Source: Scenedesmus sp. PABB004
Taxonomy: Eukaryota
Reading direction: 5' to 3'
DNA length: 64,000 nt
Assembly (NCBI GenBank): GCA_014905635.1
Contig: CM026547.1
Span: 4,650,001-4,714,000 of the forward strand
The notes under the pieces were generated by a model. The model saw nothing but the letters and a program-made list of their open reading frames with translations. It did no database searches and was not told the origin of the DNA. Positions 1 to 64,000 of this stretch are shown here, one piece after another; within the stretch, counting starts at the first letter, position 1, and every line of letters starts with the position of its first letter. The translations under genes were made by a program, and so were the position numbers.

Positions 1-1764
<1,764 letters not shown>

Positions 1765-2611
1765 CGCGCCGGGCTGTGGATCGGCAGCGGCGGGGTGAGG
1801 GACGGCGGTCGGGCGGGGGCGGGCGGGGGGCACGCGGACGACGTGTGGGGCGGGCAAGCGGGCGGCGGGCGGCCCAGCGCCGGCCGCGGCGGTGCGGCGA
1901 GCAGTTGGCAGGGTTTTCTTGACCTGCTGTGACCGCGAAGAACCTCGCAGCCGCGCGCATGGCGCCGTCCCGCGGCGCCCGATCGGCTGGCGGCGGGGCG
2001 GCACCTGCCGCGTGCGCCGCCGGGGGCCGCCCTGCTCGCGCGCTCGCGTCGCAGCCGTTGCCGGGCGCTTCCACGCCGCGCCGGGCCTCAGGGTGCGCGC
2101 GCACGGGGGGCACGCACACACGCGCGCACCACCGATCATACACAGCTCGGCGCGGCCGGCGCGCCCACGTGAGGGCGGGCGCCGCGCGGCCGCGGCCGGC
2201 TGGCCGAGGCTCCCTCGCGCGCCCCTGCGCCGGGGCGCGCCAAAATCGCTGGATGTACACACGCGGGCGCCGCCGCCCCCCAAGCAGTTCTGGGCGCCGT
2301 CGAGGCCCGCTCTCGCCGGCGCAGCACGGCACCAAAGCACACACCGATGCGCGCGCGTGCGCGCGCGCTGGCCGTCGACCCCTCACCACCACCACCACCA
2401 CCACCACCACGGTCAGGCTCCGCTGCCGCCGCCCCGACTCGCTGCCGCCCCGCTGCTCGCTCCCCAGCAGCGCGCGGGGCCGCTGTCCGACTGTTCAGCA
2501 CTCGTGCGCCGCGGCGCCCCGGCGGCCGTGGCTCGCCGGGCGCGCCGTGGCTCGCCGCCCGCTCCCTCCTCGCTCTCCGCACGCGCCGCGCCGGCGCCGC
2601 TCGCCCGCCGC

Positions 2612-4055
2612 TCACCCCGCAGCTGGCGCGGGCGCGCCGGGCGGCCGCGTCCGGCCCGCGAGCGCGCGCGCGACGTGGCTCGCGTTTGGCCGGCCGAGCG
2701 CGGCGCAGATGAAGTCGCTCGCCGCGACGAGGCGCGGCAGGTCGACGCCGTGCGCGATGCCCAGGCCGTCCAGCATGTACACCACGTCCTCGGTCGCGAC
2801 GTTGCCGCTCGCGCCCCTGCGCGCGGCGGGCCACGCGGCGCGCGGGTCGGCGGGCCAGCGGGTCAGGCGGGGGCGCCGTCGGCAGGGCCGGGCGCGTGCG
2901 CGTGCGCGCCGCGGCGCGCACTTGGCGTAGGGGCAGCCGCCGAGGCCGGCGGCGGAGGCGTCAATGACGCGCACGCCCATCTGCAGCGCGGTGAGGATGT
3001 TTGCGAGCGCCTGGCCGTACGTGTCGTGCAGGTGCACCGCGAGCGACGCCACGGGCACGACCGCGGACACCGCGCTCAGCGCCGCCGCGAGCGTCGCGGG
3101 CGTGCCGACGCCGATGGTGTCGGAGATGGAGACCTCGTAGCAGCCCATGTCGAACAGCGCCTTGGCCACGCGCGCGACGGCGGCCGGCGGCACGGCGCCG
3201 CTGTACGGGCAGCCGAGCGCGCACGAGACGTAGCCGCGCACGCGCACGCCGCGCGCCGCCGCGGCGGCCGCGACCGCCTCGAAGCGCTCCAGGCTCTCCG
3301 CGATGGAGCAGTTGATGTTGGCGACGCTGAACGCCTCCGACGCGGCGCCAAAGATCGCGACCTCGTCCGCGCCCGCCGCCAGCGCGCGCTCAAAGCCCTG
3401 CGTGCGTGTGTGTGTGTGTGGGGGGGGGGGGGCGCGGCGCGGGCGTCGGCCAACCAGGCGCGGCGCGCGGCGTGCGGCGCGGCGCGCGGCGTGCGGCGGC
3501 GGCGTTTGCTTGCGCCGCGCCTGGAGGTTGGGCGTGAGCACGCTGTAGCGCACGCCGGGGGGCCGGCTCACGGCGGCCATGACCTCTGCCGCGTCGGCGA
3601 GCTGCGGGACCCACTTGGGCGACACAAAGCTCGTCGCTTCGATCACGCGCAGCCCCGCTGCGGCGAGGCGGTCGATGAACTCGACCTTGGTGGCCGCGGG
3701 GATCGCGCCCGGCTCGTTCTGCAGGCCGTCGCGCGGCCCGACCTCCACGATCGTCACCTCGCGGGGCAGCGCCGACCCGGCGGCCTGCGACGGGTGGGCG
3801 CGCGGCGACAGCAGCGCGAGTTGGCGGCGGCGGCCGCGCGCGGCGGCCGCGCTGCACGCAGCCATCACGCCCCCCGCCGCTCACCCAGCCGGCCGCGCTG
3901 GCGAAGCTCGCGCCGTGCTGCGCCAGGAGGCCGCCGAGCGCGCTCGCCGCGACGGCCTGCGCCGTCGTGCTGCCGGCACGCGCCGGCAGCGCCTCCATCG
4001 CACCCATCGCGCCGGCTCGGCGCAGCGCGGTCAGGGTGGCGCGCGCGGCGAGCAT
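2612..4055 (-). CDS. HMGCL: Hydroxymethylglutaryl-CoA lyase, likely mitochondrial
   Basis: Motifs [78 protein letters not shown]. Introns 3884-3785, 3520-3398 (GC-AG) and ~2921-2818. The Arg/Ala-rich N-terminus starts at ATG 4055. Confidence 0.95.
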
Positions 4056-4404
4056 GCGCGGGTGGCGCTGCTGCGGAGCTGCTGCGGCCTCCTACGCGCG
4101 CCGTGGTCCCACGCGCGCCCTCCCCGAGCCGCTAAAGCAGCAGTCTGCCGCCCCCGGCTGTGCGCCGGCCGGGCGGGCGGGCACGGTGAAGGGGGACGGC
4201 GGCGGCGGCGTCGCTGACGCCGCCAACTGTGTAACATGCATCTTTTTCTCGCCGTTTCACGGCGCCGCAGCTCAATTCGCTCGCCCCCCGCGGTCAGCGC
4301 CCCTGGCCAGCGGCCGCGGCAGCTGCGGCGCGCCGCCGGCGCGCCGCCGGCGCGCCGCCGGCGCGCCGCCGGCCAGCCTCGGCAGTCCGCGTGCACACCG
4401 CGCT

Positions 4405-4559
4405 CACAGCCCCCGCGTCACAGCTCGCCGCAGTCGGCGATGCGGCACTGGTTCACGGGGCGGTCCATGGGGGCCGACCGCCCACAGCCCCGCCCGCGTC
4501 ACAGCTCGCCGCAGTCGGCGATGCGGCACTGGTTCACGGGGCGGTCCATGGGGCCGACC
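4405..4559. repeat. Tandem duplication (81-bp period) of the last ~20 codons, stop and start of the 3' UTR of the cyclophilin gene
   Basis: cccgcgtcacagctcgccgcagtcggcgatgcggcactggttcacggggcggtccatgggg(g)ccgacc occurs at ~4412-4479 and ~4493-4559. The TGA positions are 4418-4420 and 4499-4501. Confidence 0.95.
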
Positions 4560-6562
4560 TTCTGGCCCTCGACCTTCTGCACCACGTCGTAGCCCTCGAC
4601 GACCTCGCCGAACACGACTGCGCCGCGCGCACGGGCGGCGGTCAGCAGTGAGGGGCGGTGCGCGGCGGGCAGCGGGAAGCGCGCCCTTGACGCGCCGCCG
4701 CCGCGCCGCGCGCGCCTGCCCGCGGCCGCCGCGCTCACCGTGCTTGCCGTCCAGCCACGGCGTGGGCACGGTGCACAGGAAGAACTGCGGGCCGCGGCGA
4801 GGGGGGCGTGGGCCCCCGCCGCGGCGGCGCCCGCGTGCGCGCCCGCCCGCCCGAGGCCGCGGCGGCAGCGGCGGCGGCGCGGACCTGGCTGCCGTTGGTG
4901 TTGGGGCCCGCGTTGGCCATGGAGAGGATGCCTGGGCCGGTGTGCCTGTGGGTGAAGTTCTCGTCAGCAAACTGCAACGGCGGGCGGGCAGCGCGGTGAT
5001 GTTGTCGATGCTTGGTCAGCGGGCGGACGGTCAGCGCGGTGGACGGCAGCGGCGGCGGGGGCGGGACGTGCGGCCGGCCCCGCGCGCGCGGGCCCCGTCC
5101 CGCCGCCCACAGTCGCCTCGGCACACCTTGTTGCCTGGGAGCGGCGCGGCGCGGCGCGGCGCGGGGGCGCGGTCAGTCGGTGGCGGCGGCGGTGGCGGCG
5201 GCGGCGCGGTCAGGCGGCGGCGGCGCGCGGCAGCGGGCGTGCGCGCGCCGCGCCGCGGCCCGTCTGCTCACCGTAAATGCTCTTGCCGCCGGTGCCGTTG
5301 CCGGCCGTGAAGTCGCCGCCTGCGGGCGGGCGGGCGGCCGGCTCACACAACCGCGGCGCCGGCCAGGGACGCCCTCGGCCGCGGCCGGCGCCCCCGCGCG
5401 GTGCGGGCGCATCGATGCCCCGCGCGCCGCGTGGGCACAGCCCGCCGGCGTGCAGGGCCGCACCCTGGATCATAAAGTCCTTGATCACGCGGTGGAACGC
5501 AGACCCCTGGCAGACAGAGAGGCGGGGCGGCGGCGGCGGCGGGGCGGCGGCAAGCACGCGTGCTCAGCACAGGCAAAGGCGCGGGCGCGGGCGTGCGGGC
5601 GCGGGGCGCGCGGGCGTGGGCGCGGGGCGGCGCGGGCGCGCCGCACCTTGAAGCCGAAGCCCGCCTCGCCGGTGCAGAGCTGGCGGAAGTTCTCGGCGGT
5701 CTTGGGGACGTCGTTGCCGTACAGCCCGATCACGACGCGCCCTGGCGGGCGGCGGCGGGGCGGGGGCGTAAGGTGTGCGGCGGGGCGGGGGCGTGGGGCG
5801 TGCGGCGCGGCCGGGCGGCGCAGCGGAGCCGCCGCGCCGCGCCGCGCGCCCGCCGGGCGGCGCCGGCCGCGCCCGCGCCGCCGCACACGCACCCTCCTTC
5901 TGGCCGCCGATCTCGATGTCAAAGAAGACCTTCTTGGTCACCGCGCCCGGGTTGTGGCTCGGCGCGGTCGCCATGCAGCGCACGGGCGCGGCCGCCGCGC
6001 GGCCGGCGCGCACGGCGCGCGCGGAGCCGCGCAGCGCGGCGCGCTGCACCTGCGGCGGGGAGGGGGGGGGGGGGGGGGGTACACCAGGCGGCGGCGGCGG
6101 CGGCGGCGGTGGGCGGCAGTCGGCGGCGGCGGTCGGCGGCGGTCGGCGTGCGGCCGCGCAGCCCGCTGCGCTGGCGGACTGCGCTCCGCCGGCTGCCTGT
6201 TCCGCTGCTGCCTCCCTGCTGCCGCCACCGCTCCACGCAGCTACAAATGAGCATTCCCGCGGCCTGCCAGCGCTCGTTGCGGGCCGGGGGGCGGCGCTGG
6301 CCGGGCGAATGCGTGGCTGGCGATCGCCTGTCCGCCCCCGCGCGTCCGGCCGCCGCAGCTGTCCCGCCACCCTCCGGGCGCGTAGAGACGGCAACAGCCG
6401 TCCGCCGAGCCTGAAAACGCGGCGCGCCGCGGCCTGACACCGGCGCTGGCCGCCGGCGCGGCGGGCGTCCGCCGCTGCTGCACCGCCACGCCGCGCCCGC
6501 TGCTCGCGGCCGGCGCCGCGCGCGCCGGGGTGGCACATTGGCCGCACCTGAGCCATGGCCAT
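4499..6562 (-). CDS. Cyclophilin-type peptidyl-prolyl cis-trans isomerase, probably plastid (CYP20-like)
   Basis: Exons give [119 protein letters not shown] and [17 protein letters not shown] transit-like N-terminus ends ..APVRC. The start exon MAMAQ (6562-6548) is less certain. Confidence 0.95.
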
Positions 6563-7141
6563 CGCTGCTGGTCCGGCGGGCGTCGGCGTGGGCGGCTGGA
6601 GGGCGCGGGCGGCGCGCTGGGCGGCTCGGTGCGGGTGGCGTGTGCGCGTGGGTGGACCGGGGGCTGTACAGGGCCGGCTGGGCACGCCGCCGCCGCCATC
6701 GACGGTGGGCCCCGCACCGCTCAACCGCACCGCTGAGCCGCTGCGCCTCGCCGCCGGTCGCTGCTGGTGTCGCCGCATCACGATGGTGGCCATAGCAGCA
6801 GCGGCACCACCACGCACACAGTCCGCAACCTCGCGCGCCCACCAGCAGCAGCGGCAGCGGCCGCCGCTGCCGCCGCTGCCGCGCCGCGCCGCCTGCCTCC
6901 CGGCTGTTCGCACACCTCCGACCTGATCGACGAGCACTTCCGGGCGAGCGGAGCTCGTCCTGGAGAGCGGAGCGCACGACTCGGCACGTGGGTGCCTTCC
7001 CGAGCTTGCAGCGCACCCGCCGGGCGCCGGCGCCTGCCCTACGCGCGCCCGGGACGCCGCGCCAGGCGGCTGAGCGCGCCCGAGCGCGCGCCGCCGGCGG
7101 CGCAGCGCCAGCGCAGCAGCGGCGCCAGCGCAGCAGCGCCG

Positions 7142-9401
7142 ATGCCGGCCGACGCGGGCAGCCCGCGGCGCGGCGGCGGCGGCGGCGACATAGCGGCGGA
7201 GCATGACGCGGCCCCGCAGACCCCGCCGCCGCCAGCAGCGCAAGCGGCGCCGGCGCCCGAGGCGGCCCCGCGCACTCCGGCGCCGGCGGCGCAACCGACA
7301 GCGCCGGGCGACGACGACGGCGACGTGCGGGCGCCGGCGCAGCTGGCGTCGGCCTTCTTCACCACGCCGCCGGCGGCAGCGGCGGCGGCCGCGGCGGCCG
7401 CCATCTCCCCGCTCAGCAGCGGCCTGCGGGCCAGCCGCAGCCTGAGCCGCACCGCCAGCGCGGCGAGCGCCGGCGCCGGCGCTGCCGGCGCGGCGCGGAC
7501 GCACCGCCCGCGGCCGCACGAGCGCGAGGACAGCGCGCTGCTGGTGGTGGACGCGACGCGCCTGCAGGGCGCGCTGGTGACGGTCGAGGTGCGGGCCGCG
7601 CACGGCACGCGCACGGCACGCGCCGCGCCATCGTCGCGCACGCCGCGCACGCCACTCATGCCGGCCGCCTGCCCGCCCGCCGCGCGCGCAGGACTACACC
7701 GGCGGCCTGTACAGCCCGCCGCCGCCGCCGGCGGGCGACACGTTCTGGCCGTGCGCCTTCAACCTCTCCAAGGTCATCATGGTGCGCCCGCCTGCCCCGG
7801 CCCGCCCCGCCCCTGGCCCGGCCTGCCGCCCTGCCCCGGCCCCTTGCCCGGCCTGGCTCGCGCGCCGGCGCCGCGCTGAGCGGCGGGCCGCCGCGCCTGC
7901 CGCTGCGCCGCCGCCGCGGGCGCAGGGCGCGGGCATGATGGCCATCCCGCGCGCGTTCAACCTGCTCGGCCTGCTGCCGGGCCTGGGCATCATGGCCGCC
8001 ATGGCGGGGCTCACCCTCTTCACGCTCTCGGGGCTCATCCGCGCGAGCGCGCGCCGCGCCGGCGGCGCGGCGGGCAGCTACGGCGGCCTCGTGCGCCGCA
8101 CGGTCGGCCCCGCCGCGGAGGGCGCGCTGCAGCTCGCGGTGCTGGCCAACTGCTTCGTGATGAACATCGTCTTCCTCGTCATCGCTGGCGACGTGCTGCT
8201 CGGGGACGCGCCCGACTACGCGGGCCTGCTGCAGGAGGCGCTCGCCGCGGCGGGCCTGCCCGCGCCGCGCGGCGCGTGGTGGCTCGGCCGCCCCGCCGTG
8301 CTCGGCGCGCTCGCCGGCGCCGTGCTGCTGCCGCTCTCGGCGATGCGCAGCATGGAGCGCCTCGCCGCGGTCAACGTGCTCGGCGTCGCCGCCAACGGCG
8401 GCTTTGCTGCGCTCATGCTCGCCCTCGCCGCCGCGGCGGCGGCCGGCGGCGGGCTGTCGCCGCCGCGGCTGCTGCCCGACTGGCCCGCGCTCGGCGACAG
8501 CCCGCTCGCGACGGGCATGGCCCTCGCGGCGGTCGTCCCGATACTGCTCAACTGCGACGTCTGCCACCAGAGCCTGCACCCGCTCATGCCGCTGCTGAAG
8601 CCCTTCAGCGTGTCGCGCATGCAGCGCCTCGTCGCGACGGCGCTGTTGCTGACCAACGCGCTCTACCTCGCGGTCACGCTGTCGGCGGGCCTCGTCTTTG
8701 GCGCGGCGCTCGAGGCCGACGTGCTCGCCAACGTCAGCGCGGCGTCGATGGCGCCGCTGCTCGGCGCGCGCGCGGCCGCGGCCGCCGCGGGCGCAGTGCG
8801 GTGCGGCTACCTGGTCAGCATCACGGGCTCGTTCGTCCTGCTCACCCACCCGCTGCGCCAGTGCGTCGGCGACCTCTTCCTGCCCGGCGGGCAGCGCTGC
8901 GTCGCCGACAACTGGCTCGCGCTCACGACCGCGCTCGTTGGCGGCGCGTACGCGGTCGCGTGCTGGCTGCCCAGCATCTGGGGCGCGCTCGCGCTCATCG
9001 GCGCGACGGCGTCGACGGTCCAGGCCTTCATTGTGCCGGGGCTGGTCATCCTGGCCGACGAGCGCAGCGAGCGCCGCGAGCGCCAGCTCGGGCAGCAGCA
9101 GCTCGGGCAGCAGCAGCCGGAGCGGCGGCGGGCGGCGCTGTCGCAGCAGCAGGGCCTGCGCGCGCCGCTGCTGGAGCCGGCGCCGCGCCAGGCCGGCGCA
9201 GCAGGCCGCGGCGGCGGCTGCTGCGCGGGGCTGGCGCGGCGGGCGACGGCCGTGTTTGTCATCCTGCTGGGCGTGGCCCTGTTCGCCAACAGCGTGGCGG
9301 TCGAGCTGCTGAGCGCGCTGCACGCGCGCGCGGACGGCGCGAGCGGCGGCGGCGGCAACCTGGTGCAGGCGGCGCGCGCGCTGATGCGGCCGCTGGTGTG
9401 A
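7142..9401 (+). CDS. Amino acid transporter, Aa_trans/AAAP family (AVT6/SLC38-like)
   Basis: Exons 7142-7588, 7692-7781 and 7926-9401 join to FNLSKVIMGAGMMAIPRAFNLLGLLPG, followed by ~10-11 hydrophobic segments, SYGGLV and LIGATAST..AFIVPG. Confidence 0.9.
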
Positions 9402-9946
9402 GCGAGCGGCGGCGGCGACCTGGTGGCGATGTCGCGGATGGTGGTGAGCTGGTGCTGCGCCCTGAAACCTGCGTGACAGTCCGGGCGCATTGACCGACGC
9501 CCGGGCACGGCGTGGCCGCGAGCCGCGGGCACGCCAGTAGCCAGGCACGACGACGGGTCTGTCCGCTCAACGCTGCGCGCCCGCAGTCCGCGGCGAGCTG
9601 CCGCCGGCGCGCCGCGCCCGCAGAGCTCCAGGCGCCGCGCTCCGCGCCCCTGGGCGACTTTCGGGAGGTGAGAGCGCTGCGCGGGACTTTGCCGGGGACC
9701 TGGCGCGCCTGGCGGGGGGGGGGTGATGTCGGACGCGGGCCGGGCCGCGGCCCTCGGGCGCGGGACCGACTCACTGGCTGGCGGGCGCCCCGGGATGCCT
9801 TCCGGGCCCCTGAGGCTGATTACACAGGCGGCTGGGCAAGGCGGGCAGCCGGCGCGCGGCGCGGCCCGCGCAGCAGCGCGCGAACGCTTGACCGCGCCCG
9901 CGCCGCGCGCCGCAGGCCCCCAGCAAGCGCGGGGCCCGCCGCCGCC

Positions 9947-12900
9947 ATGGCGTCCGAGGGGGGCGTGTCGGTCGAGATCCCCGGCCACACAACCGCCGCC
10001 ACACCCGTCAAGCGCCGCGGCCGGCCCGCGGCTCCCGGCGAGCGCTACGCGCCCGGCGCCGCGCCCGCGCCCGCGCCGCCCGCCGGCGGCCGCGCCGCGG
10101 CCGTGGACGCGTGGCTGCGTGACCACATCTTCCTGCTGCTCTTCTGCGCCGGCTGGCCGCTCTTCCCCTGCTGGTGGGCCGCCGCGGTGCTCGGCTGGCG
10201 GCGCCGCCGCACCCTCGCCGGCGCGGAGCGCGCCGCGTGGCTGGCCTGCGTCACGCTGAGCGCGGCGGGGCTGCTGATCTTCCTGGCCTTCATCATCTGG
10301 CTTGGCACCGACCCCGAGGGCGCGCAGCGCACGCTGACCTACACCTGGCGCGGCGCGACCCCCGCCCTCATCGTGACGCCCCCCGGCGCCAGCCCCAGCC
10401 CCAGCCCCGCGCCGGTGGTGCGCAGCACCCGCCGGCGCACGCCGCGCAGCGCCGGGCAGCCGGCGGCGCGCCCGCGCTCGCGCCCGCGGGCCGCCACCGC
10501 CCGCTCGCCCACCCGCCGCCAACATGCTCACCCACACGCACGCACGCCAGGCGTCGCCGCGCGTCGTGACGAGGGCGACCGCGACGCTGCACGTCACGTC
10601 GCGCGGCGCCTGCAACGACACCGTGCACGACGCCCTGGTCGCGAGCGTGGAGGCGCGACTCCTTGCCGCCGCCGCTGTCGCCGCTGGCGGCGTGCAGGAC
10701 GCGCTGTCGGTGCTCAAGGGCAACTGCACCGTCCTGTCGGTGCGCACGGACGCTGCCACGGCCGCCCTGCGCCGTCCCGGCCAGACGCCCGCGCCCCGCC
10801 CTGCCCACGCCCGCCGCCCGCCGCTCGCCGCCGCCACTCGCAGGACGCGTCCGGGGGCGGCGCCTGCTGGAGGCCGCGGTCCGCATGGATGTGCTCGTCA
10901 CCTCGAGGCCCGGCGCCGCGGCGGACGAGGTGGACGCGGTGGCCGCGATGCTGCGCAACGCCGTGTCCGAGCAGGCGGGTGGCAACGTGACTGCCGCCGC
11001 CGACGCGGGCTGGTGCGGCGCGTTCTGCGTTGACCGCGCGGCCGACATCGTCAACCTCGGTGCGCGCCGCGCCGCCCGCCGAGCCACGGCGCGCCCCTGG
11101 CTGGGCGCAGCGGCGGGGCTCAGGGCGCTGCAGGCAGCACCAGGCCGGCCCGCGCCGCTGAGGGCGCGCGAGGGCTCACCCGCCCGCCCCATGTGTGCGC
11201 GCGCAGGCTCGCAGGTGGAGGAGGAGCTGCTCCCCACCTGCGCCGCGCAGGCGTGCGACGCGGCGCTGTTCATCCACGCTAGTGTCGTGCTCTACGACGG
11301 CCAGGAGCCGAGCGCGGCGTGCTGCGTGAGAGCGCGCCGCCGCGCCGCCCGCAGCGACGCGCCGCGCGGCGCGAGTGCACGGTGCCAGTGGGCGGCCGCT
11401 CACGCCGCGCACGCCGCGCACGCCGAGCGTGCCGCAGGGCGCGTTCCCCGTGGGCGCCACGTGCGCTGCGTTCAACGGCACCGCGGGCGCGGCCCTGCCC
11501 TGTCCGGACGGCCAGGTCCTTGCCGCGCGCATGGTCAACGCGAGCATCGCGGCCGCCGCCAACGCCAGCGAGGCCGCGCGCACATGCTGCGAGGCCGTGC
11601 CGGCCGGGAGCCCGTCGCCCTCGCCCGTGCCCCTGGCGGTGGAGAGCCCGTCGCCCTCGCCCGAGGCGGCGGTCGCGAGCCCGTCGCCCTCTCCCGAGCC
11701 GGCGGCGGAGAGCCCGTCGCCCGAGCCGGCGGTCGAGAGCCCGTCGCCCTCGCCCGAGCCGGCGGTGGAGAGCCCGTCGCCCTCGCCCGAGCCGGCGGCC
11801 GGCAGCCCATCGCCCTCGCCCGAGCCGGCGGTGGAGAGCCCGTCGCCCTCGCCCGAGCCCGCGGTGGAGAGCCCGTCGCCCTCGCCCGAGCCGCCGGTGG
11901 AGAGCCCATCGCCGTCGCCCGAGCCCGCGGTGGAGAGCCCGTCGCCCTCCCCCGAGCCGGCGGTCGAGAGCCCATCGCCCTCGCCCGAGCCCGCGGTCGA
12001 GAGCCCGTTGCCCTCGCCCGAGCCGGCGGCCGGCAGCCCGTCGCCCTCGCCCGAGCCGGCGGCGGAGAGCCCATCGCCCGAGCCCGCGGTGGAGAGCCCG
12101 TCGCCCTCGCCAGAGCCGCCGGTGGAGAGCCCGTCGCCGTCGCCCGAGCCCGCGGTGGAGAGCCCGTCGCCCTCTCCCGAGCCGGCGGCCGACAGCCCGT
12201 CGCCCGAGCCCGCGGTCGAGAGCCCGTCGCCCTCGCCCGAGCCCGCGGTGGAGAGCCCGTCGCCCTCGCCCGAGCCCGCTGTCGAGAGCCCGTTGCCCTC
12301 GCCCGAGCCGGCGGCCGGCAGCCCGTCGCCCTCGCCCGAGCCGGCGGCGGAGAGCCCATCGCCCGAGCCCGCGGTGGAGAGCCCGTCGCCCTCGCCAGAG
12401 CCGCCGGTGGAGAGCCCGTCGCCGTCGCCCGAGCCCGCGGTGGAGAGCCCGTCGCCCTCTCCCGAGCCGGCGGCCGACAGCCCGTCGCCCGAGCCCGCGG
12501 TCGAGAGCCCGTCGCCCTCGCCCGAGCCCGCGGTGGAGAGCCCGTCGCCCTCGCCCGAGCCCGCTGTCGAGAGCCCGTCGCCCTCGCCCGAGCCGGCGGC
12601 CGGCAGCCCATCGCCCTCGCCCGAGCCGGCGGTGGAGAGCCCGTCGCCCTCGCCCGAGCCCGCGGTGGAGAGCCCGTCGCCCTCGCGAGAGCCGCCGGTG
12701 GAGAGCCCGTCGCCGTCGCCCGAGCCCGCGGTGGAGAGCCCGTCGCCCTCTCCCGAGCCGGCGGCGGAGAGCCCGTCGCCCGAGCCCGCGGTCGAGAGCC
12801 CGTCGCCCTCGCCCGAGCCCGCGGTCGAGAGCCCATCGCCCTCGCCCGAGCCCGCGGTGGAGAGCCCGTCGCCCTCGCCCGAGCCGGCGGTGGCTAGCCC

Positions 12901-14164
12901 GTCGCCCTCGCCTGAGCCGGCGGCCGACAGCCCGTCGCCCGAGCCGGCGGTGGAGAGCCCGTCGCCCTCGCCCGAGCCGGCGGCGGAGAGCCCATCGCCC
13001 GAGCCCGCGGTCGAGAGCCTGTCGCCCTCTCCCGAGCCGGCGGCGGAGAGCCCAACGCCCGAGCCCGCGGTCGAGAGCCCGTCGCCCTCGCCCGAGCCCG
13101 CGGTCGAGAGCCCGTCGCCCTCTCCCGAGCCGGCGGCGGAGAGCCCATCGCCCGAGCCCGCGGTCGAGAGCCCGTCGCCCTCGCCCGAGCCCGCGGTCGA
13201 GAGCCCGTCGCCCTCTCCCGAGCCGGCGGCGGAGAGCCCATCGCCCGAGCCCGCGGTCGAGAGCCCGTCGCCCTCGCCCGAGCCCGCGGTGGAGAGCCCG
13301 TCGCCGTCGCCAACGCCCGCAGCCTGCTCGGGCGCGCCCACCGACGGCAGCGACCTGACTGCCAACGCGACGTGGAGCTCGTGCGCCTCCGTGCCCAGCG
13401 GCTCGTCCTGCGCCGCCGTGTGCGCGAGTGGCTTCACTGCGACCGCCGACACCGCCTACAGCGCGGCGTGCACCAACGGCGCGTACGAGCCGCCCTCGGG
13501 CAACCTGACCTGCACGCCAAACGGTGAGCGCAGCGTGCAGCTGGCCGCGGCGCCGGCGGCGGCGCGGCTCCTGGCTCGCGCGCGCGCGCTGCGTGCGGGC
13601 GCGCAGGGTCCCTGCCCGAGCACGCTGCCCGTGCCGCCGCGCCACTGTCCCGCAGCCTGCTCGGGCGCGCCCACCGACGGCAGCGACCTGGCCGCCAACG
13701 CGGCGTGGAGCTCGTGCGCCTCCGTGCCCAGCGGCTCGTCCTGCGCCGCCGTGTGCGCGAGTGGCTTCACTGCGACCGCCGACACCGCCTACAGCGCGGC
13801 GTGCACCAGCGGCGCGTACGAGCCGCCCTCGGGCAACCTGACCTGCACGCCAAACGGTGAGCGCAGCGCGCTGCTGGCCGCGGCGCCGGCGGCGGCGCGG
13901 CTCCTGGCTCGCGCGCGTGTGGCAGCGCCACGTGCCAACGCTGCGATCGCCTCGGCACTGCCCCGCGCAGGCTGCTTGGCGAAGCCAACGCAGACTCTGA
14001 CTTCTCCTGGTGCAACCTGGCCGGACTCCTGCGCCGACACCACCAGCGGCAACACCTGCATCGCACAGTGTGTCGGCTTTGATCCATTCGGTGCCCCCTC
14101 CACCGTCACCTGCACGGCTGGGGTTTGGAGCAATCTCTATGACGGTTCGGACCAGTGTATTTGA
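9947..14164 (+). CDS. Membrane-anchored cell-surface glycoprotein: N-terminal hydrophobic hairpin/TM, Cys-rich region, (ESPSPSPEPAV)n stalk, three Sushi/CCP-like Cys modules
   Basis: ATG 9947 in a gccgccATGG context. Hydrophobic segments IFLLLFCAGWPLFPCWWAAAVLG and AAWLACVTLSAAGLLIFLAFIIWLG, then RRLL motif, Ser/Pro repeat 11608-13313, and modules C-x-W-x-C..C...C..G.(Y/W)..C at 13323-13523, 13656-13856 and 13971-14161. Joining the 5' exons needs one extra base near 10851-10857, so this may be two genes. Confidence 0.6.
11608..13313 (+). repeat. Coding minisatellite of 33-bp (ESPSPSPEPAV) and 27-bp (ESPSPEPAV) units, about 50 copies, with 285-bp and 93-bp higher-order periods
   Basis: The variant gagcccgttgccctc recurs at 12001 and 12286 (285 = 7x33 + 2x27). 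The variant ccctctcccgagccggcggcggagagccca recurs at 13025, 13118 and 13211 (93 = 2x33 + 27). Confidence 0.95.
13316..13917 (+). repeat. Near-identical duplication (333-bp period) of a 201-bp Cys-module exon plus flanking splice sites
   Basis: 13316-13584 matches 13649-13917, including the cccgcag acceptor-like start and the G|GTGAG donors at 13524 and 13857. Confidence 0.95.
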
Positions 14165-14805
14165 AGTTCGAATCCTAGTTTCACACCACAACTCAATGCA
14201 GTGCTGGCAGTGCTGGCGCGAGCGCTGCACCCGGCAGCGGGAGACGAGTTGCAGGCTGAGTCTGCGCGGCGCGGGGAGCAGCGACTGGGGGGTGATCACT
14301 GCTGGTTGAGCACTGCTGGTTGGTCTGACTGCATCCACGGTTGCGCGGAGGCAATAAAGCGGGGGCGGCGCGGCGCCGGCCGCCTGCCAGGCAAGGCCAG
14401 CCGCCGCCGACCAGCGCGCGCGGCGGCGGGCGGGCGGGCAGGCGCCCGCAGGTCCGAGGTTTGAGCCACAGCACACCGCCACTCGCACCCCCGCGACCCT
14501 CTGCGGCACACCGGTGTGCCGCCACGAGACCAGAAACCGCCAGCGCAGCAGCTCACGCTGCAGGCCTCGACGCAGCCTGTCGCGTCTCTGACAGCTCCAT
14601 CCAGCTGTTTCAGCGAGCCAGCCGTGCCTGCAAGGCCGTCAGGGCGCCGCGCGGGACCCGGCGGGCGCGTTGATGCCGCGGGCTCGCGCCAGCAACGCGG
14701 TCTGGTGCCGTACGGCATGACCGGGCTGTGCCGCAGTTGATTCGTCGGCTCAATAGCTCCCAGCAGCGGCCGAGACCATGCCCGGGGCGTAGGCGCAGCG
14801 CCAGC

Positions 14806-15573
14806 ATGGCGCGCGCGGGCAGCGGGCCCCGCCCCGCCCGGCCGGGCGCCCGCAGCTGCCCGGCCTGGGCGCTGGCGGGCCTGGTGCTCGCGGCCAGCTT
14901 CTGGGCCGCCGCTGGCCGAGGCCTGCCCGCCAGCGGCGCCGCCGGGGACGGCGGCAGCGGTGCTGGCACGCCGCTGCCGCTGCTCGCGCCCGGCGGCGGC
15001 GGCGGCGCGCGGCCCTGGCAGGCGGGCGCGCAGCTCACCAGCGCCGCCGCCAGCAGCTCTGGCGGCGGCGCGGCGCACCTCCCCGCCGGCCGGCGGCGGC
15101 TGCAGCAGGCGGGCTACGTCGCGAGCGCGTGCGACGCCTATGGCGCGGGCGGCGTGCCCGACGCGGCGGCGCTGCGCGAGTTTGCGGCGCGCCTCGTCGG
15201 CGACGCGCGGCTGGCGGTCACCGCCGCGCGCTTCGCCGGCGCCTGCGACGCGCTCGGCCTGGCCAGCCTCGCACCGCCGCACGCGCTCGCGGCCCGCTTC
15301 GCGTCGGTGCTCGTGCTCTCCACCGGCAGCGCGGCCGCCGCGGCGCGCGACGCCAACGACCCCGCCGCGCCGCTCTCGACCGACCTGCGCCGCCCGGGCG
15401 ACGCCGCCGCGGGCGGCGCGGGCTTTGACGCCGCCGCGCTGGAGCTGGACGTCGCGGTCGGCGCCGGCGGCGGCGCCGGCGGGGTGCAGCTGGTGCTGGA
15501 TTACATGTTTGGCAGCGAGGAGTACGGCGCGCCCGGGGCCAGCCCCGACGCGCTCAGCATCGGCGTGCGCCCC

Positions 15574-15616
<43 letters not shown>

Positions 15617-18600
15617 GTGGACGGACGTCGCGCGCCTGCCCGGCGGCGGGCGCGTGCCGCTGCCGGGCGCGGCGGGCGCGGCGGCGGGCGGCGTCACGCA
15701 GAACGCCGGTGGGCTGCACCGCACCGCGCTGGACGGCTTCACCCATGTGCGGGCGGGCCCGGCCGCGGGCGGGGCCGGGCGGGTCGCGCGCCCGCCGCCG
15801 GCCGCCCCTGGGGGTCCCGACCTGTGCCGCGTGCCTCCGCGTCGTCCGCGTCCGCCGGCGCAGGTCGTGCCGAGCGAGGGCTTCACCGTGCAGCCGGGCC
15901 GCAGCTACACGCTGCGCGTCGCGGTCGCGGACGCCAACAACGCGCTGCGCGACTCGGCGGTCCTGCTGCCGGCGGGCGGGCTGCGGCTCGTCGCGGAGCC
16001 GGTGGCGGCGGTGGGCGGGCCGTACGCGGTGGTGAGAGTGCGGCCGGGGGCGCCTGGGCCGCCGCGCGGCCGGCGGCAGCGCGCAGCGCACAGCATGCGG
16101 CACGCATCACTGCGCGGCCGCCCACCCACGCACCCGCACGCGCAGGCGCCCAACGCGCAGCTCAGCCTGAGCGCCGCGGGCTCGCACTCGGCCAACGGCG
16201 CGATCGTGAGCTATGCCTGGCGCGTGACGCCGTACGGCGGGGCTGGGGGCGAGGCGGCCACCGCGGCGGGGCCCGTGGTCAGCCTCGCCGCGCCGGCGGC
16301 GGGGCAGTACAACGTCACGCTCGACGTGTGGGACGTTGCCGGCGGGCACGGCGCGGCGAGCACCGGCCTGAGCGTGGACGCGCGCAACGTGCTCGACTGG
16401 TGGTCCGACACGCCGGGCTTTGCCGCGCCCGCCGCGGCGCCGCTGCCGCGGCCGACCGCGGCCATCGCGGTCAACGGCACCACCACCGACAGCGCGCTGG
16501 TCAAGGCCCCCGCCGGCGGCGGCGGCGCGGTCGTCGAGCTCGACGCCGGCGGCAGCGGCGACGGCCGGGGCAGCCCGCTCGCGTACGCGTGGCGCGTCAC
16601 GCAGACGCAGCCGGCCGTGCGCGAGCTGGACCTGCAGCTGCCGTACGCCCAGCCCGCGCGCTTCGTGCGCAGGTGCGTGCGCGCGCGCCGCCGCAGCGCG
16701 CTCGGCGCAGGGCCCGCCGCGGCAGCGCGCGCGCGGCTCACGCCCCGTGCTCACGCCCCCCTCCCCCCCCCCTGCGTGCCGCCGCCGCCGCGTCAGCTTC
16801 CCGCCGGGGACCTACCTGGTCGACCTCGTGGTCACCGGCCCCGGCGGCGTGGGCGGCGCGCAGACGCTGCTCACCGTCGCGGCCAACGCGCCGCCGCGCG
16901 CCGCCGCGGGCGGGCCGTACTCTGCGGTCGTCGGCTCGGCGCTGCGCGTGAGCGGCGAGGCCTCGGCCGACCCCGACGGCGACACCCTGAGCTACGACTG
17001 GGCGCTCTCCAAGGGCGGCGTGCAGATCGGGACGTACAGCGGGCCGGCGCTGTCGATGAAGCTCAACAGCCCCGGCACCTACGCCCTGCGCCTCACCGTC
17101 GCCGACGGCCGCGGCGGCACCGCGAGCGACGCGACGGAGATCGTCGTCGCGTCCGAGCCGCCGCCGCCGCCGCCGCCGGCGGCGCTGCCCGCGGGCGCGC
17201 TTTTTTCCACCGCGGGCGCGCCGCCGGGCGCGGCGCCGGGCCGCACGACCGTCATCGCCGCCGTGCCGGCGCCGGCGCCGAGCAACGCGCGCCTCGCCGG
17301 CCCCGCGCCCGCCGCGCCGCCGGGCTACGGCGCGGCGCTGGCGCCGCCGGGCTACGGCGGCGGCGCGGCGCTGGCGGCGGCGCCCGGCTACGGCGGCGGC
17401 GCTGGCGCGGGCGCGGCCGGGCCGCCGCCGCCGGCGATGTGCCTGTTCAGCCGGCCCGCGGCCAACGCGAGCGCGAGCTGGCAGGCGGCGCTGGAGAGCG
17501 GCAACTGGGCGGACCTCAACATCTTCACTCTCACCAACACCTACTGGGCGCCCTGCGACGGCGGCGGCGCCGCATCCGCCGCGCCGGGCGGGGCCGCCGA
17601 TGCGGCCGGCGCCGCGGCCGGCGCCGCGCCGCCCGCGGCGGCGACGCCGGCGCGGCGGGCGTGTACGCCGGCGCGGCGCTGCCGGCGCCGCCCGACCCGC
17701 AGGCGAGCGTCGCTGCGATCCGCTCGCCCGAGGCCTTCGTCCCGGCCGCGTCGGGCGGCGCGACGCAGGTGGTGCTCGACGCGTCGGGCTCGAGCGCCGC
17801 GCCCGGGCGCAGCCTCGTCGCGTTTGCCTGGGCCGTGCGGCGCCGCGCCGACGGCGCGCTCGTGACGGCGGTCGACGGCCTGCGCACGCCGGTGTGGCTC
17901 GGCCCGGGCGAGTACGTCGCGCAGCTCGCGGTGACGGACACGTCGGGCCAGGCCGCGTCGGCGGCGCGGGAGTTCAGCGTCGGCGACGCGGCGGCGACGC
18001 TCGCGGTCATTGCGGCGCCGCCGCCGTTCACGGACGCGCCCGGCCCGGGGCCGGCCGACGTCGCGCTCAGCGCGGCGGGGTCGACCGCGGGCCCGGGGCG
18101 GTCGCTCACAGGCTACGCCTGGGTCGTCGCGCGCCTGCCCGACGGCGCGCGCGTCGCGGCCGCGGACGGCCCCGCCGCGCGCGCGTCGCTGCCGGGCGGG
18201 AGCTATCGGGCCTACCTCGCCGTGTTTGACTCGGGCGGCGGCAACGCGACCGCGGCCGCCGACTTTGTCGTCGGCGCGGCGGGCGCGTCCGGCGCGCGCG
18301 CGCGGTCATCACCTGGCCGCCGCCGCGCGTCGTCGTCGCCGCGTCGGCCGGCGGCGGCGACAGCGGGGCGCTGGAGCCGGGCGGCGGCGCGCCCGCGACG
18401 ACCGCGGTCGCGCTCGACGGCTCCGGCTCGGCCGGCGCGCCCGACGGCGGCGGCGTCGTGCAGTACGCGTGGGCGGTCGTCGCGCTGCCGGGGCGGGCGC
18501 CCGTCGCCAACGCGACGGGCCGGCTCGCGACCGTGGCGCTGCCGCCGGGCGACTACCAGGTGGGGCTGCTCGTCGTGGACGCCGCTGGCGGCAGCGCGAC

Positions 18601-20584
18601 GGCGGTCAAGGACTTCACCGTCGCGCCGGACGACCCCGCCGGCGGCGCGCCGGCCAACGCGCCGCCGGTCGTGGCGCCGGGGCTGGCCTTTGTCGGCACC
18701 GCGGCCCGCGGCGCCGTCGTCGACCTCGCCGGCGCCGCGGCCGACCCCGACGGCGACGCCGTGCGGCTGACGTGGACGCTCATGGCGGCCGACAGCGGCG
18801 AGACGGTCGACGGCGCCGGCGCGGCCGTGCCGCTGCAGGGCCGGGCGCCGGGGGAGTACCTCCTGCTCATCTCCGCCGACGACGGCCGCGGCGGCGAGGC
18901 CAGCGGCACCGCGCGGCTGATCGTCAGGCCCCGCCCCGGCTCGCCGCCCGCCAGCGGCGGCGGCGCCGGCGGCGGCGGCGGCACTGCCGCGCCGCCCGGC
19001 GCGCGCCTCGCGGCGCCGGCGCCGGCGCCGGCGCCGGCGCGCACAAGCGCGCGCGCGCCCGCGCCGGCGAGCGGCGGCGGCGGCGCCGCGGTGCGCCAGC
19101 TCCCGGCGCTGGACCTGCCGCAGGGCGGCGTGCTGGAGCTGGACGCGGCCGCGTTCGACCTGCTGCCGCCGGGCGCGGCGCTCGACGCGTACGTGTGGGA
19201 GCTCAGCCGGGCGGCGTCGGGCGAGCGCGTCGCGACGGTGTATGGCCGGCTCGGGCGCTTCGAGCTGACCAGCGCGGAGGCGTTTGAGCTCAAGCTCACT
19301 GCGCTGGACGCGGCCGGCGACGCGCACGCGTCGGCCGGCAGCGTGCGCGTCGCGCCCGCGCCGCCGGCGACGTCGGCCGCGGCGGGCGCGCTGTCGGTGT
19401 CGGGGCGTTGCGGGCCGTTTGCGGCCAAGCAGTACACGCGCGCCGAGCTCGCCTGCCCCCACCTCGACCTCGGCGGCGTGCCGGAGGGCGAGCTCGCGTT
19501 TGCCTGGCGCGTGCTCGCGCCCGACGGCAGCGCCCGCACGCGCGCGGGGCGCGCCGCGTCGCTCGCCGGCCTCGCGCCGGGGCGGCACCGCGTGGAGCTG
19601 TCAGTCGGCCTCGGCGGCCCGCCCGGGCCGGCCAACACGCTGCTCACCCTGGTCACGCCCCTCACCGTCGCGCCGAGCGGCCCGCTCGTGCTGAGCCTGC
19701 CGGGCGCGCTCTGCGCGGGCCAGGCGGTCGCGCTCAACGCGCCGCCGCTGGACGACGGCAGCGGGTGGGCGCCCGAGATCGCGTGGCGCGTCGTCGCCGC
19801 GCCCGACGCGCGCGCCGGCGGCGGCGCCGCGCCCGGCGCGGTGCTGTCGGGCGCGGGGCGCAGCTTCGGCTTCACGCTGCAGCCGGGGCGCTACGCGGTG
19901 TCGATGGCCGCGACGATGGCCGACGGCGGCGTGCTGACCGGCGCGGGCAACCTCACCGCCGCGGCGTGCATGCGCTGCCGCGGCGGCGTGGTCACGCTGC
20001 CGCTGCCGGCGGGCAAGTGCTACGCCGACGCGGCGCAGGCGGTGCGCGCGCTCGCCGACCCGGTGCCGCCGGGCGCCGAGTTTGCGTGGGCGCCCGGCGC
20101 GGTGACGCGCCCGGGGCTGCGCAGCGTCGGCGTCGTCGCGCGCGGCGGCGGCGGCAGCGCCGGCGCCGGCGGCGCGCCGCCGCCGAGCTGCAACGCGACG
20201 GTCAACTTCACCGACGTGGAGCCGCCGGCGATCGCGCTCGTCGCGCCGGGCGGCGTGTGCGCGACGCCCGCCAACGGGCGGTGGGCGTGCTGGCGGCCGG
20301 AGCAGCTCGTCACGCTGAGCGACAACTGCGGCGGCGAGGCGCTCGCGTTCTCAATCGCCTGCGGCGCGGGGTCGACGCCCGACACCTGCCGCGTGCTGCC
20401 CGACGGCCAGGCCTGCGTGCGCGCGGCGTCGGTGGGGCAGGCGCTGCGCCTCGCGGTCGCCGCCAAGGACGCGGCCGGCAACCTCGCGCCGCCCGCGGCG
20501 GTGCCTGTGCTCGTGCGGGCGCTGGCCGCGGGCGGGGGCTGCGCGGTGCCGATGCTGGCCGCCGTGCCCGGCGGTGGCGCGTGA
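14806..20584 (+). CDS. Giant secreted protein: signal peptide, choice-of-anchor-L-like domain, ~8-10 PKD/Ig-like repeats, C-terminal HYR-like Cys-rich region
   Basis: Signal-like ALAGLVLAASFWAAA and RRLQ. N-domain VLVLSTG..FDAAALELDV..LDYMFGSEEY..DVARLPG..LDGFT..VQPGRSYTLRVAVADANNALRDSAVLL. Repeats such as NAPPRAAAGGPYSAVVG..SADPDGDTLSYDW and VVLDASGSSAAPGRSLVAFAW..GEYVAQLAVTD. C-terminus CNATVNFTDVEPPAI..VTLSDNCGG..AAKDAAGN. Three introns (~15747-15863, ~16033-16145, 16673-16796) and three apparent 1-base frameshifts. Confidence 0.75.
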
Positions 20585-21495
20585 GTGTGAGGAGCGAGGG
20601 TGTACATTCGCAGCGCGAGCAGGAGTCGGTGGGCGGGATTGCCGGCCGGCCGCGCGGTCGGTCGGAGCTGGGCTACGTGGCGAGGGCTGCCGCGCGGTTA
20701 CAGCCGCAGCGCCGAAGGGATCGCGCCCGCCGGCCGGCCCTGGGAGGCCGGCGGCGGCGCTTCGCAACCGTTGGTTCAACCGCCAACTGCAGGCGAAAAA
20801 CCCAGCCAGCCTGTACATGGCCGGGGCGCGCCACCGCCGCTGCCGCCGCAGATCACGCCGCGCCGCGCCGTAGGGCGCGGGCGCCGCACGCGGCCCCAAA
20901 CCGCCAACCGACGGTCCACCCGCCCCCTGCCCAGAAAGAAAGCGCTGCGCCTTCTCCCCCCGCGCTTGCCCACGGCATTCGTTGCTGCAGCTATGCTCCT
21001 GAGTCTGAGTCTGGCCGCGCGGGGCCGCGCCGCTGGCGCGCGCCCCCCGCCGCGCGCGCGCGCCTTCCACAGGCCTGCCCTGCCTGCCCCGGCGGCAGAG
21101 AGGCGCGGAGAGGGGGCGCCCCGAACCACAAAAACACACACAATCGCACGCAAACGCGCCGCGAGCGGCTGTGGCCGGGCAGCCACCCGCCGGGCAGCGC
21201 GCGCAGCGGCAAGGAATGGAGGACGACCAACGATGATGCGGGCCACACCCCAGTGCTGCCTCTACTTACGCCTGTGCCTAGCCTGACCCGATCGAGTGCC
21301 CCGCGCGGCGGGTGGCGCCGCTGCCCCCTGCGCGCGGCCGCCGCCGCCGCCGAGTTCTGTGCGCGCGGGAGCGAGCGCGCATGCGACACGAACGCTTCCG
21401 CCGCCTGCCGCCGTGGTGGTGTGGTGTACAAGGCGCGCGGGGAGCCGGGGCGGGCCCCGGCCCCCGCGCGCGTGCCGCCCGCTGCAGCTGCCGGC

Positions 21496-23409
21496 TCACG
21501 CGTGGGCCTTTGCGCCCGTGCCGGCGGGGTCGGCGCTCGCCATCTCGGCCTCCAGCTCCTTGTTGGTCGCCTTGAGCGCCGCGCGCAGCACGCTGCGGAC
21601 GCGGCGGCGGCGGCGGCGCGGCGCGGGCGGTCAGGGGCGGCGCCGCTGCGCGCGCGGCCGGCGGCGGCCCGCGCGCCGGCCCGCGCCGGCGGGGCAGGCC
21701 CGGCCGGCGGGGCAGGCCCGCGCCGGCGGGGCACGCCCGCGCGCGGCGCGCACCGCAGCACGGCCTTGAACCACACAAACTGCATGCCGCACAGCACCAG
21801 CAGCAGCGCGTTGCAGCCGAGCCAGCACACGCAGGGCCAAAAGTACTGCGTGATAGCGCGGATGCCCGCTGGCGCGTCGTGCACCGCCCTGCGCCGCGGC
21901 GGGCGGGCGGGGCCGCGGGCGGGCGGCGGCGGGCGCGCGTGGGCGCGCCGCGCAGCAGCGCGGCGGCGGCGCACACGCCGCAGGCCGCCAGCGGGCCAGG
22001 CGCGCGCGGCGCAGCGCGGCGCACACATCGCGCACGCGCGCCCACCCTTTGAGTACAACGTAGGGGAACACGAGGACGCGCGTGACGAAGAACACGGCGG
22101 CAAAGGCGGCAAAGAGGCCCGTCTTGGCGCGCCGCATCTCCAGGTTGCTCGCGAGCTTGGAGAGGTGCAGCAGCGGGCTGCTCAGGTTGAGCACGCCAAA
22201 CACCAGCAGCCCTGGGTGGTGCGCGGGGGCCGGTGCGGCGCAGGGGGTGGGGCGCGGCGCGGGTGCAGGCGCGCGCGCGCCGGCCCAGCCCTGACGTCCG
22301 GGCGGCGGCGGGCGCAGCGGGCGCGGGCGGCGGGCGCGGGCGGCGCGCGCACCGACGAGGTGGACGTTGAGCAGGTAGCTTGTGACAATGAGCGCGACGG
22401 TCGCGAGGTGGTGCGCGCCCATCGCGCCCGTGTCCGCGAGGCCCAGCCCTGCGGCGGCGCGGCGGCGGCGCGGCGGTCGTCGGCCGCCGCGCTGCGTGCT
22501 CCACCGCCCTCCCTCCCTCCGCCTCGCGGCCCTGCTGCCGCCGCCGGCGCCGCCTCCGCTGGCGCGCGCGCGGCTGGCCGGGGCGTTGCGCGTAAGCGTT
22601 GTGTAACGCCGCGCCCTGCGCGGGGGCGCACCGAGGGCGTGCTTGAGCATGAGGTGAAAGTACCAGCCGAGTTCGACGTTGAAGTACTTGTGCACGTTGG
22701 GCTCGACCGGGATGAGCGGCCAGCCCGCGTAGCAGCCCGCGGTGTCGTGCACGCCGCAGTAGCCCGACACGCTCGCGAGGCACTGCCAGCCCGCGACCAG
22801 CAGCAGCTGCGGCGCGCGGCGCGGCGCGGGGTGAGCGCGGGCCCGCACGTCCGTGCGCCGCCCGCCTCGCGCTGCCGCTGTCGCGCACCGAGCCTCCCAG
22901 CGTGACCCAGATCTCCTCCTCGATCTTGTCCAGCAGCTGCTGGCGCTCCTTGCTGCGGGCGGCGCGGCCGGCGCGGCCGCCGGCGGCAGCAGCGGCGGAT
23001 GAGTGGCACAGCCCCAGCGCCCGCGAACGCGCTCGCCCACCCACGCCAGGGCGAGCCATTGCGGTCCCGGCACCGCCCCAGGCGCGCGCGGGCCCGCGCG
23101 GGCCCGGTTGAGTCAGGGCGGGCGCAACAACCCGCACGCTCCATCCTGCGGCGCCCACCTGGAGCAGCGCGCGCGTGTGAGCGTCTTGAAGGCGTTGTTG
23201 AACACCAGGCGCAGGCTCAGGAACGCCACGCAGAGGCCAACGCTGCCCCAGAGGCCGTCGAAGCGGGAGAAGGCCTCCCGGTGCTGCGCCCGCAGTCGCA
23301 GCGCGGCGGCGTAGTCCGAGTCGCCCGACGGCAGCACCCACCACAGCGGGTCGCCGGTGAGGCTGGCCGGGCCCCGCGAGTGGCCCTGCAGCGCGCCCAG
23401 GCGCTCCAT
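21496..23409 (-). CDS. TLC-domain membrane protein, LAG1/ceramide-synthase-like with a divergent motif
   Basis: Seven exons give KIEEEIWVTLG, WPLIPVEPNVHKYFNVELGWYFHLM, MGAHHLATVALIVTSY..GLLVFGVLNLSSPLLHLSK, FAAFAAVFFVTRVLVFPY and NALLLVLCGMQFVWFKAVLRVL. TGA at 21498-21496. Confidence 0.82.
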
Positions 23410-23806
23410 GCCGCGCCACTGCTGTGCCGGCGGCGTGCGGCAAGCGCCTCTCGCTCCTCTCCCCCCGGCCGCAGCTGCTCGCCCGGCGCTGTGGCGGCAC
23501 GCCAGCTGCGACGACCGCGAGCCCAGCGCGCGGCCGGCCGCGACAGCCCGTCGTGACGGCGCTGCAGCCGAAACCGCGCCCGGCCCGGGCGCTCGCGCAC
23601 GACGAATTGTTGCCCTCGCGCCCGCACGCTCGGCAGCTTGTTGTGTGCGCTCCTCCCTCCTCCCTCACGCCTCACCACTGCGCAGAACTCTCGCGCACGC
23701 GCTCCGCCCCCGCGCGGGCGCCCGCCGTCGTCGGGCAGCAGCCGCCGCTCTTTATTGATGATGGATCCCGCCGCGCCGCGCCAGGCGGCGGCGGCCGCGA
23801 GGGCCC

Positions 23807-25380
23807 TCAGAAGCCGAACCAGTTCTTCTTGGCCGGCGCCGGCGCGGCCGCCTTGTCGCCCTCCTTCGCCTCGTACCCGACCGTCTGCGACACGTTTTGG
23901 AGCGTCGGGTCGGCCGCGGCCATCGGCGTGCGGCCCAGGTCGGGCGTGTAGTCGCCTGCGGACGCCCCAAGGCCGCGGCGGGTGCGGCGGCGGCGGGCGC
24001 GGCGGCGGCGGGCGTCGGCGGCGGGGGCGGGGGCGGCGGGCGCCCGCCTGCGCCCGTGCGCCGTGGCACGCGAGCGGCGGCGCCCCGCGCCGCGCCGCAC
24101 CGACGATGGGCAGGTCTGCCTGGTACCAGCCGTAGAGTCCCCGCTCCAGGTGCACCACGTCGCCCGGCGCGGCGCCGCCCTCCGCCAGCAGCTTGTACGC
24201 CGCCTGCAGCGAGCGGCTCGGCTTGCCCTGCGCCGGCAGCCGCGGCGGCGCGCGGGGGCGGTCGGCGGGAGCGAGCGCGCGCGCGCGCGGGCGGCGTGAC
24301 GCTGTGGCCGTGTGGCCGTGCCGTGGACGAAAGACCACGGACCTGCGGGAAGTTCACGGTCTGGCGCATCGTGCCGCCCGCCTCGCACAGGCAGATGAAC
24401 TTCTTGCCCGGCGCCGCGGCGAGCGCCTCGGCCACAAACTCCGAGTTGCTCTCGATTGCCTGCCGGCGCGCGGCGCGGCGCGGCGCGGCGCGGCGGCGGG
24501 GGTCTGCGACAGCTCGCCGCGCTCTGGCGCCTGGCGCCTGTCGCAGTCTGTGCCCCTGCCTCTGTGTGGAGGCGTGGCGCCTCCCCCGCACCTGCACGCC
24601 GTTGAAGGAGTAGGCAATGACCTTCATCACCTGCGGCAGCAGCAGGCGATGCGCGGCGGCTCACGCCGACACGCGCCGCCCCCCGCGGCGCCGACCGCGC
24701 CGCCGCGCCCCCGTCGCCCCGCCCCCGTCGCGCCGCGCGCCTTGGCGAGGTCTGGCTTGGCCATGTCGATGAGTCGGTACCTGGCGGAGCGGCCGGGGCG
24801 CGCGCAGGGCCGTCGGCGCGCGAGCGGGGCCAGAGGCCGCTGCGCGGCGGCGCGGCGGCGGCGCGGCTCGGCGGCGCGGCGGCGGCTCACATGGGCACGT
24901 TGACCGCGCCGTCCGGGTGCGCCGTGGCGTGCTGGTCGGGGCGCCGCACGTCGAGCAGCACCCACTGGCCTGCGCGTGGCGCGGCGCGGCGCAGCGCGGC
25001 TCGTCGCGGCGCGCGGGCCCGACCGGTGCAGCGGGCGGCGGCCCCGCCGACTGCGACGCGCGACCGCGATCGCCCCCCACGCGGCGCACCCGTGGCGAGC
25101 AGCTCCTTGGCCTCCTCTGGCGACACAGTGGCCAGGCCCTTCTCCTGCGGGCGGCGCGCGCGGGCGGCGTGAGCGCGCTGCGGCGCTGCCGCCTGGCGGC
25201 GCCGCCGCCGCGCGCCCGGCGGCGCCGCGCCTTGATGATCCTGAAGCAGTCACGCCAGGGCGGGATGAACTTGTCCGCGACGGCCGCGCGCGCGGCCAGG
25301 GGGCGCCGAACGTTCGGCCCATCACGCGCGCGCGCGCCCAGCGGGCGCGCGCGGGGGCCGCGGCTGGCCAGGGCCTGCAT
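23807..25380 (-). CDS. Chloroplast rhodanese-like domain protein (STR14-like)
   Basis: Transit-like start MQALASR..ARA, then VSPEEAKELL, WVLLDVRRPDQHATAHPDGAVNVPM, AIESNSEFV, ICLCEAGGTMRQTVNFPQGKPSRSLQAAYKL, VVHLERGLYGWYQADLP, ending KKNWFGF*. Confidence 0.88.
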
Positions 25381-25801
25381 GGTGTGCTGGCGGCTAGGGC
25401 GCCGGTTCGCGCCCGCGGCGGCGGGCAGGGGCGCCAAGCTGCGGCGGCGGCGGGGCGCGCTGTGCTGCTAAAAGATCTACGGCGAATGACCGCGCGCCAC
25501 CGGGCGTGGCCTGTGCAGGACGGTGGCACGGGCTGAACGCGCCGTCGGCGGCGGCGCGGCGCGCTGCGGCGCGCGTTTTTGCGGCGCGCGCAGCTGCTGA
25601 CAGCTGGGCCGGCGGCGGGGCGCTCGTCCCGCGCCTCCGCCGCCGCGCATCTCTCGCCACGCCCGCGAGCCACCCGCGAGCGCGCGCCCCAGGCAGCGGC
25701 AGCGCGCCCCCACGCCGCAGCAGCGCCGCCGCTGCCGCCGGCCGTGCTGTGGCCCCCCTCGCCGCCGAGCGCCCTGCTCACGCCCGGCGGGCCCCGACGC
25801 C

Positions 25802-26339
25802 ATGGACAGCCCGCCGTCCTGGGGCCCGGAGCAGCAGCAGCGCGCCGCCGCCGTCGCCGCCGCCCTCACCGCCGAGGGCAGGCCCACGACCGCCACGGAG
25901 GTCGCGGCCATCTTCAACATGTCAGACGCCGACATTGTGGCCGGCAAGGGCGTGGAGCTCGGCTTCGACAGCAGCGTCTTCAGCGTCGACTTGCTGGCGC
26001 GCGCGTGCGGCATCATCCCAACGGCGCCCGAGGGCGTCTGCCAGTTCTGCGACTAAGACCTCGACGGCATGCCGTCCAAGTTCCAGAAGTGGCGCGCGTG
26101 CGTGTGGTGCTGCCAGGTGCGGCGCGGCGCTTGTGCCTGCGCCTGCGCGCGCGCGCGCCTGCGCGCCGTGGGGCTGACATCAGCCCGCGTCGCCGCCGCC
26201 TGCCGCCGCGCGCTCTGCTCCGTAGCTGCCGAAGCTGCCCGGCATGCCCGGCCAGCGCTGGTGCTGGCGCTGCAAGAAGTCGGAGGCGGTGGGTGCGTTC
26301 GCGGGCCCAGACGACAGGCGCTGCACGCGCGCGGTCTAG
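25802..26339 (+). pseudogene. SBP (Squamosa-binding)-like zinc-finger gene interrupted by an in-frame TAA (26054) and ending or interrupted at TAG (26337)
   Basis: Reading across the TAA and intron 26117-26225 gives VCQFCD*DLDGMPSKFQKWRACVWCCQLPKLPGMPGQRWCWRCKKSEAVGAFAGPDDRRCTRAV*ALAD. This parallels SBP spacing CQ..C..DL....Y....VC..H....QRFCQQC.RFH....FD..KRSC. Confidence 0.55.
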
Positions 26340-26822
26340 GCGCTGGCGGACGCCACGGCGCAGGGGTGGGGGTGCCCTCACGCGGGCGGGTGCGCGGGCG
26401 GGCGGTCGGGCGGGCGGGCGGTCGGGCGGGCGGTCGGGCAGGGAGGCAGTTGGGCGCGCGGCGGCGGCGGGCGGCCGGCCCGGTTATGGAATCAGTTGCA
26501 CGCACGCGCGCTCGCGCGGCCCTCGCGCGCCCCCAGGCAGCCTGCATGCGGCTTCTCAGCGTCGTCGTGGCCGCCGCGGCGGCAGAAATCCGGCCGCCGC
26601 GCCGATCAGCGCCGGCGCCCCAGCGCACGCAGCACACGCAGGACACGACGCCGGCGCGGTCGCCCCCAACCAGATGCAGCGCCGGCTCTCGCGCGGCGCC
26701 TGCTGCGCGTGTTCACAGCGCGCACGTCACATGTGTGTGCCCACACAACCCGCCGGCGCATCACCCCCCGCTCATCCCGTTCAGCAGTGCATGCACAGCA
26801 CCACAGCACGGCAAGACGCCCC

Positions 26823-29800
26823 CTACGCATCAGCCCCCTCTGCGTCGACCGCCTCCCCCGCCGCCTCCGCCACGTCCTCGCCGCCGTCGGCGCCCGCCAG
26901 GCGCAGCGCCTCGGCCGCGCCGCCGCCGCCGGGCGGGCCCGCGCACAAGAGCGGCGCAAAGTGCTTGACCGCGACCGCGGGCATGGCGCACAGCAGCTGC
27001 TCCCCCGCCTCGCCCCAGAGGCCCTCGCACTCGTCTGGCAGGCCCGGCTCCTGCTTGGCGACATGCCCCAGGCACAGCAGGAGCTGCCGCAGCGCCGGCA
27101 GCGCCGCGAGGCCCCGCTGCAGCGTCGCCAGCAGCGCGGCCACCGACGCGCGGCTGTGCAGCGGCAGCAGCGTCACCGCCTCGCCGCTGCGGCGGTCCTT
27201 GACCCCGGCGTGTGCCCCCGCAAACGTGGCCGGGCGGTGCACGACCGCCAGGCGGCGCAGGTTGAGCAGCTGCCGCGGCGCCGCCAGCCCGCCGCCGCCG
27301 CCGCGCGGCGGCGCGGCCCCGGGGTCGCCGAGCGCGCCCGCGCGCACCAGGCCCCACAGGTGGTGCGGCGACAGCGCCCACTCCTGCAGCGCGCCCCAGA
27401 CCACCGGCAGCGCCGCGAGCTGCGCGGTCGTGAGCTCCGCGGGGTCGGCCCAGGCGCCCGCGGCGCGGCGCGCCGCGCCGCCCGCGCCGGCCGCAAAGCC
27501 CGCGCCGCCCTGCCAGCTGGCGCGCTTCTGCGCCGCGCCGGGGTTGGCGCGCACCTGCAGCAGCTGCAGCCGCTCCAGGCGCGCGCCCGCGGCGGACAGC
27601 AGCTGCGCCAGCGCGCCGCTCGAGGCGTGCACCTTGAACAGGCACAGCGCCGACAGCGCGGGCAGGCGCCGCTGCGCGGCGGCCGCGTAACTGCGGCTGC
27701 GCTTGCCGTCGCCGCCGGGCTGCTCCAGCACAAACACCTCGGCGCCGTCGGCGGGGCTGCCGCCGCCGGCGTCCGCGCCGGGGCGCTTGAGGCCCGACAG
27801 CGGCCGGCCCATCCGCGTCGGTGAGCTGCCGCCCGAGCCGGCCGCCTCGGCGGCCGCCTGCAGCGCCGACAGGCGCAGCACGCCCAGGCCGCCCATGCAG
27901 TCGCACAGGCGCTGCGCCGCGGGGCAGCCGAGCGGCGCCGGCCCCGCCGGCCGCCCGCACGCCCGGCACGTCTGCGCGCCCTGCTGCGCCGGCGCCGCGG
28001 GCAGCAGCTGCCACGGCCCCGTGAGCGTGAGCTGCCGCAGCCCGGTGGGCAGGTCGTCGAGCTGCAGCTGCACGAGCAGCCCCGCCGCGGTGGCGGCGGT
28101 CGCGCCGCCGGCGTCCGCGGCGCGCGCCTTGTCGCCGACCGCCGCGGCAAACAGCGCGCCACCGCCGCTGCTGTGCTGCACGAGGTCGCCGTCGTCGTCG
28201 TCGTCCTCGCCCAGCAGCACGAGCTCCAGCGAGCGCAGCGCGCCCAGCCGGCGCAGCGCGGCGCTCACGCTGCTGGGCGCGGCGCCGTCCGCCGCCGCGG
28301 CGGCGTCCAGGCGCAGCAGGTCGGGGTCGCTGCCGCCGCCGCCGCCGCCGCCGTCCAGCTGCATCGGCGAGGGCAGCTCGCCCGACGGCGTCGCCTCGGC
28401 GGCCGCGCCCGCCGCCGCGAGGCCGCCGCCCGCGAGCAGCGCAAAGCGCGCCTCCAGCGCCTCGAGCCGGGGCGCGCTCTTCGCCAGCGTCGCGAGCAGC
28501 TGCGGCGACAGCGGCAGCAGCGGCCCCAGGATCAGCCGCTCAAGGCCGCCCGGCAGGCACGACAGCGCCGTCAGCAGCTGCGCCTGCTGCCGCGGCTCTT
28601 GGAAGGTGGCCGCGGCCCTGCGGGGCCGCAAGCAGGGGGGCAGTGCGTGGGTGAGCGTGCGCGCGCAGGCCGGGCGGTCGCGCGCCCCTGCGCGCCGCGC
28701 GGCGCGCGCCTGAGCGTGAGGCAGCGCAGCGCCGTGAACTGCCCCAGCGTGGCGGCGTGCTCCGGCTGCAGCACGGCCACGTCCAGGCCAGCGAGGCCCG
28801 TCTTGTGCGCCAGCAGGCCCAGGTCGAGCCCCGGGTGCGGCCGCGCCGGGTTGAGGCGCAGCGGCTCCGCGGCGGGCGTGAGCGACGTGAGCAGCGTCAG
28901 CGCCGGGAGCTGGGCGATGGCCTGGGGGCGCGGCACGGGGGCAGGTGAGCCGGCGGCGCAGGCAGCGAGGGGCAGGCTGCGCGGCGCGCGGCCTGCGGGG
29001 TTGGCGGCGCGCGCCGGCGCGCACCTCCCAGCCCTCCACGCTGAGGGGCGCCGCGCTGGCGAGGCGGCAGAGGTTGGTGAGGGCGCTGACGACGCGCAGG
29101 TGCCCAAACTTGCCGTCCACCGCGAGGCTGGTGAGCTGCGTGAGCCGGCCGAGCGCCGCCGACAGCGCCGGCGCGAGCGGGTGCGCGCGCCCGCCGAGCG
29201 AGCGGCGCCACATCGGGAGCGACAGCTCCTGCGGGCGCGCGGTCAGCGCGGTCGGCGCGGGCCCGGCGCGGCGCGCGTGCCGCCGCGCTGCGCCGCACGG
29301 CGCGCGCCACGTGCCTGCAGCTGCTGCAGGTTGCCCAGCGCCTCGAGCGCGCGCGGCACGTCGTGGTGCTGGCTGCTGCCGTCAAAGATGATCCCAAACT
29401 CCAGCGCGCGCAGCTGAGAGAGCCCCGCGATGATGCCCACCTCGGCCGCCGTCTCGAGTGGGTTGTTGGCCAGCCTGGCGCACGCGGCGGCGGCGCACGG
29501 GCGGCGGCACGTCGGGCGCGGCGGCGCGCGCTGCACGTGGTGGTGGCGCGCGCACGCACACCCACACCCGCCCACCCACCTGAGCTGCGTGAGGGCGGTG
29601 AGCTGGCGCAGGCAGCCGAAGAGGTGCGGCTCATTCCAGAAGCAGTCAGACACCGACAGCGACGCGAGGCGCGGCGACAGCGCGCCCGCCGCGCCCGCGA
29701 GCGCGTCCCAGAGGCTCGCGGCCTCGAGGTTGTCAAAGTCCTCGAGCTCGTGCAGCTCGCGCAGGCGCAGGCGCTCCAGCCCCGGCAGCGCGCACAGCAG

Positions 29801-30441
29801 CGCGGCCATGTCCTGCGAGAGCGCGCGGCGCGGCGTGGGCGCGCCGCGGCGCGGCGCGGGCGGCGCGGCGCGCCCGCACTGCCGCGGGAGCGGCGGCGTC
29901 CCCTGCCCTGCCCCGGAGCGCGGGCCGGCCCGCCCGCGGCCGCACCTGGGTGTAGGACGCGGCGTAGTCGCGCGTGCTCGAGCCCGTCACGCGCAGGCGC
30001 ACGGCGCCGGGGAACGCGGCCGCGAGCGCCGCGCAGCGCGCCGCCGCGCCCGGCGCCGGCGCCGCGTCGCTGTCGTCGCTGCCGGGCCAGGGCGCGGCGG
30101 GGCCGACGAAGACCTCGGCAAACTGCGGCGCGAGCGCGCCGTGCCAGGTGCGGCAGACAGCGCGCAGCTTGGCGCGGCTCGCGGGGCAGCAGCGGCGGCC
30201 CAGAGCCTGCGAGGCGGGTGCCGAGGCGGGTGAGGTAGGGCGCGGCGACGGCAGGGCGCGGCGAAGGCCGGCGGCGGCCGCGGCGGCGGCGGCGTGAGCA
30301 GCGGCGGCGCCCCGGCCGCCGCGCCTGCATCGCCACGGCGGGCAGGTGCCCCCAGTCCCGAGCCTCCTCCATTCTGGGCGCGTCCAGGCCCTGGCCGGCC
30401 GCTGCGAGGCTGCCCGGGCCGAGTGGTTGGTGCTGTTGCAT
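26823..30441 (-). CDS. F-box-like/LRR (RNI-like) protein
   Basis: N-terminal DWGHLPAVAMQ|ALGRRCCPASRAKLRAVCRTWHGAL (F-box-like), followed by LRR-type motifs LPGLERLRL, LTALTQL, LSQLRALEF, LTQLTSLAV and LPALRQLLL. Start is at 30441 or 30372; stop is TAG at 26825-26823. Confidence 0.7.
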
Positions 30442-31110
30442 CCTGCTGTTGCTGCTGCTGTTGTCGTCCCGCGCCCGCTGAGCTCACGGCGCCGGCAGCA
30501 CGGGCGCCATCGTACAACCCGCGCACTCAGCTCACAGCGCGGATCAGGCGACGCGTGCGTGGGCCGGACGGCGGTCGGCGCGCGGCCGGCGCGGGCGTGG
30601 AGGACCCGGGGCCGCTGCTGCGCCGCCGGCTGATGATGCCTCGGGCCTGTGGCGACACCGCACGGCACTGCGGCGCCGTGCGAAACTCCCCAGCGATCGA
30701 ATCCTCGTTCCGGACGGGAGCACAAGAAAACGGGGGCGGGGTGCGCCTGGGACGACCAACATGCAGCGGGGCAACGACTGGGGCGTGCGCCGGGGGCGCC
30801 GCGCGGCGCGCCGTCGGCGGCGGCTCAGCACGGCGCGCGCCGGTCGCGGGCGGCGCGGCGCGCGCCGGTCGTCTGCGCCGCCAGTTGCATGATTGTGCGC
30901 CGGCGGGCCGCGCGCCGCTCGTGCGTCGGCAGTGGCCGCGCGGCGGCTCGGGCCGCCGCCGGCGCGCGCGCGCGCGTTGAAATAGGTCCCAAGCGCCCCG
31001 CACACACGCTCCCCACGCGCGCGCACACGCCACCGCTGTTCAGTGCCGCCGCCGCCGCAGACCCACTCGATCGCGCGCTCGCCCCGCAACGGCCGCCGCG
31101 CACGCGCCCC

Positions 31111-31655
31111 TCACATGGGGCAGCTCCCGCGGCTGGCGCGCCCCCGGCCCACCATCTTGCCGGCGCCGCTGTTCTGCAGCTGGCGCACGAGCGCGCCCGC
31201 CGCGACCGAGAGCTCCGGCGTGAGCTTGAACGCCGCGGGGTCGGCGGTCGTGCTCAGCGGGAGGCGCCAGACCTCGTCCGGCGCGTCGGCGTCATCGCCG
31301 GCGGCCGCCGCCGCGTCGGCAGGCGCGGCCCCCTTCTTGCCGCCGCCGGGCGTCGCTGGCGGCGCCGGCGACCCCGCCGCGGCGCCGCCGTCCGCGCCGG
31401 CCTCGCCGAGCGGCTGCATCATGGCGGCCTGGCGCGCGGCGCGGATCTCCGCGACCTGCGCCCGGTGCGCCTCGACCTTCTGCTCCAGGCTGCCGCTCGG
31501 CATGCCCTCGCCCCCCGTGAACGACAGGTGCGACGCGCCGTCGGCGAGCGGCGGCGTCGACGGCGGCGGCGTCCAGGCCGCGTCGCCGCCGGGCTCCTCC
31601 TCGCCCGCCGGCGCGCCGGCGGGGGACGTCGGCGAGCGCGGCGACGCGAGCGCCG

Positions 31656-31720
<65 letters not shown>

Positions 31721-31933
31721 TCCGCCGCCTCGGCCGCCGCCGCCTCGGGCTCGGGCGAGCCCGGCCCGCCGTCGGCGCTGGGCAGCGCGCCGGAGTTGAA
31801 GCTGGGGGAGGTCGCGAGCGTGCCGGGGCGGGGGAAGAGGCTGGGCCCGGGGGGCTTGGCGGCCATGGCCATCATCGAAAACATGGCCTCACGCCGCACC
31901 CGCGCCTGCGCAGAAGGCGCGCACACGAGCGCA

Positions 31934-31965
<32 letters not shown>

Positions 31966-34181
31966 CGGCGGCGACGGCGGCGGCGGCGGCGGCGGCGGTG
32001 GCGGAAGAGTGGGCAGCGCGCGCGCTGCCTGCGTGCGCGGCGCGCCGACGCGCATGCGGCCGCGCCGCGCCGCGCCGCGCCCCCGGCGCACCAGGCGAGG
32101 GTCGCGCGCCGCCTTGAGGTGCTGGTCCAGCTCCGCCTGCTCCGCGCACAGCCGCTCCCACGCCGCCTGGTGCTCCGGCTCGAGCGGTATGGCCAGCCAC
32201 GGGTGTGACACCACCTCGGCCGCGTCCGGCCGCTTCTCCTACGCGCGGATGCGAGCGCGCGGCGCGGCGGCGGCGGCGCGTCGCGCGCCGGCGTCTCCGC
32301 GGCGGGGGCGCGCAGGGCCTGCCCCGCCGCGCGCGCCGCCCCCGCCGCACCTCCTCCATGGCCAGCAGCCGGTCCAGCAGGTCGCAGCACGCCGGGCTCA
32401 GCACGCCGCGCCGCAGCGCGTCGGCCGCGCGCGGGTGGCGGCGCCAGCCCGCCTTTTGCTGCTGCAGCCACACCTGCCGCCGCGGCGGCGGCGGCGCGCC
32501 GCGCGCTCGGCGGCGGGCCCGGCTGGCCGCGCACGTCGCGCGCGTGCCACGCACACGTCGCGCGCGCCGCGCGCGCGCCGCGGCCCGCACCTCGTTGGCG
32601 GCCTTGGGGCTGTTTGGGTCGGCGTTGCACTCGGTGTGGTCAAAGGGGAAGGTGCCGAGGAGCATCACAAACATGAGCACCCCCGCCGCCCACATGTCGG
32701 CCTTGACGCCGCTGTACCCGCTCGCGCACTGCTTGGACGCCAGCATCTGCGCGGCGGGCGTCCGCAGGCGGCGCGGCGGGCTCGGCGCGGGCTCGGCGGC
32801 GCGCTGCCGGCACGCACGCGGCGCGGGTGTGCGGCGGCGGCGGTGGTCGGCGGCGGTGTGGTGGTCGGCGCGCGCCTGTGGGCTCATGTAGACGGGCGTC
32901 CCGATCGCGGTGTGCATCGTCGCGTCGGCCCCGGTCCAGCGCTTGGCAAAGCCAAAGTCGCAGATCTTGAGCCGCGGCGGGCCGACGATGCAGGCCTCGA
33001 GCAGCGTGTTGTCCAGCTTCAGGTCCCTGATGGTTGGTTTTGGTGGTGGTGTGTGTGTGTGTGGGGGGGGGCAGGGGGAGCGGGCGCGTGGGCGCGGGTA
33101 CGGAGGTCCAGCACGTGCGACAGCGGCGGTGCGCGGCGCGGCGCGGCGGTGCGCGGCGGTGCGCGGCGGTGTTCTCTCTCTCCCCGCTGCCCGCGCCCGC
33201 ACCGGTGCGCGACCTTGTGTGCGTGGCAGTAGGCGAGGCCTGCCATGAACTGGCGCAGGTAGTAGCTCGCCTCCGGCTCGGCCATGAACAGACCGCCGCG
33301 CTGCAGCGCCGTCTCCCACAGGCAGCTCACCTCGGTCGTCAGGCTGCCGCCTGCGGAGGCGGCGGGGGCGAGGGGGGCGGCGCGGCCGAGCGCGCGCGTG
33401 CGCGGGCTCGGGCGCGGCACGGGGGCGCGGCCGGGGCGCTCGCGCCGCCGCTGCTTTTTGCCTCGCCGCCGCCGCTGGCGCCGCTGCTCGCTCCCGCCGC
33501 CGCTGCGCCGCGCCGCGCACCCGACGCGTATTCGAGCACCATGGCGAGGTGGCTGCGCGTGAGGATGAGCTCGTGCACGCTGATGAGGTTCAGGCTGCCC
33601 TCGCCCAGCTCAGCCTGGATCTCAACCTGCACGCGGCGGCGGACGCGGCGGACGCGGCGGCACGCAGGGGTCGGCGCGCGTCCGGCGTGCTGCCGGCGGC
33701 GGCGCGCGTGGCGCACGGGGCGGCCGCGCGGGCGTGCTCCCGCCGGCGGGCGCACCTCTGCGAGCAGGAAGGGGATGGCGCCCTTGGCGAGCGGGCGGGG
33801 CACAAACTTGACGGCCACGACCTTGCCGCTCGCGAGGTCGCGGCAGAGGAAGGTGCGGCCGCTGCCGCCGCTGCCGAGCTCATAGAGCACGTCAAACACG
33901 CCGTGCACGCCCAGCTCGGGCAGCGGCTCGCCCGTGGCCATGTCAAACTGGGGCCCCCGCTTGGCCGCGGGCGCGGTGCCCCCGCCGCCGCTGCCGCCGG
34001 CGCCGGCGCCGCTGCCGCTGCGGCCGCGCGGCTTGCGGGGCCGCGGCGCGCGCCCGCCGCCGCTGCTGCCGTTGGCCATGGCCGCCGCGTGCGCCTCCTC
34101 CGAGCGCGCCGAGTCGTGGGTTGCCGACTCCCCCTTGCGCGGCACATCCTCCGCCGCGGGGCTGCTCAGGCAGGCACCCAT
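31111..34181 (-). CDS. SnRK2-like Ser/Thr protein kinase with N-myristoylation/palmitoylation motif
   Basis: MGACLSS start; LGSGGSG, VAVKF, HLAMVLEYASGG, AYCHAHKVAHRDLKLDNTLL, RLKICDFGFAK, TAIGTPVYMSPQ, YSGVKADMWAAGVLMFVMLLGTFPFD, HPWL; low-complexity C-terminal tail. Confidence 0.92.
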
Positions 34182-35298
34182 TGCTGCCGCCCGCGCAGGC
34201 GGCGCTGTCGCCGCCGCCGCTGCCGCCTGCAGGCTCCGCCGGGCTCAGCCCCGCAGTGTCATGCTGCCGGGGGACTCGCAGGCGCGCTGCCGCGCCCCAG
34301 ATCGCGCGCTGGTGCGCTGGGGTTGCGGGCGCGGACGATGGCGCTGTCGCGTTCCTGGCGTGCACGGGGATCGTCGCGCGCGCGGGTTCCGGAGTCGGCG
34401 GGTCGGAGTGCATGCGAGCGGGGCGCGGCAGAGCCCGGCGGGGGGTCTTGGGGTTGTCGCGGCGGCTCGGCGTCAGCGGCGCTGTTGGGCGCGGCGTTTT
34501 GGCGCAGACGGGTGCTCACCGGTCTGCCGCCCCGCCAGCGACGTGACCAGGCCCCACTCCCTGACTCCCTGACACCGCCGGCCGCCGCCCGTGAGTGCAG
34601 TGCCGCCGGGCTCGACGCCTCGGCCGTCTGAATGCGCGGACCAATCAACCAAACACAACCTGCGACAAAGGGGCAGCACAGAAAACAGCCCACACCAGAC
34701 GCACACGGTTCCTTCTTGCTTTCCATGTCCCGTTCCAGCCGTTTCCATGCAGTCAGCACCGCCGGCGCTGGCGGGCGCGCGGCCGCCGCCGCTCGGGGGA
34801 GCGTCTCCCCGTCCCCGCGGCAGCGGCGCCGTCAGCGGCGCGCACATCAAACTCGAGCCTGCGCCCTGGCAGGCCGCACGGCGATCACGCACCGCGCGGG
34901 CGGGCCCACAAGGCCCGCCACCACCACCCTGAGCTGCCCTGGTGGTACACAGATGATGGGGGGGGGGGGGGGTGGTGTGGGGGGGGGGGGGGGGGGAGCG
35001 CACGCCGACCGGCGCCCGGCCGGCGGCGGCGCATGCGCCCATTCAGGCCCCGCGTGGCGCGCTGCGCGCGGGCTGTGGCGGCCGGGGGCGGCGCCCCCGG
35101 CCTGCAGCCCGGCGCGCGGCGGCGGCCCGCTGCCTCCCTGCGGCCCCGCACAGACGCGCACCGAGGGTGCGCTCCGGGCACTGCAGTGCGAGCGCTCCCG
35201 CCGCGCGGCCGCGCGGCGCTCACGCGCCCCTCGCAACTCGTGCACTCGCCGCCAGGCGCGCCGGCGCGCGCGCGCGCGGCCGGCCGCCGCCCAGCTCA

Positions 35299-38200
35299 TC
35301 AGCTGATGGTGCAGCCGCACCCGGGCGCGGCGCCGCCGGGGAAGCCGAGGTCGGCCAGACCCGGCACGTAGCTGCCGAGCGCCGACATCACCGCCCGGTC
35401 GCCCGGCCACGCCTGCAGCGTGGCGAGCACGTCGGCCATGCGCGGGCGCTCGTGCGGCTCGGCCGCCCAGCACGCGGCGATGAGGTCGCACACGGGCGGC
35501 GGGAAGTGCGGCGGCATCGGCGGCCGGTACCCGCCCGCCACGAGCTGCGCGTACGCGAGCAGCAGCTGCGGCTCCGGCAGCGCGTCCGCGTCGCGCTCGC
35601 TGCCGCGGTCGCTGTCGCCGCTGCCCGCGGACGCGAGCGCGAGCGCGGCGCCACCGCGGGCCTTGGCGCCGCGGCGGCTGCGGTTGTGCCCGACCGCCGC
35701 GGCGCAGTGGCCGACCAGCAGGCTCCGCGAGAGCAGCTCATACAGCAGCACGCCAAAGGCAAACACGTCGACTTTCTCCGTCGGTCTGCGCCCAGCAGGC
35801 ACAGCGCCGCGGCGGGCGAGGCGGTGGCGGGAGTGAGGCGTGAGGTCTGCAGGCGCGCGCTGGCCGGGCGGGCGGTCCGCCCGCCGGCGCGCCGGCCCCG
35901 TCCCTCGCAGCATTCGCGTGCGCGCGCGCCGCACCGCTGGCCGCTGAGCAGCTCCGGCGCGGCGTAGAGCAGCGAGTAGTCGCGGCTCGCCGTCAGCCCG
36001 GCGGCGCGCTCGACGGTGAAGCGCACGCGCTTGGTCGTCCCGGCCCCGGCCTTGCTCGCGGGCGGCGTCGCCGCGGCCGGCCCGCACGCGTCGTGGCAGC
36101 TGGCGCTGTCGTCGGCGCCGCTGCCGGTCGTGCCCAGGCTGTCGCCGCGCGCCGGCGCCTCCTCGGCGGCGCCGTCGATGTCGCTGTCGCTGTCGCTGGC
36201 GTGGCCGCCGCCGCGGCCGCAGCTGCCGCTGCCGGACCCGCTGCTGCCGCTGCCGCTGCGGTGCGACAGCAGCAGGCCGAGTGTGAGCCCGCGGCCGAGG
36301 CTGTGCGGCCCGCCGCCGGCCACGCCCGCGCGTGGGAGGCCGCGGTGCAGCGCCGGCGCGTCGCCGGCGGGCTCGCCGCCGTCCTGGTCGCGCGCGCCGC
36401 CGGGCGCGGCGGGCGAGTCCCCGAAGAACTGCGCGCCGCCGTGCGCGGTGCCCTCACGGCTGGGCGGGCAGCTGCCGATGACGCTCTCGGTCGCGATGCT
36501 GCTCGTCTCCTCGCGTATGCAGTCGATCGCCGTGAGCGCGGCAAACGCGCTGTTGCTGCCGTGCTGCTTGCTCTCGATCGGCGCCGGCGCGCCCGCCCGC
36601 AGGCTGCCGCCGCGCTCCAGCGCCGCGCCGCCGCCGCACGCCGGCGCGGCGCCGAGCTGCGGCGCGCTCGCGAAGCTCGCAAACGGCGCGTCCCAGGCGT
36701 GGCACGCGCCGCCGCCGCCGCCGTGCGCCGCCGCCGGCAGCTGGCGCTGCTGCATGAGGCTGCCCGGCGCCAGTGTGTACTGGCAGTCGCGCACGCGCCT
36801 GCGCGGCGGCGGCGGACGGCGGCGGCGGACGGCGCGGCGGTGAGCGGCGGCGCGCGGCAGCCAGCCTGCAAGCGCAGGGCGGCGGCGCAGCGGCAGCCAG
36901 CCAGCAGCGCCGGGCAGCGGCGCACCGCGGCACCACGCCCTCGTCGTCGGCGAGGTCAGCAAAGAGGTCGAGCAGCACGCTGTGCACCGTGCCGCACGGG
37001 CTTGCCGCGCCGCTGGGGCTCAGCTCCCAGCCCAGCGCGTCCGGCCCCGCCGGCGCGAGCAGCGGCTGCGGCTGGGCGGCGCGCGCGGACCGCGGCGCGG
37101 GCTCGGCCTCGCCGGCCGAGTGCGCGTGCTGCAGCGCGCCGCCGCCCGCCAGCGGCGCCTCGGCCGCCACGAGCGCCGTGGGCGGCAGGAGGTGGCCGTG
37201 GTGCACCTGCTCCTCGCCGCCCTCGCCCGGCTCGTGCAGCATCGCCGCCGGCGCCGACTTGGCATGCGGCAGCTGCGCCGCCGTCGGCGCCGCCGCCGCA
37301 GAGCGACTGTCGTCCTCGCTGTCATCGTCGCCGCCGTCGCTGCCCTCGCCACGGTCGCGCTGCGGCGTCGCGGCGCGCGGCCGATACCCGCGCGCTGAGC
37401 AGTCGCCCCAGCCCTCGCCCGGCTGCGCCAGCGCAGCCGCCTGCTGCAGCAGATCGCCCGCGCCCGCGCCAGCCGCCGCGGCGTCCTCGTCGTCGGCGTC
37501 GGCCGCCAGGCTCAGCAGCGCCACCGCACCGCCCTTGGCCGCGCTGCCGCTGCCGCTAGCGCTCGCGGTGCTGCTGGCGCTGTCGCTGAGGCACGGCGGG
37601 CGACCGCTGCGCCGCCGGCAGCCGGCCTCGCCGCCGCCCCCGGCCTCGTCCGCGCCCGCGGGCTCGCCGGCCGAGCCGTCGCCGCCGCACACGGCGGGCG
37701 GCTGCTGCCCCGCGGCGAGCTGCTGCTCCGCAATCTCCGACGCGCTCAGGCAGGACGTGATGGCGAGGCTGCGAGGCGTGCCGCCGCCGCGCGGCGCCGT
37801 GGGGCTGGCGGCGCCGGCGTGCGCGTCCGCGCCGCCGTCGTCGAGGCCGCCGCCGGGGTGCCACGTCGCCGCGCCGGCGCACGCGCCGCCCGACCGCACG
37901 CGGCGCGGCGCGATGGCCACCGGCTGGCTGTGCGAGCGCGCCAGCGCGTCGCAGCCGTCGCCGGCCGCGGCCGCGCCAGCCCCGCCGCCGCCTGGCGCGG
38001 CGCCGCCGGCGCGCCACGCCGCGCCGCCGACCGGCAGCGAGGCGTGCCGCGCAACGCGCCCCTGGTCGCGCTGCTGGCCGTCGGGGTCGCTGCTGCAGCT
38101 GCTGCTCGTCGGCGGCGCGGGCAGGCACGCGCTGCTGCCGGCGCTGCTGGCGCTGCTGCGCTCGAGCGCGAATTGCGCGAGGCTGCTCTGCGCCGCCCCG

Positions 38201-39480
38201 CCGCGGCTGCGGTGCTCGCCGGGCGTCACGCCGGTGTGCGCCGACAGCGTGCTCGGCTCGCGGTCGTACACGTGCCTGCGCGCCACGCCGCGGCGGCGGC
38301 GGCGGCAGGCGCGGGTCGGCGCGCGGGTCGGCGCGCGGGTCGGCGCGGCGGCTGCCCTCCTCCTGCGCGGCGCGCCGCGCGCCTGTGGGGCTTGAGGTCG
38401 CCCAGCTTGGCCACCGCGCGGCGCAGGTCCGGCGCGTCGGTGAGGAGCACGTTGTCTGCCTTGACGTCGCCGTGCACGTACGGCGGCGCGCAGCCGTGCA
38501 GCGCCGCGAGCGCGCCCGCGACCTGCGCCGCCCAACGCAGCGCGCTGCGCACGTCGTACAGGTTTTTCACGCGCACGCGCATCTGCTCCCTGCGCGGCGG
38601 CGGCGGCGGCGGCGCCAGCGGCGGAGACGGCGGCGGCGGCAGCGGGGCGTGAGCGCGCGCGCGCTGCGGCGCCGCGGCGGCGGGCTCCGAGCGCGGCGAG
38701 GGCTCCCGGCGCGGCGCCGGCGCGCGGCGCGCCGCACCCGATGAGCTTGCGCAGGCTGCGGCTGCCCACGTACTCCTCTACCATGAACAGGCTCTCCCGC
38801 ACGCCCGCGAGCGAGCCGTGCGAGAAGCAGCCGAGGCCGTGGAAGCGCACGATGTGCCTGCGGCGCGCATGCGCGCGCGCGCGCGCGGCGATGAGCGCGC
38901 AGCGCTGCGGCGGCGGGCGCGCGGCGCGCGGCGCGCGGCGGCGGCGGCGGCGGCGCTCACGGGTGGCGCAGGCGGTGCAGCTTGCTGGCCTCGAGCAGGA
39001 GCTCGCGGAAGTCCTGCGGCCCCGCGACCACAAAGGGCTTGTAGCCTTTGACCACAATGTGCTCCACGCGCCCCTCCACGTGCCAGCGCCCGCGCTCGAC
39101 CACCGCGAGGTCGCCTGCGGGCGCGGCGGCGGCGCGGGCGCGGCGTGGGCGGCGTCGGCGCGGCGGCGGCGCGGCGGCGTCGGCGCGCCGCGTGCGGGGT
39201 GGTCGTTCGCCGCGCGCCGCGGCGCCGCGGCGGCGGTTGGTCCCGCTGCCGCCGCGCGCGCCGCGGTCCCGCCGCGCAGCCGGGCGGCGGCCGCGCGGCT
39301 GGGCGGGGGCAAGGCCGCACCGGTGCCGATGCTGCAGACAAACTCAATGTCGGACGGGTCGACAAACATCGCGGCGCCGACGTGGTGCTGGAAGGCCAGG
39401 AGCGGCAGCAGCTCCTGGCGCGCGCGCGTGTCCGCGCAGCCCAGGTCCGCCTTGGCGGCGGAGAGCTTGGGGCGGCCCAT
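35299..39480 (-). CDS. Tyrosine-kinase-like (Raf/TKL) kinase or pseudokinase with a very long activation-segment insert and C-terminal CaaX
   Basis: IEFVCSIGTG|DLAVVER, VVVKGYKP, HIVRFHGLG, LFMVEEYVG, ALRWAAQVAGALAALH..VHGDVKADNVLL..AKLGDLKPH, ~700-aa insert, SLLYAAPELL, TEKVDVFAFGVLLYELL, GYRPPMP..LIAACWAAEPHERPRM, ending GCGCTIS*. One splice junction near 36800-36940 is unresolved. Confidence 0.85.
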
Positions 39481-40134
39481 CGCGCGACCGCCGCGCGAGC
39501 GCGCCGCGGCGCTGCTCCCCCGCCGCCGCTGCCCAGCGGCTCTGGTCCCGCTGCGGGGCCGCGCTGCGCGCCGGATCACATGGCCGGGTCGCGAGGCGCG
39601 GGCAGGGGCACCAGTGGGCTCGCGGGGCCCGAGCACGCTCGAGGGCGCTGCGACGCCGCGCTCTGAGCTGCAGGCCCGGCGCCTGCACGCCCAGGCCTTG
39701 TGCCGCCGCGGCGAGGGCCCTGGCGCGGCACTGCGCCGGCGCGGGGCGCGCTGGGCCGAACTGGGGCCGACTGCCGACTGCTGCTGCTCGGCGGCTGCGC
39801 ACTGCCCGCGCGGTCGGTGATCACGGCGGGCAAACTGGGAGGACGCGCTCGCGAGGCGCGGGGCTCCTGCGCTGCTGGGCGGGCGCCGACTTGCTGAGCC
39901 CCGAAGGTGTTGGCGACGCGGGGGCTGTGGCAGGCAGTTCGCGTTGACAGGCACAGCTCACTCCCGCCGCGCCGCGCCGCCGCCGGGTGCCGCGCCGCGC
40001 CGCCGCCGGGTGCCGCGCGGTCCCGCGCGCCGCCGTGCCGCGCCGCGCCGCCGCCGCGCGCCGTGCGCCGCGCGCCGCGCGGTCCCGCGCGGGCGGCGGC
40101 GCGCGACCCGCGCCCTCCCAGTCCCCCCCCCCCC

Positions 40135-41109
40135 TCAGCTGCGCCCGCCCGCGAGCAGGCGGTCGACGCCCTCGTCCAGGCTGCCAATGAGCGCGCCGCC
40201 GGCGAGCGCGGCGTCGTACTTGCGCCTCCTGCGCGGCGGGCGGGCGTGTCGCGTGCGCCGCCGGGCTTGCGCGCCCCGGGCGCCGCTGGCAGGCCCGCCG
40301 CCGCACCGGCGGGCCTCGAACGCCTCAAACCCGGGCGTCGCCGCGAGCGCGCCCGGCGTCACGTGCGGGCAGCCGTGCAGCGTGAGCGTGTGCAGCGCCG
40401 CGCAGCCGCTCAGCAGCTCCGGCGGCACGCCGGCGAGGCCCGCGTTGTCATCCGCGGCGAGCACACGCAGCGCCTGCAGCCGCCCCAGCGCCGGCGGGAG
40501 CGCGGTCAGCGCGTTGCCCGACACGTCCAGCTCCTGCAGCGCCGCGCAGTCGCCCAGCTCCGCCGGCTGCGGGCGGCGCGGGCGGGGCGAGCCGGCGGCG
40601 TGGGCGCCGGCCGCACCCGCCGCGGCGCGGCGCGCCCGGGCGCGCGCCTCGGCAGGCGCGCGCACCAGCTCGGCGAGCCGGTTGGCGCTCAAGACCAGCG
40701 TCTTCAGCGCCCGCAGGCGGCCGACCGCGGGCGGCAGCGCGGCGAGCGCGTTGCCGGGCAGCAGCAGCGCCTCCAGGCGCGACAGCTGCCCCAGCTCCGC
40801 CGGCAGCGCGGTCAGGCGGTTGCCGCCGACGTCCAGATGCCGCAGCGCGGCCAGGCCGCCGATCGCGGGCGGCAGCGCGGCCAGCCGGTTGGCGCTCAGC
40901 ACGAGCCGCTGCAGCGACGTGAACGCGGCGAGCCCGGGGAGCTCGGCCAGCGCGTTGTTCGCCGCGTCCAGCGTGCGCACGTGGCCGGCGAGCGGCAGCA
41001 GGCCGGCCGGGAGCGCGCGCAGGCCGCCGTCGCGCAGCGACACGATGCCCGTGCTGCGCCAGGCCGCCTCGCGCCGCTGCGACGTCGAGCGGCCCAGGCA
41101 GTTGCCCAT
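40135..41109 (-). CDS. Leucine-rich repeat protein (LRRC57-like intracellular LRR)
   Basis: MGNCLG start; AWRSTGIVSLRD; repeated LxxLxLxxNxLxxLP (LQRLVLSANRLAALP, LRHLDVGGNRLTALP, LQELDVSGNALTALP); C-terminus PGFEAFEARR|RRKYD..LDEGVD; two introns. Confidence 0.88.
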   Translation of the reverse strand: MGNCLGRSTSQRREAAWRSTGIVSLRDGGLRALPAGLLPLAGHVRTLDAANNALAELPGLAAFTSLQRLVLSANRLAALPPAIGGLAALRHLDVGGNRLTALPAELGQLSRLEALLLPGNALAALPPAVGRLRALKTLVLSANRLAELVRAPAEARARARRAAAGAAGAHAAGSPRPRRPQPAELGDCAALQELDVSGNALTALPPALGRLQALRVLAADDNAGLAGVPPELLSGCAALHTLTLHGCPHVTPGALAATPGFEAFEARRCGGGPASGARGAQARRRTRHARPPRRRRKYDAALAGGALIGSLDEGVDRLLAGGRS

Positions 41110-41742
41110 GGCGCCTGACCAGGTGCCGCCGCTGCTGGCGGCGCTGCGGTCGGCGGTGGCGCCGCTGCGCCGCCGCCGCTGCTGCGGTGCTGGTGCCGCT
41201 GCTCGCTGTGGGGTGCCGGCCGCTCGCTGCGTTCGGCAGCCGAGCGAGGGAGGGAGCACGCGTGAGTGCGCGAAGGTACGCCCGCGTAGGCGGCAGATCT
41301 GCGCTGCGGCGGGGGGCGCAGAGAGCGCTGGCGACGGCTTCGGCGGCGAGGGTTGTGCGGTGACCGCCCGGCCGCACGGCACACCGACCCGCGTGGAGCG
41401 ACCCGTCGGCTTCCCCACAGCGCCTCCGCCTGCGCGCGCCGGACGCGCCGCCGGAGTGAGCGGGCCTACGGCGACGTCGGCGCTCACACCAGCCTGCCCA
41501 GCTTCCGCACACGCCCGCGCGGCCCGTTCAGACGCTGCTCCTGCGCCTGCAGATGCTCAGAGCTGCCACGACCACCGCAGCAGCACGCGAGAGCCAACGC
41601 AGCGCAAGAGCCGACAACTCGACAGCGGGCCAGGGCCGCGACGCTGAATCCAGGCGCGCCTGACCGTCGCCGAGCAGCGTACTAGCTGATACGAGCCATC
41701 AACATGACGAGGAGATGGCGCCCGGGAGCAGCGGGCGCGCTC

Positions 41743-43677
41743 ATGGTGCGCGGCGGGCTGCCTTCCGGGGCCGCTGCGAAGGGGGCGCGCTCGGCTCACG
41801 CGCCCCGCGGCGCCGTCCCGCAGGCGCTCCTCGCACTGGCTCAGGCGTCGAGCGCGGCCGGGTGCGCTGCGGCGCTGCGGCGGCGGCGGCACCGGAGCGC
41901 GCGCCGCTGCTGCCGCGCCGGCGCCGCGGCGCCGGGACGGCCCACCCGGCCCGCTGAGCCGCCGCCGCGGCCGGCCTCAGGTACCCTGATGTGGTGGCGT
42001 TTGAGGGCAGCGCGTTCCTGATGGGCTGGTACGCGGGCGTGGCGCAGGTGCTGCTGGAAAAGAAGGTCCTCGTCCCCGGCGTCACGCGCTCGGCCGGCCT
42101 CAGCGGCGGGGCCTACACGCTCGCCCTGGCGCACCTGAATTACACCGGTGCACAAATCAACGGCCTATGGTGCGCCGGCTCCGCTGCAGCCCACTCAGCA
42201 CGCGGCCGGGGCGTCACGCCCCGAGTTGTGCTGCGCTGCACCTCCAGCTGCTGCAGCTGACAGCGCGGCGCGCGCGCGGCCCGCAGGCAGTACATGTTTG
42301 GCCGCAACGTCAGCATACCGCGCATGGTCCAGGGCGGCGTCAACGCCCTCGCCGAGGTGCGTGTGTGCACCGCTGGCAGGACCTGGCAGGCGCGCCCAGC
42401 CCACCGCGTCCCTGCGCCCGACACGCCCGGGCGCCCTCGCGCCCCGCAGCCTGCGCTGGACCAGTATTTGCCCGACGACATCAGCCCGGTGCAGGGCGTG
42501 ATGCACATCGCGCTGTCGCAGCTCAACGCCAACCGCGCGTCGCTCAACGACAGCGCCTCCTGGGTGATCAACCGCTGGGACAACAAGGTGACCGTGTGGG
42601 GCGCCGCGTCCCGGCTCGCCCTTCCCAGCCAGCCCGCCTCGCACCCTTGTTGCGCGCGCCGTGGCTTGCCGCGCTCACCGCCGCACCTTGCTGCGCTGTC
42701 AGGTGGACCTCAAGAGCTGCCTGCTAGGCACCAACGCCATCCCCTGCTTTGGGACAGCTGGCATGTTCAGCATCTTCCGCAACCAGCCCGTGATTGACGG
42801 CGGTTACGGCAACGGCTTCCCTGAGCTGTGGTGAGGCCGAGCGGCGCAGCTGCGCGCTGTACAGCGGCGCACGTGCGCGCTGCGCGCGTCGGCCCGACAC
42901 ATGCCCACGCGCCGCCCGCCGCGCGCCGTGCAGCCTGGACGCCGCGAACAAGGACTGCTTCAAGGCCGGCAGCTGGGTCGTGGGGCCGCTCGCAAACCAC
43001 ACCTGCGACCCCGTCAAGTGCGGCAAGGTGTTGTATGAGGCAAACTGCACCGTGGCGAAGCGCACCGTGCTGCGCCACTCCCTTTACAAGGTGGGGGCGC
43101 TGCCGGGCGGGGCGGCCTGCCGAGGCACAGCCGCGCCGGCCGCGCTGAGAGTCGGCCGACGCTCAGGCTGTGCCGGTTCGGGGCGGTGCCGGCGCCCCGC
43201 CCGCAGAACACCCAGACCTACGTTGACCGCTGGAAGCTGTGGAAGATCAAAGATCGCTGTCCCACGACCGCGTGGGGCAACAACACGCCGCCCAACCCCA
43301 CGCCAGCGTTTGTGCCCCAGGGCCTCGTCACGCCAGACCTGTATCCAGGGCTGTACAACCCGCTGCCCCGCTGGCCAAAGGACGCCGCGGAGCCCATGCT
43401 CGCGTGCGAGTGGCGTGAGTGCCGGTCGCATGGGCCGCGCGCTGCGCGCAGGGCTGCTGCGAGCGCCGGCGCTGGCGCTGATCAGGCAGCGCCGACGTGC
43501 TGCGTCGCCCGCCCGCCTGCCCGCCCGCCTGCCCGCCTGCCCGCGCGTCGCGCAGAAAACTACGCCATGGCGCCGCCGTTTCATCAGATCAAGGATTTCT
43601 TGGAGATGTGCTACGACCTGGGGATGCGCGACGCGGAGGCGTGGCACGCGGCCAACGCCGCCCGGCTGGGCCGGTGA
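41743..43677 (+). CDS. Patatin-like phospholipase/lipase (PNPLA family)
   Basis: VAFEGSAFLMGWYAGV (glycine-rich loop), nucleophile motif GLSGG, IFRNQPVIDGGY (DG motif), terminal YDLGMRDAEAW; about 8 exons with GT-AG introns. The start codon could be 41704 or 41743. Confidence 0.82.
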
Positions 43678-44201
43678 CGAGGGGGGGGGGGGGGTGTGCA
43701 ATCGGCCGCGCCCCCGGTGGCCCCAGGTGCTGGGCAGGGCCATTTTATTTGCGGCACGACATCGGCGGCTCCGTCCGCAGCAGGCCTCGCTGGCCGGGGC
43801 AGCACCTGCTGCGCCGCATTCGTCGCTGCGGCCTTGGCGCTGCTGGCGCAGGCCTCTGGTATGCACGGAACTTGCCAACTGATCGCCCAGCCGCGGCTGC
43901 CGGGCGCGCCAAACAATGGATCGGTCGGGCGTGTTAACGCGCACGCGTGAACGTCCAGGCATCCTGAACCCTAGTGTCAGCCCCGGGCCGCCGGGGCGTG
44001 TGACGTGATTTCACGCGCGCCGCCCCGAAACCCAGCACGCCGCCGGACACATCCCCTCACCCCCGCCGGGCGGCAGGATACAAAATGGGCGCCGCTGCAG
44101 TTTGTGCAGCAGCTGCTGCACAAACAGCTCCCGCTCGCTGGCCCGTCTTCGCGAGAGCGAGCAGGCACCTGCACTAAAGCGCATTGCTGCCCCTGCGATG
44201 G

Positions 44202-47103
44202 TCACCGGCCAGCCCACGCTCGCGACGAGGCACCATCACGCCTCAGCGCCGTACCCGTGCCTGTGCCTGCGGCCGACCGGGGGGCAGCGCGCGCCGCGTG
44301 AGCGGCGGCAGGCGCGGCGGGGCCGCAAGCGCGCGCCGCCTCCACGCGCCGCCTCCGCGCGCGGCCCGCGCGCGCGGCCCCCGCGCGCCGCGCACGGCGC
44401 GCGCACCCCGGCAGCTCGTGGCTCTGGCGGCTCGCCGCCAACATCAGGCTCTCCGCCACGCTCACGGTCGACGCAAAGCTGGGCAGCTGCTGCAGGTCTG
44501 AGAGGGCAGAGATGCTGAGCACGGTGCTCGCGCCGACGTCGAGGCTGCTCGGCACCGCGCTGAACACCGCCGTGGCGGCGGTGCTCGGCCGCGTGCCCGC
44601 CGGCGCCGCCGGCGGCCACGCACCGGCGGCGGCGCCGCCTGTCGCGGGCGCGTCGCCGGGGCCCGCCAGCTGACCGCGCGCAAACTGCGCGCTGCTGGCG
44701 GGGCTGCCGTTGGCGCTGCTCGACTCGCTGCCGCCAGCCCCGCTCGACGGCGCCGCCCCCGCGCTGGCCGCCGCCGCGGAGGCCGGCTGCCGGATGGGCG
44801 GCAGGTGGTGGTGCGCCAGCTGCTGGCGTGCCGGGCTGCCGCGCGCGCCGCTGGGCGGCAGCGGGCTCGTGGCGACCGGGCTCACGCTGCGCGGCGGGCA
44901 CAGCAGCCCGCCAGCAAGCTCGCCGCTCGCGCGAACGCCGTCCTCGGGCGCCGCCGCCGCCGCCGCCTGCGCTGCGAGTCGCTGCGGCCGCTGGGCGGGC
45001 GGCGCGTCCCCCGGCGGCTGCTGCCGCGTGAGCTGCGCCGCCTCCGCCAGCAGGTCGGCGGCGGGGCTGACCGCCGAGCGCTGCTGCTGCCAGCCCACGC
45101 ACAGCTCGCGCCGCCCCGCCTCCACGATCTGGCTGCTGCTGTCGCCGCGGCAGAGCTCCGCCGGCGCGCGGCCGCTCGCGGCCGCCGCGGCCGGCTGCGC
45201 CGCCTCCGCCGCGGGCGCGGGCGGCTGGGCGGCAGCCGGCGGCTCGGCCGCCGCCGCCGCCGTCGGCGCTGCAGCGCCGCCGCCGCTGCCCCGCCTGCCC
45301 CCGAGCGAGGGGATGGTTGGCAGCGCCACGTGCAGCCGGCGCACGTGCAGCTTGGCCGCCAGCCGGTTGCCCAGGCCGTCCGCGCAGCCGGCGGCCGCGC
45401 GCGGCGCGTCTTGGCAGCCGCCCCCGCTGCGCGACGCGGGCGCCGCGGCCACGCCGGGCGCGGCGGCGCCCCCTGTGCACAGCTGGGGGCTGCTCGAAGC
45501 GTGGCTCAGCTTGCTCTTGCCCTTGCCTGCGTGTGCGCCGCTCCCACTCCCGCTCCCGCCCCCGCTCCCGCTCCCGCTCCCGCTGCTCGCGTCGCGCTCG
45601 CCGCGGCGCAGGCCCAGCGCGAGCGCCGAACCGACCGCGCGCAGCTGGCCGCGCGGCGAGGCCGGCGGCGAGCCGCCCGACGCCAGGCCGTCGGCGCACT
45701 CGCTCGCGGGCTGGCTGTGCGCCCGCTGTAGCCCCACCGCGCGGCTCGCGGCCAGCAGCTGCCTGCGCGCACGGAAGCACGGGGGCAGCGGGCAGCGGGC
45801 AGCGGGCAGCGGGCGGGAGGTGGGTGGGCGCCAGCGGCGGCCGCCCGCGCGTCGGCCCGCGCGCGCGAGCCTGCGCCTCGGCCCGCCCGCCCGCGCGAGC
45901 CTCGGCCCGCCCGCGCGCGCCCCCTGCGGGGCGGGGCTGGCGTGCTCTCACCCGTAGGCCACGTCGTCGAGCGTGAGGAAGGCGAGGAACGCGGCCACGC
46001 TCTCCAGCGCGGGCCCGCACGCGACGCCGAGCGGGCCGAGCAGCCACCCCGCGACGACGCGGTACAGCGCGCCCATCGCGGCGTCCACCTCCGCCTCGGC
46101 CACCTCCGCCGCCGCCGCACCGGCGCCCAGGCCCAGCAGCGGCGCGCCCCCGCCGGGCGCCGCCGCGCAGCCGGGCGGCGCCGCTGCGCACGGCGCGCCG
46201 CGCACGGCGCCGCCGTCGCTGCTGCCCGGCGCGGCGAGGCCGCCGCCGGCGTTGCCGCTGGCGCCGCCCGGCGTCGCGGCGCCGCCGCCGCGCAGGCGGG
46301 GGTCGTCGAGGCTCGCGTGCCGCGCGTGGCGCAGCACCGCCGCGAGCACGAGCAGCAGGTCCTGCTCGTGCGCAGCGAGCGAGCAGCAGACCGCGCGCGC
46401 AGACGCCTTGCGTGCGAGCAGGTCGTCGTCAAGCTCCTCCAGCAGCTCCGCCGCCGACGCCGGCAGCGACGGGCCGCAGCCGCCGGCGCCGCCGGCGCCG
46501 CCCTGGTCGCCGCCGGGCGGCAGCTTGCCGCCGCCGCCGGCGCCGGCGCGCGGCGCGGCGCGCTGCAGGTCGGGCATGCTGCCGTGGCCGCGGCGCAGCG
46601 CCGCGCTGCGCTCCGCCGCGGCGGCGTGCGCCTCGGCGAGCAGGCCGTCGGCCTGGTCCATCAGCAGGTCGAGCGTGGCCTCGCTGAGCGCCTCGGCCGT
46701 GAAGCCGCCAAACCAGTCGGCCAGCACGACGAGCGCGACCGCGGCGCTCGCGGCCTCGAGCGGCGCGTAGTCGCCGCCGTTGAGCGCGAGCTTCACGCCC
46801 TGCAGCTCCGCGCACACGGCGTGGCCCTCGGCGAGGCCGAGGCCCACCAGGCGCGGGCAGGCCGCCCAGGAGGCCTCGTGCTCCTCGGGGAAGCGCCCCC
46901 GGTAGAGCAGCGCGACGAGCAGGCCCGCGGCAAAGCTCGGCGCGACGCAGCCGGCGGCGCAGGCGCCGTCGCAGGCGGCGCCGCTCGGCGGCGGCGCCGC
47001 GCCGGCGCCGCTGCTGGCGCGCGTGTTGGCGGCGCTGGCGCAGGGGCTGGTGCCGGGCGGGCCGAGGTGGATGTGCGGCGGCACGAGGCTGGCGCCGCCG
47101 CAC

Positions 47104-47142
<39 letters not shown>

Positions 47143-48378
47143 GAGGGCGGGCGCGAGCCCAGGCCGGGGCCGCCGCCCGCGGCGCTGCGCGTGGGCGTGT
47201 TGGGCAGGCTCAGCGCGCCGGGCGCGGCGCCGGCCGGCGACGCGGCAGCGTTGAGCGCCGCCGTGAGCGCGAGCAGGTCCACCGCGGCGCTGCTGCGGCT
47301 GCGGCTGTGGCAGCGCTTGAGCGGGCTGCCCGGCCCCGCTGCCGCGGGCGGCCCCGCGGGCGGCGGCGCGTCCCAGTGCTCGGGCGCGGCGTTGTAGGCC
47401 TGGGCGGCGCGCGCGAGCGCGCGCGCGCCCGCCTTGAGCACCTGCGGCGGCGGCGGCACCGTGTCAGCCGCAGCGCCCGCGCCGGCCGGGGCCGACCGGA
47501 GGGCGTCCTGCGCGCACGCGCGTGCGCTGCGCGCACCCGGTGCAGGCGCAGGCTCTGGCGGCGCTCGAGGCCGTGCAGCAGGCGCTGCTGGCGCCACAGC
47601 GCGTCCGCGTAGGTGGCCGGCGCCTCGGGCAGCCAGCCGTCGGCGCTGTACGCCTCGGGGCGGATGTGGAACGCCGCCGTCCACGGCTGCGCCGCGTCCA
47701 GGCCGAGCTCCGCCTCGCTCGGCGGCAGGCGCTCGCGCAGCGCCACCTCCGTGGTCGGCCGCGGCTGCAGCTGCGCGGCGGCGCGCGCGGGCGCGCGTCG
47801 GCGACGCCCGGCGCGCGCGGCGCGGCCCCGCTCCCCCTGCGACCGCGGCCGCGCACCTTGCGCGCGCTGTGCGCGGAGCGGATGATGGTGAGGCCGTGGC
47901 CATAGACCTCGGTCACCGCCGAGTCGCTCTCGATCACCGTGACGGGGCGGTCGCCGTCCTCCGCGATCGCGCGCAGGTTGCACACCAGCTTGAGGCTCGC
48001 GCCCGCGCTCAGCCGGCGTGCGTGGACGAGCGAAACGCCCTCCCCGCCGGGGCCCAGCGCCAGCGCCGCGCCCGCGGCCGCCTCGGCGGTGCTCGGCAGC
48101 GACGCCGCCTCGGCGGGCGTCATCGGCCCGTAGCTTGCGCTCGCCCAGTCCGCGTCGCCGCTGCCAGCCGCCGCCGCCGCGGCGCCGCCGCCGCCGGCCT
48201 CGCCCAGCAGCTGCTCCGGCGGCGGCGCGACGCCGATGCTGCCGAGCGCCGCCGCCGCGGCGGCGAGCGGGTCTGACACGCTCATGCTGCGGCTAAGCTT
48301 GCGGCAGACCCTGGTCAGCACGTAGCTGCCGTTGCCCAGGTTGAGCTGCCGCGGGTCCGCGACCTTGAACAGGCAGCT

Positions 48379-48470
<92 letters not shown>

Positions 48471-49106
48471 TGCACGCGCGTCAGCGCGACCGCGCTGCCG
48501 GCGCGGCTGCGCCCCCGGGCGCCGCTCACCGCAGGTGCGCCAGGTACTGCTCAAAGACGCGCACAAACACCTCTTGGCACCACGTCTGCAGCGACCCCGG
48601 GCGCGCGGCGCGCACGGCCGCGATCGCGGCCGCCGCGCTGGGCGCCTCGCCGCTGGCAAGCATGAAGCAGGCGACCGCGAGCCCCGTGCGCCCGAGCCCC
48701 GCGTGGCAGTGCACCGCGACGCGCCGCCCCTCCGCCACCGTGCCCAGCATGACCTGCGATGAGAGAGGGAGGGGGCGGGGGGTGGGGAGGCGGCGGGCGT
48801 GCGGGCGCGGCCCGTTGCTGCCGGCGCCGCGCGCGAGCCCCAGGCCGGCAGCCGGGCCGGGAGCGCGCGCGCGGGTCGCCGCCGCGGGGCGGGGCTGGCC
48901 CAGGGGCCCCCGCCCAGGGCATAAGGCAGGCCCCAGCCACCTGCACGATGTCCATCATGCGGTCGAGGGTCGGCACGCCCATGTCGCGCCAGGAGAGGTT
49001 TGCCACCGACACGCGCGCGGCCATGAAGGCCTCGGCCGCGTACGTGAAGCCGCTGCCCGGCAGGTTGCCGGGCCCGCACCCCGCGTGCTCGCCGACCTGC
49101 CGCCCC

Positions 49107-49138
<32 letters not shown>

Positions 49139-49662
49139 GCCCGCCCGGCGCCGGCGCCGCGCTCGGGCGCCGCTGCCCAAGCGTGCGGTGCGCGCACCTC
49201 CTGGAGGTTGACGATGAGCCCGATGTTGAGCTCGCCGCTGAACCTGCCCACCAGGTCGTGGCGCACCACGTTGTCCTGCCACGGCCGCGCCATCGCGAGC
49301 GCGTGCCGCCCGACCCAGCTGCTGTGCAGGCCGGGCACGGCGTTGGGCCCCGCCTGGCGCGCCGGGTCCTCGCACGCGCACGCCCGCCCGCCCTCGCACA
49401 GGCACTGCACGCCCTCCTTGATCAGGTGCGAGAGCGGCGCGGCCATCGTGTTGTCCTGTGCAGCGCGCCGCGCGGTCAGCGCTCGCGCCGCGTGCGCCGC
49501 GCGCGCCGCCGCCGCAGACCCCCCGCCCTCCGCCCACACCTGCGTGAAGAAGGGCTGGCGCGGTGGCATGCCGCGGCCAAACGAGCCCGAGCCGTCCTTG
49601 GCGGCCGCCGCCAGCGCGCCGGCGCTGCTCGCCGGGCGCGGCGCCGACGCGGCGTTGCCCAT
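44202..49662 (-). CDS. PTPDC1-like dual-specificity protein phosphatase with a long C-terminal extension
   Basis: NAVPGLHSSWV..LAMARP, IVNLQE|VGEHAGCG..SGFTY, WRDMGVPTLDRMMDIVQ, catalytic VHCHAGLGRTG (CX5R), AIAAVRAARPGSLQT. The downstream exons are low-complexity, so the exact 3' structure is uncertain. Confidence 0.85.
48378..48469. repeat. (GGC)n trinucleotide microsatellite in a PTPDC1-like intron
   Basis: About 30 GGC units with one interruption. Confidence 0.9.
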
Positions 49663-50216
49663 GCCGCCCGCTGGGTGCCTTCAAACAGGCTCGCACAGCC
49701 TCGCAGCAGCCTCACGAGTCTGTCGGCGCCCTGGCCAGGCCGCGCGGGACCGGGGCGGGCGCCATCGCTGGCATTGACGACTGGCCCGGCGCGGCTAGGC
49801 ACCGGGGCCTCCTGGCAGCTGTTTGTAACGGCTGGCTGGCCCGACTCGCAACAGAGGAGCAGCTCGGAGCCAGGCAGCGACGCGCGCCTGGATCGAAACG
49901 GCTGCAGTCCTAGTCGCGGACCCGCGGGCGCGTGCGTGCTTGGAGGCCGCGCGACAGTGCACGGCCGTGCGCGCGGCGAGGTCGACGGATGCGGGCGGCA
50001 GCCAGACAGCCAGCCTGTCACACGCGCCGCTGCGCCCTGCTGTCGGCGCGACAACGCGCGCACCTGCTCCGCATGACCCGCTGCCCGGCCGGCAGCCAGC
50101 AATGCACGCCCGCCCCACACCAACTGCCCGACGCCTCCGCCGCCCCGCCGCGCCGCCGCCGTGGCTGCTGCTGCCGGCGGCAGCAGCGCACGCGCCCGAG
50201 CGCCCCAGCCCGCTGA

Positions 50217-53102
50217 TCACGCGTCGCCGCCCTCCCCGCTCTCGAAGCGCCGCAGCCGCACGCGCCGCAGCTCCTCGGCCGCGCCCTCGTCACCGGCCGC
50301 GCCGCCAGCGGTAACCGGCTCGGCCGGGGCAGGCGCAGCGGGCGCGGCCGGTACGGCGCTGGCGGCGGCGGCGGCGCTGCTGCCGGCGCCGCTGCTGCTG
50401 CTGCCCGCGCTCGGCGGCGGCTGCGCCGCCGCGGCCGCGGCGCTGCTGCCGCCCGCCGGCGCGGCCGGCGGCGGCGCTGCGGGCGCGGCGGCCGCGCTGC
50501 TGCTGCCCGCCGCGCCGCCCGCGCTCGAGCCGGCGCGGATGTGCGCGAGCTGGCCCTGCAGGTAGTCCAGCTGGCGCTGCAGCAGCTGCTGCGTCGCCTC
50601 GTACGACGCCTGCATGACCTCCGGCGGCGCCGCGCCGCCCATGACGGCCGCCGCGGCCGCCGCGGCGGCGGCGTTGGCCGCCGCCGCCGCCGCCATCTGC
50701 TCGCCCGCGCCGCCGCCGCCGCCGGGCGGCAGCATCGCGGGCGGCATGAGCGCCAGGCCGGGCATCATCGGCGACATTCCGTACATCGCCGCCGCCGCGG
50801 CCGCCATCGCCGCCGCGGCCGCGGCCGCGTGCGCCTGCTGCTCCGGCTGCCCGCCGCCGCCGAGCGGCGGCCCCGCCGCCGCCACGAGCGCCGGGAAGGG
50901 CGCCGAGAGCGCGGGGAACATCGCGGGCAGCATGGGCACCATGCTCGCCGCCGCGAGCGCGTGCGCGTGCGCGTGCGCCTGCGCCTGCTCCAGCGCGCTC
51001 TGCTGCCCCGCGTACTGCAGCGGCGCGTTGGTGAACGCGGCCATGCTGGTCACGGGGTACCACTGCGGCACCTGCCACACCACGCCGCCGCTGCCCGGCC
51101 AGAAGCCCGGCACGCCGCCGGGCGCGCCCGCGCCCGCGCCGGGCGCGCCGAGCTCGGGCGCGCCGGCCGCGGCGGCCGCGGCGGCGGCGGCCGCGGCGGC
51201 GGCGGCGCCCGGCGCGGGCGGCCGCGGGCTGCGCGCGCGCGCCGCGGCCGCGCGCTGGCGCAGCCCGCCCGCGCTGGGGCCGTGCGGCGCCGGCGGCGCG
51301 GCCGCGCCGGCGCGCCCAGGCGCCGCGCCCGCGGCGCCCGCCGCGGGCGGCGGCGGCACGGCCGCCGCGTCTGCGCCGCCGCCCGCCGCCGCCGCCGCCG
51401 CGCCCGCGCCGCCGCCGTCCTCGCCCGCGGCGTCCGCGTCCGCGGGCCGCTCCACCGGCGGCGGGCGGAACACTGACGTGCGGCAGGTGGGGCAGTTTTG
51501 CTGCCGCTCCAGCCACGACCTGCGCGGCGACGGCGGCCGCGGCGCGCGCGCGCGCTCGGTCCCCGGCCGCCGCGCGCCGCGCGCCGTGCGCTGTGCGCCG
51601 CGCCGCGGCCGCACCGCAGGCAGTGCAGGTGGAAGACGTGGCCGCAGTGCAGGCGCTTGTTGAGCCCCGCGGGCACCATCTCCTCGCGGCAGATGATGCA
51701 GATGCCGTCGCAGCGCGCGAGGTCGGCCGCGGTGGCGTCGGGGAAGCGGTCCATGCGCGCGGTGACCTGGCGGAAGCGCAGGAAGTCGGCGATGCGCGCG
51801 CGGAAGTTGCGGAACGTCATGTACAGGTCCCGGATCTGCGCCACGCGCGCGCGGGACGCAGGGCGCGCGCGCGGGCGTGGGCGGCGCGGGCGGGCGGCGT
51901 GAGCGGCGCGGCGCGGGTGAGCGGCGCGGCGCGGGGGAGGTCGGCGGCGCGCGGCGCCGCGCGGCGCGCGTCGCGCCGCACAAGGTGCAGCGGGAGTCCG
52001 TAGTTGGTGAAGACGATGACGAAGAACACGCAGTAGACGAGCAGGTGCAGCATGTCGGTGAGGAGCTCGAGGTAGAACACCCACGCGCCCTTGCCGTCCC
52101 ACCGCCCCTCCAGCGCGGCGTCGGCCATTGACAGCCCGTACTTGAGCGCCGCCGCGCCCGCCGCGCTGGAGAGGATGACGTACTCGAACGCAAAGAGCAG
52201 CTGCACGCTGTGGCCCTTGGCCGCGAGCGTCGCCGCGATCGTGGAGTGCAGGAACGCGACGTCGATCGCCTGCGCGGCACGCGACGCGACGCGACGCGCG
52301 GCGCGGCGCGGCGCGGCGCGGCGCGCGGCGGCGGGTGAGCGTTGTGGCGGCGCGGGCGCGCGCGGTGCTGAGCTGTGGTGCTGTGGTGCTGTCCACGCGC
52401 GCGCAGCCGCGCGCCGCGCCGGCGCCGCACCAGGAGGAGGGCGAGGAAGGCGACGATGCGCGCGTGCGCGAGGCGGCTGACGCTCGGGGTGACCTCGATG
52501 TAGTCGACGCGGTCCTGCACGAGCCAGTGGAAGACCTTGACGAACGTGAGCACCGTGAACATGCCCACGAAGCCCATGTTGAACTCCTCGCGGAAGATCG
52601 TCAGCGCAAGGCAGGTCTCCATGATCGCGCTGCTGAGCTTCTCCTTGACGCGCTCGAGCTCAATCTCGCGCAGCGTGCCCAGGAAGACCTGCGGCGCGCG
52701 GGCGGGGCGTGTCAGGCGCAGCGCACTGCGATGCGGGCCGCCGGCGGCGGCAGGGGCGGCGGGTGGGCGGTGCTGCTGCGGTGCGCGCGCCTTTATGACC
52801 AGGTTGTACATGCACAGCGCCATCGCGAACGAGAGGTTGCCGACCGCCGCGACCGCGAGCTTGCTGGTGGACAGGTACATCGTGGCGGGGAAGAACCTGC
52901 GCGGGCGCGCGCGCGGGCGTGGGCGTGGGCGCCCCGGCCGGCCGGCCGGCCCCAACCGCCGCTGCCGCTGCCCCGGCGCCGCTGCCCCGGCGCCGCTGCC
53001 CCCGGCCGGCGCCGCGCACTGGATGCGCGTCGCGAAGGCGTGGTAGACCACCGCACTCGCGGCCACCACGGAGAGCACGAAGTACTTGCGTAGCGAGATC
53101 AT
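50217..53102 (-). CDS. HRD1: ERAD E3 ubiquitin ligase HRD1/synoviolin
   Basis: MISLRKYFVLS..HAFATRIQ|FFPATMYLSTSK, VFLGTLREIELERV, ETCLALTIFREEF, KVFHWLVQDRVDYIE, LLFAFEYVIL, YGLPLHL|IRDLY, RING-H2 CIICREEM..KRLHCGHVFHLHCLR|SWLERQQNCPTCR, ending ELRRVRLRRF. Confidence 0.96.
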   Translation of the reverse strand: MISLRKYFVLSVVAASAVVYHAFATRIQCAAPAGGSGAGAAAPGQRQRRLGPAGRPGRPRPRPRARPRRFFPATMYLSTSKLAVAAVGNLSFAMALCMYNLVIKARAPQQHRPPAAPAAAGGPHRSALRLTRPARAPQVFLGTLREIELERVKEKLSSAIMETCLALTIFREEFNMGFVGMFTVLTFVKVFHWLVQDRVDYIEVTPSVSRLAHARIVAFLALLLVRRRRGARLRARGQHHSTTAQHRARPRRHNAHPPPRAAPRRAAPRVASRRVPRRRSTSRSCTPRSRRRSRPRATACSCSLRSSTSSSPARRARRRSSTGCQWPTPRWRGGGTARARGCSTSSSSPTCCTCSSTACSSSSSSPTTDSRCTLCGATRAARRRAPPTSPAPRRSPAPRRSRRPPAPPTPARAPCVPRARGADPGPVHDVPQLPRAHRRLPALPPGHRAHGPLPRRHRGRPRALRRHLHHLPRGDGARGAQQAPALRPRLPPALPAVRPRRGAQRTARGARRPGTERARAPRPPSPRRSWLERQQNCPTCRTSVFRPPPVERPADADAAGEDGGGAGAAAAAAGGGADAAAVPPPPAAGAAGAAPGRAGAAAPPAPHGPSAGGLRQRAAAARARSPRPPAPGAAAAAAAAAAAAAAGAPELGAPGAGAGAPGGVPGFWPGSGGVVWQVPQWYPVTSMAAFTNAPLQYAGQQSALEQAQAHAHAHALAAASMVPMLPAMFPALSAPFPALVAAAGPPLGGGGQPEQQAHAAAAAAAMAAAAAAMYGMSPMMPGLALMPPAMLPPGGGGGAGEQMAAAAAANAAAAAAAAAVMGGAAPPEVMQASYEATQQLLQRQLDYLQGQLAHIRAGSSAGGAAGSSSAAAAPAAPPPAAPAGGSSAAAAAAQPPPSAGSSSSGAGSSAAAAASAVPAAPAAPAPAEPVTAGGAAGDEGAAEELRRVRLRRFESGEGGDA

Positions 53103-53590
53103 GGCGCGCCGCCGCGCCCCCCGGGGGCGCCGCCGCTGCTGCTCCGGCCGCGCCGCGCCGCGCCGGCGGCCGCAGCGCTCCGCGCCGGCGCTGCGTGGGC
53201 AGGCGGGGCCCCAGGCCCGATCGTGGGGCGACCGGCGGGTGAAGCGGGTGCTGTTTGGCGTGTAGCGAGCCTGTTTTGATGGCAGTGCAGCTGCCCTCCC
53301 CCGCTCTGCCGCCGAGGCCCGGCGCCGGCTCTGCGGGTGACTGCGGAAGGCCGGGCGGAGCGTCGGGGAGCAGGCCAGGCGGGCGTGGAACTTTCAGGGC
53401 ACAGCACAATGACCTCGAACGGCGCAGAATGACCTGCGTGGCGCGCCTGCGCGGCCCCACCCAACGCCCAGACTGGGACAGATCTTGTGCCGACGCGACC
53501 GTGTGGGCCGATCCTCTGCAGCTGGCCCACGCGCGGCACAGCACCGGCCGATGCCACGCCTCGGCGGGCCGTGAAGGCCGCACAGCGCGC

Positions 53591-56457
53591 ATGAGGCCCC
53601 AGCTCTGCCCCTCGGGGCGGGGCGGGAGTGGGGGACGGCCCCCCACGCGCATGCGCGTCGTGACGCTGGACGGCGTGGAGGCGGCGCTGCGGGCGCCGAC
53701 GCCGCGCGGCGGCGAGGCCGCCCCGGCGCCCCGCGGCGCGCCGCTGGCGCGCCTGGAGTCGTCCTTCGCCGCCTCGCTGTCGCACGTGCACCCCGCGCCG
53801 CAGCGGCGGCGCGCGCGCAGCGCCGCGCTCGCGGCGCCGCCGCGCCCGCCGGACCACGGCGGCGGCGCCGCTGCCGGCAGCGCCGGACCCGCGGCGCGCC
53901 CGGGCGGCGGCGCGCCGCTGCCGGGCCTCGCGGGGGCGGAGCAGCTGCCGCCGGAGGCGGCGCGCGAGCTGCGCGCCGTGATGGACCTGTGGCACCTCCA
54001 CAGCAGCAGCGCCCAGCGCTCGGCGTCGGGCGGCGCCAGGGGGTCGTCGCCGCGCGCGCTGCTCGCGCCGGCGCCGCGGCTGCTGACCGCGGAGGAGGAG
54101 GCGGCGCTGGGCAGCATCGTGCAGCAGCACCGCCGCCTGGCGCAGGTGTACGCGGAGCACCCGGGCGTTGCGGCGGAGCTGGAGCGCGAGCTGCCGCTGC
54201 GGCAGCAGCTGGCGGCGCAGCAGCACGCGCGCGCCGGCGCCGGCGCGCCGAGCGGCGACGACGACGACGGGGGCGCCGACGGCGGGCGGCGGCGCGGCGC
54301 GCGCGTGCGCTGGCCGCCGCCGCTGAGCGCGGGCGAGGTCGCGGCGGTGCGCGCCATGCCGCGCGCGTGGCGCGCGATGCTGCCGGAGCTGGCGGCCAAG
54401 GCCCACGAGCTGCTCGTCGCGTTCAACATAAGGTGAGGCGCGGCCCAGACGCGGCGCGGCGCGGCGCCGCGCTCGCCGCGCGCCGCCCGCGCCGCCGCTC
54501 GCGCTCACGCGCCGTCCGCGCCCGCGCCGCGCTCCGCGCCGTCCGCGCAGCCTGGTGTTCCACATGCTGCAGTTTGCGACGCGCCGCAGCGCGAGCGTGC
54601 CGACCGAGGACCGCACCGTCGCGGGGCTCGCGGGCCTGCAGCAGGCCGCGGCGCGCTTCGACCCCGCGCGCGGCGCGCGCTTCGGCACCGTCGCGGCGGT
54701 GTGGATCCTGCAGCACATGCAGCGCGCCGCCGACGCGCAGGGCGGCGCGCTGCGCACGCCGGGGCGCCACGCCGCGATGGCGCGGCGCGTGCTCGACACG
54801 CACGGCACGGCGGCGCTCTTCGGCATCGCGGACCGCCCCGACGTGCTGGCGCAGGTGCGGGGAGGGGCCGGGCGCCGCGCCGGCAGGCCCAGCGCGGGGG
54901 GCGCGCCGCCGCACGCGCTCCGCCGCACGCGCTCGCCGACGCGCGCCGCCGCGCGCGCGCCGCCAGGTGGCGGCCGCGTTCAACACCAAGCCGGCGACCG
55001 TGCTGCGCGCGGTACGGGCGTTCACGGCCTCGCAGTACGCCGCGTCGCTGGATGACGTGGCGGCCGGGCCGGGCGGCAGCCGCATGGAGCCGAGCGCGGC
55101 GCCGTGGTCGGCGATGCTCACGGCGAGTGACCTGGAGGACGAGGGCGAGCAGGTCGGCCCCGGCGCGCCGGCGAGCGAGATGGCGGGCCACGGCTCGGTG
55201 CTCGCCGCGGCGGGGCAGCTGCCCGACTGGCTCGACCTGCAGGCGCCGGCCGGCGGCGGCCGCGAGGGCGGCGGCGCCGGCGGCGGCGCGGCCGCCGCGA
55301 CGGCGGCGCTCGCGGGGCACCTTGCGGCGCTCGCGCCGCGCGAGCGCGCGGTGATCACCGCGCTCTATGGCGACGGCCTGGGCCTGGCCGGCGGCGGCGA
55401 TGGCGCGGCGGCGCCTGCCGCGGGGCGGCGGCGCGCGACGGCGCTGCGCGCGGAGGGCGCCGCGCCCGGCGCGGCGCCCGCCGCGCCGGGCGAGCGCGCG
55501 CCGCGCGCGATCCAGGGCGGCGTGACGCTGGGCGAGGTCGCCGCGCAGCTGGGGTGCACGGTCGAGTGCGTGCGCCAGCTGCGCGTGCGCGCGTTCCGCA
55601 AGCTGCGCGCCGCGGTCGGGGTCGACGCGCCGCGCTCGCGCGCGAGCGCTGGGGGCGCCGGGGGCGCCGGCGCCGGCGCGTCCGCGGACGCGCCGCCCGG
55701 CAGCGAGGAGGCGCTGACCGCGGCGGTCGCCGCGTGCGGCCCGACAGCGCGCCCGCTCATGCTGGCGCTCGCGGAGCACGTCCGCGTCGCGGGGCTGCCC
55801 ACGCGCGGCGCCGAGGTCGTGGACGGGCGCTGTGTGGGCGTGTACCTGTGGAAGCTGGTGCGCCTGCACGCCAAGGGGCAGCTCAGGCCCGTGCTCGCGG
55901 CCGCGCTGGACGCCGCCGCGCCGGGCTGGCGCGGCCTCGACGCCGCCGGTGGGCCGCCGCCGGTGTGGCTGCGGCGCGTGCACGCCGCGGCGCGCGCGGG
56001 CCGGCTGCAGGAGGAGCTGGCGGCGCACGCGGCGGCCGAGGAGGCTGCGGCGGCGGCGGCGGCGGCCGCCGCTGAGGCCGTGGCCGGCGCCGAGGCCGTG
56101 GCGGCCGCCGAGGCGGCGGGCGTGGAGGCGGCGCCCGCCAGGGCGGCGGCGCGCGGCAGCGACCGGCTGGCAGCCGCGCGCGCGAGCCGCGCGGGCGGCG
56201 CCGTCGAGGCCGCCATTCGCGCCTGCAAGCGCGCCGACACGCAGCGCGCGCTGCGCGCGCTCGCCGACCACGTCGCCGCCGTCGGGGCCATGCCGGGCAG
56301 CGCCGCCGTGGAGCGTCGCGGCGTGCGGGTCGGGCGCTACGCGGAGGTGCAGGCGAGCAAGGCCCGCGCGGGGACGCTGCCGCCCGACATCCGGGCCGCG
56401 TTTGAGGCCATCGCGCCCGGCTGGCTGGCGCGCGCGGCCCGCGGCCGCGGCCGCTGA
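53591..56457 (+). CDS. Divergent sigma-70-like factor (regions 1.2, 2, 3, 4) with two C-terminal helicase-associated (HA)-like repeats
   Basis: RLLTAEEEAALG (1.2); ELLVAFNI|SLVFHM..EDRTVAGLAGLQQAAARFDPARGARFGTVAAVWILQHMQRAADAQGGALRTP (2); VAAAFNTKPATV..SLDD (3); LAPRERAVITALYG..TLGEVAAQLGCTVECVRQLRVRAFRKLR (4). Introns 54433-54550 and 54855-54966. The start is uncertain (53279, 53591 or 53651). Confidence 0.8.
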
Positions 56458-57001
56458 GGGGAGGGAGGGCCCTCCATGTACGCTAGCGAGGGGGTCGGCG
56501 CAGGAGTTGGGCGGGCGCGCGTGGCGCCGCCATGATCGCGGCGCTGCGGTGTGTGATGGTGCGTGCTTTGTGTGCAGCAGCAGCAGAGGAGTGCTCCTGT
56601 CGTCGCGTAGTTGTGCAAGCGCCGGATGAACGGGCGCGGCGCGTGTCGGTGTGGTCTCCGGTGCCGGGCGCGGCGCCGCGCGCATGCGGCGGCGATCGCG
56701 AGTTCTGGTCGGGCGAGAGATCGGGGAGTTGTTGGTGTTGGCCGTGATGGCGTCTGCCTGAGGCCGCGATGGGCTGTGGAAGCTGACCCGCTACGCCGCC
56801 CCCCGCCGCGCCGCGCCCGGCCAGCTCCCCGGCGCCCGCAAGCCAGCGCGGCCCGCTCTCGCCCCGCGCCACACCCGATCAGGCGGTTCCGTCCGCGCCC
56901 GCGCGCCGCACGCGCGCACGGGTGCAGCTGCGCCAGCTCTGCTGTCGGCGCCGCCGCGGGCTGCTCGATCCCCGAGGCGTGGCGCGCTGCCGCGCGGCGC
57001 G

Positions 57002-59176
57002 ATGGCCGCGAGCAATGTACGTGGTTTGTGCTGCGAGAGCAGGCGGGGCGACAGCGGCGGCAGCAGCAGCAGCGGCAGCAGCGGCAGCGGCAGCAGCGGC
57101 AGCGGCAGCAGCGGCAGCGGCAGCAGCGGCAGCGGCGCCAGCGGCGGCAGTCAAAGCCCACGCGCGCGCGCACCGCCGGCGCACGCACGCAGGACGCGGG
57201 CTTTGGCTGGGCGCCGGTCGGGGCGCGCCTGCTGCAGGAGCTGAGCGCGGTGACCCCGGCGGAGGAGAGCGCGCCGACGGCGCGGTGGGCCAAGACCTGG
57301 CGCGAGCTGCGGGCGATGCCGACGATGCGCGAGCTGCCGGGCGCCGTGCTGGGGCACATGCGCCTCCTTCACGCCGTCGACACCGTGCCCCGCGGTGCGC
57401 CGCGGGGGCCGCGCGGCAGAGGCGCGGCGCGGCAGGCGGCGCCGCGCGCGCCGGGCGCGCCGCCCGCGCGGCCGACGCGGCGTGCCGCGTCGCAGGCGGG
57501 CTGTGCCAGGGCGGCGCGCTGAAGGAGGCGCTGCGGCGCTACGAGCGGCTGTGGCTGCCGCTGCTCGCGGCGGCGGCGCCCAGCAACGGCGGCGGGGGCT
57601 ACGAGGGCCTCGTGCCGCCGCTCGACGTCGCGCTGATGTGGCACCTGCACCGCCTGCAGCCGACGTACGAGGACGACTGCCGCCAGCTCAAGGGCCGCGA
57701 CGGGCGCAGCCTGACCGCGGCGATGCACGTCGCGCCGGCGCAGGCGTTTGCGTTCAGCGACGGCGCCGACGCGGCGGGCGCCGCCGCGGCCGCGGCGTGG
57801 CGGCGCGCGTGCCCGGGCGAGCCGTTCTGGCCGCCGCCGCCGCCGGGCGCGGCGACGGCGGCGTTCCGCACCCGCCTCGCCGCCGACCTCGCGGCGGTCG
57901 CGGTACGCGTGCCGCTGCTCACGCACCAGCTGCTGCGCGCCTGCTACGTCTCGCCGCCCTTCCTCGCGCGCGCTCTCGACCGCTACAGCCGCTTCCTATT
58001 GCTGCGCAAGCACCACCTGGAGCTGCAGCACCCGGTGCCGCCGCTCGACGTCACGCTGCTGTGGGCGACGCACATGAGCCTGAGCGGGCTCTACGCGGCA
58101 GACTGCGCGTCGCTGCTCGGCCGGCGCTTCCTGGACATGCCGGGTGCGGCGGCCGCGCGGCCGCAGCGCGCCGCGGCGGGCGGGCCCGGCGCGGCGCTGC
58201 GGGTGGGCGCTTGCCGCGCGCCTTTCGCGGTGCCGAGCCCGCCGCGCGCTCAGGCGCGGGCGCGAGCCCCTGGCTCGAGCGCGACGAGGCGGGCCCGTGG
58301 CGCTTCCACTTTACCGACACGCAGCGCGCCTGGCGCGACGAGTTTGACGGTGCGCCGCGCGGCACGCGCGGCGGGGCCGGGCGCTCGCGCGCGCGCGCCG
58401 CTGCGCCCCCTGCCGCCGGCGCGCGCCCACCACCGCACGGCGCTGCGCGGCGCGCAGAGCCGTTTGTGGTGCCGGGCAGCGGCTACGTGCCCATGGACAG
58501 CCCACACCCGGCCGAGGCGCGGCTGCCGCGCGCCGCGCTCGCCGCGTTTGAGGCGCCCCCGCCGGCTGAGGCCGGCAAGCCGCCGCCGGCGCCGGCGGAG
58601 CCCGGCGCCGCCGCGTGGCGCGGCGGCGCGCACGTGCTGTACCTGGCCTGGCTGTCCGATCCCAACCTGGCCCGCCAGGCGGCGTACGAGGAGGAGCGCG
58701 CCGCCGCCGCCGCGCGGCCGGCACCGGCCGCCGCGCCGGCCGCGCCGCGCACGGCGCCGGCGCCCGCCAAGAAGGCCGGCGGCGGCGGGCTGTTTGCCTG
58801 CTTCGGCTGCGGCGGCGGCGGCGCCGCGGACGACGACGGCGGCGCCGAGGCGGACGCGGCGGCGGCCGCGGACGCGGCGCGCGCCGCGGGCCCCGTGCCG
58901 CCGGCGCGGGTGCCGCTGCTGGGCGAGGCGGAGCTCACGCGGCTCGCGGCCGCCTTCCCTGCCTTCAAGGGCCTGCCGCACAGCGCGGCGCACCCCTACT
59001 GGCGCCAGCTGCTCGCGCCGTGCCCCGGCGGCGCGGCGCCGCCCGGGGGCCCGAGCGAGGAGGGCGCCGAGGTGGAGCTGCTCGCGTCGGCCAACGGCAG
59101 CAACGCGGCCGGGTTTGACCAGGCGGGCGCGTACGAGGTCGACGTCGGCCGCGCCCCGGCGCTGACCTGGGGCTGA
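57002..59176 (+). CDS. GRDP1/DUF1399-like (glycine-rich domain protein family)
   Basis: HMRLLHAVD, ALRRYERLWLPLL, LVPPLDVALMWHLHRLQPTYEDDC, LARALDRYSRFLLL..PVPPLDVTLLWATHMSLSGLYAADC (duplicated motif), FTDTQRAWRDEF. Exon 1 (MAASN) at 57002-57016 is tentative. Confidence 0.8.
57052..57150. repeat. (CAGCAGCGGCAGCGG)-type microsatellite in the first intron of the GRDP-like gene
   Basis: Alternating CAG/CGG triplet array visible directly. Confidence 0.85.
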
Positions 59177-59568
59177 GCGCTGGCGCGGGGGGCAGAGCGC
59201 TGGGGCGGGGAGCTGCGACACGCTCCCGCCGCCGCTGGGCGTGATACCGGACCGGACCATTTCATCTGCGCGCGCGCAGCGCGCGGTGTGCTGCGCAGCG
59301 AGGTTTTGACGGCGTAACGCGCACGCGCACGGCCTCCGCCGCCGCTCTCTGCTCAACCCACCTCACCGCCCCCCGCCCAGCTCAGCCGACAGCGACCCCG
59401 GCGCAGCCGGCAGTGGCAGCGGCAGCAGCAGCGGCAGCAGCGGCGCCGCCCGGCTGCAGTCCGAACTGGGCTGCACCCACACGCCGCTGCTCCGGGACCT
59501 CCCCCACGCGCCTGACCGTTGTCGTGGCCGCTGCGCCTCGCCCCACGAGCAGCACCAGCGGCGCCACC

Positions 59569-61288
59569 ATGGCGTCGCCGGCGACGCTCAGCGTGCTCAC
59601 GCTCAACGTCTGGGGCCTCTGGCTGGTGTCGAAGAAGCGGGAGCAGCGGATTCGATGCCTGTGCGACTACCTGCGCACCTGCACGGAGGACGTGGTGCTC
59701 CTGCAGGAGGCGAGTGACCGCGCGCGCCGCTGCTGACGCGCCGCTGCCCAGGCCGCCTGCCGCCGCCGGCACAGCCGCCGCGATGACAACGGTTGCCGCC
59801 GCCGCCGTCACGCCGCCGCCAGGTCTGGGTCGACGCCGACGCGGCGGCGCTGCTCGCCGCGGGGCGCGCGGGCGGGCTGGCGCATGGCGTGCACTTCAAG
59901 GCGGGCGTGTTTGGGTCGGGCCTGGTCACGCTCAGCCGGCACCCGATCGTGCGCCTGCACTTCTGGCGCTTCGCGGCGGCCGGCTTCCCGACCGCGGTCA
60001 CGTGCGGCGACTTTTTCGCGGCCAAAGGCGTCGGCTGGGCGCGCCTGGCCACGCCGCTGGGCGAGGTGGACGCGCTCAACACGCACCTGCACGCCAACTA
60101 CAGCCACGCGACGCGCCTGCCGCCGCCGGCCGTGTCGCGCGCGGCGGCGGCGGCCGCCGCCGCCGACGCGGCCGGCGCCGGCGCCGGCGCCGGCGCCGGC
60201 GCGGGCGACGCGCCCGGCGGCCGCGGGGTGCCGCCCTGGGCCGGCGCGCGGCTGCCGGACGACGACGAGGGCGCGGTGCGGCTGGCGCAGGTGCTCGAGC
60301 TCAGCGAGGCGGCGCGGCTCGTCGGCGGCGACGCCGCGGCGCTCGGCCGCGGCGGCGCGGCGGGCGCCGACGCGCCGCCGGCGCGACTGCTCGTGCTCGG
60401 CGGCGACCTCAACGCCAAGCCGGGCAGCCTCGAGCTCGACCTGCTGCGCGCGCGGCTGCCGGGCCTGCGCGACGCGTGGGAGGCCGCGCCGGCGTGCCGC
60501 GACGGCAGCGAGGAACCGCGCGCCGGGCTGCCGCCAAACCCCGAGGGCTTCACGTGCAAGGCGCCCGGCAACTCCTTCACGCCCGCCCGCCAGGCGCGCG
60601 CTGCCGCCCGCGCCGCGCTGCGCCGGCGCCCGCGCGGCGCATGCGCGCCCGCGCAGCGCCCGCCGCGCACGCCCACCCCGCCGCCGCGGGCGCCGCCACG
60701 GCAGGTACCGGAGCGGATCGACTACGTGTGGACCAACGGCGAGGTCGCGGCCGCGGCGCTCGCGCTGCACGCGACGCCCGGGGCGGGGGCTCCTTCTCCG
60801 ACCACCTCGCGCTGCGCGTGTCGCTCGGGGCGCCGGCCGCGCCGGCGGCGGCGCGGCGCGGCAGCCCGATGCGCCTCCTCCGCGTCGGCAGCGGCGGCGC
60901 CCGCGGCGGCGGCGGCGGCGCCGGCGGCGGCGCGCTCGGGGGCGGGCTGCCGCGCGACCGCGCCGTCGCGACGGGCCTGGCCGCGCAGTACCTCCTAGAG
61001 GAGGGCGCGCAGTGCTTCAGCTCCTCGGCGAGCGTGCTGACCGCCCTCGGCGGCTTCCTGCTCGCCTCCCTGCTCTACGTCGCGGCCGCGCTGCCGCTGA
61101 TGCTGCCGGGCACCGTGCTCGCGCGCGGCGGCGTGACCGGCGCGCTCGCCGCGTCGGGCGCCGCGGGCGCGCTCGGCGCGGCGCTCGTCGCGATGGGCCA
61201 GCTCGGCGACCGCCCGCAGCGCCGCGCGCTGCTGCAGGCGCACCGCCTGCTGCGCCTCTGGCTCGCCGCCGAGGGCATCGTCGGCTGA
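59569..61288 (+). CDS. Neutral sphingomyelinase/ISC1-like EEP-family phosphodiesterase with two C-terminal TM segments
   Basis: LSVLTLNVWGL, DVVLLQE|VW, GSGLVTLSRHPI, GDFFAAKGVG, NTHLHANY, LGGDLN, ERIDYVW, SFSDHLAL, then two hydrophobic helices. Two GC-AG introns and an apparent 1-base frameshift at ~60781-60790. Confidence 0.9.
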
Positions 61289-61590
61289 GCGGCGGCGCGG
61301 CGTGTGCGCGCGGCGCGGGCGGCGCGCGGCGGTGTGCTGCGTGCGGCGCGCGCACCGGCGCACGGCGGCGGGGCTTGCTGGACCGGTCGATCGCGGTGTG
61401 GGCCGGGCGGCGATCGCGAAGTGGGGCGCGGCGGGCAGGCGGCAACGACGACGCTCAGAGGACGCCAGGGCGTGCTGCTGCAATGCCCCGACCGCCCGCG
61501 CCCCAAGGCGCGCGCGCCGGCTCGCGGCGGGCCTTCTCCCGCGTTGCCGAGGGCCTTGGCCGCCCTCAGGACAGCCAACAGGCGCCAGGC

Positions 61591-62613
61591 ATGGCCTTCA
61601 CCATCCCGCAGTCCGCGGCCGCGCGGGCGGCCGCGCCGTGCGCTCGCCGCGGCCTCGTCCAGCGGGCGGTGAGGGGCCGCGCGGCAGTCTTGTGCGCGCC
61701 GCGCGGCTCTGGGGCGGGCGCCGTGCTCACGGCGGGCCGTCCGCACGCGCAGGTGGCAGCGGGCGCGCGCAGGGCGCCGGCCGTGCCCAGGTGCGCGGCG
61801 CGGAGCGTCGGGGCGCGGCCGGGGGATCCCTCGCCGCCGCGCGGGGGCGCGCCCGAGCGCCGCGCCGCCCGCAGGCGCCAGCGATGCGGGCCGGTGCTGG
61901 CCAAGCTCGCCGAGGGCGGGCAGGCGGGCAAGATGGAGCCCAGCGAGGTGCGGGGGCGCCCATGCCGCCCTGGTGCCGCCCGCGCGGGACCTCCGCGCGC
62001 CGCGCCGCCGTCTTCCGACAGCACAGCCTGGCACGGCCCGCCCGCGCCCACCGGGCGCGGCGGGCCCGCGGCGGCGCGGGCATGGCGCCGGCGCGGCGCC
62101 CCGGCGGCGCGGGGCGCCCGATCTCGGCGCGGCGACCCGCGCGGCGCCGCCGCGCCGCGCTGCCGCGCCAACAGCAGCGCCGCCGCGCCGCCGCCCGCAG
62201 CTGAAGAAGGCCCGCCAGGCCGCGCAGGCCGCCGTGGACGCTGAGAGTGCGTGGCAGCTCGCTCACGCGGCGCGGCGGCGGCAGCCAGCGCGGGCAGCAG
62301 CAGAAGCAGCGCGCGGGGGCGCCGCTGACGCGCGCGTGCCGCGCCGCGCCGCGCCCAGGCGCGGAGGGCTGGGTGGACCGCTTCAACGGCCAGGCGCGCA
62401 AGGGCTGCGACATCCTGGTGCAGGCGCTGGAGCGCGAGGGCGTGGACACGGTGTTTGCATACCCCGGCGGCGCGTCGATGGAGATCCACCAGGCCCTCAC
62501 GCGCAGCGAGACGATCGAGAACATCCTCTGCCGCCACGAGCAGGCGCGGCGCGCGCGCCCGCGGCGCGACAGCACGCGCAGCAGCGGCACGCGCAGCAGC
62601 GGCACGCGCAGCA

Positions 62614-62684
<71 letters not shown>

Positions 62685-64000
62685 ACGCGCAGCGGCGGCA
62701 CGCGCAGCAGCGGCACGCGCGGCCGCGGCGGCCGGCCGCGGCGAGCGCTGCTCGCAGCGGCGGCGGACAGCGCGGCAGCGCCCGACCCCTCCCGTCCCTC
62801 CCCCTCCATCCCCCTCCCTCCCCGCCCGCCGCGCGCAGGGCGAGATCTTTGCTGCCGAGGGCTACGCCAAGACGACCGGCCGCGTGGGCGTCTGCATCGC
62901 CACGAGCGGCCCCGGCGCGACCAACCTCGTGACCGGCCTCGCCGACGCGATGATGGACAGCGTGCCCCTCGTCGCCATCACCGGCCAGGCACGCGCCGCC
63001 GCGCCGCCGCGCCGCCGCCGCGCTCGCCCACCTCCCCCGCCCACCTGCCCCGCCCACCTCTCCCGCCCTCGCCGCCCGCCCACCTCTCCCGCCCTCGCCT
63101 CCCGCCCTCGCCGCCCGCGCTCACCCCTCCCGCCGACGCCTCCCCCTCTCTTTGCCCGCCGCTCCCGCCAGGTCCCGCGCAAGCTCATCGGCACGGACGG
63201 CTTCCAGGAGACGCCGATCGTGGAGGTGACGCGCGCGATCACAAAGCACAACTACCTGGTCATGGACATTGACGACCTGCCACGCGTCATCAAGGAGGTG
63301 CGTGGCGGTGTGGGGAGTGTGGGTGGGGTGGTGGCACGCGCGTGTGTGTGTGTGGGGGGGGGGGGGGGTGTTGGGGAGGGAGAGGGGGCGACGGCAGGCG
63401 GCGGCGGGTGGTGCAGGAGGGGGGCCAGCTCGCGGCGGCGGCGGCGGCGGGTGCAGCAGCGCGAGCTGCGTCCGAACAGGCGCCGACGTCTCACCCCCCC
63501 CCCCCCCACACACACACACACACGCCCCCCCCCCAGGCCTTCTACCTCGCGCGCACGGGGCGCCCCGGGCCGGTGCTGGTCGACGTGCCCAAGGACATCC
63601 AGCAGCAGCTCGGCATGCCCGACTGGGACGCGCCCATGGCGATCGCGGGCTACATGTCCCGCCTGCCCCCGCCGCCCGAGCCCGCCGCGCTCGCGGCGGT
63701 CGCAAAGGCGCTGCGCGGCGCCAAGAAGCCGGTGCGCTGCGCCCCGCGCAGCGCAGCGCACGCAGCGCCGCGCAGCGCAGCGCAGCGCAGCGCAGCGCAG
63801 CGCAGCGCAGCCCTCTGCGCCGCGCCGCTGGCCGCCCACCGCCCGCCGCGCGTCGCCGCCGCGCCGCCGCCGCCGCCGCAGATCGTGTACCTCGGCGGCG
63901 GCGCGCTCGACGCGGCGCCGGAGGTGCGCGAGCTCATCGCGCGCACCGGCATCCCCGTGGCGCAGACGCTCATGGGCCTGGGCGCCTTCCCCGTGGCCGA
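61591..64000 (+). CDS. ALS: Acetolactate synthase (AHAS) catalytic subunit, chloroplast; continues beyond window
   Basis: Transit peptide; [134 protein letters not shown]. Confidence 0.98.
62570..62720. repeat. 15/18-bp minisatellite (gcacgcgcagcagcg[gcg]) in an ALS intron
   Basis: About 9 tandem copies visible. Confidence 0.9.
63745..63810. repeat. (GCGCA)n pentanucleotide microsatellite in an ALS intron
   Basis: Tandem gcgca units. Confidence 0.85.

Follow-up and report, generated by a model that had tools for sequence, protein, structure and literature searches.

Transcription in the chloroplasts of green algae is thought to depend on one canonical sigma factor. A published review likewise credits green algae with a single plastid sigma factor (PMC3630183). 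By our by-eye translation of a sequence printed in a preprint, Chlamydomonas RPOD1 (Cre03.g194950) is ~750 aa long, contains the motifs DLVSEG, FRFGTYAHWWIRQ and TRERIRQIE, and ends ~38 residues past region 4.2 with no helicase-associated (HA) tail. Like RPOD1 and the land-plant factors SIG1-6, the protein described here is encoded in the nucleus, belongs to the sigma-70 family and has regions 1.2-4.2 in order behind a variable N-terminal extension, in a cell whose sole bacterial-type polymerase is the plastid-encoded enzyme. In contrast to RPOD1, which keeps the region 2.2 glutamate, the region 2.3 tyrosine and tryptophan pair, IRQ and TRERIRQIE, the family to which our protein belongs has replaced these residues; long insertions also precede region 4.1 and interrupt region 4, and two to three HA domains are added. 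The view taken in an initial annotation of this DNA, that the architecture differs from that of the canonical chlorophycean sigma, is borne out by this comparison.

The algal plastid polymerase itself has recently been shown, in a preprint, to be much more complex than had been anticipated. In preprint 10.64898/2026.06.23.732312, PEPS1 is described as a SAP-domain subunit of the Chlamydomonas plastid polymerase with flexible extra DNA-binding domains, which are proposed to help recruit the polymerase to promoters. The likeness of PEPS1 to our protein is functional only, PEPS1 being a separate subunit of unrelated sequence and different fold, and the preprint does not mention HA domains.

The gene lies in a 64,000-nucleotide stretch of Scenedesmus sp. 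PABB004 DNA, which is referred to below as the window. Its features are collected in Table 1. The first in-frame ATG is at 53591 and the TGA stop codon is at 56455-56457. Our reading of the splice sites reproduces the deposited 858-aa model P0001 (HT031_000891, annotated in Scenedesmus sp. PABB004 as a hypothetical protein). In that model translation begins at the second ATG, at 53651, and exon 3 is 100% identical to it over 496 aa. Exon 1 also carries a family-specific block (WPPPLS...AWRAMLPELA). Exon 3 encodes region 3, then a long linker that is acidic or disordered, then region 4.1 and, after an insertion, region 4.2, with the HA repeats and a tail following.

Table 1. Coordinates of the features assigned to the gene (positions in the window)
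Feature	Position	Strand	Basis or remark
Three-exon nuclear gene	53591-56457	+	From first in-frame ATG to stop
Possible N-terminal extension, 20 codons	53591..53650	+	Used only if the first in-frame ATG is the start
Exon 1	53651..54432	+	Ends in phase 2; low-complexity N-terminus, region 1.2, start of region 2.1
Region 1.2 (LLTAEEE..LGSIVQQ)	54080-54145	+	TIGR02997 alignment starts at residue 144
Intron 1 (GTGAGG...CAG)	54433..54550	+	GT..AG; spliced product is P0001
Exon 2	54551..54854	+	Sigma region 2.1-2.4 and start of 3.0
DRTVAG (region 2.2)	54609-54626	+	Exon 2
FGTVAAVW (region 2.3)	54681-54704	+	Exon 2
Intron 2 (GTGCGG...CAG)	54855..54966	+	GT..AG; pieces P0002 and P0003 start at the homologous exon-3 boundary
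Exon 3, including stop codon	54967..56457	+	Single frame; aligned with P0002, P0003 and P0011
Region 3.0-like segment (VAAAFNTKPATVLRAV...ASLDD)	54967..55056	+	Aligns with canonical sigmas (alignment A4)
Region 4.1 (LAALAPRERAVITALYG)	55321..55380	+	Alignments A1 and A4; pLDDT 90-97 (full-length model)
Region 4.2 helix-turn-helix (VTLGEVAAQLGCTVECVRQLRVRAFRKLR)	55519..55617	+	Pfam Sigma70_r4; pLDDT 97-98
HA-like repeat 1	55732..55935	+	P0001 residues 618-685; local HMMs, hhalign, model
Possible relic of middle HA repeat (VWLRRVHAAARAGRLQEE)	55966..56019	+	Weak: partial HMM matches
HA-like repeat 2	56227..56430	+	P0001 residues 783-850; local HMMs, structural match

The initial annotation had described the product as a divergent sigma-70-type protein with all sigma regions in order, and both parts of this description hold. 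The Pfam model Sigma70_r4 (PF04545) matched residues 547-577 with 36.5 bits for P0001 and 38.1 bits for exon 3, compared to a cut-off of 24.1, and all 15 of the 15 PDB sequence matches at E<=0.001 were sigma factors, the best of them aligning to residues 255-332 (E 1.8e-6). When aligned with four canonical sigmas (alignment A4), regions 1.2, 2, 3, 4.1 and 4.2 follow one another in the canonical order, with region 4 at residues 481-577. The best NCBIfam model was the cyanobacterial RpoD/SigA subfamily TIGR02997, which spans residues 144-374. Although bacterial sigmas of groups 1-3 (RpoD/SigA, RpoS and FliA) thus provide the best NCBIfam and PDB matches, and region 4 passes Pfam, the protein falls far under every curated equivalog cut-off (for TIGR02997, 46.4 bits vs 384.5), and its gene differs from theirs in being eukaryotic and intron-bearing and in encoding a C-terminal HA array.

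Of the Pfam models that the annotation named for a check of the spliced protein, only Sigma70_r4 scored above its cut-off. Sigma70_r2 (PF04542) scored 17.4-19.9 bits, the latter value for exon 2, under its cut-off of 24; Sigma70_r3 (PF04539) gave no Pfam match at E<=10, and no r1_2 match was reported either. Homology of region 2 is clear all the same, from the PDB sigma factors that align there and from a local sigma HMM, which scored 82.9 bits on exon 2. For region 3, the TIGR02997 alignment extends to residue 374 and the sequence ...SLDD aligns with the canonical rows, and a local HMM reached 5.6 bits only. The full-length model, when compared to the PDB with Foldseek, matched nothing at E<=0.001; each of the 50 rows shown was a chain from an initiation complex of bacterial RNA polymerase, at E values of 0.026-0.30 only. 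A search of the ESM Atlas with the sigma part returned sigma clusters of a generic kind only; the highest-ranking of them, mostly eukaryotic and commonest in diatoms, serves as a lead only. Among the 601 six-frame pieces of the window, sigma matches were confined to the two frames of this gene, and no second sigma was found in the window.

We next considered the residues at which the protein departs from canonical sigmas. The altered strings quoted in the annotation, DRTVAG and FGTVAAVW, were read and placed correctly. In alignment A4, the glutamate of the region 2.2 QEG motif is replaced in 9/9 family rows, as is the arginine of IRQ; in the region 2.3 motif STYATWW, the tyrosine and first tryptophan are replaced and the second tryptophan is kept, again in all nine rows. 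By comparison, the four canonical rows keep the tyrosine and an aromatic pair. In region 4.2, isoleucine or valine stands in 4/4 family rows where the canonical rows have the first arginine of TRERIRQ. The aligned predicted proteins therefore show that replacement of canonical residues in regions 2.2, 2.3 and 4.2 is family-wide. The region 2.3 aromatics and the region 2.2 glutamate have roles in strand opening and core binding. ECF sigmas lack the region 2.3 aromatic residues and yet melt promoters, so that the loss of these residues is no proof of lost melting.

The two repeats following region 4 had been proposed to be HA domains, and this assignment is supported by their orthologues, by sequence profiles and, tentatively, by the modelled fold, while a direct Pfam match is absent: Pfam HA (PF03457) gave no match at E<=10 for P0001, exon 3 or four tail pieces. 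The repeats share with the HA domain (PF03457; P0021, 2KTA) a length of ~65 residues and the pattern ...G.W/Y.......G.L......L....PGW, and likewise occur in tandem; they are modelled as a helix-hairpin-helix-helix arrangement. Here they are joined to a sigma factor rather than to a helicase, and the window copies have drifted under the Pfam threshold, with LG.W changed to VG.Y. The two repeats are 40% identical to each other (E=2e-6) and each has a net charge of +5. That the HA domain binds nucleic acid is Pfam's own guess.

Profile evidence came from several directions. Repeat 1 scored 29.3 bits with an HMM of the algal repeats and 13.3 bits with an HMM of bacterial HA repeats, while repeat 2 scored 23.0 bits with each local HMM and 33.1 bits combined; across the 601 six-frame pieces of the window, these two repeats were the only HA-like matches. 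The phmmer query also matched a Micrococcales HA-repeat protein (P0021) in 8 stretches (E 3.6e-10), and an HMM of the 10 HA repeats of P0021 scored 40.2 bits on the tail of the protein, compared to a maximum of 9.4 in 2000 shuffles. Alignment of the window repeats to HA by hhalign gave a probability of 96.8% (E 3e-10). The possible middle relic scored -3.7 to 0.6 bits (i-E 0.032-0.83); P0002, a relative, has three repeats.

The structural check on the repeats was divided. An AlphaFold model of the C-terminal part, built from an alignment of only 5 sequences, reached a mean pLDDT of 78.5 and renders repeat 1 as a helix, a hairpin and two further helices. When this model was compared to 48,161 chains, the best match to its residues 178-253 was 2kta_A, a 'putative helicase' (rmsd 2.8 over 67/74 residues), with a Z of 7.0, a value in the range below 8 that, by the tool's own statement, can arise from common helical arrangements. 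The same chain was also the best PDB match of the sequence profile (E 0.0015), and we take 2KTA to be filed under PF03457. Foldseek, on the other hand, matched the C-terminal model to nothing in the PDB at E<=0.001. A phmmer search of the PDB with P0021 gave 0 matches at E<=1, and the ESM Atlas gave no usable match to the P0002 tail.

A phmmer search of 1.84 billion representative sequences returned 16 matches at E<=1e-10. Among the matches listed, 28 sequences were read, and 19 of these are fragments of the gene from other algae, each about one exon long and bounded at the same exon ends. Regions 1.2, 2.1-2.4, 3.0, 4.1 and 4.2 are retained in order across a minimum of three fragments of the exon-3 type and sixteen of the exon-1 or exon-2 type. 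The named relative is a transcriptome sequence of Enallax costatus, also of the Scenedesmaceae, and the family is therefore at least Scenedesmaceae-wide. In P0002 and P0003, Sigma70_r4 is followed in one open reading frame by HA domains that Pfam recognises (72.9 bits in P0002 and 46.2 bits in P0003; cut-off 28.4), with three HA stretches in each of these relatives; in P0011, region 4 is followed by one alignable repeat. The predicted number of HA domains is accordingly two in this species, plus the possible relic of a third, and up to three in relatives. Region 4 and the repeats, which the annotation had placed on a single transcript, share one exon and frame here and one open reading frame in three relatives. 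Judged at the level of sequence, these findings show a real sigma70-HA fusion that is conserved in relatives. Literature listings contained no paper on a sigma-HA fusion, and we found no prior description of one. Other searches were less informative: word-index protein searches with exon 3 and with residues 205-360 of P0002 were swamped by low-complexity words and each retrieved only the query's own record, one pairing P0004 with longer proteins gave 0 matches, and scans of metagenome contigs picked up poly-Q patterns and yielded neither orthologous DNA nor synteny nor full-length relatives.

Taken together, the sequence of the fusion suggests a chloroplast transcription factor of a new kind. 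We give about even credence to a reading in which the gene is intact and spliced, resides in the nucleus and encodes a product that serves the chloroplast as an accessory or alternative, promoter-selecting sigma-like factor beside a canonical RPOD. The product is predicted to be a sigma-70-family protein with tandem HA domains straight after the region 4.2 helix-turn-helix. Since the plastid-encoded polymerase is the only bacterial-type RNA polymerase in the cell, the protein would most likely enter the chloroplast and dock on that polymerase as a sigma does. Its -10 and -35 contacts would be altered, and its basic HA domains, placed after region 4, would extend to nucleic acid that lies upstream of -35. 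Such a factor would select promoters alongside RPOD and may compete with it for the core enzyme. The HA domains directly follow a helix-turn-helix of known promoter position, and their placement therefore predicts where and what they bind, giving a poorly understood domain a new, testable context.

A more specific version, which we hold tentatively and consider somewhat unlikely, is that the Scenedesmaceae possess a second, non-melting sigma-like subunit beside RPOD, whose HA array binds upstream of -35 and re-targets or blocks the plastid polymerase. The array would bind DNA or nascent RNA and act at specific promoters, and the protein would be an activator or decoy derived from a sigma, which originated in a fusion with a domain hitherto known from bacterial helicase-type proteins. 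If true, this version would break the rule of one sigma factor in green algae. More generally, chloroplast transcription would gain a participant of a new kind in a conserved sigma-like protein whose -10 and -35 contact residues are changed and which bears an HA array; it might be a second sigma or else a sole sigma re-engineered in an unusual way.

The latter alternative holds that this protein is the only plastid sigma of the Scenedesmaceae, a fast-diverged RPOD orthologue with HA domains added that carries out all promoter recognition and melting. We regard it as unlikely. In its favor, every sigma region is present and conserved, in the usual order, throughout the family; no canonical algal sigma from these algae emerged in our searches, which could not have ranked one high, or among the clusters of 30 matches, where the names found were Enallax costatus and bacteria. 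Against it, all nine family rows have replaced residues that Chlamydomonas RPOD1 shares with the canonical bacterial rows, and RPOD1 lacks the HA tail. The matches at E<=1e-10 include no protein of RPOD1 length (~750 aa, by eye), so that the family is not seen to be particularly close to the known chlorophycean sigma. The single plastid sigma that green algae are assigned in the review (PMC3630183) is a further point in favor of this alternative, though it would suit a newly discovered exception equally well.

We likewise questioned whether the sigma scaffold works with no polymerase at all, as a stand-alone DNA- or RNA-binding protein of the plastid nucleoid or elsewhere that acts via the region 4 helix-turn-helix and the HA domains. 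This we find unlikely to a similar degree. The family-wide replacement of core-contact and melting residues in region 2 and the basic HA repeats would fit such a protein, as would the disordered insertion of ~45 residues that splits region 4.1 from region 4.2 (pLDDT <50 at residues 505-545). However, the retention of every sigma region in order is hard to explain if the helix-turn-helix alone mattered, and the full-length model gives the region 1.2 and 2.1 helices a pLDDT of 88-96.

At ~80% GC, the six frames of the window contain 153 open frames of >=250 aa, and open reading frames are therefore uninformative here. Codon periodicity does support coding. GC3 is 0.98 in exon 1 and 0.92-1.00 in every 150-nt window of exon 3, where GC2 is 0.56-0.76, and the periodicity continues in a single frame, with no break between region 3 and the end of the second repeat; both flanks lack it. 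Exon-1-type fragments from relatives (n=8) share the end point of exon 1, while P0005 reads through unspliced at the position of intron 1. That the gene is decaying, or that it is a spurious call arising from long open frames in such GC-rich DNA, is very improbable: the number of open frames and the lower Pfam r2 and HA scores of the window copy relative to its relatives would allow it, but the frame is intact, intron positions are conserved, strong GC3/GC2 periodicity is found in the predicted frame and exons only, homologous pieces are present in many other algae, and 0/2000 shuffles reached the HA score.

The gene was rightly called nuclear-encoded: it contains introns and lies between two ordinary nuclear genes, a synoviolin-like E3 ligase gene on one side and a GRDP-like gene on the other. 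With respect to its start, codon periodicity is flat upstream of 53591. The 20-codon extension, which the deposited model omits, encodes 5 arginines and zero acidic residues, and ~33 residues precede the conserved RVVTL motif in the Enallax orthologue P0155.

The forward-strand gene is predicted from its sequence to encode a sigma-70 type protein with a C-terminal array of helicase-associated (HA; Pfam PF03457) domains. A single exon with unbroken codon periodicity holds region 3, region 4 and both repeats, and in three algal relatives whose composition is far less biased region 4 likewise shares one open reading frame with the HA repeat(s); the precomputed Pfam pair PF04545 + PF03457 is already recorded for one of these three. 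When spliced from the second ATG (53651), the gene yields the deposited 858-aa 'hypothetical protein HT031_000891 [Scenedesmus sp. PABB004]' (P0001), which matches exon 3 at 100% identity over 496 residues and is labeled 'hypothetical' in its record. The source alga belongs to the Chlorophyceae, Sphaeropleales, Scenedesmaceae, and is not Chlamydomonas.

Features of the sigma-like gene and its neighbors (window positions)
Feature	Position	Strand	Basis
Exon 1	53591 (first ATG) or 53651 (next ATG) to 54432	+	DNA reading
Intron 1, GT..AG	54433-54550	+	DNA reading
Exon 2	54551-54854	+	DNA reading
Intron 2, GT..AG	54855-54966	+	DNA reading
Exon 3	54967-56454, then TGA	+	DNA reading
HA-like repeat 1	55732-55935 (P0001 residues 618-685)	+	alignments, HMMs, model
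HA-like repeat 2	56227-56430 (P0001 residues 783-850)	+	alignments, HMMs, model
Synoviolin/HRD1-like E3 ubiquitin ligase gene, multi-exon	50217-53393	-	PF25563 TPR_SYVN1_N, 131.5 + 101.4 bits, two frames
GRDP-like gene, downstream	56787-59165	+	PF07173, 64.4 bits, residues 294-439 of frame translation

Window G+C content was ~80% throughout (0.71-0.83 per 2 kb). Stop codons are rare at this composition, and the six frames of the whole window together contain 153 open frames of 250 aa or more, so that an open frame is no evidence of a gene here. Homology, splice structure and codon periodicity instead provide the evidence for the gene. GC3 was 0.97-0.99 and GC2 0.56-0.68 in the predicted frame of all three exons, and within exon 3 GC3 was 0.92-1.00 in every 150-nt window, including the stretch from region 4 to the repeats and the inter-repeat linker. 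This periodicity, which separates coding from non-coding DNA well in the window, was absent from the 350 bases upstream and 440 bases downstream of the gene.

A phmmer search of 1.84 billion cluster representatives with P0001 returned 2809 matches at E<=0.001, only 16 at E<=1e-10 and only 3 at E<=1e-30. We inspected 28 of the 150 listed matches, and 19 of these proved to be fragments of the same gene, each the size of an exon, from other algae: 8 exon-1 types, 7 exon-2 types, 3 exon-3 types (P0002, P0003 and P0011) and one extending through intron 1 (P0005). The ends of the pieces coincide with the exon ends in the window, which shows conservation of both intron positions. Most pieces came from metagenome or run assemblies, and one cluster came from the EukProt transcriptome of Enallax costatus, also a member of the Scenedesmaceae. 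Its transcript piece (P0155), the only named transcript-derived relative, comprises exon 1 only and ends exactly at the conserved exon 1/intron 1 boundary, an end that a retained intron would give.

The window protein truly belongs to the sigma-70 family but is very divergent. Its regions follow the canonical order, as the initial annotation had stated and as an alignment of nine family members with four canonical sigmas bears out. In the proposed Pfam check of the spliced protein, Sigma70_r4 passed its cut-off (36.5 bits for the whole protein and 38.1 for exon 3, against 24.1), whereas Sigma70_r2 fell below it (17.4-19.9 bits against 24) and neither Sigma70_r3 nor HA matched; r1_2 likewise failed to match. 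The best NCBIfam model, TIGR02997 (cyanobacterial RpoD/SigA subfamily), aligned with residues 144-374 at 46.4 bits against a cut-off of 384.5, followed by RpoS, sigma-32 and other sigma models. All 15 distinct PDB sequences matched at E<=0.001 were sigma factors (7 RpoS, 3 SigA, 3 RpoD, 2 FliA), the top match (E 1.8e-6) aligning region 2 and region 4.2, and sigma matches among the 601 pieces of the six-frame translation of the window were confined to the two frames of this gene. The full-length AlphaFold model (150 aligned sequences; mean pLDDT 60.8) was confident at regions 1.2, 2.1, 4.1 and 4.2 (pLDDT 88-98) and disordered at the N-terminus, in the region 3-to-4.1 stretch and at residues 505-545 within region 4. 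Foldseek returned nothing for this model at E<=0.001; its best 50 rows (E 0.026-0.30) were all chains of bacterial RNA polymerase initiation complexes, including 4xln_F, which the PDB sequence search names as SigA.

The two C-terminal repeats described initially as HA-like are indeed present and mutually similar (40% identity, E 2e-6), although the Pfam HA model failed to match them even at E<=10; relatives, profiles and hhalign identify them as HA. P0002, which matches the query at E 3.8e-44, and P0003 each carry Sigma70_r4 followed by Pfam HA in three stretches (72.9 and 46.2 bits, respectively, against a cut-off of 28.4), and the window repeats align with theirs column for column. The query also matched P0021, a Micrococcales HA-repeat protein on which Pfam HA scores 75.2 bits, in eight stretches (E 3.6e-10). 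An HMM of ten P0021 repeats scored 40.2 bits against the last 258 residues of the window protein (best domain 25.4), while 2000 composition-preserving shuffles gave 9.4 bits at most; an HMM of seven algal repeats scored 54.7 bits, against at most 10.6 in shuffles. Likewise, hhalign aligned the two window repeats with the bacterial repeats at a probability of 96.8% (E 3e-10). In an AlphaFold model of the tail (253 residues, 5-sequence alignment, mean pLDDT 78.5), each repeat forms a helix, a short hairpin and two further helices. A structural search of 48,161 chains ranked first 2kta_A, a Bacteroides 'putative helicase' domain solved by NMR (Z 7.0, rmsd 2.8 A, 67 of its 74 residues aligned on repeat 2; a Z below 8 can reflect a common arrangement); the rows below it were generic long helices, none above Z 5.6. 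The same chain was the best PDB match of a repeat sequence profile (E 0.0015, one of 2 matches at E<=1); P0002 alone matched it weakly (E 0.48), and Foldseek with the whole tail model returned nothing at E<=0.001. Taken together, several independent lines identify the window repeats as HA domains despite the Pfam null. Each repeat bears a net charge of +5, and the six-frame search of the window (601 pieces) found no HA-like match beyond these two. Between them, residues 696-713 matched the central part of the repeat HMMs faintly and incompletely (-3.7 to 0.6 bits) and, because P0002 has three repeats, may hint at a relic of a middle one.

Alteration of key region 2 residues, noted initially for the window copy, extends across the family. 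None of the nine family rows in the alignment with canonical sigmas keeps the Glu of 'QEG' in region 2.2 or the Arg of 'IRQ'; within 'STYATWW' they have V, T, M or A in place of the Tyr and V, R, L, M or A in place of the first Trp, with the second Trp and the Gln retained throughout. The window copy has also changed the Leu of 'DL' (DRTVAG). The canonical rows, in contrast, retain the Tyr and an aromatic pair (4/4). In region 4.2, four of four family rows carry I or V at the first Arg of the canonical 'TRERIRQ', a replacement seen in this alignment and in that of the exon-3 pieces, and ~45-60 residues are inserted between regions 4.1 and 4.2 (4/4 rows). In primary sigmas, the altered positions serve to bind the clamp helices of beta-prime, to wedge the -10 element open and to read the -35 element. 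Since ECF sigmas are without the same aromatic residues yet open promoters, the changes point to altered chemistry and not necessarily to lost function.

We give an even chance to the view that the protein serves the plastid polymerase as an accessory or alternative sigma-like factor, acting beside a canonical RPOD. To our knowledge, the plastid-encoded enzyme is the only bacterial-type polymerase of a green algal cell and, with all sigma regions kept in order, it is the enzyme on which the window protein would most likely work. Translation from the upstream ATG (53591-53650) adds 20 residues, of which five are Arg and none is acidic, and the Enallax orthologue has ~33 residues ahead of the first conserved motif, giving it a longer N-terminus than the deposited start of P0001 (53651) provides. 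The N-terminus appears compatible with an organellar presequence, and the protein as annotated may begin too late to include a full targeting peptide. Because region 4.2 sits on the -35 element in the holoenzyme, HA domains C-terminal to it would reach upstream DNA or nearby RNA. Such a placement resembles the role proposed, in a 2026 preprint, for the SAP domains of PEPS1 in the Chlamydomonas plastid polymerase (10.64898/2026.06.23.732312).

The Methods of that preprint give the coding sequence from which the Chlamydomonas plastid sigma factor, RPOD1 (Cre03.g194950), was expressed (10.64898/2026.06.23.732312). Translated by eye, the printed sequence has DLVSEG as its region 2.2 motif, with FRFGTYAHWWIRQ in region 2.3 and TRERIRQIE in region 4.2, and it terminates ~38 residues past region 4.2 without an HA-like repeat. 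Judged against this printed sequence, with its canonical motifs and no HA tail, the window architecture differs from that of the known chlorophycean sigma and merits its initial description as non-canonical. It is rather unlikely that the protein is the sole, re-engineered plastid sigma. In favor of this reading, no canonical algal sigma is named in the clusters of 30 phmmer matches, although such a search could not have ranked one high; word-index protein searches gave self matches or no match. We also consider it unlikely that a sigma scaffold has been reused as a polymerase-independent nucleic-acid-binding protein: although changes across the family affect the positions that usually contact core, -10 and -35, the order of the regions is kept. 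A decaying gene or artefact is very improbable for what is a conserved, spliced, nuclear gene.

Sigma factors and HA domains are each already known. Our literature search, in agreement with the initial annotation, found no description of a sigma-HA fusion, of its conservation in a green algal family or of the loss of region 2.3 aromatic residues across that fusion family. The fusion may already be visible, without discussion, in domain databases. If a canonical RPOD were found alongside the gene for the proposed accessory or alternative factor, the fusion would become more interesting.

The flanking E3 ligase and GRDP-like genes indicate that the sigma-like gene sits in ordinary nuclear DNA. 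The frame translation of the E3 ligase gene, which is oriented divergently from the sigma-like gene, shows a RING-like CIICREEM...CGHVFHLHCL. The interval separating the sigma-like gene from the GRDP-like domain contains a long trinucleotide-type repeat (~57050-57200), which reads as ~30 Ala in one plus-strand frame, as Q/R in another and as C/R on the minus strand. Local G+C drops to 0.71 at 42001-44000, against ~0.80 elsewhere.
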